Shown: one piece after another, positions 1 to 64,000 of the stretch | Numbering within the stretch: the stretch's first letter is position 1 | Layout: the number at the start of each line of letters is the position of its first letter | Assembly (NCBI GenBank): GCA_964016885.1 | Contig: OZ024746.1 | Coordinates: 9,176,001 to 9,240,000, forward strand | Source of the DNA: Eledone cirrhosa | Taxonomy: Eukaryota | DNA length: 64,000 nt | Direction: 5' to 3' | The notes under the pieces: model-generated | Seen by the model: only the letters and a program-made list of their open reading frames with translations | What the model was told of the DNA's origin: nothing | Databases searched by the model: none | Position numbers and translations under genes: made by a program

Positions 1-15
1 TATATATATATATAT

Positions 16-378
16 ATTGTTATACTTGGGGAGGGTCATATTTGTGTAATAATGCCAGAATTAATAACAGAACACACTCACTGAGAAAAGATGGCGTAGA
101 AAATCAAATGCAACGGGGGGAAACAATAGAACCATTGACGATGTTGCAGATGTGCAACGAAAGAACTTTGATAAACCATATATATGTGTTTGTGTCTATA
201 TTGTATCTGTATTTGTTACCGTTGGTTAGTCAATTGCAACATTGAGGACCGAATAAATTAGGTTACCGATATAAAAGACACAGAAGCGAAAAGCGAAAAG
301 CAACCAAACAGTGAGTGTGTTCTGTTATTAATTCTGCCAATATTACACAAATATGACGCTCCCCAAGTATAACAATAT
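16..378 (+). mobile_element. Non-autonomous Penelope-like/HHR element (family B) with ~65-bp inverted 5' arm, next to (TA)n
   Basis: 19-82 is the reverse complement of ~310-375. The terminus ATGAC(C/G)CTCCC(C/A)AAGTATAACAA also occurs at ~22350-22372 and inverted at ~3737-3759. Contains an HHR at 131-172. Confidence 0.7.
131..172 (+). ncRNA. Degenerate type I hammerhead ribozyme
   Basis: acca-TTGACGA-t-gttgca-gatg-tgcaac-GAAA-gaactt-tgat; C3 mutated to T; same layout as the HHR at 22166. Confidence 0.6.
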
Positions 379-422
379 TTGTTTCGACACACGATTTCAT
401 ATAAAAAACCTCGCATAACTAA

Positions 423-495
<73 letters not shown>

Positions 496-515
496 GATAT
501 ATATGTATGTATATA

Positions 516-1030
516 TTGTTTACAAACAAACCGAGCATTATAATAAATGTTCGGTAAATCCATACGTACATATATATATATGTGCATGTATGTATGTATA
601 TACATACGGCTGTACGTGTGTATACATATATGTATGTACGTATACATACTGATATTTAAGTATCAGCCGTACTAAGAGAGAGAAATGAAATTTAATTTTT
701 TCCATTTATCGGTTTCGGTACACCCAGCCGACTAACTCACTCCATATGCAAATTAGGCTGCTCAGCCATTAATATGCATAAGGAAAGTATATACTTTCAA
801 ACGTTCAATCGACTGACAGGAAGGTATACGGTGCTGAGGACAGCTAATAAGCTAGAAACTAGTTCATCGTTCCTTTGTCAGTGTTGAACAAAAGGGCACC
901 GATGGTTGCCGAACACTGTACGGCTAATAATTCGGGATGTTTGTTTACAAACAAACCGAGCATTATAATAAATGTTCAGTAGACCCATACGTACATGTAT
1001 ATATGTGTGCATATATGTATGTATATACAT
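516..1030 (+). mobile_element. Retrozyme-like partial tandem (425-nt unit, ~1.2 copies)
   Basis: TTGTTTACAAACAAACCGAGCATTATAATAAATGTTC occurs at 516 and 941; one HHR lies between; flanked by (TA)n. Confidence 0.65.
828..870 (+). ncRNA. Minimal type I hammerhead ribozyme
   Basis: acggtg-CTGAGGA-c-agct-aata-agct-a-GAAA-ctag-TT-catcgt; palindromic stem III AACTAGTT; GUU cleavage triplet. Confidence 0.85.
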
Positions 1031-1114
1031 ACTACTTTACGTCTGTATACATATACGTATGTATACATACTTATATTTATATATATATATATGATATATG
1101 TATTAAATAAATAC

Positions 1115-1159
<45 letters not shown>

Positions 1160-1170
1160 ATATGTAATAA

Positions 1171-1232
<62 letters not shown>

Positions 1233-1593
1233 AATAATAATAAATTTGAAGACTAAAATTCAAAGAGGTCTCGATAAGGATAAATATAGAGAGGGTAAAG
1301 ATACAGAGAAAGAGGAAGCAGTAAGAACGAAATAGACGGGTCACAGCGGGGGAAAAAATATGTGTAAATATGTGAATAAACGTGCTGCGTGGTTGCTAAT
1401 GGGTTACATATGAATAAAGTTAGTCCTTCATCAGTGATCTTCCAACCATCATTGGTATTTCATCGCTTTAAAGACCATATACCTCCGGTTATAGAGAGAG
1501 AGAGAGAGAGAGAGAACATATGAAGTTGGAAATAGCACGGGAGATATGTTTAAGGGTCTGTTTTTCTTTTTTGATCTGTCAAAGTGACATTAT

Positions 1594-1776
1594 TGGATTG
1601 GTAGTATCGGTAGAGGGTCAGACACTATGCTTTCCAGCATAGTTACGTCCCTTTACGATCTGAGTTCAAATCCCGCCGAGGTTGACTTTGCCTTTCATCC
1701 TTACGAGGTCGATAACATAAAGTACCAGTAATGCACTGGGATAATTGATGGCCTTGTGCCAAAAGTAGAAACAATT
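1594..1776 (+). mobile_element. tRNA-derived SINE (main family)
   Basis: A box TGG(C/T)AGTATCGG, B box GTTCAAATCC, core GACTTTGCCTTTCATCCTTACGRGGTCGATAA (Meta-domain-like), tail GTAGAAACAATTA. Confidence 0.9.
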
Positions 1777-2159
1777 ATTGAAAATATAGTGTTATTAAAA
1801 ATGAAGGACAATTCATTTCTGAAAATTGTTTATGAAGTATATAAAGTGTATGAAAAAATTACCAGTTTCGATGTATTAAAATCCATCTTGTCAAATTCAG
1901 TGAAAAGAGTTAATTAAAAAGGGAAGAAAAAAAAAGAGTTTAAAATTAAAATTAAAATTAAAAACGAATGTTTGAGCAAAATTTCTTACATCATGCCATC
2001 TGAAAAGTTGGGATGGAATGAGGCCAAGTTGTTTTGTTTAATCTAGTGGTCAATAGTTGAAAAGGGGGAAGGGGGTTGTAGGAGCAGACTACTGTTTTAG
2101 GAGCTGACTACTGTGGTAGGTTGGGGTGTGTACATCCCCACCCACACACACACCCACAC

Positions 2160-2190
<31 letters not shown>

Positions 2191-2727
2191 CGCAAACACA
2201 CACACAAGAGTACAAACATGTGAGTGTGTGCGTATATGTATGCATAAATATGTGTGCGTATATATGTATGGTGTTGTTGTGTGTGTGTGTTTTTACAGTT
2301 TGTCTGTTAAAGTTACTTTTGTAGAGGGGAATTAAGAAAAAGTTCTTTTCTCTCGAAAATTCAGAAAATTGGCAAAAGTTAAGAGCTGAAATCCACAGTA
2401 GTCTGCTCCTACAACCCCCTTCCCCCTTTTCAACTATTGACCACTAGATTAAACAAAACAACTTGGCCTCATTCCATGCCAACTTTTCAGATGGCATGAT
2501 GGAAGAAATTTTACTCAAACATTCGTTTTTGATTTTAATTTTAATTTTAAACCCTTTTTACTCCCTTTTTAATTCACTTTTTCACTGAATTTGACAAGAT
2601 GCATTTTAATACATCGAGACTGGTAATTTTTTCATACACTTTATATACTTCATAAAAAAATATTTCAAAAAAGAATTGTCCTTCTTTTTTTAATAACACT
2701 ATCTTTTTAATAACACTATATTTTCAA

Positions 2728-2919
2728 TAATTGTTTCTACTTTTGGCACAAGGCCAGCAATTATCCCAGTGTATTACTGGTACTTTATTTTATCGACCCC
2801 GTAAGGATGAAAGGCAAAGTTAACCTCGGCGGGATTTGAACTCAGATCATAAAGGGCCGTAACTCTTTGCTACAAAGAATGGCGTCCGACCCTCTACTGA
2901 TACTGCCAATCCAGCGCCC
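2728..2919 (-). mobile_element. tRNA-derived SINE (main family)
   Basis: Full length; 16-bp TSD CTATATTTTCAATAAT at 2716-2731 and 2921-2936. Confidence 0.9.
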
Positions 2920-3153
2920 TCTATATTTTCAATAATGTCACTTTGACGAATCAAAAAAGAAAAAACAGACCCTTAAACATATCTCCCGTGCTATTTCCAA
3001 CTTCATCTTTTCTCTATACCCACTGTTTTGTATATAATCTCTCTTCCCTTTTCTAATATATATATATATATATATTTATTTCAAGCAGTCAACAAACAGA
3101 GGTACAAACAGTCTTATTAGTTTCACGCTTTATATTGGAAAGGGGAAAGAAAG

Positions 3154-3187
3154 TTCGACGTGTCGGACTTAAGCCCTTCTTCAAGAG
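3154..3187 (-). ncRNA. Degenerate hammerhead ribozyme
   Basis: Minus strand: ctc-TTGAAGA-a-gggc-ttaa-gtcc-GACA-cg-TC-gaa; two core substitutions. Confidence 0.5.
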
Positions 3188-3559
3188 TACAAATTAGAGA
3201 TAGGATCACAAAGGAGAAACACAAAAAATGGATACAGCTATAACAAACCTGTATTCGGCGTTTACTGGATGTTGCCATTCATTCTCCGGCAGAATTAGTA
3301 TTGGGTATTTAACAAAGGCCTTCATCAAAGGCTTCGAGTATGACGTGTAAGACCAGATTATAAATGTCCTCTACTTCTAAGGGAAATAGCATAGATTATC
3401 AGTTCCATGCTATTTTATGGGTCTTTTAATTTCTGCTATAATTCTATTCATCATTAATCAGTATAGTTACCTTATATACTTATTTATTACCTACACTAAA
3501 CTATCAAATAATTCTACCCTATTTTCCTCAGAGTCACACATACACTCACACACACACAC

Positions 3560-3596
<37 letters not shown>

Positions 3597-3628
3597 TATA
3601 TAGATATATAGATATATATAGATATAGA

Positions 3629-3678
<50 letters not shown>

Positions 3679-3769
3679 ATATATATATAAGAAAGATAAC
3701 CAAAACACACACACCTATATATATACATATATATATTGTTATACTTTGGGAGGGTCATGTTGCCAATAT

Positions 3770-3888
3770 TGTCCAGAATTAGCCGTCGAAACGGCTTGAG
3801 CTCAGCCATCGGGGTCCTACTCGTTCCTATTACCCACTCTACTACCCTAAGTATTGAGTACTTTGGTGCGTTATGGTCCACCTGGTTC

Positions 3889-3890
<2 letters not shown>
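3770..3890 (+). mobile_element. Family A HHR-derived element fused to an inverted family B terminus
   Basis: TAGCCGTC-GAAA-CGGCTTGAGCTCAGCCA-TC-GGGGTC...GGTTCC; 3736-3769 is the family B end. Confidence 0.8.
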
Positions 3891-3921
<31 letters not shown>

Positions 3922-4599
3922 GAAAGAGAGAGAGGGGGGGGGGGAATATACTGTGAAAATATCAATTCAATAAATTTGATACGACAAAGCCTACCTTTAT
4001 GAAATGAAAAATAAGAAAAATTATTTGCATCTATGAATTGTAGAGGGTGTTTTAATGTTCTTGAATTTCAATTTTAATCTAATATAAGTAGAAATTATAC
4101 TTTATTATTCTCTCTGTTACAAATATTCAATTATTTTGTTTTCTGTTTCTCTCCCTCTCTCTCCTCTCTCTCTCCACCGTATCTCTTTGACCACATATTT
4201 ATATCTCTACCTTTCTATATATCTATACATCTCCCTCTCCTGTATCTACGTAGTTCCTCTGTACTTTTTATCATTAAAATTCCTCCCTATTTGTTTGTGT
4301 GTCTTTATAAATAAATATGTTTATGAATCCAACAATTATTTCTAAGTAGTATTGTGCATGTTTCGAGAGAGGAAAAAAGAAAGAGAGAAATGATATATGC
4401 ATATATATATATATATATATATAGCGTGTGTGTACGTGTGCGCACGCGTGTGTGTGTGTGTATGTGTGAACACATATTTCTGTGTAGGAGGAATTAATGT
4501 ATGTATTTGTACGCATGTGTGCCTGGACTTCGTTGTTTGTCTGCAAATGATTGGAAACACATTGCGCAATTATAACTCGCAGCGATATAGTGGACCTTC

Positions 4600-5290
4600 C
4601 AGCCTTAAAAAGTTTCTTGTAATGCAATAAATATTTGTTTATAACTTCTACAGATTCTGGGCAATGGGATAAGACAGGTGTAAGAGAATTTCAAAATGTA
4701 AAGGAGTTATGGCGGAAACATATGCTATGTTACTTGGTACAATATTTTTGTTTGAAAACGCGATATGGTTAGAGAACTTAAATATGAATTGACTGGTGCA
4801 GCCTGGTGTGTTTCTCTTTTCTATTGAGGAAAAGGTACATCTCAAGGATATATACATCATTTTGTTATTTTAGCTGTAGTGAAAGGAGAGATATATTAGA
4901 ATAACCTTTTATTTTGTATTTTTTTTTTTTAGTAGTAGTGGTGGATACTTTTTATTTTGTCAAATGATTTGATCTGAATGAAGGAGCTATGTCTATCACT
5001 TTCATACCCCTCCCCCCTAGGGATCGGGCAAATATACCGGATTAATGTTCGTCTTCAACTAATTCCAGGGAATCCTTCTTTCTGTGGAGAAACATTCGTA
5101 GTAGTAGTTGGTATAGCGTTTCCAGATACAAAATATTGGTGACGAAAGAACGAAATCTGAGGGAGGCGTGTGACCCTGAGTGGATGTGTTGTGAGAGGAG
5201 CCAATTCTAAAGAGTAGAATACTTTATATAATCCTGTATCGAAGGCAGAATAACAATACAATATATTTGTGGGGTGGAGGCAGGAATCTT
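4600..5290 (-). pseudogene. Highly degenerate Penelope-like relic (thumb/linker + GIY-YIG)
   Basis: ORF 4648-4860 YISLRC...GCTSQFIFKFSNHIAF resembles IYxxxC..YIGxT..FKxRFxNH; 5055-5261 loosely resembles the PLE linker. Confidence 0.35.
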
Positions 5291-5384
5291 TCTAAAAGGT
5301 TAGAGTGGTCACAGCTTTTCTCAGAGAGTCGGTAGAAAAACAGGAGATTTCCTTGTAGTATCAACGCTACTTGGCACTACTAGT

Positions 5385-5590
5385 CGGAACAAGCTGTTTA
5401 TAGAATATTTGTTGGAACTCCGTCCGTTAAGTCAAACAACGAAGCTTCCTGCTTGTTAAATTAACCGGCAACTCCCGGAGCATTTCCTTAACGCAACCCT
5501 CGGAGTGATTCAGTTGGACACATGTGAAAAGGCTTATTCTTTGAATTAAGAGTATAAATCATATTTCTTCAGCTGAGTTAACTGGAGCTG
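5385..5590 (-). mobile_element. Old CORE-type SINE fragment
   Basis: CAGCTGAGTTAACTGGAGC and body similar to 35590-35870. Confidence 0.5.
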
Positions 5591-6366
5591 AAAATCGAAC
5601 TGATGGTGCAACAGCAATGAGCTGCACACCGTAACTATCAAGTCACGTACCTCCACACATAATATATATTATTCATAGTAATGGAAATGAAGCAGATGGC
5701 GTCTATTAGTAATATAATGTGAGAGTAATGTGCTAACTGTTAGTATAATATAACATATTAATATATATATGATGTATATTAATATAATTAATATATTACG
5801 TATATTAACATAAAAGGTAGCCAAATGGTATTGGATAAAAGGATTTGTGGTAAACATACAGGCTCTCTGCACCCTAGGTTCAAATCCCGCTGATGTCACC
5901 CTTCTTTTTGGTCGTTTTGGTGTTGTTATATAAAGTAACAGTTCAGTACCGGGGTCAATTCTTCCACTGTTTCTCTTAGTTACTCTCTCTCTCTCCCCCT
6001 CTCTTTCTCTCTCTATCTATCTATCTCCATTTCTCTCTTTCGATCTGGAAGAAATTAGATGTGTTCAGATATAAAACCGGAAAATCTCAGTCAAATTAAG
6101 CTGCTCATAACGCGATGTATAACATAATCGCGTTCCTCTAAGTCCCTCATGAGATAACGAAAGATTCTTGTATGCATTCATGAACATAATATAATGTAAT
6201 AGACACATATATATAATATAATTGAAACATATGACGTTAATTAATTTAATTTAGTGCAAGAGAAATATATGACGTCTATAAACGTAGGACTTTTAAGATC
6301 TATACATACCAAGATTACCAGATATATGAACAACCCTACAAACACGGAAATTACCGCTTTGAAAAA

Positions 6367-6422
<56 letters not shown>

Positions 6423-6534
6423 GGGGTGGGTATGTGTATGTGCTTCCATGTATGTGTCTATGTGTGTGTATATGTATGTGTATGCGTGAATCTATATGGG
6501 TGTGTGTGTTGATGCATGTGCTTATTATATATAT

Positions 6535-6730
6535 ATAACGAAGGAAGTGCGGTAAGGAACCAGATGGACCATAACGCACCAGAGTACTCAATACTTCAGG
6601 TAGTAGGGTGGGTAATAGGAAATGTTCAAGACCCGAACGACAGAGCTCAAGCCGTTTCAACGGCTGTTTCTGTCCAGAAATAGCCGTCGAAACGGCTTGT
6701 GCTCTGCCGTCGGGGTCTTGAACATTTTCC

Positions 6731-6735
<5 letters not shown>
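6535..6735 (-). mobile_element. Family A HHR-derived palindromic element
   Basis: Inverted arms around CTGTTTCTGTCCAGAAATAG; short arm ends CCTAT into (TA)n. Confidence 0.85.
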
Positions 6736-6763
<28 letters not shown>

Positions 6764-6799
6764 ACATTTATATTATTTATTTTTGTACAGAAAAGAAGC

Positions 6800-7020
6800 C
6801 TGCTGTGTCCTTGAGCAAGATATTTTTGCTCCAGTTCACTCAGCTGTGGAAATGTGTTGCAACGTCACTGGTACCAAGGTCTATCGCCTTTTCTCTTGGA
6901 CGACATCAGAGGCGTGGAGAGGTATGCATGGGTGACGGGTGGTCTTCCACAAAACAAACAAACTTACCCGCAGTTGTGCCTTGGTGGGGAACATTTTCGA
7001 GGCAAATCCCATGGTCATTC
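6800..7020 (+). mobile_element. CORE-type SINE fragment
   Basis: TGTGTCCTTGAGCAAGAT...GCTCCAGTTCACTCAGCTG motif. Confidence 0.6.
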
Positions 7021-8024
7021 GTGAAAGAAGGGGTTCTTTACTTTAAAATATTATTAAATCATATGGTACCTCTTAACGAAATACAATGTGAGAAATTTAT
7101 AACTTCCATTCACTTAATATTATATGACATATATATGGATGATTTATAGGAGCCATACTTTTCGATTAATGTCTACGTTGAATTCTCCTGTGTACGTTTC
7201 CTTAATATAAATAACGCAGTGGTATGTAACACATGCCGGACAAGGCAATGTTTAAATTGGGTAGTTAGCAATAGTTCGGAATATTCCACCATTTATGTTA
7301 CTGTGTCTGTGTGTTCGAAATATATTCGATTTTCGTTCCATTCAATCCTGTTTCTCAATGCGTGTATATGTGTCTTTGGTTTTGCATGTGTGTTTGTATG
7401 TATGGCTCTATGTGTGTGTGTGTGTGTATATGTATGTGTATGCGTGAATCTATATGGGTGTTTGTGTTGATGCATGTGCTTATTATTCATTTCATGTATA
7501 ACAAAATTAACTTCTGTGTAATGTAAACCTTGAGCATGCTGTAACACAAAACAGGAATATCCGAGATGAAAACGATGATTTCGGTTGCTATGGCGTCAAA
7601 ATACCAATTTGACATCGAGATGTATTTATGGATCAGATAAAGACAAAACACTCCCCACAGAAGAAAAATATATAAATAAAAAAGAAACAAAGTTACAAAG
7701 TGAAAGAAAGAATAGAAGTATATGGAAAATAATCCTCAGGAAATCCCTTTCGTTTTATATTTTCTGATATAGCCATTCGATTACTATCAAACTCAATTAA
7801 TCGATAACGATAAAAACTCAATTTTAGAAGCATTTTATATAGAAGTCTATTTACTACATTCACGACTAACGTCGGACGAAGAAGGAGCCGAAATATGAAA
7901 AAGAACATTTAAAAAGAAAACAAAAACAAAGGACGTAAATTAAAAACATGGAAAGATTGTATGGTATGGTCCCGTAACTCATGATGGAGTTATGGGACCA
8001 TACCAGAGCATGGAGGGCCACTTT

Positions 8025-8059
8025 AGGGACATATTACGTTTCTTGGGCATCTTTAGCCT
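8025..8059 (-). ncRNA. Degenerate minimal hammerhead
   Basis: Minus strand: agg-CTAAAGA-tgcccaa-GAAA-cgtaatatg-TC-cct; G5 to A; strong hairpins on both sides. Confidence 0.4.
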
Positions 8060-8372
8060 GGCGGAGCCCGTCCCGCTCCACGCCTGAGTTCAACAGATTT
8101 CCTTCAGAAAAGTGTATGAGAAAAAAGAAGTGAGAAAGAGATGTGGAGGAAGAATCGACGCGAATACTACGTATATGCATACTTATAATACTCTCACTCA
8201 GTAGTATTGGCACCAATATAGACTCACAACACAGATATGCTAACTGTAAATATTCAAATGTGATAGAACTTTTTCTAATGTTTTAATTGAATTTAACAGA
8301 TAGATTCCACTGACTTCAATGATAACAGAAGTGCAGCCTTATTTCTACTGATATTATAATCAATTTCTTCGG

Positions 8373-8376
<4 letters not shown>

Positions 8377-8441
<65 letters not shown>

Positions 8442-8465
8442 CCATGTATGTATATCTATGTATAA

Positions 8466-8547
<82 letters not shown>

Positions 8548-8586
8548 GTATATATATATGTATGTATATATATATATATATGTATG

Positions 8587-8669
<83 letters not shown>

Positions 8670-8684
8670 GTATATATGCATACA

Positions 8685-8716
<32 letters not shown>

Positions 8717-8748
8717 CATATATACATACATATATATATATATATATT

Positions 8749-8800
<52 letters not shown>

Positions 8801-8814
8801 TGTATATATATATG

Positions 8815-8855
<41 letters not shown>

Positions 8856-8927
8856 ATATATATGTATATATATATATGTATGTATATATATATAGGTATA
8901 TATACATATATGTATATCTATGTATAA

Positions 8928-8993
<66 letters not shown>

Positions 8994-9015
8994 ATGTATG
9001 TGTGTGTGTGTGTAT
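8377..9015. repeat. Long compound (TA)n/(TATG)/(TG)n microsatellite
   Basis: Direct inspection; many similar tracts occur throughout the window. Confidence 0.97.
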
Positions 9016-9334
9016 TAATAATATCGAATGATTTATAGCTGGCACCATATTGAATATGAAGTGTCATGAACGGAATTTATTGGACATTTTTCAGTTTAGA
9101 TTTATTTTTCTATTAACTTGTAGGATAATAGAAAGCCACGACAGTGGACAAATGTTGTATTTTTTGTTGTTTTTAAACTTTTAATATTAATCCTCTTTTT
9201 TTTTCTATTCTTGCAGTGAAGTAACAATTTTCTATGACCGTGTATATAAATGTGTCTTTGTCAAAATTTGAGCATTTGGGGGCGGGGATCTAATTGCTGC
9301 CTTGTGCAGTTAGACTGAGCTTTTATGGTAAGTA

Positions 9335-9518
9335 TAATTGTTTCTACTTTTGGCACAAGGCCAGCAAATACTCAGTGTATTACTGGTACTTTATTTTGTC
9401 GACCCCGTAAGGATGAAAGGCAAAGTTAACCTTGGCGCGATTTGAACTCAGATCGTAAAGGGACGTAACTACGCTGGAAAGCATGTCTGACCCTCTACCG
9501 ATACTGCCAATTCACCGC
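9335..9518 (-). mobile_element. tRNA-derived SINE (main family)
   Basis: 18-bp TSD TTTTATGGTAAG(T/C)ATAAT at 9321 and 9521. Confidence 0.9.
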
Positions 9519-10764
9519 AATTTTATGGTAAGCATAATGCCATGATTATATAAACGTCATGAGGATTTTATCACAAAATGTTTGTCACATAATCTTAACG
9601 TCCACCTAAATTCGAGCAGCTTTGTTACCTTCTTTCCCTACTCTCATCTATTCATGTTTTATGTTGACGAAAGCTTTATGATTTGATCAGTAAAATATAA
9701 GGTGTATTCTGCACTACATAGGTATTTAGTTGTATGGCTGGATATGTGATTAGCAATGCCACATAAATCCCACTGTTAGAAAAATATTTCCCACGACTGC
9801 TTTAAACTTATCTTCTTCCAATTGATGGCAGGTCAATACATAAAAATAGACAGAACTAGAATTGTCTTAGTGAAACTTTCAGAATTAGCTGAAAATTGAC
9901 GAGACATTGTACAGTTAAAGCATAGAGATTGAATTTGCTTACAGGTGAATAAATGAATTACTTCAGCTGTTGTCGATTTACATAGCTGATATAATATATG
10001 GATATATATTAGTGATATATTGCTCTTAATTCAAATCCTTTCTATACTCGACTATGTCATTGGGTTTCGTTTTTGAAATTTAATAAATCAATAAAATAAG
10101 CAGATATATGATTGTGGCTGACTTAATACTTTAAAAGTATTTCTCTCTACTTGACTCTTGCAAAGAAAAAATACTAATTCTCAATAAGGTTGAGATTACC
10201 TCTTTATGACAAATATGAATAACCTTTATATATCCTGTACACTATGTTCAATACAAAGATAGAGACAGATTGTAGTGGATGATACCTTCAATATATAAAT
10301 ATTAGTTACTGTTTAGACTTGCCAATTCTCCCTGTCCGACGGGGAGATTTCTCACCCACTTTGGGGTGGGTTAGAGATGGCTTCTCTTGTGAACATTGTT
10401 ATAGCTTTCATTATGTAAAATCTCCCCTTTTGCTTTATTTCTCGCTGTTTTCGGGTTCTTTTTTTCATGGTGCACTCTGTTTGGGTTTTTAGAGGTTGGC
10501 AGGTCTGGTTTAGCGTTAGTTTAACTATGATATGATCAATCAAATATACGCCAGTCATCGGCATCTTTTCATTTCATGTGTAACTATTATTGCTTTATAC
10601 TATGTACTCTTACAGCGTTAGAGTAATAATATTTAAGATTGTTATTTCTAGTAGGTCAGTGATTATGTGAAGAATCCATTGTCAATTCATAAATTGATTT
10701 AATAAGTGATTATGCATAAATTAAACACTTACTTTCGAGGACATCTCTTTCTTAATCTTCATGT

Positions 10765-10911
10765 TATAAAAAGATCGTAGAAATTACTACTGTTCCATTT
10801 TAACGACAGTGGTATTTCCTAGGGTAAAAATGCATATTAATGTGTGAAAATCTCACTAAGGAAGGCAACAATTATGTTAAGAAGCTCATTTACCTGGAAG
10901 AAATATGAATT
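10765..10911. repeat. ~145-bp block duplicated at ~13605-13752
   Basis: TTATAAAAAGATC...CTCATTTACCTGGAAGAAA in both copies. Confidence 0.85.
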
Positions 10912-12718
10912 AATTCGTTATTTATTCTTCTGTACAAGCTTAAATCGTTTTATAATGCATGAAATTGAAATATGGATGAAATTTCTTGGAATTTCTTTTC
11001 ACGCTTTTCGTTTATATAAGGAAAATCGGAGGAAAACAGAATCTGTATATTATCGTATATTCATAAAAATTGGATTTGATTATATTATTTAACATTTAAC
11101 TGAAAGGAGTTACATAGACTAATGAAAAAAAGAATTCTTTTATAGCCTCTTTTCAACAAATGAATACATAGCTCTCATTCTAATCCTAACGATAGTATTC
11201 TCCCAATCACTCTCAACTTTAAAGAAACAATGTATACGTATATTTCTGTACGTCTGTATATACTTCTTCAAATATATACACATATATAAAAGTAAACCAG
11301 AGAACAATAAACCCCGTACTACCAGTAGAAGTAAAAGGCAGTATAACAATATGTTTTGTCAATAAAATCTTACAGCCACATATTTAAGTGTGAGAGTTTC
11401 ATTGTGTATGTACTGAATTAAAACATGATTATGATCTAACCTTATAGTTTTTACTAAGTTTATTTGTCACCAGTTAAACGGAGAACACATTGATTCAGAG
11501 AAGAACATTCAGATACGCTTCTACAAACAAAGCTCGGGGAGTGGGTGGAAGAATCCACAAAATAAAAGAAATACTAATAAACCTCTGGTATTCTAAAAAA
11601 AAATAATCAGGATTACGATCAATAAAATAAGAAATACAACACAACAAATACGCCAGACAACTATTGGAAATAGAGAAGTCACATATATTTTATTATATTA
11701 ATCAGATGTATACTAGCTATAGAATAGATGGAGACATTATCAAAGTCCTCGTAAAACAGAACAGAAAATGCATTTCACCAAACATTAGCACTAGAAATCA
11801 TTAAAATTAAAGACCCTGTTCAGCAATATCAAACCACAACAATGTAAAGACTAGAACAAGCTAATAAAGACTAATCGGTTTGAAACATGAAAGGTGTAAA
11901 TGTTATTACTCAAATTGTAATATTGCCCAAACAAATATGTCTTTCTCTTTCAATTTCCAGGAGTGATTCACCAAGGTCATTTCATTTCTTTTGTATTTGT
12001 CCTAAATATGTTCTACCGTTTGATATGTTTGGGGAAGGTCCAGCATAATATACAATATATTCTACTTAGCACACCTGGTTTAAAGAGTATTCAACTGACT
12101 ACAAATGGTTAAAATGTGTAGTTAGTTGTTAATTTGAAATCTATTAATTTGGATCGACGGGACTGAATGGAGGAATTGGCAGAGCCATATAGTAGCAAGG
12201 GGAGGCCTTATGAAGTATCTCCTTAGAACAGGGTTCCCACAGTAATTATATTTTGCTCCCCAAAATACCAAAACATATCTATGTGTATATGCTACAATGT
12301 ATGTACTTGTTATGTAGAGATAGATGGGTGAGATAGATATAGATATAGAGAGGGGGAGAGAGTGGTGGTAATTGATATAGGGAGGGGGTTGGAAGGGAGT
12401 TCCGTGTAAAAGATATAAAGAGAGTGAGAGAGTGTATTAGTCTTAGACATAGAGTAAAGGGTAAGAGAGGTGGTCTCGTGGTAGATATAGGGAGGGGTAG
12501 AGTTTGATTTTAGTAGATACAGACAGGAGGATTAAAAGCGAGGTTTGTGTGATAGACATAGAGAAAAGGAGAGTTTGGTGGTACTCTCGGGTTCCAAATA
12601 ATAAGTGGCGGTGGGGATGATTATTCAAGACTTGAGAGTATGTGAATTATTGACGGACGTAAGGCTGAAAACCCAATACCCAACTAGAGTTTAAATATTC
12701 ATTTAATTTGGCTAAACC

Positions 12719-12828
12719 TTGTTACTTTGGAGTCTCACCTGCGTACTCACCAGACAAGACTGGTGATTCTGTGAGTGCGCAGGTGAAACTTTAGAGTAAC
12801 AATGCTCACCAACAGCCATAATAAATAA

Positions 12829-12830
<2 letters not shown>
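12719..12830 (+). mobile_element. Fold-back HHR-derived element (distinct family)
   Basis: ~32-bp inverted arms; right arm reads stem II'-GAAA-ctttagag-TA-acaa; CUGANGA replaced by the inverted copy; AATAAA then (TA)n. Confidence 0.65.
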
Positions 12831-12877
<47 letters not shown>

Positions 12878-12881
<4 letters not shown>

Positions 12882-13085
12882 AAAAAGTATGACCCCGACG
12901 GTAGAGCTCAAGCCGTTTCGACGACTATTTCTGGACTGAAATAGAGTCCACAAATAGCCGTCGAAACGGCTTGAGCTCTGCCGTCGGGGGTCATACTTTT
13001 TCCTATTTCTCACTCTACTACCCTAAGTATTGAGTACTCTGGTGCGTTATGGTCCATCTGGTTCCTTACCACAATTCCTTTGTTA
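12878..13085 (+). mobile_element. Family A HHR-derived palindromic element
   Basis: Axis in CTGGACT-GAAATAG-AGTCCAC; flanked by (TA)n. Confidence 0.85.
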
Positions 13086-13113
13086 TATATATATATTTAT
13101 ATATATATATGTA

Positions 13114-13152
<39 letters not shown>

Positions 13153-13262
13153 GAGATGTATAAATTCGGTATATTACCAGTTTCTTACCAAATGCGAAGA
13201 AGCTCGATATATTAACCCCTTAGGAAAGAGTCAGAGCATAATGATTTAAAATCATATATATA

Positions 13263-13482
13263 CAGGGGCGGTGGATCATGGTGTGTGTGTGGGGGGGGGG
13301 GGGGCATATTTTCTCCCCAAACTACCAAAACACACATCTATTTGGATATGCGCTTCAATGTATGTACATGTTATATGTAACGGACATTGAAGTTTTCTGA
13401 CTATTTTACAGGGCAACTAATCACTGCAACTAAATTGACCAAATTTGGCCCCACCAATTCGGAAATGTTTCCACCTCCCCTG
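13263..13482. mobile_element. MITE-like element (CAGGGG termini); related pieces at ~12250-12330 and ~43780-43890
   Basis: CAGGGGCGGTGGA ... TCCACCTCCCCTG terminal inverted repeat. Confidence 0.55.
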
Positions 13483-13922
13483 ATATACATAACATATCTC
13501 TCTCTCTCTATATATATATATATAGAGAGAGAGAGAGGGGGGGATAATAGATAGAGAGAGAGAGAGAAGTACAGAGGGTGCAGGAGGATCAGTTAATTGT
13601 GATTTTATAAAAAGATCAAAGAAATTACTACTGTTCCATTACAACTACAGTGGGATTTCCTAGGGTAAACAACCATATTAATGTGGGAAAATCTCACTAA
13701 GGAAGGCAACCCTTATGTTAAGAAACTCATTTACCTGGAAGAAACACGAATTCGCCGTCTCAGATTCACACACTTAATGTAGCGGTCCTTCAGCTTTTTT
13801 AAACCGTGTAAAAAGAACTCAGTAGGTTTGGTCTCCAGCCAGGCCTCACGATTCCCTTAAAACCAGAAATATTTCAGCAACCTCCCGTATATATACATAT
13901 ATATATACATGTATGAATGCAC

Positions 13923-13965
<43 letters not shown>

Positions 13966-14267
13966 GTGGGGTGCATGTATTCTGTTCCGTCATGAACACA
14001 ACAAATGAAATCCTTCTTGTACATCAAACCGTAACAACTGATGCTCAAACGGTCCATTGACTTATTCAGCTGATGAGATTAAATCTAATAGCGTAACTAT
14101 AAGAATTAGAAATATATTTCCGTAATCTATTCAAAGTATGAATCAATAAATATTATTTTACACAGCGAGCAACTCTACATAATACTGAATTGTACTACAG
14201 ATTCCTCTGAAGGAACTAAACCACTTCGAGAATAATAAAAATAATTCTTCGGATTTTGCTTAAGGAG

Positions 14268-14840
14268 AAACCTTGATAGGTTTGAAGCCGAGTGCTACCT
14301 CGCTGGAATGAAAATCGGTGCAGCGAAACCCGAGACACTCCTCCTCTCAATGAAGTTCGCGCAGTGCACTTTACATGTGAATAGAGCTCCACTGGAGCTG
14401 GTGGAGAAGTTCAAGTTTCTTGGGGCCGTGTTCACGACTAACGGAAGACAGGAGGCTGAAATAAGTGCAAGAAATGCAGGGACTGGTGCAGTAATACGCC
14501 TGCTTCAGCATTCGGTAATCAGAATAATGGAGGTAGATGTAAAAGCCAGACTCGCTATCTGCAGTTCGGTATTCGTGTCGACCCTTATGTATGGTTATGA
14601 ATTTTGGGTACCGACTGAAAGTTTACGATCACGCGGCCGAAACGGAGTTCCTCCGAAAGGTCTTTGGAGTAACATTACTCAATAGATTGCATAGCTCGGA
14701 TAACAGAATTTCACTCCAGTTAAACCCGCTACGTCTCCGAATTCAGAGATCACACCTCTGATACTATCTCTGGACAGAATTTACGGGCAAATATCAACCG
14801 GCAGGAAAACCTGGGCAGACCGCGTGTAAGGTGGTGTCTG
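14268..14840 (+). pseudogene. RTE-clade (Expander/Rex3-like) LINE ORF2 fragment, RT C-terminal part
   Basis: LDRFEAEC..GMKI...VEKFKFLG...EISAR...TLMYGYEFW...EFLRKV..GRPRVRW, with frameshift and stops. Confidence 0.85.
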
Positions 14841-14874
14841 AAATTTGTATGTTAAAATATAAAATAAATAAATG

Positions 14875-14937
<63 letters not shown>

Positions 14938-16369
14938 CTGTGTGTGTGATTGGTATATTTCATCTGTCTTTATACTGTGCTCTGTGAATGGATAACAGTT
15001 GTTTTAGCTTATAAGCTGTATTCCATAGCTCACATATGGGCCTATCAAGAGAAACATTAACATACTCTAATATATTAGTTCTCTTAAAATTCCTTCTACT
15101 GTTGTTTTCGGTGGTCGTTTTCTACTCTGTGTTGTAACGAATAACTGGTAGTAAACAAAAATGAATATAACACGTGTCAGTGCGACAAATCTACATAATT
15201 TGACAGAAATTAATATGACACCTTATCACTAGGTAACGGTTGCACATCGTTTAATCGTTGCTGCAAACTCTGCATTTTATTTCGTGCAGTAACTGTTCAG
15301 TTGCTTGCAGCTAGGGAGTTGTTTATAAAATTGCCGACAAAACCTGAGAAGGCATAAAACCTTGACAACTACGGATCGATTGCACGTTTCATGAATATTG
15401 ATGGCGGAGGGGGGGGGGTATCAAATTAACATGGAATCCCTTCTTAACCAATAGAAAAGATCTTTATGGAAAAGTATCTTATACATAAAAGAATGATTCT
15501 ATTAATAGATAGAATAGAAAATAAAATCAACAAGAAAAGCATATTTAATCACGGAACAACGTCGTCTTACAAAAGCTGGTTTTGACAGCATACATGTTGC
15601 GCAGATTTTGAAAACATTTGAATTAAATTCTATCATATTTATGTAAACAGATATAAGTGCATTTTAGTATTAATTTGAAAACATTTCAAATTTATTGCTA
15701 AAATAGTGAAGAAACATAATTTCAGGAGCAGTATAAATAGCGATTTAATATTCGTTTAGATATAATCTGCACTGTTTATGAAATATATGAAAATGGAAAA
15801 TTTATCGGGTAGTAAATTAAGATTTTTTAAAAGATTTCGCACTACAGCACATTTTTGCAACATAAATATATAAATAATTATATCTCGTGTAGGGATGAAG
15901 TCTAATACATTACAATACGTTATGGAAAAGTGTGAATGTTATGGTGTCGACTTTGTTGTTACTGTTGTTTAGCCTCAGGGTAACCTTGATTGATCAGATT
16001 TTTCCTCAAAGAAAGACGTGATTATCCAGTGATTTAGCAAACGCAGTGTTTATATATGATACAATGTTTCACCATCCTTTCTTCAGAGTGAGCAAATATG
16101 CAGAGCTTCTCTCGTTGACACGTTACATATATGTTTGGCAATGTCAATTGCTTCACGTCTTAGTCGGAATAGGCTTTCTTTTCCTACAAGGTACACAACA
16201 ATTTGAAAGGTCCATAAATTAATCCTGTATATTTCTAATGTCACAGTCAGTTCGATACGCAAGGACAGTATCATCGAAGTTATGATAATTTAACACTTAT
16301 TATCTAATAGTTATTGTTCATGAGTAACACCGTGCAGGTCAGCTTAACCTAAAAAACTCAAAAACTCAG

Positions 16370-16514
<145 letters not shown>

Positions 16515-16604
16515 GTATATGTTGGTTGTATACCAACACCTCAGTATGCAGATTGGAGCACTCGACGAAGTGCACAGGTTGGTTTGGTTACTCCGGAGTA
16601 ATGT

Positions 16605-16955
16605 AAAATAAAATAAAATAAATAAGTCAAATGTTTAAAATTTGGCTTCGTTTATTACTGCTATATATATATATTTCGGTTGAGGTGTTTAACTTTGTCA
16701 ATACTCTGATATGCCCAGTTCCTGGTTGGGTTGTTATTTCACTGAGGAACTGTGAAATAACAACCCAACCAGGAACTGGGCATATCAGACTATTGAGAAA
16801 GTTATACACCTCAACAACATGTGTACTCGTCTCTACCACACTAATTGGGACGGCCTGAAGAGGTCACAGCCAAAGATGGCTGTCATCGAAATATATAAAG
16901 CAGTAATAACGAAGCCAAATTTTAAACATTTGACTGACTTATTTTATTTTATTTT
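16605..16955 (+). mobile_element. Palindromic HHR element (family C)
   Basis: Nested inverted arms; the left arm lacks the HHR 5' core; homologous to 50723-50935. Confidence 0.8.
16850..16904 (+). ncRNA. Hammerhead ribozyme with mutated cleavage triplet
   Basis: acggc-CTGAAGA-ggtcacagcc-aaagat-ggctgtcatc-GAAA-tatataaa-gcagt. Confidence 0.7.
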
Positions 16956-17005
16956 ATATATATATATATATATACATATACACACACGCAGACGCACGCA
17001 CACAA

Positions 17006-17072
<67 letters not shown>

Positions 17073-17132
17073 TATATATACATACATATATATATATATA
17101 TACATACATATATATATATATATATATATGAG

Positions 17133-17164
<32 letters not shown>

Positions 17165-17640
17165 AATACATATATATCATCATCATCATCAACTTCGTTT
17201 AACGTCCATCTTCCATGCTACCATATATATATGTATATATATATATGTGTGTGTGTGTATAAAAAACCGGGATTACTTCCCTTTGGGAAAACCATGTGAC
17301 CGCCAGCACTGTTTACTGCTATAATTCACTACCGGCGCGGCTGAGAACGGAACCTGTTGAGAAAGTGAATCCTCTGTTCGATCTTTCAAAACCAATAACT
17401 CAGATTTTCACAGAAACCCGACGGAGATATTGCATACATCGACGCGATGGTCCAGGTTTGTCAAATTAACCTGAGTCAGTTTTCACGTTGCTTTGGTCCC
17501 TGCGGCTGCCTTACCTCACATGTGCTTTCATAACCTGTGAGATTCTGGCGCACGAAGAGCAAAATGCCTGTTGAGAAAGCGATGCCTTGTTCGATCATTA
17601 TACCAAAAGCTTATTTTTTATAAGCAGACAGTATTATTGA

Positions 17641-17752
17641 TTTCAAATCCCGCCGTGGTTGACTTTGCCTTTTATCCTTACGGGGTCGATAAAATAATGT
17701 ACCAGTAATGCACTGGGTAATTGCTGGCCTTGTGCCTAAAGTAGAAACAATT
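17641..17752 (+). mobile_element. 5'-truncated SINE (main family)
   Basis: B box to tail; flanked by ATTATT. Confidence 0.85.
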
Positions 17753-18092
17753 ATTTATTTATTTAGGCGTTGCAGAAACCCAAATATCGGAGTATTCCAT
17801 CTTCCCCGAGGGTCCGGGTAACTATTTCAATCATATCTTATTTTGTTTGACCCGTTTAGCTTGTTCGCTTTTTTGGCTAAGGTGGTTAATGCCTTCTTAA
17901 CCATCGTTTCAATTTTTATGACCATTTTAACTTATGTTTATAGCTCTTGTATCTCCATATGCATGGAGCGCTTGTCTGCGCAATACAGAAGTTGCTTTTC
18001 GCCAATTTATACCCGCCGAAATGCGATTCTCGCTAAATTTATATTTATATATATATATATATAATTTTCGCTCTACATGGCTGAATACAATA

Positions 18093-18659
18093 AATGTAAT
18101 CTGAGTTTTTCGAATATTAATAATAATATTCAATTCGTTTGCAATTATACAAACAAGCCTCATTTTTAAAGCCATGTCAGTAGAATGAACCCCTCACTCT
18201 CTGTTCTTGTGTTGGCATGTAAACAAATTTCTTTTTCTTTTTTTATTCTTTTATTTTTTTTTTTATTCGAATATGGCAAAGCCGGCCATTGATCGCTCGT
18301 ATACAGGAAATGACTGGTCAGTCTGCTGATACGCAAATCTGGCTGATCAGTGGATCTGATAATATACAAATCTGACTGATCAGCCAGTCTGCTAATATGC
18401 AAATCAGGCCGATCAGTCACTGTATATTTTAGAAAATATCATGTATTTTCACTAGCTCTGACAGTTGGCAGGTGAAGAGTGAACTGTACTGATGAAGGGT
18501 GATACCCGGAAACATTAGTGTCTGCAGTTCTGTTTACATGCCAACACAAGAGCAAGAATGAGGGACTCATTCTACTGACATGGCCTTTAAAATGAGGCTT
18601 GTTTGCATAATTGCAAACAAATCGAATATCATTATTAATATTCGAAAAGCTTAGATTAC

Positions 18660-18665
<6 letters not shown>
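18093..18665 (+). mobile_element. Penelope-type pseudo-LTR element with ~135-bp inverted 5' arm
   Basis: 18093-18228 is the reverse complement of 18531-18665; internal ~33-bp imperfect tandem repeat; HHR at 18481. Confidence 0.8.
18481..18530 (+). ncRNA. Type I hammerhead ribozyme, canonical
   Basis: gaactgta-CTGATGA-a-gggt-gat-accc-g-GAAA-cattagtg-TC-tgcagttc; GUC cleavage triplet. Confidence 0.9.
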
Positions 18666-18735
<70 letters not shown>

Positions 18736-19618
18736 GGACAAATATAATCTATGGGTTAACTGCTAATATTTTCAAGATAAAGTGATTTTAGATACTATAA
18801 GTACAAATTTGAATGAGAAAAGGGGAAAAGCTCCACTATTTGATAGTAACTAATTGTGTGTGTGTGTTTTTTCGTGTGTGTGTGTGTGTGTGTACTTAAT
18901 TAATCACTTAATTGATACTGTCAGAACCTCAAATTCCCGACCTCGACAAAAAGATAGCCTCGTGTATTGAAAAAAAAAAGCGTACAGTAAAATTTAAGCA
19001 AAGCTTGCTGAAAAAGTATTTTCGGAAATCGATTGCAGCCAATAGATCGATAATAACAATAAAATGTCGGTAATTTTAGCTAATTCTCTGTTGAGTTGAT
19101 GGTTCTCTTCTGAACGACCCCTGGGTGAGTGAAAGAGAGATCAGAAGGTATATAACAAAGGAATGGGATTTGTTGAAAATTATATTAGGCGGGCAAACGT
19201 TTTCATGCTTTTATTCACCATTGTCTGTCATATCGCATAATCAATTTGCCTTTAGAAAAGCTGACACAACTGACATCTTTCTTTATAGAATATTTTGTAC
19301 AGTTGAAATTACCCTGGACTACCATTATAGACAGGGCGTCAATCCTTTGTTACAAAACATGAAAGAATCTCATTCCTAACCCTGAACCTCTGTAAAATCC
19401 ATCAACTGAGAAGTAACTGTACACGCCATCATACCTATTACACATCGACAGAATTGACTTTTCAACAGCTTATGTAGCATTCTACCCAAACCTTTCTCGC
19501 TACATCTCTCACTAATGCATTTATTCACACTTTGCTTTTACATTATTTTCTCTTTCTATGACCCCCTCCTTATCTTTTCTCTCTTTCTCTCTCTCTCCCA
19601 CAGATACACACACACACA

Positions 19619-19700
<82 letters not shown>

Positions 19701-20231
19701 ATCCCAAATCTTCACAAACTCCCCCTTTTTATATCAATTGCTTGTCCCATTCTTTTCTAAACCCTTCTCATTGTTGAAGCTTGTTAAATTCAAATGGTAC
19801 ATGACATATATATTATTTATGTTTAGCTACGTATATAGTAATGTGTCATTTTATCATATCTATTGTCAGAAAAGTATAAACTAAACGGTGTTAATAGAGA
19901 GGTTAAATAATATAAAGAAGGTTGCAGCCATGTAACAGCAAAGGCTAATCACAAACTATATGTCGTTTATAATTTTTTGTTTTTATCCGGCCATTAAAAG
20001 TGTCTCGTCTTTGTCCGTATCGAAAGTAGCGGTAAAATTTACTTCAAAGAAGTCTTTTTCGAGAGGCATTGAGAATAAACTCAATAGTTAAATGTACTAA
20101 AACAAAATATACTTGTGCACTCACATATACATACACATACACACACATACATGTATGTACGAATGTATGTATGCATGTATGTATGTATATATACATATTT
20201 AAAAATATGTGTATATGCATATATGTGTATA

Positions 20232-20333
<102 letters not shown>

Positions 20334-20341
20334 TAGATATT

Positions 20342-20378
<37 letters not shown>

Positions 20379-20382
20379 ATTT

Positions 20383-20746
20383 AAAAAAGGAAAATAATGA
20401 TTTCGTTTGTAGTTCTAAATAATTTAATTTAATTTTATAATATTATAACTTTACAATTTGGTTTGTTAGATGTAATAAGTTCTTTGTTAACTTCGGTGGG
20501 GAGATTTTTTAAAGATTCTGGTTAACTTAACTGGAGAACTTTCCCGCGTTCGTCGGTGGCCATTGTCAAACTGACGAATGCCAGAAAGCTCTCCAGAAAA
20601 GTTAAACAGGAATCTTGAAAAAATATCCCCACCGAAGTTAAAAAACATCTTACTAGATCTACCAGACCAAATTGTAAAATTGTAATATTATAATATTAAA
20701 TTAAATTGTTTAGAACTACAAGAGAAGTCATTCTTTTCCTTTTTTC
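20383..20746. mobile_element. Old palindromic MITE-like element (~175-bp arms)
   Basis: Diverged inverted arms centred on ~20562. Confidence 0.7.
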
Positions 20747-21059
20747 AAACATACCTAACCGTACCAAGGATTTCACACATTTTCCAATATATATATATAT
20801 ATATATACATATATATATCATATATATATTTTTTGTATGTATATATGTATGTGTGTATGTGTACGGAACACCATACCTGGCTTTGAACATTCGATTGATT
20901 AGAGAAGCACTAATCGAACATTTGAATGCAGTAAATGGTATATCAGAACGAATGTATTCTAAATGTATGAATGGTGCTAAAATCTATAATGCAACTCACG
21001 TCGATTGCACGTCATTTTATAAATTGGATAACCAATTATTACTCGAATATAATAGAATG

Positions 21060-21125
<66 letters not shown>

Positions 21126-21129
<4 letters not shown>

Positions 21130-21322
21130 CGAAGGAAATGTGGTAAGGAACCAGATGGACCAAAACGCACCAAAGTACTCAATACTTAAGGTAGTAGAGT
21201 GGGTAATAGGAACGAGTAGGACCCCGACGGCTGAGCTGAAGCCGTTTCGACGGCTAATTCTGGTCCAGAATTAACCGTCGAAACGGCTTCAGCTCAGCCG
21301 TCGGGGTCCTACTCATTGCTAT
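21126..21322 (-). mobile_element. Family A HHR-derived palindromic element
   Basis: Axis AATTCTGGTCCAGAATT; flanked by (TA)n. Confidence 0.85.
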
Positions 21323-21337
21323 ATATATATATATATT

Positions 21338-21431
<94 letters not shown>

Positions 21432-21434
21432 CTA

Positions 21435-21815
21435 TTTTACTCATTTACTGTTTTACCTGTTCCAGCCATCTGGCTAAGGCCATGCTGGAGCACCGCCCTT
21501 GTTGCTACATATTCTGTCTCCAGCTTGTGTTGGCAAGAGGGACTTCGTTGCTGCTGCCTTTAGGTTACCTTCATACCGTGCTGTGAGCTCATCCGGGATC
21601 CTGGATAGCGAGGGGTCGAGATGTTTCTTGAAAACATCCACGTCCACACCATGCAGATCTCTCAAATCCCTTGGCAGCATGTTGAAGAGTTGTGGGCCTT
21701 TGAACCCCAGGATATCTGCTCTTTATTCTAGATGTGGAAGACGCGACGTTTGGCACCATAGAGTGACCTTCTGTTCGGGGGTTAGTGCAGCTCCCAATGC
21801 CAAAGTTTGGTTCTA
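21435..21815 (-). pseudogene. CR1-type LINE 3' end
   Basis: GFKGPQLFNMLPRDLRDLHGVDVDVFKKHLD..LSRIPDE..AAATKSL; tail CTCCAGCATGGCC. Confidence 0.8.
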
Positions 21816-22165
21816 GTCCCCTCAGGATTTTCTATATATATATCACTGCGTATCTCTCCCGTCTTCGTTCCAAAGAGTAGAGTTTCACTTCTTTTATCGT
21901 TATATATATATATAGCTTATGGAACAGCAACATCACAACTTACAATTAAGGACAAAATGAAAACACACACACACATAGAACAAACAACCAATCAACAATA
22001 AATAAATAAATAAATAAATAAATAAACAAATAGATAAATGAACACAAACACACACAGACACCCGGATGTGGCGCATGCGCAAACTGAGCACACAACACAC
22101 ACACAGAAACAAAATGGCGTAGGATAGAAGAAAGGAAAGGCACAGAAACAAAGAAAGGAATCCCC

Positions 22166-22210
22166 AGTCACTGAAGATGTCACAGAGTGTGTGACGAAAG
22201 GACTATGACT
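22166..22210 (+). ncRNA. Minimal type I hammerhead in a family B element ending at ~22373
   Basis: agtca-CTGAAGA-t-gtcac-agagtgt-gtgac-GAAA-ggac-TA-tgact. Confidence 0.85.
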
Positions 22211-22368
22211 ATATATAAACAACTATCTGGTTGTGGAACCAACCAACCAACCAGAAATTTATCAGTTTGTAGATTTGTAAATTTATAAATTTATAAATAT
22301 ATAATAAATTGAAGTGAAAGCAACTGGTGCGTGTGTTTCTTATTGGCAACATGACCCTCCCAAAGTAT

Positions 22369-22496
<128 letters not shown>

Positions 22497-22524
22497 ATGT
22501 ATATAGATATATATAGATAGATAT

Positions 22525-22703
22525 ATAGGAACAAATAAGACCCCGACGGCTGAGCTCAAGCCGTTTCGACGGCTAATTCCGTCGAAACGGCTTGAGCTCA
22601 GCCGTCGGGGTCTTATTTGTTCCTATTACCCACTCTACTACCCTAAGTATTGAGTACTTTGGTGCGTTATGGTCCACCTGGTTCCTTACCACATTTCGTT
22701 CGT

Positions 22704-22705
<2 letters not shown>
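22525..22705 (+). mobile_element. Family A HHR-derived palindromic element
   Basis: Near-perfect ~45-bp arms around CTAATT; TA-rich flanks. Confidence 0.85.
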
Positions 22706-22734
<29 letters not shown>

Positions 22735-23370
22735 ATATATATGTATATATATATGTGTGTGTGTATATATATATATATATTTACATTTATATATAGAGAG
22801 AGAAAGATGCAATGGGTGTTTACAAAGGTGTATAAATGAATACCTATGCATAAGTACAGACATTCTACATACATATATATATATATACAAACATTTACAT
22901 GGGTGTATGCATGCATGTATACACACATACGCACACATACACACACATTCACACAAATACACCCACGCATATTATATATTCATATACACACATTTGCTTG
23001 GGTGAATGCAAGCATGTATGCACACATACACACATACACACATATACACACAGACACAAACACACCCACTCATATTATATGTTTATATGCATACGCAAAT
23101 ATGTAAATAAGGGGGAAAGAGAGAGAAACTTTCTGGAATAGCAAATCGTTAATTTCCGTCAGAAATGATAATTAATAAATTAATATTTCCGTTTATTTCT
23201 TCCATAATCGTTGAAATAGAGAAAACAAGCTGAGTGGTAGGCAGCAATATTTCACAACCCATTTTGAAGTACTTCGATGAAGTTGTATTGAGTTATCCCA
23301 TCATACACAATATGTTATTCAAACCCCGTTCACATATTAATCTGTACGTCACATTGACACACTCTAACTC

Positions 23371-23897
23371 TCATTATATGTAAGGATGAAAGGCAAAGTT
23401 AATCCTGCCGAGGTTAACTTTGCCTTTCATCCTTACGGGGTCGATAAAATAAAGTACCAGTAATGCACTGGGTAATTGCTGGCCTTGTGCCAAATGTAGA
23501 AACAATTATATGAAAGGTGGATTGGCAGTATCGGTAGAGGGTCGGACGCCATGTTTTCCAGCATAGTTACGTCCCTTTACGATCTGAGTTCAAATCCCGT
23601 CGAGGTTGACTTTGCCTTTCATCCTTACGGGGTCGATAAAATAAAGTACCAGTAATGCACTGGGTAATTGCTGGCCTTGTGCCTAAAGTAGAAACAATTA
23701 TATGAAAGGTGAATTGGCAGTATCGGTAGAGGGTTGGACGCCATGCTTTCTAGCATAGTTACGTCCCTTTACAGTCTGAGTTCAAATCCCGCCGAGGTTA
23801 ACTTTGCCTTTCATCCTTACGGGGTCGATAAAATAAAGTACCAGTAATGTACTGGCTAATTGCTGGCCTTGTGCCTAAAGTAGAAACAATTATATGA
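23371..23897 (+). mobile_element. Three head-to-tail SINE copies; the first is 5'-inverted and truncated
   Basis: Copies separated by and ending in ATTATATGAAAG; upstream flank is ATTATATG. Confidence 0.9.
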
Positions 23898-24315
23898 AAG
23901 TATCCTGCTGCTCCAAGCTTTTCAGTATTTCTCTTTGTACTCTAGCTTTAGTGCCTTATCATACCTGCTCATAAATCATGTTGTTTACAAAACACGAACG
24001 AGAGAGAGAGAGGGGGTGAGAGAGAACGAACACGAGAGAAAGAGAGGGGGAAACAAGTGAGAGAGAGAGAACGAGAGAGAATAAAAGAGTGAGGGATAGA
24101 GAACGAGAGATAACGAGAGAGAGAACGAGATACTTTGAATCTAAAAACATCCTTTTTTTTTCTCTCTCACTCGTTTTCTGTCACTCTCCTTCTCTCGCTC
24201 TCACTCATTTTCTCTCGTTTTCTCTCTCTCTCCCTTACTCTTTTGTTCTCTCTCGTTCTCTCTCTCTCTCCCTCATTTTCCCTCTCTCTCACTCTTCTTC
24301 GTTCTCTCTCACCCC

Positions 24316-24349
<34 letters not shown>

Positions 24350-24531
24350 CGTTCATTCTCACCTTCTCACTCACCTTCTCTCACTCACCTTCTCTCACTC
24401 CCTCTCTTTCTCTCGTTCTCTCTCCCTTCTTCTTTTGATGTGCATTCTCTTTCTTTATTTCTTTATACATGATGCTTGACGGGCCAATTAATAAACAAAT
24501 CAAAATCCATTTAGATTTCATTATTAAATAC

Positions 24532-24717
24532 GCGGTGGATTGGCAGTATCGGTAGAGGGTCGGACGCCATTCTTTCCAGCATAGTTACGTCCCTTTACGA
24601 TCTGAGTTCAAATCCCGCCGAGATTGACTTTGCCTTTCATCCTTACGGAGTCGATAAAATAAATTACCAGTAATGCACTGGGTAATTGCTGGCCTTGTGC
24701 CTAAAGTAGAAACAATT
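24532..24717 (+). mobile_element. tRNA-derived SINE (main family)
   Basis: TSD ATTATTAAATA. Confidence 0.9.
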
Positions 24718-24738
24718 ATTAAATATTTCCGAAACTAG

Positions 24739-24814
24739 TATTTTTAGGGGGCTACAGCAATGCATATTTTTAGGGGGCTACAGCCATGCATATTTTTAGG
24801 GGGCTACAGCAATG
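24739..24814. repeat. 26-bp minisatellite x3
   Basis: TATTTTTAGGGGGCTACAGC(A/C)ATGCA. Confidence 0.95.
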
Positions 24815-25102
24815 TCAGACATTAAATCATAAAAATTACGACAAATTATTGGAATATTACCTTGGATGTTCCAACAATTTATTATTTCAGGATGAAATGA
24901 CATCGCCAAGAAATGAGTTAAATGTAGGAAGATGAAACAAAATACATTGTGTCGTTTGTTCTGTTGCTCCGATTTAGTTTCCGGAACGCTTCTTTTGACA
25001 AAAAGAAAAGACTTATCACAGAGATTAACGCCTAATTAAATTCCATCAAGTTAACTCCAACAACTTCATCGTTATCGTTGTCATTCAGTGTCTCGTTTAT
25101 AT

Positions 25103-25410
25103 TTCTTCTTCTTCCTCTTCCTCTTCCTCTTCCTCTTCTTCTTCTTCTTCTTCTTCTTCTGCTTCTTCTTCTTCTTCTTCTTCTTCTTGAGAAGGTCGTG
25201 GGAGCAGAGTCCTCAAACATTCCTTCCAACGGGTCCTGTCAGAAGCAACTGTTATCAACTGATCCGGGTTGGATCCCCAAGTGGGATCAGCCAAGCTCAT
25301 GGATGTTATCCAAACCTCTTGCTCGGGGTCTAACTTTGGCCCTCTTGTCGGTCTTTGCCCGTGAAATCTGTCCAGCGATTTCTTCCTCGGACATTCTAAC
25401 CGCATTGCAT
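25103..25410 (-). pseudogene. RTE-clade LINE 3' end adjoining (GAA)n
   Basis: ..LITVASDRTRWKECLRTLLPRP followed by GAA repeats. Confidence 0.65.
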
Positions 25411-26360
25411 TGAAGTAACCCTCTAAAAAACTATTTTCTACAATTTTCATGATACTTCATGCAAACTACAATACCTTTCTATTTCAAAGACTTTGCAATA
25501 AAACGTAATGAAACCAATCGTGTATTGTTGGTAATGATACTAGTAAAGCTTGTTCTCCACCTTATAAAAACAAAACATGAAATATTTGACAATGCAACCA
25601 ACGAGAACTACAGAGTGAGAATTATAAACCTCGTATTAAGGAAACATCCAGAAAGGAATAAATAAATCAACTTGTAAATATAATATAGTTATTTGAACTC
25701 TTAAGCTACAACAAGCATATCACTCACAAGACATCTGTAGTATCTGTGCTGACAACTACATTTGAATTTTTAAATTAATCACTACGAGAACTTAACAAGA
25801 TGAATGTAAGTTCTTAGAAACCTGTGCAGTGTTACTGGAAATGTTAATACTAGTTGTTGTGTAGGCGGATAATCTTTCCCCACGCAAAGATCGTAGCCAT
25901 TGCTTTTAATCTCCATTAATATCATATAAGAAGACCTGGATTGTAACACTGAAGCAAAATCTCCAGCAGAGAGAAAACACACCAACTATACAACTTCAAT
26001 TTGCAAACACGGAAATAAAAACATCATTGTAATAGCTAATGAAACATGCTGGGAAACATGAAATAAAACTTAATGCTGAAATTGTCTGAGAAATTTTTAA
26101 ATGAAGCAGTTCAGTAAAAGGATTGTCCATTAGTAGATGAAACTAGAAGGATATTTAGGTCTAATTTTAATATTGCAGTCGCGTGTGTATAAACGTGCGT
26201 TCGTATATGCAAACATGCATACATACATACAGGCATGTATGTATGGGTACATACATACATCTATACATCTATCAATCTATCAATCTAAACATACACCCAC
26301 ACACACACATACATACATACATACATACATACATACATACATACATACATACATACATAC

Positions 26361-26770
26361 ATGGTGGCTGCCAACACGTTTTCGAGTACGGCCACTACTT
26401 TATATCCATGAGGAGAACCCCTACCAATGCGCTGAACGAGTGTGACTTTTTAGTCCAGCCAGCGACTTGAAAACTCTGGTACAAACACTACACTTGTGAC
26501 AATTATTGACACAGTGCTGGGCACATCGTACCATGTGACGACAAGTGCAGAGAGATCTCCAGATATAAAGCAATGCCTGTATCGTGAAGCTTGTATAGTG
26601 AGCAAAGGCACTGTACAAAGCCAGTCCCACTCTCTTAACCAAGATGATATTTACCAAAAGGAAGAACAAGTAAACATCATTGGATACCATCAGAGTTGCA
26701 GGTGTTATATCAGAGTTTTCCTTCTCCTAGAATTCTGCCTTGACAAAGGCTAAGGGGTCATCTCTCCCGG
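26361..26770 (-). mobile_element. Bipartite non-autonomous RTE derivative (5'UTR + 3' zinc-finger end) with (ATGT)n tail
   Basis: RTE 5'UTR-like motif CTAGGAGAAGGAAAACTCTGATATAA joined to C2H2 CSVCTRVFKSLAGLKSHTRSAH; homolog at 31990-32425. Confidence 0.7.
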
Positions 26771-26818
26771 ATACATACATACATACATACATACATACAT
26801 ACATACATACATACATAC

Positions 26819-27260
26819 AAACTGCCACCAAATTAAAGCACAACCGGCCTGATATTGTAGTTTGGGACCACACATTGAAAACGTGTTCTGTTGTGGAGAT
26901 CAGCTGCCCACTTGATGTAAACGTTGTCAGAAAAATACAGGAGAAGGAGGACATCTACGGACCATTGATGAGGAGTTTACAAATCCAGTATCCAAGATAC
27001 ACCTTTAGCTTCATACCCATCATTATTGGTGCTACGGGTTATATACCCGCTTGGACCAAAGTATGACTGAACTTGGATTTGCGGACAAAAAGCGCAGCTC
27101 CCTAATTCATAGTCTACAAATGGCTGCGATAGCTGGCACCTTCAAAATTTGCAAAACATTCTTGCGATTCAAGGGATGACAATTTCTTTTCTTTTACAAC
27201 CTTGCCACCAGGAAGGTGGCCGGTCAAAAAAATATACTCAAAATTAAGAGAAAGAGAAAA
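26819..27260 (+). pseudogene. RLE-type (R4/Dong-like) non-LTR retrotransposon 3' end within (TACA)n
   Basis: KHNRPDIVVWD...VVEISCP....KEDIY...PIIIGATG then MAAIAGTFKICKTFL; (TACA)n on both sides. Confidence 0.85.
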
Positions 27261-27799
27261 CATACATACATACATACATACATACATACATACATACATA
27301 CATACATACATACATACATACATACATAAAACATAGCAGAAATTTAATATATGTTTACTGCATATACGCACAAATAAATATAGAAATATACATACATGCG
27401 CATATAACTTAATGCATGCAGATCCACACCTGCCCTGGCAACTATATCTGCGCACACGACCACACAAAATCAGTTACAGATACATAGATAATATTACCTA
27501 GATGATGATGTCTAAATTCCAATGTAAAGTCCTGTGTCTGTGTTAGACACTCTCTCTTCCTCCTCTATCTCTATCTCTATTGGTGAGAAAGTAATATAAA
27601 AGAACACAGCGGCCACGAAGAACAGCCCGTGTTTTTATAAGCGAATATTTACGTATATTTATGGTGTTTCCTTTGATTATGCTTATTGAGCCTTCGTGTT
27701 TCTATTTAATGTGTTCACTCTTGAGGCGTTGACATATAGATCGACATTTTTCTTCTCAAAATTATGTAGAATGGTGGTAGCTTTTGTTATGGTGTGTTC

Positions 27800-28105
27800 T
27801 TTATTTTTGTCAAATGCAGTTTGAATAACGTAATCCAGACTGGTGATAAAAAGGAATGGTACAAACGTATCACTTTGCAAGATGCTCTATTGATGTCGAA
27901 GAAGTCGGTATCTCAACCTAGTGATCGTATTTCACGTCTTGTGATATACGGTATGTAGAAGACACTGCTCCATTTCGATACACTAGACAGAGTCAAAGGC
28001 GTTTGAAAAGTCTACAAACATTAACACTGCAAGTAGAATTTTAGACTTTATTCCCTCAAAGTTTCTCCTAACCGTAAATACTTGCCCAACAGTAGACCGA
28101 TCTAT
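27800..28105 (-). pseudogene. Degenerate RTE-group reverse transcriptase fragment
   Basis: RSTVGQVFTVRR..EG...FVDFSNAFDSV ... LQSDTFVPFLF..LDYV. Confidence 0.75.
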
Positions 28106-30652
28106 TTGAAGCCCTCAGAAAATAGGAGAATACAACCCACCGCCGTCCACCTTTCATGAAGATTCTGATTGTATGCTGCATTACAAAATTGAAGGAGAGC
28201 ATTGCTCATTGACACCTGCCTTGCAGACTCTCGTATCTGTTTCATATTATGGCAATGTGGATTTAATACAGACTAAATTAAAGATAAATTGATCTGCTAG
28301 AAAAATTTCAACCTATCATCTTCAAAATAAGGATGGATACATGTTGTTATAGATGTACAGAAATATGAATGGCCACCACAGGAGTTCATTTGATTATAGA
28401 TCTCTTCTATTGTATCGGGTTTGCAGAGCTAAAGAACAACAATTATGTACCGAAAGCCTATAACATCTAAACCATCAAGACAAAGCTTTTAAAGATATTT
28501 ATTAATATTATCGTTAACGAAGTGTAACTTCGGCTTTAGACCATTAATTTTTATATTTGCAAAACATAGTAACTTTCGCCGAGGGATGCTATACATGATT
28601 GAATTGGTAGGTTTGGTATTTATGTTATAGAACCCAGAGGATTAAATGGATGAGTATGGTTTCTATAGAGATTTGAAATTATAACAGAATATATCGGTAC
28701 TCAGTCGTTTATAACAGTCCATTAGTAATTTTGAATAAGGAAAAGACACGATCCCTGCAAAGAAGCATACATCTGAACTATTATATCATCTATAGCCATT
28801 TTTGTATCACCTTATTATAACTCTATATGATATCTCCGAAGTAATTCATTTCAAAAGATACAAGAATATAAGAGACACTTCTAAGGAGTTACTTGACCTG
28901 CTAGAAATAGCACACAGATGTCTGTAAAATCTATTATTGAAAACAAAATAACATATTGAAGAATCTGACCATAGATACTCTATGTCTAATAAATACCCTT
29001 TGATCATATGTTTGCTCAATCAACGGCAACAACTTCAAAGACAGAAACGAAATGTGGAAAGAAGATTATTTGTTACCGTTCAGTTGAATTCTAATTAAAA
29101 AATCTATCTAATAAATGTTCGAAATCGTTAAATAGTATTGGAAAGTAAACATATGAAGTAGATTGTTCATGGCGTCATCTGGTTATTTCTGGCAAACACC
29201 TCCTGAATTTTGTTTTTAAACATTTTGTTGCTATGTTTCTACAAAAGATACATGTAAAGTAATTTTGAAAATAGCGAAGAATTTTTGTTTATATGGCTAA
29301 ATTTTTCAGTAATAAGCTGGTATTTGGAACATAACTTAACAAAAGTTCTCACTTAAAATTATGACGGGAGACTTTTAGTTAAATATAAAATCTTAAAATA
29401 AACAGCCATGTATCATAACTATGGGCGGTTTCGTGCGGTTTCCTACCTAAATGGTAACAACTTTGAAAATTGAGTATGAACGTCCAACTCGTCGGCAACA
29501 GCGTTATGATAGAAGGATGTACTTACAGCTTAAGTCTAATTAATTAATTTGATTGTAATTATGTATCCTGAAGCAATTGATGCTGTTATTGGTGCGGTTA
29601 GGATTAGCTTCAGGCTGGTCCAACTAGTTCCAGCGCATAAACAAACGTGTTATATCAGTGAACATCCCATCGTATGTGCAGACATGACGTATTCTTCGGT
29701 TTTTGAAAGACAATTGTGTGTGATTTGTGACAAATATGACTGCTGTAACTGCTACTTCGTTTGCTGTCCTTACAAGGGAGACAATTATGGCATCAACTAA
29801 ATAAATAAACATGCAATGGTATGGACTACGAATATTGAATACAGACTAAGTCGAACGGTTCGAGAAAATCCGTTGTGCGTATAAGCTACTTATTATTTTA
29901 AAGAATCACTGCATAATCGTTCTTGTTGCAGCACTTCTACAATGTTTTCTGCGAATTATGATAACACTAATTTCAGTCTTTTGATTTCAACGTCATTCTT
30001 AGTAACACGATCAACAATCAAAGATTTCTTAAGCTTTTGTTTGGATGATTTAAGAAAATAATGGTAAGATTAGACATGTAATATTAGTTCTTATAGAGAT
30101 GTGTATTATATTATTTTGTTTTATTAATTAAAATGGATCATCGTCTTTCTGAAACCATTTCATGCATTTAATGCCGAAGATTAAAACCTACAAAGGATGC
30201 AAAAGTGACATTATTTCTTTCATGGTTCATGCTTTTTTTATTTTTCATGTTATGCAAATATTACGAATCTCATATACTATTTGTAATTACTTTAGGCTAA
30301 ATGGAACATCCTTCGCCGATTACATCACCCAGTCTGGCAGAGTTCGCTGCATCATGAAATAGAATATTAACTACAAAAGAAAATGTAATCTGTATTTCAA
30401 GACTTTAGATATCCGTGTCTCTTGACAGAATTTTATTAATTATATGAGTAACTACTCGAAAACAATTTAGATTTAACACTCAAAAATCTCTAAATGTGAG
30501 TGGAGTAACATCACCAAAATATTTCTCTCTATATATGTTGTTTGTGTAACTGCTGATGCTTTTGTTGTAGCTGTTGCTGTTACGTCTCACACTTGCTTAT
30601 GTTTAAACGACCTCTTAAAGCGACGAAACTCATGGGAAGTGTCTTTAGTGTT

Positions 30653-31051
30653 TTAATAATTATTTCTACTTTTGGCACAAGGCCGGCAATTATCCCAGTG
30701 CATTACTGGTACTTTATTTTATCGACCTCGTAAGGATGAAAGGCAAAGTTAACCTCGGCGGGATTTGAACTCAGACCATAAAGAGCCGTAACTCTTTGCT
30801 GAAAAGCATGGCGTCTGACCCTCTACCGATACTGCCAATCCACCGCCTTTTAATAATTGTTTCTACTTTAGGCACAAGGCCAGCAAATTACCCAGTGCAT
30901 TACTGGTACTTTATTTTATCGACCCCGTAAGGATGAAAGGCAAAGTCAACCTCGGCGGGATTTGAACTCGGATCGTAAAGGGATGTAATTCTGCTGGAAA
31001 GCATGGCGTCCGACCCTCTACCGATACTGCCAATCCACCGCCTTTTAATAA
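30653..31051 (-). mobile_element. Two tandem SINEs of different subtypes
   Basis: TTTTAATAAT present three times (left, between, right). Confidence 0.9.
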
Positions 31052-31169
31052 TAGGAGCTCTAAATATATTGTGTCACCATTTTCCTGATAACAGAAGGCA
31101 GACTTTGCATTCAAAACGCATAAAGACGGAACAGTTTCCATAAAGTATTCTATCCTACACCCGATAAAT

Positions 31170-31320
31170 CCAGCCACACTATCCCACTCGACTGGTACTT
31201 TATTTATCAAATCTAAATGTATGAAAGATAAAGTTGTCTTTCAAATCTGAATTCAGAGACTATACAACCGGAACAAACAGCGCAATGCATTTAACCTGAA
31301 ACTTTTCTGACTCTGACAAT
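31170..31320 (-). mobile_element. Older related SINE
   Basis: TCGACTGGTACTTTATTTATC..ATGAAAGATAAAGTTG..TGAATTCAGA. Confidence 0.6.
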
Positions 31321-31797
31321 TGAAGGAAATGCTTTATATTCTTCACTTATACAATGCTTTTATATCCGTTATATGATTCATTTCATATAACATATAATGG
31401 CGTCATATTCTCGATTCTTGTGAACTATAAAAACCATCTAACTGTTGCCTTCTAAGATTTATACTGAGTGCTAAAATAATCATTAATATTTCAGAACGTT
31501 TAGCTCTGGACGTGAGAATTTAATTTTTACTGAAATGAAAACAATTCTCTTGATAAATTTAGGAAGTGTTAGCAAATTAAACTAATGAGTCGATTGCATT
31601 GAAACAGAACAATACCACATTTTTTTATACTTTTCCTATCTTTGAAAATATAATATAATAACCGACACGACGAAAATTATGCTGTTCATATATATTTACA
31701 AATTACAACCTTAATTCTGTTATTTCTATAATTCCGATCTCATCCACACACATACATACATATTTACATATGTCTACATACACCCACACACATATAC

Positions 31798-31874
<77 letters not shown>

Positions 31875-31989
31875 CCTATATGTGTACGTATGTACGTATA
31901 TATGTATGTATGTACGTATATATATATATATATACGTACATACATACACACATACGCACATAAACTCCTACATACATTCATACATACGT

Positions 31990-32425
31990 ACATGATGGTT
32001 GCAACTCGATTTCGAGTAATGCCATCGCTTGATACTTAGGCTAGGGACTTGCCTATGGCCAGCAATACCATGCATCGCAAAAAATGTCACATGTCAAGTG
32101 ATGCCTGTGCTTGAAGCATTTTTAAGTGAGGAAAGGCTATGCACGGGGTCAATCCCACTCCCTTAACATCGAATGCATTTACCCAAAAAGAAGAACTCAT
32201 CTACATCATTAGATGCAAATGAAGTCTCAAGTTTTATATTAGAGTGACCTTCACCTAGAGACATGCCTTAATAAAAACTAGGAATCGCTCACTCCACAAA
32301 AAAGAAATTTTTATTGGATGGACGTTGATTCTTCTGAGTACCTCCGCTCTTTGATGGGTATGTTTTTCCTCCTGCAGGATGTGGAAACTCAACCTCCTCA
32401 CCATGTAGCTTGGTAAGGTTCCCGG
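31990..32425 (-). mobile_element. Second, more diverged bipartite RTE derivative
   Basis: Similar to 26361-26770 and flanked by TACA/TATG repeats. Confidence 0.55.
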
Positions 32426-32462
<37 letters not shown>

Positions 32463-32738
32463 TGTATGTATGTATGTATGTATATATATATGTATCTCGG
32501 GAGCCCATTCTCACGATTTTCGCGAAACTTGTTTCATTCCATTTGTATTCCCATTTCAAGGGCAACTTCCTTTCAAGGTATTTTCCCATATGCACCGTTT
32601 TGGGTGTATTAAATTACAGACATGCATGCAATCACAGAGTTTTAGTAGTACTAGTCGTATATATATATATGTGTGGTGTGTGTGTGTGTGTTTGTGGTTG
32701 TGTGAGTGTTTGTGCGTGTTTATGGTTGAGGGTGTGTT

Positions 32739-32821
<83 letters not shown>

Positions 32822-35589
32822 ACGTGTGTGTGTGTGTATTCCTGTCAAAAGTGAAATAAAAGTTGTTTTAAAAAATGTTTCACGAATCCCACGAAAGATA
32901 GCTCATCTTAGATAACTGTAACATTCTTTTCTACTTAATTAAAATATCTGATAACTTCGTTTTATTTTTCTCTTCTATTTCCCCTTTACTGTTGAATTGG
33001 CACTGTTATTTTTAAGTAAATTATTACAATTGTCGAGGGGTTGACAGAATTATCGGATACAAAGTGTAGAGTAATTATTTTTATTTATTGTTGTTGTTGT
33101 TTTCTGCACTGATGATATGTATTTTTAAAGTATTACTGGTTAGTTATTTTTTTTTTTTTTTTTTTTTTTGCTGCTGTTTTTTTCTCTTCCTCTGAAATAT
33201 TTCCTTATTTCTATCAACACTACTGTCAGGTTGGGCAATGAGAAATTAACATCTTGAAATTAGTGTGCAATATCCTCATGACGCTTCAATGTTCTCTTTT
33301 CTTCCCGCTCATATCAACATTCGTTACAACTACGACGCTCTGCTTATATGTTCTTTGTTTTTTGTTTTGTTTAGATTTTGTGTTGTTTTTGCTTGTTTTC
33401 CACATCAGTTTTTTTATACGCCTTAACAATTGTATATGGTATCTATTTCTTAATTTAAAATGATACTTTCTTACTGCTGCAATTAATAGAGGTATGGACG
33501 TGGCGGGATTATTATCATTAAAATTGTAGAAACATGTCTACATGGTCAAAGAACACAACACTGTTATAGGATTTTTAAATATGCTTTTTAGTAGTTTTTC
33601 ATGAATTGTTACTCCGTCAACAGTTTTTCAATTGAATTCTAAAGCAATTCAAAACAGGATAAGTAGATTGTGAAACAACAACATGTTTAATATTTATTTT
33701 AAAAAAAGGTGCAAATTAAGCACCTTTCCGAAAACATTTTCTGTATATGGAGTGTTTAGAAACTAATTAAACAGAGAGGATATAATTTAGGAAATAAAAT
33801 ATATTTTACCTACAAAGAAAACATTCGGATTGTGAAAAACCAAATCGTTTAAGAAAATGAAGATATTTATACCTGAAACAGTTCTCTGCAAATCTGTTGC
33901 TGTTGTTCAGCCTCAGGTCAGCCTTGATCGAGTTGACGTATGACGAACGGAGTTTTATATTTATATGTTGCCGTTTTGTATTTTTGTATATCACGAAATA
34001 TATTATCAAATGAAGCCTTCTTTATCTAAGATGGTGATGTATGATTTAAGGGAGATTTGATTCTAGTACATCAAACGATCCAGTTGATGGACCTCTTGTA
34101 GACTTGCCAAATTTAATGGGGATTCATTAAACGTTAATGTTTCTTATTACAGTATATGATTATCATTTCTACGACACTAAATATTAAAAAGACTTATTTT
34201 TCCACCACATACTAAATTTTGAAGATGTTTTATTTCTTTCCTCTAATTGGAGTTTAGATGCTTCTTATGCTTTCTTTTAAAATTTTTACCAGCATCAATT
34301 AGAAACAGGCCCTGTGCCGCCAGACGTAGCTACTAAATTTCCCTAAAATTACATCATGTCATCTCAATATACAATAACATAATGAATAATGTAATTATAG
34401 AGACATTCTGTCGGAGGTAAATTATAGAATGATTACAGCTGGAACGCCGCTCATCTTAGATCTTCTCGTTCCAGTCTTACTTGGGGTTAAAACAAATAAC
34501 AACTTCCGCAGCAAAATCTGAATGTGATTCAAGCAATGGGTGCCTAGAATATAATTGATCATTTGTTTGATATCAATATCTGATTTTCTGTAGGCTGATT
34601 TTGCTGCTTGATATACCAAAATATTATCTAAATCTTGAGAAAACTTCTACTGGCATTTCAGTCACATCCTTTTCTATATAATTTTCATTATGAAACAATT
34701 GCATGTGAAATATTATCAAACCGAGAATTCTAGTACATAAAATGTTTATTTTTCCTACCCATTTCCTTTTAAGGAGCAGATATACAAAATATAACATTGT
34801 TGTTATCGTTAAATTGTGTTTTACATTAATTCTACTTGTTGAATGATGTTACCTTTTTTTACTTATACTTTGTTTTAAGCACTCACTCTCTTTACTTCAA
34901 ATATTTTCTAAATTCTTTCGAAACACCCTAAAAGCATCTTACTGACATCTCTTTCAATTAGAATTCCAGGTGAATTTTACACTTAAATCATCGCTATTTT
35001 TAAGCAGACGTCGTTCATTTCGCGTTACCAAGTTTACAATTCAGCTGTGTCCTCGGAATTCTCAGCTAAAACATGTGATAGTTTCCCGTACATAATTTAC
35101 TACTAAACAGGTTTCAGTTAAACTTGAAACATGCCCAGAGCACTATTTGTATTTTTGCTGATGTAGCCAAGAATGAATTATTCTCATGCCAGTAGCTTCA
35201 CAGACTCCTACACAAATTCATACATCTGTTCATATATATTCATATATATAAATACATACACACACATATATATTAATATATATATAAATATAAATTCAGC
35301 GAGAATTGCATTTCGGCGGGTAGAAAAAGCGAAACATATATATATGGGGGGGAGGTGAGTGTGTGTGTGTGTGTGTTCAAGAGGAAGATAAAATAAATAT
35401 ATTTAGATTTTCATTATCATCTAATCAAACATAAAGTATTTCTTAAGGAGGTAAAACGCCTCAACTTTTCTACACGGTTTCTCCTTGAGACTGGGCAACA
35501 TATAAACTGAAATACACAGACCAGACAGAGGAAAAAAGAATACCTTCACACATATTTCTGTGTTGAATCTCCACCTGTTCTGTAGACAA

Positions 35590-35870
35590 ATGTTCCAGTT
35601 GTTCGAACAACAGAACTCTCTGTTTCTGAAATTAACATTCAGCTGGTTGAGCATTCGACAGACACATGCGCTCTCACGTAGTACTCAGGGAAAATCAATG
35701 TGACATGTGTGAAAATGCTTGTTCTTTTTATTACTGTGTATAACTCATTTTTCCTGGCTGAGTGAAACTACCTGAAATGAAATGTATTGCTCAATAACAT
35801 AACGCGCCGCCGGGAATCGAATTCACTACATTACGAACATGAGCGAAACATCATAACTACTTAATCACAC
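35590..35870 (-). mobile_element. tRNA-derived CORE-type SINE
   Basis: B box complement GGGAATCGAATT; TTGCTCAATAACATAACGC core. Confidence 0.65.
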
Positions 35871-36154
35871 AATTTAGCTACTTACAGTTTCACCACGTAC
35901 ACAGGGCTGTATTTTGTATAAATGCCACAGCAAACAAATTAAAAATGGATAATCTCAAACTGCAGACGAGTGACGATTTGAAACACATCTGTAAATAGTA
36001 CATTGATTCAGAAAAGAAACAGTTAAGAAGTTTAGACTAGAAAAATATGTCAGAGCAACAGTAAATACGAGAAAATAGTCCAAAACACTAATCTATAATA
36101 CACTTAGATAAAGAAACTGAGATAAGAGAATTAGATTAAAAAAAAAGAAATACA

Positions 36155-36587
36155 AATAGTGTGGGATGCAATATTTTAGTGTGATCATCAGACTTCACAC
36201 GAAAACCTGATATTATAGTGAATAGGAAAGGAAAAATCGCATGCCTGATCATTGACTTTGCATGTTCTGGGGATAGAAGAGAAGGGGGAAAAATTGAATA
36301 ACTATAACGAATTGAAGTGGGAAATACGCAGGTTGTGGGCTATGAAAAAAAGATGTGAAACCAGTTGGGATTAGTGCATTTGGAAGTATCAACACCCAAG
36401 ATTGGAACATTCACAACACCCAAGATGAAACATTCACAAAAATCATCATTGCTTGGAAATGCAAGATTCTTCATGAGGGTTCTTAAAACATGTACAATAG
36501 ACACGTGTCAACTCAGTTGTAGACATCTGACACTTTCTATCACCTCCAGCATTATAGAGGTGAGTTTTTCATGTAAATAATAATAAC

Positions 36588-36665
<78 letters not shown>
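36155..36665 (+). pseudogene. Dong/R4-like RLE retrotransposon 3' end followed by (TAA)n
   Basis: IVWD..RKPDIIV...CLIIDFACSGD...YNELKWEIRRLW...QKSSLLGNAR; (TAA)n at 36575-36665. Confidence 0.8.
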
Positions 36666-36666
<1 letters not shown>

Positions 36667-37771
36667 TATATATATAAATGTGTGTGTGTATGTGTGTGTG
36701 CGTGTGTGTATGCCTGTGTGTTTATGTGTGTGTAAAGAAATACATTCATATATATGTGTATGAATGTTCGTGTTTGCGCGTGTGTGTATACGTACATATA
36801 CATAAGAATCAAGAAAGAATACGTGTAAGAAAAGTAGATAAAGAGAGACAGAGTGAGAAATGGAGGTTAGATTCAAAGCTGGCTCACATTTAGATTGAAT
36901 TATATTTAAGCTTTTAAATTCGAAAATTCTTTTATTAATAAAATGATTATATTCAATGTGATTTGACAAGTATGGACAATTGGATGGTTATGCTTATTTG
37001 AAAACTATTTCAACAGAATGTTTCATTTTCTTTTCTTCAGTTTCATTTTGGATTTGGATTTAGTGAAAACCATAGAATTAGTCAGTCTTTGCAAGTTATA
37101 TAAATAAAATATTGGCACGAAATTCCTGTGTAGGAAAAAATAGGACTGGTTGCCTAAACGGTCGATATTTCTTTAGATTCGTGTTTTATAGTTAGAAATC
37201 GGTAATTTCAATTCCAAATGTTTTGTGCTAGATTTCAATAACTAGCTAACATATAGCCCTCACAAATTACATATAGTACTCTGATCTTCTAGAAGACATC
37301 CCTCGTATGGTTACTCACCTGCTAAACATAACAAACAAATCCCTCAAATCACACCCTATGATTCTATCAAAAAGATGACTAAAACCACAACGAATAGTGT
37401 AGACCTAGTAATATATTTTTTCTGAAGTGATAAAAAGAAAGATAGACTGGATGGTAAATGTTGTGACGCAAGCTGATGTTACTTAGTCCATCAGCGATGA
37501 GAAAGTCTGACGAACAATGGAACATCCGCTTGCTTCTGGAAACTCCGAGTATCTAGGAAAGTATACGCCAGTTTGACATTTATTTTATAGAATAGAGTAT
37601 ATTTAGCTCCATGTTTACATATTGAATGCTCTTTGTAGTGATTACAAAAGCAGATTCAGCCAACAATATATATATATATATAAACCCATCAACCAATGAC
37701 CTCCACCCATCCCAATCACCACCCTCTCCTACCACCAGAAAAGATATAAATACCACCATATTTGGACAGTC

Positions 37772-37822
37772 GGCTTCCTGATGATTTCTCCCGAATGAAA
37801 CAGTTCTATTCCTGTAGAAGCC
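37772..37822 (+). ncRNA. Type I hammerhead ribozyme
   Basis: ggcttc-CTGATGA-t-ttc-tccc-gaa-t-GAAA-cag-ttctattc-ctg-TA-gaagcc; element 37680-37907 lies between (TA)n tracts and its 3' end recurs at 47259-47310. Confidence 0.88.
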
Positions 37823-37904
37823 TTTTCTATATTAAATATTTATACTCTGCTTTGTATTGAGTACCTTACTTACTGTGGTTACACCCGATTGAACCCGGGA
37901 TAAA

Positions 37905-37957
<53 letters not shown>

Positions 37958-38741
37958 ATGTGTGTGTGTGTGGTGTGTGTGTATGTGTGTGTGTGGGTGT
38001 GTGTGTGTGTATGTGTGAAGATATTCTTTATTATAGACAACTTTGAGTGTTCTTGGAGTTTCTTCTGTGTATTTGCAGTGTCTTCAGACAAGTCTATATT
38101 TTGAGAAGATGGAGAAACAGTATGTGTCGAAAAGACACGGTTGTGGATAACTTCTGGCAAGGCAGAAATGGGAATAGAGAGAAGGATAAAATTGAAGAGG
38201 AGAAAACGAAAGAATCGAAAAGAGAAAAGAGAGGGTGAGAAAATGGAGAACAAAAGAGAAAAGAATATAGGAAAGAAAGAATGAAAAATCAGACAACGAA
38301 GAGACAAAATGGAGGCAGAGAGGAATGGAGGAAGAAGAGGAAGGTACAAATAGGGTGGAGAGGTATGTAGAAATTAAGAAGATAACAACAGGTTTTAATA
38401 CTGGTCTCTCGATAGAAGAATATATATGATAATAAACATCAAATATAAGGGATAATATATAATATAAAGAATTGAGTAATATATAGAGAGAGAGAGACAA
38501 ACAGACAGAGACAGTGAAAGATAGCACTGTCGGATAAACCCGTAAACTCTTGAATAAATGTACACACTGACATACACACATATGTTCACACACACAGAAA
38601 CACATACACTTACACACACACACGCACGCACATATACACACACATACACACACACATATATATATATAAATACATATAAGTGTGTATGTGTATGTATGTA
38701 TATAAAGACGTCAACAGGGAAAACAACACGGAAGAACAATA

Positions 38742-38921
38742 TAATTGTTTCTACTTCTTGGCACAAGGCCAGCAATTATCCCAGTACATTACTGGTACTT
38801 TATTTTATCGACCCCGTAAGGCAAAGTTGACCTTGGCGGGATTTGAACTCAGACCGTAAAGGGGTATAACTCTATGCTACAAAGCATGACGTCCGACCCT
38901 CTACCGATACTGCCAATCCAT
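38742..38921 (-). mobile_element. SINE (main family) with a small internal deletion
   Basis: Family motifs. Confidence 0.88.
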
Positions 38922-38958
38922 CTTATGATACAATAACGAAACGTTAGTAGGAAAATTG

Positions 38959-38994
38959 ACTTAACGTTTCGGACATTAGTCCTTCATCGGAAGA
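38959..38994 (-). ncRNA. Minimal hammerhead, U4-to-C variant (family D)
   Basis: Minus strand: tctt-CCGATGA-a-ggac-taat-gtcc-GAAA-cg-TT-aagt. Confidence 0.7.
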
Positions 38995-39273
38995 TAGATT
39001 AAAAATAGAAATATAGATGAGAGATAGAAAAGAGGAGAAAACCGGAATATTTTGCGGGAAGACAACACGTACGGAGTTAGTTAGGAATATATATAAAGAA
39101 CAAAAGTTGAAAATTCACTTTGGATCTTTGAGGAAAATTTTCGCCAATTTTCAAAAATCACAAGGAAAGATGTGGAACTTGTAATTTCTCGCGTCTAGCT
39201 GGAGTTAGAAAATGTTCTTATTTTACGGAGAGATCTTGTCTCAAATTGCTATAAATATTATTATATTGTGTCA

Positions 39274-39466
39274 TGGATTGGCAGTATTGGTAGAGCGTCG
39301 GACATCATACTTCACGACAGAGAGTTAATTCCCTTTACGTTCTGAGTTCAAATCCCGTCGAGTTGAGCTTTGCCTTTCATCCTTACAGGGTCCTTAAAAT
39401 AAAGTACCAGTAACGCACTTCCAGTAACGTTACCCTCCACTTCAAATTGCCTAAAGTAAAAACAAT
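39274..39466 (+). mobile_element. SINE variant
   Basis: A/B boxes and core; altered 3' part. Confidence 0.8.
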
Positions 39467-39475
39467 TATTATTGT

Positions 39476-39509
<34 letters not shown>

Positions 39510-39702
39510 GCTATCATTACTTTTATATCGCCCTTGCATCGGAAGCCTGGTATTTAAAGGAAACAAAAAGGCCAGAAAAAGATTTACAGCGAAATAATTC
39601 TGCTTGCTCCTAATATAGTGACGTGGCTTTACACAAAGTATGTAAAGTCTGTATTCTAAAAGTAAATAAGGAATAGCTACTGTATTATGTTATACCAACA
39701 TA

Positions 39703-39742
<40 letters not shown>

Positions 39743-39806
39743 TATATATGCATGTATATATGTAAATATATATATATATATGTGTGTGTGTGTGAGTGTG
39801 TTTAAG

Positions 39807-39889
<83 letters not shown>

Positions 39890-40075
39890 GTGTATATGTA
39901 TATGTATGTATATGCAAAGAGACGTTGTTGTTCGTTAGGATAAATTTATTTGCAAAAGCCATTTATCGTTATAGTTGAAAGCTTTGAACAATCCTTTGAA
40001 ACCAAGAACAACTCAAGACACAGAATTATACACATATACCCAGACAGATCTTTATTTCTTAGAAGATACGTACAT

Positions 40076-40106
<31 letters not shown>

Positions 40107-40200
40107 GACACATGTAACATCACCCCCATATATATATATATACACATACACACACACATATATATATATATACATACATGTAACATCACCCCCCATATAT

Positions 40201-40241
<41 letters not shown>

Positions 40242-40265
40242 CATATATATAAATGTATATATTTA

Positions 40266-40312
<47 letters not shown>

Positions 40313-40794
40313 AAGATTATCGAAAGATATGTATTCTTCGAAGATATCGAAAACCATAGCGCGTCTATTTGCGGAGATAAACCACTGCTAAAAATATAAA
40401 TCGGAAAGCACTTAGTCAATCAAAAGAGAAAAAAATCTATAGACAAGATAATAAAATGAATGAAAACACTAACGGGGACTGTCTATGATTCTTAGAAATA
40501 ATTTGTTTTGTAGTCTTCAAGTAACTAGAATGTTTGAGCAAGAATTTATACTGTATATGGACGTGCATAGATTTGTTTTGGGAACTATACGCACATGCGT
40601 TTAGATGATTGTATGAAGTAGTCTATTTAATATTATATTCATCAAATAGTATGTGTGGTCAGATTATACACTTGCCACCCAATTTTCAGAAAATCACATA
40701 TGTAGGCATATATGTATGTACGTACATATATAGGCATATATGTATGTACGTACAAATGTAGGCATATATGTATGTACGTACATACGTATATGTG

Positions 40795-40826
<32 letters not shown>

Positions 40827-41199
40827 CAAATACAAAGGGGGAAGTTTACATACAATAAAAACGTGTAAAATACTATCACAAAGGCAATTTAAAAATTAGT
40901 CGATTTTCCCCAATAGGGGGAGACATGTAATATGGGTAACACATACCCCCGAAAAAAATGTGCAACCCTCATCTCCAGGAGTACGAAGAGTGAATACTCC
41001 TCTCCTCTCTTCCTCTTTTTCCTCAACCTACAGGCTGATATAGAGAGAGGCCCATTCACTCGGACCATTCTCGCCACTTTCACCCACCTTTCATAAAACT
41101 TGCTGGGGTACAGCACCTCTCTCTCCATCCTGATTCTTCTTCCCAAGTTGTATTTGAAAAAAAGAATCAGTTGTTGGCCGGAGAGAAAGGTGTCTGGCC

Positions 41200-41283
<84 letters not shown>

Positions 41284-41474
41284 CGTAAAATAAGAAAATA
41301 TTTTTTAAAAAAATTTTTAAAAAATTTTTTTACTTACTTAAATTTTCACTCCAACTAATTAGTTTCTGCAATGGGATAAAGACAGTTACATAATCCAACT
41401 GTCGAGAATTCATTGCGTCTTTTTATATGAGCCGCCAGTGTCCGCGCATTGCCTGGAGGCTCAGCTGAGAATAG

Positions 41475-41556
41475 ACTCCCTGATGACGCAATGAATTCTC
41501 GACAGTTGGATTATGTAACTGTCTTTATCCCATTGCAGAAACTAATTAGTTGGAGT
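41475..41556 (+). ncRNA. Type I hammerhead with extended stem II (copy 1)
   Basis: actcc-CTGATGA-c-gcaatg..gacagtt..aactgtc..cattgc-a-GAAA-ctaattag-TT-ggagt. Confidence 0.9.
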
Positions 41557-42029
41557 GAAAATTTAAGTAAGTAAGTTAAAAAATTTTTTTAAAATTTTTT
41601 TAAAAAATATTTTCTTATTTTACGTCTTTTATATTATTGTTCTGCACCCTCCTGCATTGAACCACCTAGGTACTATGACATAACCTGTGTATTTGCTGGC
41701 ATGGACGTACATCTGTGCGTCTATGTTAGTTGATATATTAAATTATCTATATTTATCTCCAAATCACTGATTTGTCGAGCAAACCTGCCAAAACCACTTC
41801 AAAATTTTTTTTGGGGTGTTAGTAGGCGTCAGTCATCTTACCATCCCATTCCTTCTAACTAGCCTCTATGTCACGTGATTGATTCTTTAGAATCGGTCAT
41901 TTGACTGGAAGCAGTGAGAATTTCAGTACATAGAATCCAGTCCTCGCCTAGCTGTTCTTTCTACCGAAGTATTATTTTTATATGAGCCGCCAGTGTCCGC
42001 GCATTGCCTGGAGGCTCAGCTGAGAATAG

Positions 42030-42111
42030 ACTCCCTGATGACGCAATGAATTCTCGACAGTTGGATTATGTAACTGTCTTTATCCCATTGCAGAAACTAA
42101 TTAGTTGGAGT
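42030..42111 (+). ncRNA. Type I hammerhead (copy 2, identical)
   Basis: Same sequence 555 nt downstream. Confidence 0.9.
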
Positions 42112-42300
42112 GAAAATTTAAGTAAGTAAGTAAAAAAATTTTTTAAAAATTTTTTTAAAAAATATTTTCTTATTTTACGTCTTTTATATTATTGTTCTGC
42201 ACCCTCCTGCATTGAACCACCTAGGTACTATGACATAACCTGTGTATTTGCTGGCATGGACGTACATCTGTGCGTCTATGTTAGTTGATATATTAAATTA

Positions 42301-42337
<37 letters not shown>

Positions 42338-42342
42338 GTGTG

Positions 42343-42376
<34 letters not shown>

Positions 42377-42382
42377 TGTGTG

Positions 42383-42495
<113 letters not shown>

Positions 42496-42813
42496 GCATT
42501 TGTATGTGTGTGTTTGTGTAGTATGTGTTTATGTCTGCATATATATTTGTGTATATATATATATATATATATATACAGACACACACACACACACACACAG
42601 ATATATATACACGCACACACGTATAAATATGGGATATTGGTAGTGAGGCTATTGATGGCTCACACATCCTTCACACATATGTACACACAGAACGTGTCTG
42701 TTCGATCAACTGTCCTCAGTCATCCCAGCGATCAGCCACGTGCCTGTCTACAAATGTAACGTATTGACTTCTTTTTCTATGATCTGTACACATACTCACA
42801 TATACATACAAAT

Positions 42814-42903
<90 letters not shown>

Positions 42904-43311
42904 AGATACACACACACAAACACAGATACAAACACAGATACACACACAGATACACACACACAAACACACAGACACACACACAAACACACAAATACATACA
43001 AATATATATATATATGCAAAAGTTCTATTTAAATTGTTGGGATACAACAAGCAAATATTTTTATAACTGATATAAAGCACTCAACAAATAATTGGAGTAA
43101 AAATACGATATTAACAAATGGAAACTATATTTATAAAACCATATTTATTTCATTATACATATTTCAAGGACACCAAGTTAAATTATGGTGTGCTTTTATC
43201 AGATAAAATATAATATAGAGCAGTTTTAAAAATAAATATTGACATACCCTTAAAGAATGCAACCATTACTGTTGGAAAGTCCCGGATAGTGGGGTTATAA
43301 CTTTATTTATG

Positions 43312-43355
<44 letters not shown>

Positions 43356-44096
43356 GTGTTGGTGCTCTTAAATAGCGATGTATATATATGAATGTATGTA
43401 CAGTATATTTGATAATATACTGTTTAATAATTTGATAATATTTGATAATTTATGTTTAATTTAAAACATGTTGAAGACCATTCGCTATGAATTTTAAAGT
43501 AGTGACTAGATCACTTACTTATTCTCGCAAAAACAAAGGGGAGTAAACGACAGTCCTGTTTCTCGCTCGTTAGCGGTTATGATGACTACTTATCACTTTG
43601 CCTCTGCTAAGATATAGAAGATGGATTCTTTGATGTTAATTGATGTAGAGAGGGGGATTGGAAGAGAGTTCTATGTGGTAGATATAGAGAGGTGGAAAGT
43701 TTGGTGTTGATTTATATAGAGAGGTGTATTGAAAGATAGTTCCCTGTAGTAGATATGGAGAGGGAGATTGGCAGAGATTGTTTTATGTACATGTTAGGTT
43801 TATCGCACATCGAAGTTTTCTTACCATTTTGCAAATTGACCAAATATGCCCCACCCCACCAATTCAGAAATGCTTCCACCCCTCCTGTATATATATATAT
43901 ATATTGCTTTGGTATATATTGTGTGTTAGATTCGCCTACCACAATGTTCGATCTGTCAAGCTATTTAAACGTATGTTATTACTCTAAGGCCCTATCATAT
44001 CGAGTGCTTTGCTAACTCATCATTTCATATAAGTAGGTCGAATTTACTTGCAAACCGCCAGAGATTCGATTTTACTGATTTCCATATATATATATA

Positions 44097-44305
44097 TAGG
44101 AGAAAGTATGACCCCGATGGCTGGTAAATAATTATTTATTTACCAGACTAAACAAACTCTTACTTTAGTCCAGAAATAGCTGTCGAGACGGCTTGAGCTC
44201 TGCCGTCGGGGGTCGTACTTTCTCCTATTACCTACTCTACTACCCTAAGTATTGAGTACTCTGGTGTGTTATGGTCCATCTGGTTCCTTACCATAACTCC
44301 TTCGT

Positions 44306-44336
<31 letters not shown>

Positions 44337-44528
44337 AAGGAAGTGTGGTAAGGAACCAGGTGGACCATAACGCACCAGAGTATTCGATACTTTGGGTAGT
44401 AGAGTGGGTAATAGGGAATGAGTCAGGACCCCGACAGCAGAGCTCAAGCCATTTCGGCAGCTTTTCTGGACTAAACAGAAATAGCCGTCGAAACGGCTTG
44501 AGCTCTGCCGTCGGGGTTCTGACTCTTT

Positions 44529-44535
<7 letters not shown>
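44097..44535. mobile_element. Two family A elements tail-to-tail around (TA)n
   Basis: 44097-44310 (+) and 44333-44535 (-); both short arms end at CCTAT. Confidence 0.85.
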
Positions 44536-44566
<31 letters not shown>

Positions 44567-44675
44567 GCGTAGACTTTATAATACAATGGGAGGAAACATA
44601 ACAGTACCACTGATGAATAAGTACACAATTATGTTGAAAATATATCTCCCAAAAATTATCTGTATTCTACTTTTC

Positions 44676-44827
44676 ACGATGAAAAGAGGAACGCAGCTAA
44701 AATCCTGTCTTTGTCAATCAAGTAGAAGACAACAAAGTAAATATGTCGATTTGTGGATGAATTCTATGGTGTTTTGTGTGTTACAACTGGATTAATAGAT
44801 AACAATGAAGCAGCTCTCTATTTCCTC
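44676..44827. repeat. 152-bp near-identical block of an old tandem duplication (partner 48126-48277)
   Basis: Two mismatches by eye; a second, much more diverged block at ~46125-46520 vs ~49210-49600. Confidence 0.9.
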
Positions 44828-44939
44828 GGTTAAAGGAATGAAAGGTCACCTTGTAGATATTTCACTACGATCATCATTTTCATCACCATCATCATAATCC
44901 TCCTCCTCCTCCTCCTCCTCCTCCTCCTCCTCCTCCTCC

Positions 44940-44975
<36 letters not shown>

Positions 44976-46569
44976 CAGTTGTCATCGTTACACTCAGCTT
45001 TCTTATTGGTTGCAATGTTTCCAATTGTTTCGTCACTAAACAAACTTGCTTTTATCTTACTCTTCTTTTGCAAGTAAGCAAGTTAGTGGGTATTTTTGTA
45101 TTGTATTGTTTATTGTTCATCCACCTCCTTCCACTGCACAAAGCCTATCTAGCATAGTTATAAAAGTACGGGCTTTCCAGTCTTGACCATCCGGAGATTG
45201 TTTTCTTTGCCTATTTCTATCTAGAACCACACCATTCAATGTGTTCAGTCTGTTTTGAAGACGGTACTATACAGCTGTATAGGAACGTTCATTAATAATT
45301 CTTCTCTGGAGTAATATAAAATTCTGAACGAATTAGATATGATTGGATAAAGCTACTCAAATACTTCACCTACCGGGCAAATAGAACATTGCCCTCACAT
45401 ATGTCTTTAACAGCACTAGAAAATCCTGTTAATTATGGGAAAAATTGCAACCAAAAATTGCAACTCTTAAGCATAAAAAAGTAGAATGGGTTAGCTCCTT
45501 CTCTAAATACATGATCCCTGAATTTTCTTTTTTAGCCTGTTTTATTTTTCTTCAATTCCTAATATATTTTAAAGTATAATTAAAAACAGAAATTTTATTC
45601 AAATTGAACTCACAAAATTTGCTTAAAAACCATTACAAACTATAAAAAAGAAATATAAAAATAAAATTTGATAATGAGAAAAAGTGGGAGGGGTAAAGAA
45701 GGGCAGATCTGGCTGTATGGGAAAGTAGAGGAAAGGACTATAAATGAACGGAAAGGGGGGAAAAAGTAAGGACTCTTGGACCATAAATGGAGAAGAAGAA
45801 GGGGAGATGGTAATAGAATCTGGGCCTTAGGCGGAGCGGTGTTTGGGCTGCACTCCGCCGCGGAAAAAAAATACATAATCATGACACCAAAGTCATTATT
45901 GTTGGTGCACTTTTGATCTTAAATCTCCATCTTGCTGGAGTTACATAGAATCTATAACAACTGCACAACGATATAAAACCAAGAGAACTTTCTTAATAGC
46001 CATTTCAGCTACAGGAAATAGCAGCAAATCTTCAAAAAATCACAACCTACCATATTAAAATTGGATGCACACATTGGATAAACTATGTCTATTATTGCAT
46101 TCAACTTAAATATTATCACAGTTAATATTGCATGAAAAGCTTCTGTGGCGATAAATTTAATATTATGATCTGATAGATTAAGGCAATGTATCAAATATTT
46201 ACGACAGATATTTCAAATAGCTGTCATTTTATAATTGTAGAAGGAAACCGGGTCCAAATACGGGCTGGTGATGTGGCAATATCTCCTATTATTGATTTGA
46301 TAATATAGAAGATTTTATCCTCAGAGTCGTTGGGTTAGACTAATTTCATTGCGTCACCAAATCTCTTTAATCATCTTACAGGCATATACTGTCACCCAGC
46401 TTTCTTACTAAATGAATAAACCACGGTCAGTTCTTATAATTACTCAACCTGTTGAAAGGACTTTATGGAGGTTTCCTGCGCAGCTATCTATTTTCTTCTA
46501 CGTTCTGACATCATTCATATACAAACACGCAAGCATAATCTATTGTTTGTTATCTATTTACCTGTTCCC

Positions 46570-46644
<75 letters not shown>

Positions 46645-46700
46645 CTTTTCTCACTCTATTAATCTCATACACGCGCGCGTCCTCCGCTTTCTCTCTTGCT

Positions 46701-46794
<94 letters not shown>

Positions 46795-47305
46795 GAATTT
46801 ATATATATATATATTTATATATGTGTGTGTGTGTGTGTGTGTGAATTATGAATATATGTTAGCTTAAAGCAAGCAATGGAAGAAAGAGGAACAGCATTAC
46901 CTATGGAACACGAATTAACACCTGTCAAATTTCACATGGTTCCACTACTATTACATCTAAGTGACACTGGCCACTTACCCATGGTTAGGATATTTGCTGT
47001 CCAAGCAGGTTGTTTTAAGATCAATCGCGCTATGCAGCAGAGATGGCAAGTTTCTTTTCTATAATATCGGGCCTTTCAATACCATATAAGAAGTGGCGCG
47101 TCGATTCGTACGAGGATGATAATAAATACTAAAATCTGTAATGTGCCAAGAAAGCCTTCTAAATCTAGTATCATGAGACCCTCAAAAATACTAATATAAT
47201 TGATGACACATACACACATACATATACATACATACATACAAACATGTATACATACATATGAGTACCTTACTTACTGTGGTTACCCCCGATTGAACACGGG
47301 ATAAA

Positions 47306-47393
<88 letters not shown>

Positions 47394-47422
47394 CGTACAT
47401 AAATATATACATATCCATATAA

Positions 47423-47458
<36 letters not shown>

Positions 47459-47460
<2 letters not shown>

Positions 47461-47614
47461 TTGTTTCTACTGTTGGCACAAGGCCAGCAATAACTCAGTG
47501 CATTACTGGTACTTTATTTTATCGACCCCGTAAGGATGAAGGGCAAAGTTAACCTCAGCGAGATTTGAACTCAGAATGGCGTACGACCCTCTACCGATAC
47601 TGCCAATCCACTGC
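47459..47614 (-). mobile_element. SINE (main family) with an internal deletion
   Basis: Family motifs. Confidence 0.85.
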
Positions 47615-47646
47615 CCATTATATGTATAATAATAGTAATAAGTATA

Positions 47647-47796
<150 letters not shown>

Positions 47797-47824
47797 GTAC
47801 ACAAGTATGTATGTCATATATATA

Positions 47825-47924
<100 letters not shown>

Positions 47925-49912
47925 CGTGCGTGTGTGTGTGAGTGTGAGTGTGTGTGTGTGTATGTGTGTGTGCGCGTTTGTGATTGTATGTTTGCGTACG
48001 TATCTATATATGTTTAAGAAGAATTAGGTCGATGAAATATTATCAAATTAAAATAAATAATAAGAAGAAAATAATTATGCCTAAAAATTATCTTTTCAAT
48101 AATTACTTTCTACCTTTTTCACTTGACGATGAAAAGAGGAACGCAGCTAAATTCCTGTCTTTGTCAATCAATTAGAAGACAACAAAGTAAATATGTCGAT
48201 TTGTGGATGAATTCTATGGTGTTTTGTGTGTTACAACTGGATTAATAGATAACAATGAAGCAGCTCTCTATTTCCTCCTTCAACCGAATGAAAGGTATAT
48301 TTCTTTCTAGCAATCTTGTCGATATCTCAAATATATATTTCAATACCATCATCATCGTCATAATCTTCATAAGAATCATTATATTCATCATCATTATCAT
48401 CACCCACATCATCATCATAATCATCACCAACATTATCATCATCATCTCTATCATCATCACCCTCGTCAACATCGTCATCGTCATTATCTTCCTCATCACC
48501 ATCAACATCATTATCACTATCATCATAACCATCATCAACATCGTCATCATCATTATATTTCTCATCATATTCATTGTCATCATCATCATCATCTATAACT
48601 GCCACTGACACCACCACTACAAACATCATCACAACTATCTCCATACGAAAATTAAACCCACTACTATTATCATCATCATCTTCATCTTTATTTTTTAAAA
48701 CTTTTGTCAATATAAAAAGCTTTCAGAATTCGGAGAAAAATGGTTTATTATATTAGTGGGCATTTGTTCGGAATATTTATCAACGGCACAAGTAAATCAA
48801 GTCAATGAGAGGGAGGCTCGATAGCTGTTCTATCAGCCAGGTAGAGACCTAAAATATGACTCGCTTTTTAACTCTCCCGTCTGAAAAGATTAGTAATGAG
48901 GAAACTCAACAATGTATTCCTATATACACTATATCTTAGATAATTGCTAGTGGGGTCATCATTGAGTGTACACATTTGATCTTAAATCACAATTAGAGTT
49001 GATCTAACAAATGTTCAACAGAAAAGATAAGATCAACCACACTCCTAACTCAAACCAATAAAAGACCCTCTTCATGGTTATTCATCCAGCTAGACAGAGT
49101 TACTAATCTGTATCAAATCCCAAACGATCATCTTAAACCTGGAAGTATACACTGGCTAATATATGCCTTTTATTCCACATAGCTTCTCTGAACGAAGTTG
49201 ATCACTGCCATCATTGCATGAAAAGCTTCTTGTAGCGATAAATTTAGTTTTAGGGCCTAATAGTCTTAGGTCTTAGAAACAAATATTTACGAAATATGAG
49301 TCGACTCGTTGTCATTCTATAATTGCATTAAGAAAGAGCCAGATACTCGTGGCAGGGTGCATTACTTTCCTTATATTGATTTGATAAATATAGAAGAGTT
49401 TATACCTAGAGCGGTTGGCTCAGAATAATTCCATTGAATCCCCAAATCTCTTTAATCATTTTATAGGCATATACTGTCACCCTGCTTTCTGACTAACTGA
49501 ATAAACTGCCGTTATATCTTGTAATTGATGAAACTGTAGAAAGGACTCGATGAAGGTTTGCTGCCCTGATCTGCGTTTTTTTATCTATGCTCTGACAGCT
49601 TTAATACACAAGTGCAAATTTCCCATCCCTCTTCTTCCATCTTGAGCTCTTTCTGTCACTCCCCCCTCTCTCTTTTTCTCTCTCTCTATCCCTCCTCTCT
49701 CTCCCCCTATCTCTATCTATATATCCCTCCTCTCTCTCTTAGATATACACACTTGCACACGCATATATGTTTATATATAAGTGTGTATGCATGTATATTT
49801 ATATATATTGTCCATGGTACCAGCACAAGTGCTCAAAGCGAGATAATTCTATGCTTATTTTAGACTTATACAGTGTACATGAATTCATGTATCGCATTTT
49901 CTCTCGCATCCG

Positions 49913-49960
<48 letters not shown>

Positions 49961-50585
49961 GGTGGGGAGTATATGTGTGTGTATTTCATATATGAACTCT
50001 AATTACGTGCCAAGTTTATTTTCGTTGGCTGGATTCCCTTTTCGTGTTACGCTGGAACGAGAAAGCACTAACTGTGCTGAGAGAGATGAAGAGGGGAGAG
50101 AGAGAATATTAGGAGATTTGGAAGATAAAATAGTTAAATAGATAAATGAGAGATTAACAGCCTCTAAGACGATATTCTCTGAGACTGGCAATTAGATATA
50201 TAGAGAGAAAGCTAAAGTTCCAATAATAGAGTGAAAATGAAGATGAGATGAAAGTGGTTTAAATTCTGCCATATAAAGCATGCATTAGAAAGAATCTTAG
50301 ATAGAACGAGGGGAAGAAAGTATGTTGGGAGAAGACGAGGAGGGAAAGGAGAATTTAAGAATTATATATATGTGTATATATATATATATATATATACATA
50401 TAATATATAAGATCAAAAGATGGTTAAAAGAGTTCCATGTATTTTATTATGCGCATTTCAAAAACAAATATCATCATGCAATAACATTTGTGTTTTCGTC
50501 AGATAAAATAGGAAGACATGATATGAAGATATCTTATCCGATATATGCATTGCTTTATTGTACTACAATAAAACTCACCTCCTAC

Positions 50586-50623
<38 letters not shown>

Positions 50624-50832
50624 TATTTAATATATTTCATTTAAGTGTCAACCATTAAATTGAATAGTAGTCATTTAACAAGTTACATCTTATCTTATAT
50701 ATATATATTGATATGATATGATTCCAGTTCCTCAGTGAAATAACAACCCAACCAGGAACTGGGCATATCAGAGTATTGACAAAGTTAAACACCTCAACAA
50801 CATGTGTACTCGTCTCTACCACACTAATTCGG

Positions 50833-50887
50833 ACTGCCTGAAGAGGTCACAGCCAAAGATGGCTGTCACCGAAATATATATGGCAGT
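50833..50887 (+). ncRNA. Hammerhead ribozyme (family C); cleavage triplet AUG, likely inactive
   Basis: actgc-CTGAAGA-ggtcacagcc-aaagat-ggctgtcacc-GAAA-tatata-TG-gcagt, within element 50723-50935. Confidence 0.75.
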
Positions 50888-50933
50888 AATAAACGAAGCC
50901 AAATTTTAAACATTTGACTTTTTCATTTTATTT

Positions 50934-51026
<93 letters not shown>

Positions 51027-51139
51027 CTAAAATAGCACGTCGTACTGTGACCAGCGGCGCCGAATGGACGCCCGACAGACTGGTCGGTCAAGGTGATCAA
51101 GGTGATATATATATATTTATTAAAATAACAGATTAAAGT

Positions 51140-51212
51140 TTAAGCAAAGAATCGCTGCTTTCACCCTTAACGGGATCCTCAGAAGATCCCGTTAAGGGTG
51201 AAAGCCGCGATT
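51140..51212 (-). ncRNA. Hammerhead at the axis of a head-to-head palindrome
   Basis: Minus strand: CTGAGGA-t-ccc-gttaa-ggg-t-GAAA-gca..tgc-TT; mirrored on plus as CAGAAGATCCCGTTAAGGGTGAAAG. Confidence 0.7.
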
Positions 51213-51302
51213 TGTTATTTTAATAAATATTTGCTCTACGGTGCTTATATATCTGATATATATTTATCCTTATCGAGCCCTCTTTGGATTTTAGTCTATT
51301 AT

Positions 51303-51339
<37 letters not shown>

Positions 51340-51383
51340 AGAGGGAGAGTGTAAGAGAGAGAGAGAGTGAGATAGAGAGAGAA

Positions 51384-51455
<72 letters not shown>

Positions 51456-51689
51456 TGATGATTCCAAGCGGGAAGCTAATGATACATGGATGTTTCCGTT
51501 CATTTTGATTCGTACTTTCAGTGTCTGTCTTGCACGATTACTCTCGGAATTTGACGTGTTTTAAATTGATGTTAGCCGCTATATTAGTACACATATATTA
51601 ATATGTTAACACTTATTATCTACCGTCATCTTTCTTTTTCTCTGTTTTCCTCCACCTATCTATCTATCTACTATCTATCTATCTATCTA

Positions 51690-51720
<31 letters not shown>

Positions 51721-51729
51721 CTATCTATC

Positions 51730-51760
<31 letters not shown>

Positions 51761-51888
51761 CGATCTACATTCAGTTTAGATCCTTCTATTAATCACTGGT
51801 GCAATCTTATCAACAATCCCGTCCATATACTTAACCGAAATTGCAATGTTTCCCACTGGATTGTGTTTGTTTTGCTCTGATTCCCAAT

Positions 51889-51934
<46 letters not shown>

Positions 51935-52057
51935 GCGCGCGCACACACATATATATATAAGAGATGTCAACATGAATGGACCTGTTATTTTTATCTAAAG
52001 ACATTTTTTCCAATTCCAACCCGCCCGTCCATTCAATCTACCTTATTCCTCATTCTT

Positions 52058-52093
52058 TCTTCTGATGAAGGACTAGCGTCTGAAACGTTAAGA
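52058..52093 (+). ncRNA. Minimal hammerhead (family D)
   Basis: tctt-CTGATGA-a-ggac-tagc-gtct-GAAA-cg-TT-aaga; palindromic AACGTT stem III. Confidence 0.85.
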
Positions 52094-52177
52094 CCCTCTT
52101 CCTGCTATACCAAGCGTTAACCTAATATATACCTTCCATATACTGTACCGATTGTGTTGTTATTTCTGTTTACCTTT

Positions 52178-52272
<95 letters not shown>

Positions 52273-52479
52273 CGTATCGAGAGAGAGAAAAAAGGAGGGA
52301 TAGGTGATACATGTAATTATTTGCCAAATAGCGTATGCAGAAGGTGCTCAATGCTAATGCTGGCATTATTAAATATTAGTAGTGTTAATATTTAGTGGGC
52401 GAGAGAATTAGCAGAGCGTAAGCTCGTGGAAAAGTAAGAAATCGGAGGACAGACCGTTAATACATGTTTATTTAAAACA

Positions 52480-52519
52480 GCACCTACTTACGTTTCGCCC
52501 GGATGGGCTTCTCAAGGGC
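52480..52519 (-). ncRNA. Variant hammerhead-like motif in the PLE 3' region
   Basis: Minus strand: gccc-TTGAGAA-gccc-atcc-gggc-GAAA-cgtaag-TA-ggtgc, followed by AATAAA. Confidence 0.55.
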
Positions 52520-52894
52520 ATAAATAACTAAAAGTGTTCCTTACATGGTCCGGAAAGTGTTTTTGGAGGTAAGTTCACGTCAGAGTTCATTCTTCGCAAA
52601 CAAAAGCGTGTTTTGATTTTGCAGTAGGTCAAGGGGGTAGATCTGGCCGGTGTTAGGGCAGTCTTTCCCGGACAAATTTTTTATCCGTTACAAGATGTAG
52701 TTACAACCTTACCATTGTCCATACGCACAGGTTCAGGTAAGCAACGTTTGTTTTGAGACGTGTGTTTACTGCACCTGCCCGCCTGTGTCATTTGAAGCTG
52801 GGTCTGGGATGCATGGTTAGTTTCCGGATGGTTTTTTGCAGCGCCTGCCCGCTGGGGTGTTAAAGCTTGTTGCAGGGAGACCCAGTATACGGTT

Positions 52895-53485
52895 TCACTC
52901 CTCATCCTTCTCCCATCTGAAGAAGTATATTTTTAAGCGATGTGTATAGCGTATCGTCATTTCAGCTCTGCTGATGAGCTCGTGGGGTGCTGTTATGATG
53001 TGGTAGAGCTCCATGAGGCAAAGATCACACTTCCTCTGGAAGTTGTACGGTGCATCCCTGCCGACAATATCCCAGTGCCTGGAGAAGCTGATGTTTAAGT
53101 CTTTTAATGATGTGATGTAGTCCGCGAGCGAAGTAGAGTGTCTCAATTTCTTAGTTGTGAAAGAGTGGAGATGTGTTCGAAATCTAATTTTGAACGGCCC
53201 AGAGGTAGCCCCTATATAATGTTTAACGCTATTGTGGCTAGTTACAGTGCACCTATATATAACCCTATCAGTCAAGCAGTATCCCCTAAGGGGGCAGCGT
53301 CCCCTGTCGCGGCAGTTGCAATTTCTGTCGCGGTCCCTTCTAATTCCCACTGTAAGGCTATCATTATTGCTATCTATGTTGTTATCTACGCTCCCGCACC
53401 TGTCGTTAGCACCATTATAACCCACTGCGCGCGGGGTGGTACCATTATTATTCCGCACGTCATGTCCTGCATGTTTCCCTGTCAT
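52895..53485 (-). CDS. GIY-YIG endonuclease domain of a Penelope-like element (relic ORF)
   Basis: VIY...YIG, conserved R and H, CxCx5Cx5C motif upstream and CxxC..E downstream. Confidence 0.85.
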   Translation of the reverse strand: MTGKHAGHDVRNNNGTTPRAVGYNGANDRCGSVDNNIDSNNDSLTVGIRRDRDRNCNCRDRGRCPLRGYCLTDRVIYRCTVTSHNSVKHYIGATSGPFKIRFRTHLHSFTTKKLRHSTSLADYITSLKDLNISFSRHWDIVGRDAPYNFQRKCDLCLMELYHIITAPHELISRAEMTIRYTHRLKIYFFRWEKDEE

Positions 53486-54442
53486 GTTCCGGTTATGCTG
53501 GTTGTGTCTGTGGAGGCTTTTGCCAGCACTATTGGATGCTGCTAGGGAGTCGTTAAGGCCGATATAGTTATTGTCAGGTGTAGGTGCGTCTGTGCTAAGA
53601 TGCTGTGTCTTGGTGATCTTACTGTGATTAGTTGTTCCTATGATGTCTGCTAGGTTAGGAGTAGTAGAGAAGGATATTTTTATATTGTTCCTATTAACGA
53701 TTGTTCTATACCTATGGTTGGGTGGGAAGTTCTTCTCTAAGGCTTAGAAGAATATCCGGGGTATGTTGGAGGCCACACTCCAAGAGTAGGGGGATGGAAC
53801 CATGGGCCGTTACAGTGGAGATTACGTGTCCTTGTACGTTTGCTACGGGTGGTTCCATCAAGGTGACCGTTCTTATGCATGTTAATGCACTGTAGCCCGT
53901 TACGTGCCCCTTTCACTTTATGCTCGGGTGCACTCTTCTTCCTTATTCTATGTTTATGTACAGGAAGATGTTGGTTGGAAGGCGTTGGTAGTAGGCCGTC
54001 GCCTTTGTTGATTTCATAGTAGGGGAATAATTCGAGTAGGCTACAGTGGTCACTGTCACCGGGGTCGTGGTCTTTATTGTGTGGTAAGTTACCTATACTA
54101 TGGCCAGTGTAATTAACATTGTGGCTGTGTTCCTTAGTGCGATTATCTATACTATTATATCCGACTCCTACGAAGTCGCCGCGTGATCGGTTATAGGTAT
54201 GGCTTACTATAACGTTCGTCTTATGAAGGGGGTGGTTTCTGGAGCTAGCCTTAGGGATGTAGGTTAATTCCTCGGTTAAAGCCAGCGCTTATCAAGGCCC
54301 TATTGTAGTAATCTGCCCGTTGGTTGAAGATATCCTCATTGGCGGAGAGCCTCGAGATCCTAGGTGAGATGCTATAGACTAGTTGAGAGTCTGCTTAGGG
54401 TGGTTGGAGGCATAATTAATATAAGAAAGGCTCTCTCCAGGC

Positions 54443-54752
<310 letters not shown>

Positions 54753-54991
54753 AAATACAAGCTTTTCTTCCTTTTTTTCTTCTTTCCTACGCATCCATAG
54801 ACATATAATTATTTAAATTCTCCATAGCGACTAAAATAACGTTTTTTTTCAGACCTTTACCTCATTTGCATACTCATCTTAATAATTTGAAGTATCTGAC
54901 TTTACTTCTCTTATCCCTTCACTATCCAAGGAAAACTTGAACTGTTAAGGTATTTTTCTTGGTTATATCAAAATTTATAAAACACACTTCG

Positions 54992-55052
54992 TATTTTATC
55001 TGATGAAAGCGTACCAAAGTTTTGGTACACTTGAAATATATATAATAGAATA
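54992..55052 (+). ncRNA. Type I hammerhead ribozyme
   Basis: tattttat-CTGATGA-aagcgtaccaaa-gt-tttggtacactt-GAAA-tatata-TA-atagaata. Confidence 0.85.
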
Positions 55053-55103
55053 AATATGGTTTTATAAATATAGTTTCCATTTATTTAATATCATTGTATA
55101 TAA

Positions 55104-55139
<36 letters not shown>

Positions 55140-55182
55140 GATAAAGAACACAAGAGCGTCTACAACATCAAAAGATTTTTAT

Positions 55183-55231
55183 TGGCTTACAATGTTTCTT
55201 CCTTACGTAACCGTAGGATTCGTCAGAGCTA
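55183..55231 (-). ncRNA. Type I hammerhead, weak stem I
   Basis: Minus strand: tagct-CTGACGA-a-tcctacg-gtta-cgtaagga-a-GAAA-cattg-TA-agcca. Confidence 0.75.
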
Positions 55232-55289
55232 TAAAAGGGGTTGGTGTTATGGACTCTACCAACCAAACATTCAAGAACAATTAACCTAA

Positions 55290-55361
<72 letters not shown>

Positions 55362-56732
55362 AATTCACAAGAATCAAAATTATGTTTAAAACATTTATTC
55401 GCTGACAATTGTTTCTTCCAAACCTAGGTTCGGAGCATTTTTAATGTTTGTACATATAATTGACGTCCTACTCAACCGAAGAAACATACAGATACATATA
55501 TATATATATATATTGATGTTGTGTACAACAGTTTCATGTTTACAGTGTGGAATTGATGCGACATATATTATATTACACTGTATATGTACAATAATTCAAA
55601 TTAAGATTAAAATCAAAATTAAATTTAAAAACAAGATTAAAAGCATAGGTTGGAATACATGCGACAGATACAGATAATACAAGAGAATAGTCTAATAATT
55701 AAATTAAAGAGATAGTATATGCGTTAGTCATATATAAAGGGATGGAACAAGCAAATGTATCATGTATATATGAGTACTGTATGGCAAGGTATTACATGAA
55801 ATACAAGCACTTTAAGCGAATATGATAGTGTATTATGGTGGATGCAATGCGAGGATATTTTCTGTATAGTTCAAATTTGTATGTGTGCAGAAAAAGAAAG
55901 TTAGTTTTCACATCCACCACATAAGTTACGAAATATTTGTATTGAATGTTTGTTATAGTAATGGATTGTAATGTATTGTAACTTAGTGTTATGTAATCCC
56001 TATTTATAGATTAGGATCTTTCAGCTGCGAGAATTTACAGCGGTTTAATATCCCGAAGCTGGTATGTAATTAGGAGGAGCTAATGCGTAAGGAGAGGTAA
56101 CTAGCTCATTATAATAATTAAATTCATTGCTCTAATAGACATTATATGGTCCCTCAATTGAGTCCCTTATGTAAAAAGTTATATATTTATATTTAATTTT
56201 AAATACAGTCTACTCTCTCATAATATATTAAAGGTAGTTGACTACCCAATATTATATAGTGTCATAATTGAATTTCCCATACAAAGTGCTATATATTTAT
56301 ATCAAATTAACCTTAAATACAGTCTACTCTCAAAACATTAAAAGTCCAATTAGATTTTTGTCTACCCAACATTTGGTAAGCTATGGAATAACTTACAGCT
56401 GTTTGCATGATAAATTAGATACATCTCTTGAGTAAATAAATTCATCTTTATATACAATGTTATTAATCTATACATTTAATTATAAATGCATATATAATTC
56501 ATTGTTCCATATTACATATAAGTTAGACAAATCTCCCATGTTAATAAATTAATCCTATATATACAATGTTATTAATCTATACATTTAATTATAAATGTAT
56601 ATATAAATCGTTGTATTTAATATTTAAAGTTTATGTAAACTGCATTATATTTCAATCACTATATAATTATAAGTGATCTAAAGTAATTATATTAAAAGGT
56701 GGTGATTATACGGATATTTTTAGAGTATAAAG

Positions 56733-57291
56733 TTATAGATAAAATGATTTGTGTAGATGAAAGGGTGGATCAGAGAGTGGGATGTATTGGTGGAAGGCAA
56801 GACCTAGAGGTGAAGTGCTAATGGTGGTGATGGGTTCAAATCTGACATTGTTATATACTAGGTTTAATGTTTTCGAAAGAGTGTCGGGAGCGGTGTTGGC
56901 ACGATGCAAACACTTCCGATTTTTTTTATTAAGGAGGTTAAGATTCGAAAAGATTATAGTATAGGTCTCTAGTGGACAGAGGTTACAAAATTTATTAGGT
57001 GGTTTATACGATGCAGCCCTACCTACCACTTCCCATTGAAGTGTATATGATCTATTCCTAGTTTTCAGATAGTGTATGTAGCTAGATAGTGAAATGGAGT
57101 TGGCTAGATTGTGTTTTTTGAAAGAATGGAGGTGTGAGTTGTATCTCGTCTTGAAGCAGTTCGAAGTAGAGCCTATATAGGTTTCAGAAGAGTTGTTAGT
57201 GTTGACCGTGCATGAGTAAATGATGTCCTTTATTAAGCAGTTGTTACTTAAAGGGCAGGTTCTATTTGATCTACAGTTACATTTATTTTGG

Positions 57292-57298
<7 letters not shown>
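56733..57298 (-). CDS. Second Naiad-type GIY-YIG endonuclease fragment (open frame, 5'-truncated at (TA)n)
   Basis: CNCRSNRTCPLSNNCLIKDIIYSCTV...YIGSTSNCFKTRYNSHLHSF...WEVV...CNLCPLE...KCLHR; extends upstream of the listed ORF start. Confidence 0.9.
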
Positions 57299-57355
<57 letters not shown>

Positions 57356-57707
57356 ACAGATGAGGAAGAGGCATATTGAGTATCGAGGAAGAGGCATTCC
57401 TATTTTTAGACAAGTAAATACAAATTGTGCTTTGTTATAAATCTAATTATCCAAATCTACACACATTTCGTTCCGGCATATTATACCTCGTGAGCGTAGA
57501 GTGCTTAAGTCGTAAATAATTATATTATATTCAGTTAGCTCATAACGTAGGAAAGATTGATATTCACTCCTGTCATTAAATATGCATTCTCTAAAAAAAT
57601 AAAGGAAGTGGGCAAAGCGCTAATGTAGCTAATGCGAATATAAATGAAGAATTAAATGTATATATTAACTTGAACGATTATATATTTCTTTGACTATAGA
57701 CTCCACT

Positions 57708-57780
57708 CTACGAGTTCATAGGCTAACCAAGTTACTCTCATGATTTGACCAAATGAGGTTTATTTTTCAACATAGTGCCT
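57708..57780 (+). mobile_element. Possible mariner terminal fragment
   Basis: TACGAG..TTCATAGGCT..CCAAATGAGGTTTATTTTTCAACATAGT resembles mariner ends as recalled; not verified. Confidence 0.4.
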
Positions 57781-57828
57781 GGAAAGAAGCAAGCAGTTAT
57801 TTAGGAAATGTGTTGAATTAACGTTGAA

Positions 57829-58020
57829 ATAATTGTTTCTACTGTTGGCACAAGGCCAGCAATTATTCCAGTGTATTACTGGTACTTTATTTTATCGACC
57901 CCGTAAGGATAAAATGCATAGTTAACCTCGGCTGGATTTAACCTCAAACCATAAAGGGCCGTAACTCTTTGCTGCAAAGCATGGCTTCCGAGCCTCTACC
58001 TATACTGCCAATCCACCGCC
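57829..58020 (-). mobile_element. SINE (main family)
   Basis: TSD ATTAACGTT(G/A)AAATAAT. Confidence 0.9.
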
Positions 58021-58302
58021 CTATCCAACGCCCTATTAACGTTAAAATAATGCATGCCAAATTTCACAGCCTTAGCATTACTCCTTCATAGTCAGACTAT
58101 ATAACATTAAGCCCACCCACGTAGTTCTTTCTGAGACTGATGCAATTTTATTAAAGACAACCTCGTCTTAAAGTTCATGAACATAATCTATTTAATTAAT
58201 GATGTAGTACTATGTTATATCTATCAAAGTCGACTCTCAGCAGACATACCTGATTAAATATATATGAAAAACTTATTGTAACAAAACATTATGATATATT
58301 TA

Positions 58303-58474
58303 TGGCAGTGGATTGGCAGTATCAGTAGAGGGACGGACGCCATGCTTTCCAGTATAGTTACGTCCCTTTACGATCTGAGTTCAAATCCCGCCGAGGTTGA
58401 CTTTGCCTTTCATCCTTACGAGGTCGATAAAATAAAGTACCCCTAATACACTGTGCCTAAAGTAGAAACAATTA
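58303..58474 (+). mobile_element. SINE (main family) with a 3' internal deletion
   Basis: TSD ATATATTTATG. Confidence 0.88.
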
Positions 58475-58972
58475 TATATTTATGAGAAAAATAAATATTT
58501 TTGGCATGCTTTTCTTACCCCATGTTGAGAAAAAAAATGAACTTCACCGGAATAGCCCATAAAGATACGCCCACTGTAGACAAACTTAAACGAACTTCAC
58601 CAACAAGAACCTTGCATTTGGTGTGGAATACTGTGGTAAGGGAAATCAGCGTCAATCTGTTTTGGTAATGCATCGGTAACTTCGATAGCGTATGTTATGT
58701 TTTGCCTGGCACGTGGCACACTGCGAACCAGTACAGATTACTTAATCAGGAAGAGGTCAAGTGGTAGGTTCTCTTTTAACATTTAATTCACATGAAGGGC
58801 AGAAGAATTGGAAATTAGAACGCGAGGAAATGGAATAATTTTTGTGATGCTATATGCTGGAGTGTCTAAACTGAACAGTTAAGGTCGAAAATACTTGCTT
58901 CAATGGAATTTATTCCATGAAGACCTGCTGTCCAGCTCTCCTGAGAGCTTCTTATCACTTTCTATATTTATA

Positions 58973-59028
<56 letters not shown>

Positions 59029-59074
59029 CGCTTTCATACGGTTGTTCTTCCTGTTCCGTTTAACCATGAACAGT

Positions 59075-59114
59075 CCGAGCTGAAGATCCGCTAAGGTGAA
59101 ACAATTGTTCTCGG
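59075..59114 (+). ncRNA. Minimal type I hammerhead
   Basis: ccgag-CTGAAGA-t-cc-gctaa-gg-t-GAAA-caattg-TT-ctcgg; palindromic stem III AACAATTGTT. Confidence 0.88.
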
Positions 59115-59160
59115 TATGTTGAACTAACTCTTGTGTTACTACTTCTATATGTATATATAT

Positions 59161-59197
<37 letters not shown>

Positions 59198-59239
59198 GGA
59201 GAGAGCAGGGGGGATAGATAGATGGAAAATTATTTTTTT

Positions 59240-59335
59240 GACTGCGGCGCCAAGCAGTTTCGGCTTGTGTGTTCAGCAAGCCTTCCTGGGGGTGTAATAC
59301 ACACAAGCCAAAACCGCCTGGTGCTGTGGTCGGGA
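59240..59335. mobile_element. Fold-back HHR remnant
   Basis: Minus strand ggcttg..caagcc-GAAA-ctgc..gcag-TC is mirrored by plus caagcc-AAAA-ccgc..gtgg-TC-ggg. Confidence 0.55.
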
Positions 59336-60219
59336 CTTTACTCATCCCTATATCCACTCTACATATCCCTATAAATTGAGTACTCCCATGATTAGTGGGC
59401 TCCTCAGTCTCAGCACCGCATACTTTACACATGCACACACACACACAGATATATATATATGTAGGTGTATCTGTTATAGTTATATACACACAAATATGCT
59501 GGAATTTTCCACTATATAAAAAGTAATACTATATCCAAAACTATTATATATCAGTGTTGGTTGTTGTTTTATTCCTCCACAATTAAGAAAATAATCTTTT
59601 TATCTATAATTTGTTTTAAAGAAATAGAGATGTTATCGCCGTCAATTTGTGTATATGAAATTATCTTTGAGTCTTCGGAGAGAATATTTTCAAAGCTCTA
59701 ATGAGCTAGTAGATGTGTATGTTATACAATTTCCCATGGTTGTATATGGAAACGAATACAGTATTTTCTACATATATTTTTTATTCCATTCTTTGTTCTT
59801 TGGAATATTAAATAAATTTTAACATTAATACTATTTTATGTCTTTGATGTTGATTATATATATTTTGTGTTGTTTGTTTTATTTTTCAGAACGCATTCAA
59901 TTAAAGAGTTGATTCTATTGTCTACTGGTTAGGTTTGGCTAATTGGTGTTCAATTTAAACATTAGGCATTTTTGATCACTACGAAATTCGCCTACAGCAA
60001 ATTGTATAGCAGTTTCAACTATTTAGATATTGTGTTAAAAGTTGAAATTACGTCTTAGATAAATTTGCACAAATATATCATAAATTGGGTAAGTTAAAGT
60101 CTTCGCTAAAGAATTAGTTATATATACGCACATGTGCCATTTTTTTTCGCAGTTTTTCCACCCGTTCCTTGCTCTTTTTACTCTTTATCTTTGTATTTCA
60201 TCTTTTAATTATCATTCTA

Positions 60220-60255
60220 TCTTCTGATGAAGGATCAGTTTCCGAAACATTAAGA
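60220..60255 (+). ncRNA. Minimal hammerhead (family D)
   Basis: tctt-CTGATGA-a-gga-tcagtt-tcc-GAAA-ca-TT-aaga. Confidence 0.75.
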
Positions 60256-60313
60256 GGCTTTTCCTGTTTTTTTAGGCGTTAAACTAATATGATTCTTCGT
60301 TGTAATGTGTCGT

Positions 60314-60416
<103 letters not shown>

Positions 60417-60425
60417 CGTGCCCGA

Positions 60426-60427
<2 letters not shown>

Positions 60428-60484
<57 letters not shown>

Positions 60485-60619
60485 GTATATATATATATGT
60501 ATATATATGTATATATATATATATGTATATATATATTTGCATATATATATATGTATATATATATGTATATATATATATGTATATATATGTGTATATATAT
60601 ACACATGTATATGTATATG

Positions 60620-60650
<31 letters not shown>

Positions 60651-60732
60651 GTATAAATATATATATATATATATATATGTATATAAATATATGTATATAT
60701 ATGTATATATATATATGTATATATATGTATAT

Positions 60733-60781
<49 letters not shown>

Positions 60782-60992
60782 GATATATGTGTATATATAT
60801 ATGTATATATATATATGTATATATATATATATACGTATATATATATATGTATATATATATGTATATATATATATATGTATATATATATTTACATATATAT
60901 ATATGTATATATATATATGTATTATATATATATATATGTATATATATATATGTATATATATATATATGTATATATGTATGTATATATATATG

Positions 60993-61023
<31 letters not shown>
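60428..61023. repeat. Long TA-rich compound microsatellite, preceded by (TTC)n at 60316-60411
   Basis: Direct inspection. Confidence 0.97.
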
Positions 61024-61541
61024 CTACACCTCTCACAACACACACACCCACATACCCACCCACTCGAAACCCCATCATTTGCCGCTACTCTCTACGCTAT
61101 AGAATATGTACGGATAGTGGCTGCAAATTCACCCATTTACCTAGGACAAAACGATCTATCCCCACAAACAGCCACCACCATAATACATACTCTAATTTAA
61201 CACCAACACAACCACCAATAACTCAAACAAGGAATCCACAAATCTGCCGCTTTTCCCTGCGAGACAGATTGTGTTTAGACCGGGATTGTCCCTTTACCCA
61301 TCTCCCGGGGACCCGTCGGACAAATGAAAATAAAATTAAAAATAAAAGCAAAAACAAAAACCATAACCTACATAAAAATAACCACTACCACAGTTACCAA
61401 CAGTCTTCTAAACAGGAAACTTCTTCCTCTTTTTTAGCCATAATGAATCTGGCAAAAGAACTGGAAAAAAACATTCGAGCTATCACCCAGCACCACCCTC
61501 CACTATCACCCCACTGCACAAACTCCCATTGCTGCCATTAA
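61023..61541 (+). CDS. CR1-type LINE ORF1 C-terminal part with two CCCH zinc fingers (5'-truncated)
   Basis: [19 protein letters not shown] and [19 protein letters not shown] (Cx8Cx4Cx3H). Confidence 0.8.
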
Positions 61542-64000
61542 CAAACAAACAAATTAACAACACACCAAAACAATTAAAACCATCCACTCTCGCCTCTACA
61601 TTTTTGCTTAACGCCCAAGGCATCAGCCCTTCCACCAATACTCAAAAATGGAAGATCAAATTCCTGGAGGACTGGATTGATGTCCATCCAAACCACATCC
61701 CTTTCTTCGTCCTCACTGAAACCCATCTCAGTAACCTCCACTTGGAAGCCGAGGTGAAAGTGAAAAATTTCAAAGCCATCCGTGCTGATCGCGCTGGCAG
61801 AAGAAAGGGCGGAACTGCCATTTATGTCCATAATTCTTTCTCAACAGAGGCTATGAACATATTCACTAATGGATACTGTGAAGCAGTCACTGTATTCAGT
61901 CAAACCAACAACCTATTAGTAGTTGGGCTCTATAGGCCACCCCAAACGCCTGTACCATGCTTCAAGGAATGCCTCAACAGCATAAAGTGTTTCATCCAAG
62001 AGTGTCACCCTGACAACATCTTAATGATGGGGGACTTCAACCTCCCCGGAGTTGACTGGTCCACAAACAGCCTGCCACCAGGTTCTTCTGCCTCAACCTC
62101 TGACAGGGAAGCTGTGGAATCGCTTCTTGACTTCATGGATGATTTCTTCCTATCCCAACTGGTGCTCGAACCAACGAGGTGCCACAAAAACGTCCTAGAC
62201 TTAATTTTCAGCAATCACACTGACAATATCCACAATATTGCAGTGGAGAAAACTCTACTCTCTGATCATGACATGGTTCTCTGTGATCTGAGATTCCACC
62301 GTCCAATATACAAACCCAATGTCATCTCTCCTGTCCATCCGTTTGACGCTATGGATTTCCACAATGCAAACTGGGAAGCGATCAGTCATGATCTTGCACA
62401 TGTCGACTGGTCCTTCACGCACACTCATACACCCACTAACATCAAAAAGTCCTGGCAGACATTTGTGGACACTGTTACAAACATATGTGCTAAACACACC
62501 CCATTAAGAACTATAAACAAATCTAAGAGCAGAATCCCTAGAAATAGAAAAACGCTCATCAGAAAAATTAAGAGAACGAACAAAAAAATCAACAAGCTGA
62601 AATACTGTCAGCAGCAACACATCAACTTGACTGCCATTTCATCACTAGAGATTAAAAAACATAACCTCCAAAACAACATAATGTCCCTCATCAACAATCA
62701 GAGAAGAGCTGAAGAGGCCTGGGCCATTGAGAAGATCAAACTCAATCCCAAAGTGTTCTTTTCATTTGCAAAAAAACACAAAATCACTGGCTCTACTGTT
62801 GGCCCTCTAATTGATGAAAATGGCACTCTTCAAGACAATGCTAAAACCATGAGTGAGATACTGCAGAAACAATACTGCTCTGTTTTCAGCAATCCTGATA
62901 TGGTCGATCTGGGCTGTATCGGCGATGTTACTCCCCATTACACCTTATCGAACATAACGTTTGGCGCCCCTGATGTCTTGGCGGAAATAAAGGAAATCAA
63001 GCATAATTCAGCAGTAGGTCCCGATAGGTTTCCTGCTTGTGTCTTGAAGGCGTGTCAACACCAACTTGCATCTCCTCTTGCCAATCTGTGGCGGAACTCA
63101 CTGGATGCTGGATATGTGCCAGAAAACCTTCTATCCCAGTCTGTTGTCCCAGTTTTCAAAAAGGGAAACAAATCCCTTGCCGTGAATTACCGTCCAATCT
63201 CACTCACCTCTCATATCATTAAGGTATTTGAGAGAGTGGTGAGATCGCGAATGACCCACTTCCTTGAGAGTAACAATATGCTGAACTCCAACCAGCATGG
63301 ATTCCGTAATGGAAGGGATTGCCTGACGCAGCTACTGCATCACTTTGATGACATTTTGAGAGCCTTGGGAGAGGGTTCCAACACTGATGTTATCTACCTT
63401 GATTTCAGCAAGGCCTTTGACAGGGTTGATCATAACATTCTACTGAGAAAGCTGTCCACTATTGGTGTCATTGGAAAGCTGCTGCAGTGGATCAAGAGCT
63501 TCCTGTCAAACAGAACCCAACATGTTGTAGTTGAGGGAGTCAAATCAAGCCCAGCCAAAGTCAGTAGTGGGGTCCCACAAGGCACTGCGTTGGGCCCACT
63601 TCTCTTCATCATCTATATTAATGACATCACTGACATCATCAAACACAGCAACATTAAAATTTTCGCTGATGATTCCAAGCTCCAAAAGGTCATCAATGGC
63701 GTGGATGACCGGATAAGCCTTCAGTCAGACCTACTGGCTGTTACCCAATGGGCAGTAAAGAACAACATGTTACTGAACGAAGACAAATTCGAACTGATCC
63801 ACTTTGGAAAAGAGGATGCTCTGAAACTCCCGTACTCCCTTCCCTCCGGGGAAACTCTCCTGGCATCTAACAACATCAGAGACTTGGAAGTAACCGTGGA
63901 CAGCAACATAAGCTGGACCACGCATATAAGCAGCAAAGTTGACATGGCCCGCAGAATGTGTTCCTGGATCCTCAGAACCTTCCAGTCGAGAGATTCCCGC
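61412..64000 (+). CDS. CR1-type LINE ORF2: APE endonuclease + reverse transcriptase, uninterrupted and running off the window
   Basis: Manual translation: LNAQG, LTETHL, RADR..KGG, LYRPP, GDFN, LDL, SDH; [31 protein letters not shown]. No stop from 61412 to the end; absent from the ORF track, probably because it has no stop in the window. Confidence 0.95.

Follow-up and report, generated by a model that had tools for sequence, protein, structure and literature searches.

The available accounts describe the non-LTR retrozymes of animals as non-coding tandem repeats with one type I hammerhead per unit, a G+C content below 50% and a length of 170-400 nt (Cervera and de la Pena 2020, PMC7229834), and a second account gives monomers of 51-972 nt (Li, Clavereau and Pollet, bioRxiv 10.64898/2026.07.22.740005); they are highly self-paired, occur in many dispersed copies and are accompanied by Penelope-like elements (PLEs). 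As a class they lack LTRs, a primer-binding site and a polypurine tract, cleave themselves, are found as both linear and circular RNAs, and have target-site duplications, when present, of more than 4 bp. Copying of the retrozyme circle by a PLE reverse transcriptase, and a dependence of retrozymes on PLEs, have been proposed already (PMC7229834; bioRxiv 10.64898/2026.07.22.740005). Eight of nine Xenopus retrozyme dimers were reported as uncut in vitro (Li et al., bioRxiv 10.64898/2026.07.22.740005). PLE insertions, as described, combine 5' truncation, partial tandems, a head-to-head inverted copy and a tail at one end (PMC8557442, PMC3846280), with (TA)n as the target in the Hydra clade (PMC8557442). 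In the case of Poseidon, a PLE of Anolis carolinensis that cuts and extends both DNA strands at AT-rich targets and is predicted to act as a dimer, work in vitro has shown that the tail spans the distance from one internal start site to a second one (Frangieh et al. 2024, PMC11167929). In the accounts available, the mobilisation of retrozymes and the cause of the tandems, inverted arms and tails of PLEs are stated as open.

The insertion described here lies in a window of 64,000 nt from Eledone cirrhosa, the window being the whole stretch of DNA that was analysed, and is one copy of a young, dispersed, non-coding, hammerhead-bearing family, i.e. an animal retrozyme. The kind of element is already known; the present family is a variant of it with an unusually testable mechanism. 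The features of the insertion are as follows, with monomer positions counted from the base after the predicted cut (41552 = 1).

41202..41277, no strand: left half of the (TA)n target
41274..41419, minus strand: inverted arm of 146 nt, 0.27 unit (monomer 489-555 and 1-83), with its outward end at site A
41420..42307 (end about), plus strand: forward arm of 1.6 units, 5'-truncated at monomer 424, with its outward end at site B
41475..41556, plus strand: hammerhead 1, type I, predicted cut after 41551
41552..42106, plus strand: predicted 555-nt monomer, cut to cut, non-coding
41618..41662, plus strand: site A, ending in UAUAU at monomer ~83, followed by bulged hairpin A (41640-41662)
41699..41726, plus strand: core of a long hairpin rich in G-U, lying within the A-to-B tail of 118 nt
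41740..41780, plus strand: site B, at monomer ~200, followed by bulged hairpin B (41757-41780), a motif common to the candidate partner PLE
41870..41884, plus strand: conserved motif, presumably E-box-like, monomer 319-333, a possible internal promoter element
42030..42111, plus strand: hammerhead 2, identical to hammerhead 1, predicted cut after 42106
42295..42307, plus strand: terminal site B of the forward arm
42303..42438, no strand: right half of the (TA)n target, interrupted

Most of what the original prediction had read from these letters is borne out. Two identical hammerheads 555 nt apart had been claimed, and a comparison of the window with itself, shifted by 555 nt, gives a match that extends from 41420 to about 41752 and is broken only at 41577 and 41590, both in a region of A/T runs and outside the hammerheads, so that the two hammerhead copies are identical. 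The core CUGAUGA occurs at 41480 and 42035 and GAAA at 41538 and 42093, and the GUU triplets, given as GTT in the prediction, do end at 41551 and 42106, where the cuts are predicted. The (TA)n surroundings and the inverted 5' arm are likewise present as claimed; the arm is complementary to 41485-41634 and lacks the first five core bases, and it therefore holds no third hammerhead. The reading of the insertion as a dimer was right in that the tandem units are near-identical, but the forward part is not a full dimer, its second unit ending ~200 nt past its own cut site. That there is no notable open reading frame agrees with the monomer (G+C 36.8%) read as a circle, which has stops in all six frames and, by eye, no stop-free run of 50 codons; lacking a reverse transcriptase or GIY-YIG endonuclease frame, the 555-nt repeat is a non-autonomous element. 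Hairpin B is missing at the terminal site B because the hairpin sits 3' of that end, and a target-site duplication, if any, is masked by (TA)n on both flanks. The role of the motif at 41870-41884 as an internal promoter element is a possibility suggested by its conservation.

Of the traits listed above for animal retrozymes, one type I hammerhead per tandem unit, absence of coding capacity, low G+C content, high self-pairing, many dispersed copies and co-occurring PLEs are found here. The unit is longer than the 170-400 nt of Cervera and de la Pena and falls within the 51-972 nt of Li et al.; unlike animal retrozymes as described in these accounts, the present family has a strict two-arm layout in (TA)n, a C-A pair next to the hammerhead core and a long stem II that is interrupted by an internal loop. 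In hammerhead 1, stem I is formed by 41475-79 and 41552-56, the core by 41480-86 and GAAA by 41538-41, with six pairs of stem II (41488-93/41531-36) leading to an internal loop and a distal hairpin, and stem III lies inside a 12-nt palindrome (41540-41551). The original prediction had noted the unusual length of stem II with its internal loop, which is seen in both hammerheads, as well as the palindromic stem III. At the stem II base pair adjoining the core, C faces A (41487/41537), a point absent from the original prediction; the same mismatch recurs in 369 of the 372 matches to the motif that the fetched loci contain, a count in which loci that overlap enter more than once, and this makes it a family trait that is kept. 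A literature search for a C-A pair beside a hammerhead core gave nothing relevant, and Rfam at the gathering threshold gave no match in the window, a result that is uninformative for a hammerhead variant with a long stem.

Across nine related hammerheads 93% of the cells in the stems pair, and eight of 21 pairs change on both sides, against one or none in a control with the partners slid along; the structure was written from the window copy, which is thereby favoured in this count. As a folded circle, the monomer exceeds 40 shuffles in stability by ~8 SD (reverse strand, 5.8 SD). Covariation and fold stability together argue that the hammerhead is not a chance motif, and we regard it as probably an active ribozyme, though cleavage may be slowed by its stem III of 3 bp and by the C-A mismatch that adjoins the core. 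The active hammerhead fold lies just 2.8 kcal/mol above the best fold of the free circle, in which the pairs of stem I have a probability of ~0.2. The suggestion that the RNA is viroid-like draws support from size and fold only; RNA-to-RNA replication and a ribozyme in both polarities would mark such an RNA, and a motif scan of the window gave no hammerhead on the minus strand.

Other parts of the window deserve brief mention. Four more short hammerhead-like motifs lie on the plus strand at 18489, 52062, 59080 and 60224, those at 52062 and 60224 being alike; hammerhead-motif matches at 22171 and 37778 look like chance. A small repeat beside TA runs is present at 44171-44225 and 44476-44530, with similar text near 6640, 21270 and 22580, and a 192-nt tandem repeat (2.6 copies, 95% matches) occupies 23401-23900. 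The stretch 30570-31140 is a very high-copy repeat, its summed depth in sequencing run X18 reaching millions as compared with ~15 in the flanks; this run behaves as DNA, with an even depth of ~10-18 over an unrelated stretch.

In the 3.0-Gb genome there are 779 candidate places for the 555-nt unit, and the 39 scored among them contain 229 matches at ~91-100% identity, with full units at 96-100%. A 33-nt hammerhead pattern has 1,944 exact matches genome-wide, which may include close subfamilies, and its reversed control has none; the first 100 matches listed represent ~48 loci by eye, giving an estimate of roughly 900 loci for the copy number that the original prediction had proposed to determine. 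The 38 loci fetched are the best matches to the window and so form a biased, non-random sample; the fetched retrozyme loci hold 1.4-13.8 units each, and an LTR layout was found in none of the 39. Related retrozymes of 507-559 nt, 66-88% alike, form a superfamily (L104, L131, L133, L138, L144, L213, L215) with ends and conserved blocks in common, across which the long G-U-rich hairpin of the A-B tail covaries. One of these relatives, a 522-nt sister family with 2,262 candidates, is 71% identical to the 555-nt repeat.

The ends of the insertions follow a strict rule. Head-to-head pairs of arms occur in 26 of the 39 loci, and each of these pairs combines an arm ending at site A with an arm ending at site B, the two sites being separated by 118 nt; the 13 one-armed loci end at A in 11 cases and at B in two. 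By eye, the fixed A and B ends adjoin (TA)n in 38 of 39 loci, the exception (L058) being irregular. The 24 loci of the sister family behave similarly (12 A+B, two B with an irregular end, six A and four B), such that 12 of its 14 two-armed loci are A+B and none is AA or BB. The arms begin, by contrast with these fixed ends, at scattered 5' positions: an exact start at the cut site is seen in none of 65, for which reason a start of the arms at the ribozyme cut was rejected, and 14 of 65 start within 30 nt of it, where palindromes could aid joining. Overlaps of 2-27 nt at 15 of the 26 arm junctions are possible microhomology, set aside as evidence because alignment edges inflate the overlap. The two arms copy overlapping sequence, and in nine of 26 loci each arm has more than one unit.

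In LINE-1 twin priming, both target ends prime on one RNA and an inverted 5' part results; the present layout differs in that its two start sites are internal and at fixed positions and in that the sequence copied into one arm overlaps that of the other. Of the features of PLE insertions, 5' truncation, partial tandems, a head-to-head inverted arm and a tail at one end are all seen in the retrozyme loci, as is the (TA)n targeting of the Hydra clade (PMC8557442, PMC3846280). There are also differences from PLE insertions as described: there is no open reading frame, the tail is ~118 nt rather than 30-40 nt, and the arm junctions are variable rather than fixed palindromes, so that priming from both target strands fits better than the antisense self-priming put forward in PMC3846280. 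With Poseidon the family has in common two internal start sites, the distance between which is the tail, and AT-rich targets. In the published description of Poseidon, however, the start sites are alike on both strands and the start site is without homology to the target (PMC11167929), whereas here the two strands use different sites, A and B, each of which ends in UAU(AU), in agreement with the target, and has a hairpin of its own after it.

At L036 (3522-3992), ~220 nt of host flank are, by eye, inverted and duplicated around a TA run at the place where an A arm would be expected, and then join the retrozyme arm. A similar unrelated sequence adjoins the retrozyme near monomer 93-120 at L058 (5408-5480) and in the left flank of L111, by eye, i.e. 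in two families; it is possibly another element inserting there.

The candidate partner is a family of PLEs with a 773-aa protein. A PLE that happens to lie in locus L066 has the motif following site B just upstream of its ATG, and the family of this type contains many intact frames of 785 codons (773 aa from the ATG) with 97-100% identity to the query; its divergence between loci is ~0.6%, compared with ~0.9% for the retrozyme, both from best-hit samples, and it is therefore as young as the retrozyme. The protein (loci L240-L258) has RWK, DKT, a CxCX5C linker, CxxC and CxH around the EN end, plus GIY-YIG at the C terminus, and the insertions lie in (TA)n; judged by these motifs and targets, the family is of the Hydra type (Hydra clade). 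Pfam detected no family in either full PLE protein examined. The unit is 3.6 kb (3,603 nt), that of the Hydra clade being generally below 3 kb, and a hammerhead core with a palindromic stem III lies ~150 nt before its site A, in a motif whose stem I, by eye, pairs poorly in the canonical register. Both ends were seen in nine of 20 fetched loci, and all nine are A+B.

In this PLE sites A and B are 113 nt apart, as compared with 118 and 119 nt in the retrozymes, and in PLE and retrozyme alike each site is followed, at a distance of 4-5 nt, by a short helix, then by two bulged bases on the 3' side and another helix. A descriptor of this signal (UAU, 4-5 nt, bulged hairpin) finds only the two ends in the 555-nt monomer and the two in the 3,603-nt PLE and matches at most 1% of 300 shuffles; it was written after these sites were known, and its specificity is to that extent partly circular. 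Site B of the sister family escapes it, as do the two sites of a PLE family with a 927-aa protein, and it has one match in an 859-aa PLE, so the hairpin signal may be clade-wide. When the A-B region was aligned with the 5' regions of four PLEs, only the 773-aa PLE gave an alignment better than all 300 shuffles. Extended homology between the monomer and PLE loci was absent from the 927-, 855- and 773-aa families compared, and the tie between retrozyme and PLE thus rests on signals and spacing; in Xenopus, by contrast, the link to the partner was drawn through terminal-repeat homology (Li et al.). Neither the 927-aa family, of which the window has its own fragment, nor the 822-859-aa families were retained as partners, their similarity not exceeding all shuffles (859-aa best, p 0.05-0.07). 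On balance the evidence favours the 773-aa family as the mobilising partner of the 555-nt retrozyme, if with some reserve.

The minus strand of the window carries fragments of two other Hydra-like PLE families, at 52898-54456 and 56892-57281. The family of the first has intact 927-aa copies (L099, L100) and a hammerhead-like motif with the core CUUGAGA.

Variants among the units bear on the form of the template. Units diverge by 0.35% within a locus and 0.88% between loci, and the two arms of a locus agree at 99 of 100 lineage-site comparisons, permuted arms mismatching at 36%. Seven variants are fixed in all units of a single sampled locus, and three were tested genome-wide. The four genomic occurrences of the variant 403A all lie in L047, where each arm has two. 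Of 460A there are five occurrences in L055, distributed over both arms, and a single one elsewhere; the latter lies in a partial unit that belongs to another lineage and was rejected as a source unit for its different background. Private status was also rejected for 356A, which has 312 matches genome-wide, so that not every seemingly private variant is private, and unit 1 of L034 was dropped as a source of L035, with which it has 183A in common, since another site fixed in L035 differs. A source array for 403A or 460A was not found in this haploid assembly. A variant in every unit of both arms without a source array is what is expected if one monomer was copied repeatedly. Of 173 hammerhead copies, 171 have an intact cut site, and as both exceptions are substitutions, with no indel, the cut-site junction bears no joining scars. 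These patterns point to a circular monomer as the probable template.

A further locus, L259 (G000:C3:218052257-218054079), is a two-armed A+B insertion of a 321-nt piece of the partner PLE that has no hammerhead. Its 321-nt junction occurs six times genome-wide, all in L259, three per arm, from which it follows that concatemers can form without a hammerhead; the PLE machinery seems able to roll small circles, hammerheads being one route to them. Some arrays (L050, L062, L053) contain two- and three-unit repeats, and the arms of L053 differ at two sites; these patterns fit growth after insertion, multimer templates or two RNAs.

It may be asked whether a circle is needed at all. The PLE machinery could copy long uncut transcripts of arrays, with the hammerhead slow or dispensable and uniform sources giving rise to uniform arrays. 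Work on the anole PLE, the main substrate of which in vitro is uncut RNA and whose ribozyme mutants inserted normally (PMC11167929), lends weight to this route, as do the lack of arms starting at the cut site (the 14 close starts fall where palindromes also lie), the two- and three-unit periodicities, the low probability of stem I pairs in the folded circle and the tandems and inverted arms that the full 3.6-kb PLE also forms. Set against it are the fixation of 403A and 460A in every unit of either arm, while the assembly contains no source array for them, and the unique L259 junction, repeated in one insertion only. Moreover, unit-specific variants are common, yet by eye no two of the 39 loci share an ordered series, and families that are 66-88% alike have kept the core and the stems, the latter with compensatory changes. 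Copying of uncut transcripts is accordingly an unlikely account. Spread at the DNA level, whether through unequal exchange or through circular DNA, with the hammerhead simply carried along, is a route discussed by Li et al. (bioRxiv 10.64898/2026.07.22.740005), and local duplications of two or three units are visible here; in their fixed outward ends, their 5' truncation of variable extent, their inverted arms and their choice of TA targets the arrays agree, however, with the autonomous retroelement of the same genome, and the G-U-rich, strand-biased, covarying structure points to selection at the RNA level. For dispersal this explanation is largely refuted and we consider it very improbable, while later growth of single arrays may plausibly occur in this way.

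The identity of the mobilising enzyme can be questioned separately. It is conceivable that a Hydra-type family outside the sample, with a terminal repeat homologous to the monomer, is responsible, and that the 773-aa family merely carries signals common to the clade: by eye, a UAU is followed by similar hairpins in two other families (927 aa and 859 aa), insertions of the 927-aa family likewise end at two sites in (TA)n, here with a distance of 162 nt, and the PLE candidates beyond the scored set number tens of thousands. Matching spacing, a hairpin at both sites and similarity above all shuffles are nevertheless combined only in the 773-aa family, which is also as young as the retrozyme, and when hammerheads combining the same stem III with a shorter stem II were sought, 39 places emerged, of which 25 were fetched and 24 proved to be retrozyme relatives, with no PLE terminus among the 25. 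An unsampled mobiliser is for these reasons a minority possibility, and a rather unlikely one. That the repeat is merely the terminal pseudo-LTR of a long coding PLE was named in the original prediction as what would speak against an independent element, and the layout, a hammerhead followed by two ends ~120 nt apart, is indeed that of a PLE terminus. But the arrays run to as many as 13.8 consecutive units, PLE-like coding pieces in the fetched retrozyme loci lie hundreds of bases from the element, and the exact hammerhead matches and dispersed arrays attest independent copies; the pseudo-LTR reading is refuted for the loci examined and can hardly be entertained more generally.

That the element is retrozyme-like and moved by a PLE reverse transcriptase, as first suggested, is thus supported by its dispersed copies and PLE-type ends, and mobilisation of the PLE type is almost certain. 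The best explanation overall, which we hold to be likely, is that the retrozyme is pasted into TA microsatellites by a Hydra-type PLE enzyme working on a self-cut, re-ligated RNA circle. The process would begin with transcription of a multi-unit array, from which the hammerheads would cut out the monomer and a host ligase would close the circle, as may be supposed from known retrozymes. A PLE protein, likely as a dimer, would then bind the bulged hairpins 3' of A and B and cut both strands of (TA)n; what is observed of this step is the fixed ends, the common hairpins and the TA targets. A single RNA would be primed by one DNA end at A and by the other end at B, and both cDNAs would run round the putative circle for 0.1 to several turns; here the A+B rule and the single haplotype common to both arms are observed. 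Joining of the two cDNA ends would finally give the head-to-head arms, the layout of which is seen directly. Since the hairpins lie 3' of the start sites they would be lost from each insertion end, and only tandem or circular templates would stay competent.

Whether the window locus itself releases monomers is doubtful. With two passages over the cut site, its forward arm might in principle give rise to a monomer. But the arm starts at monomer 424, just 60 nt upstream of the first core and downstream of the promoter-like motif, and read-through from the left would include the 146-nt inverted arm, which pairs with a hammerhead; on both grounds the locus is more likely a product than a source.

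A bolder version of the preferred explanation can be put forward tentatively, at somewhat less than an even chance. In it the PLE enzyme is two-headed, each half gripping its own hairpin on a common RNA and starting 4-5 nt upstream of it, from one strand of a cleaved TA repeat, and both halves roll RNA circles; the retrozyme would be an independent circular parasite, mimicking both hairpins as well as the distance between them, and not a deletion derivative of its host, and the genome would record the process molecule by molecule. The open-access main texts consulted gave no account of a strict A+B rule, of a hairpin common to retrozyme and PLE or of variant-based evidence for rolling copying, although supplements may bear on these points.

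If true, the two-headed model would explain together the tails of PLEs, their inverted arms and the need for tandems, and the genomic record of copying would include a one-off circle without a ribozyme. The family offers a young, named partner with intact frames, two defined start sites and a candidate protein-binding hairpin common to parasite and partner, and it allows rolling-circle copying to be tested on genomic sequence. Tool builders, too, would have an interest in a reverse transcriptase that needs two short signals to place a circular RNA in a defined microsatellite.
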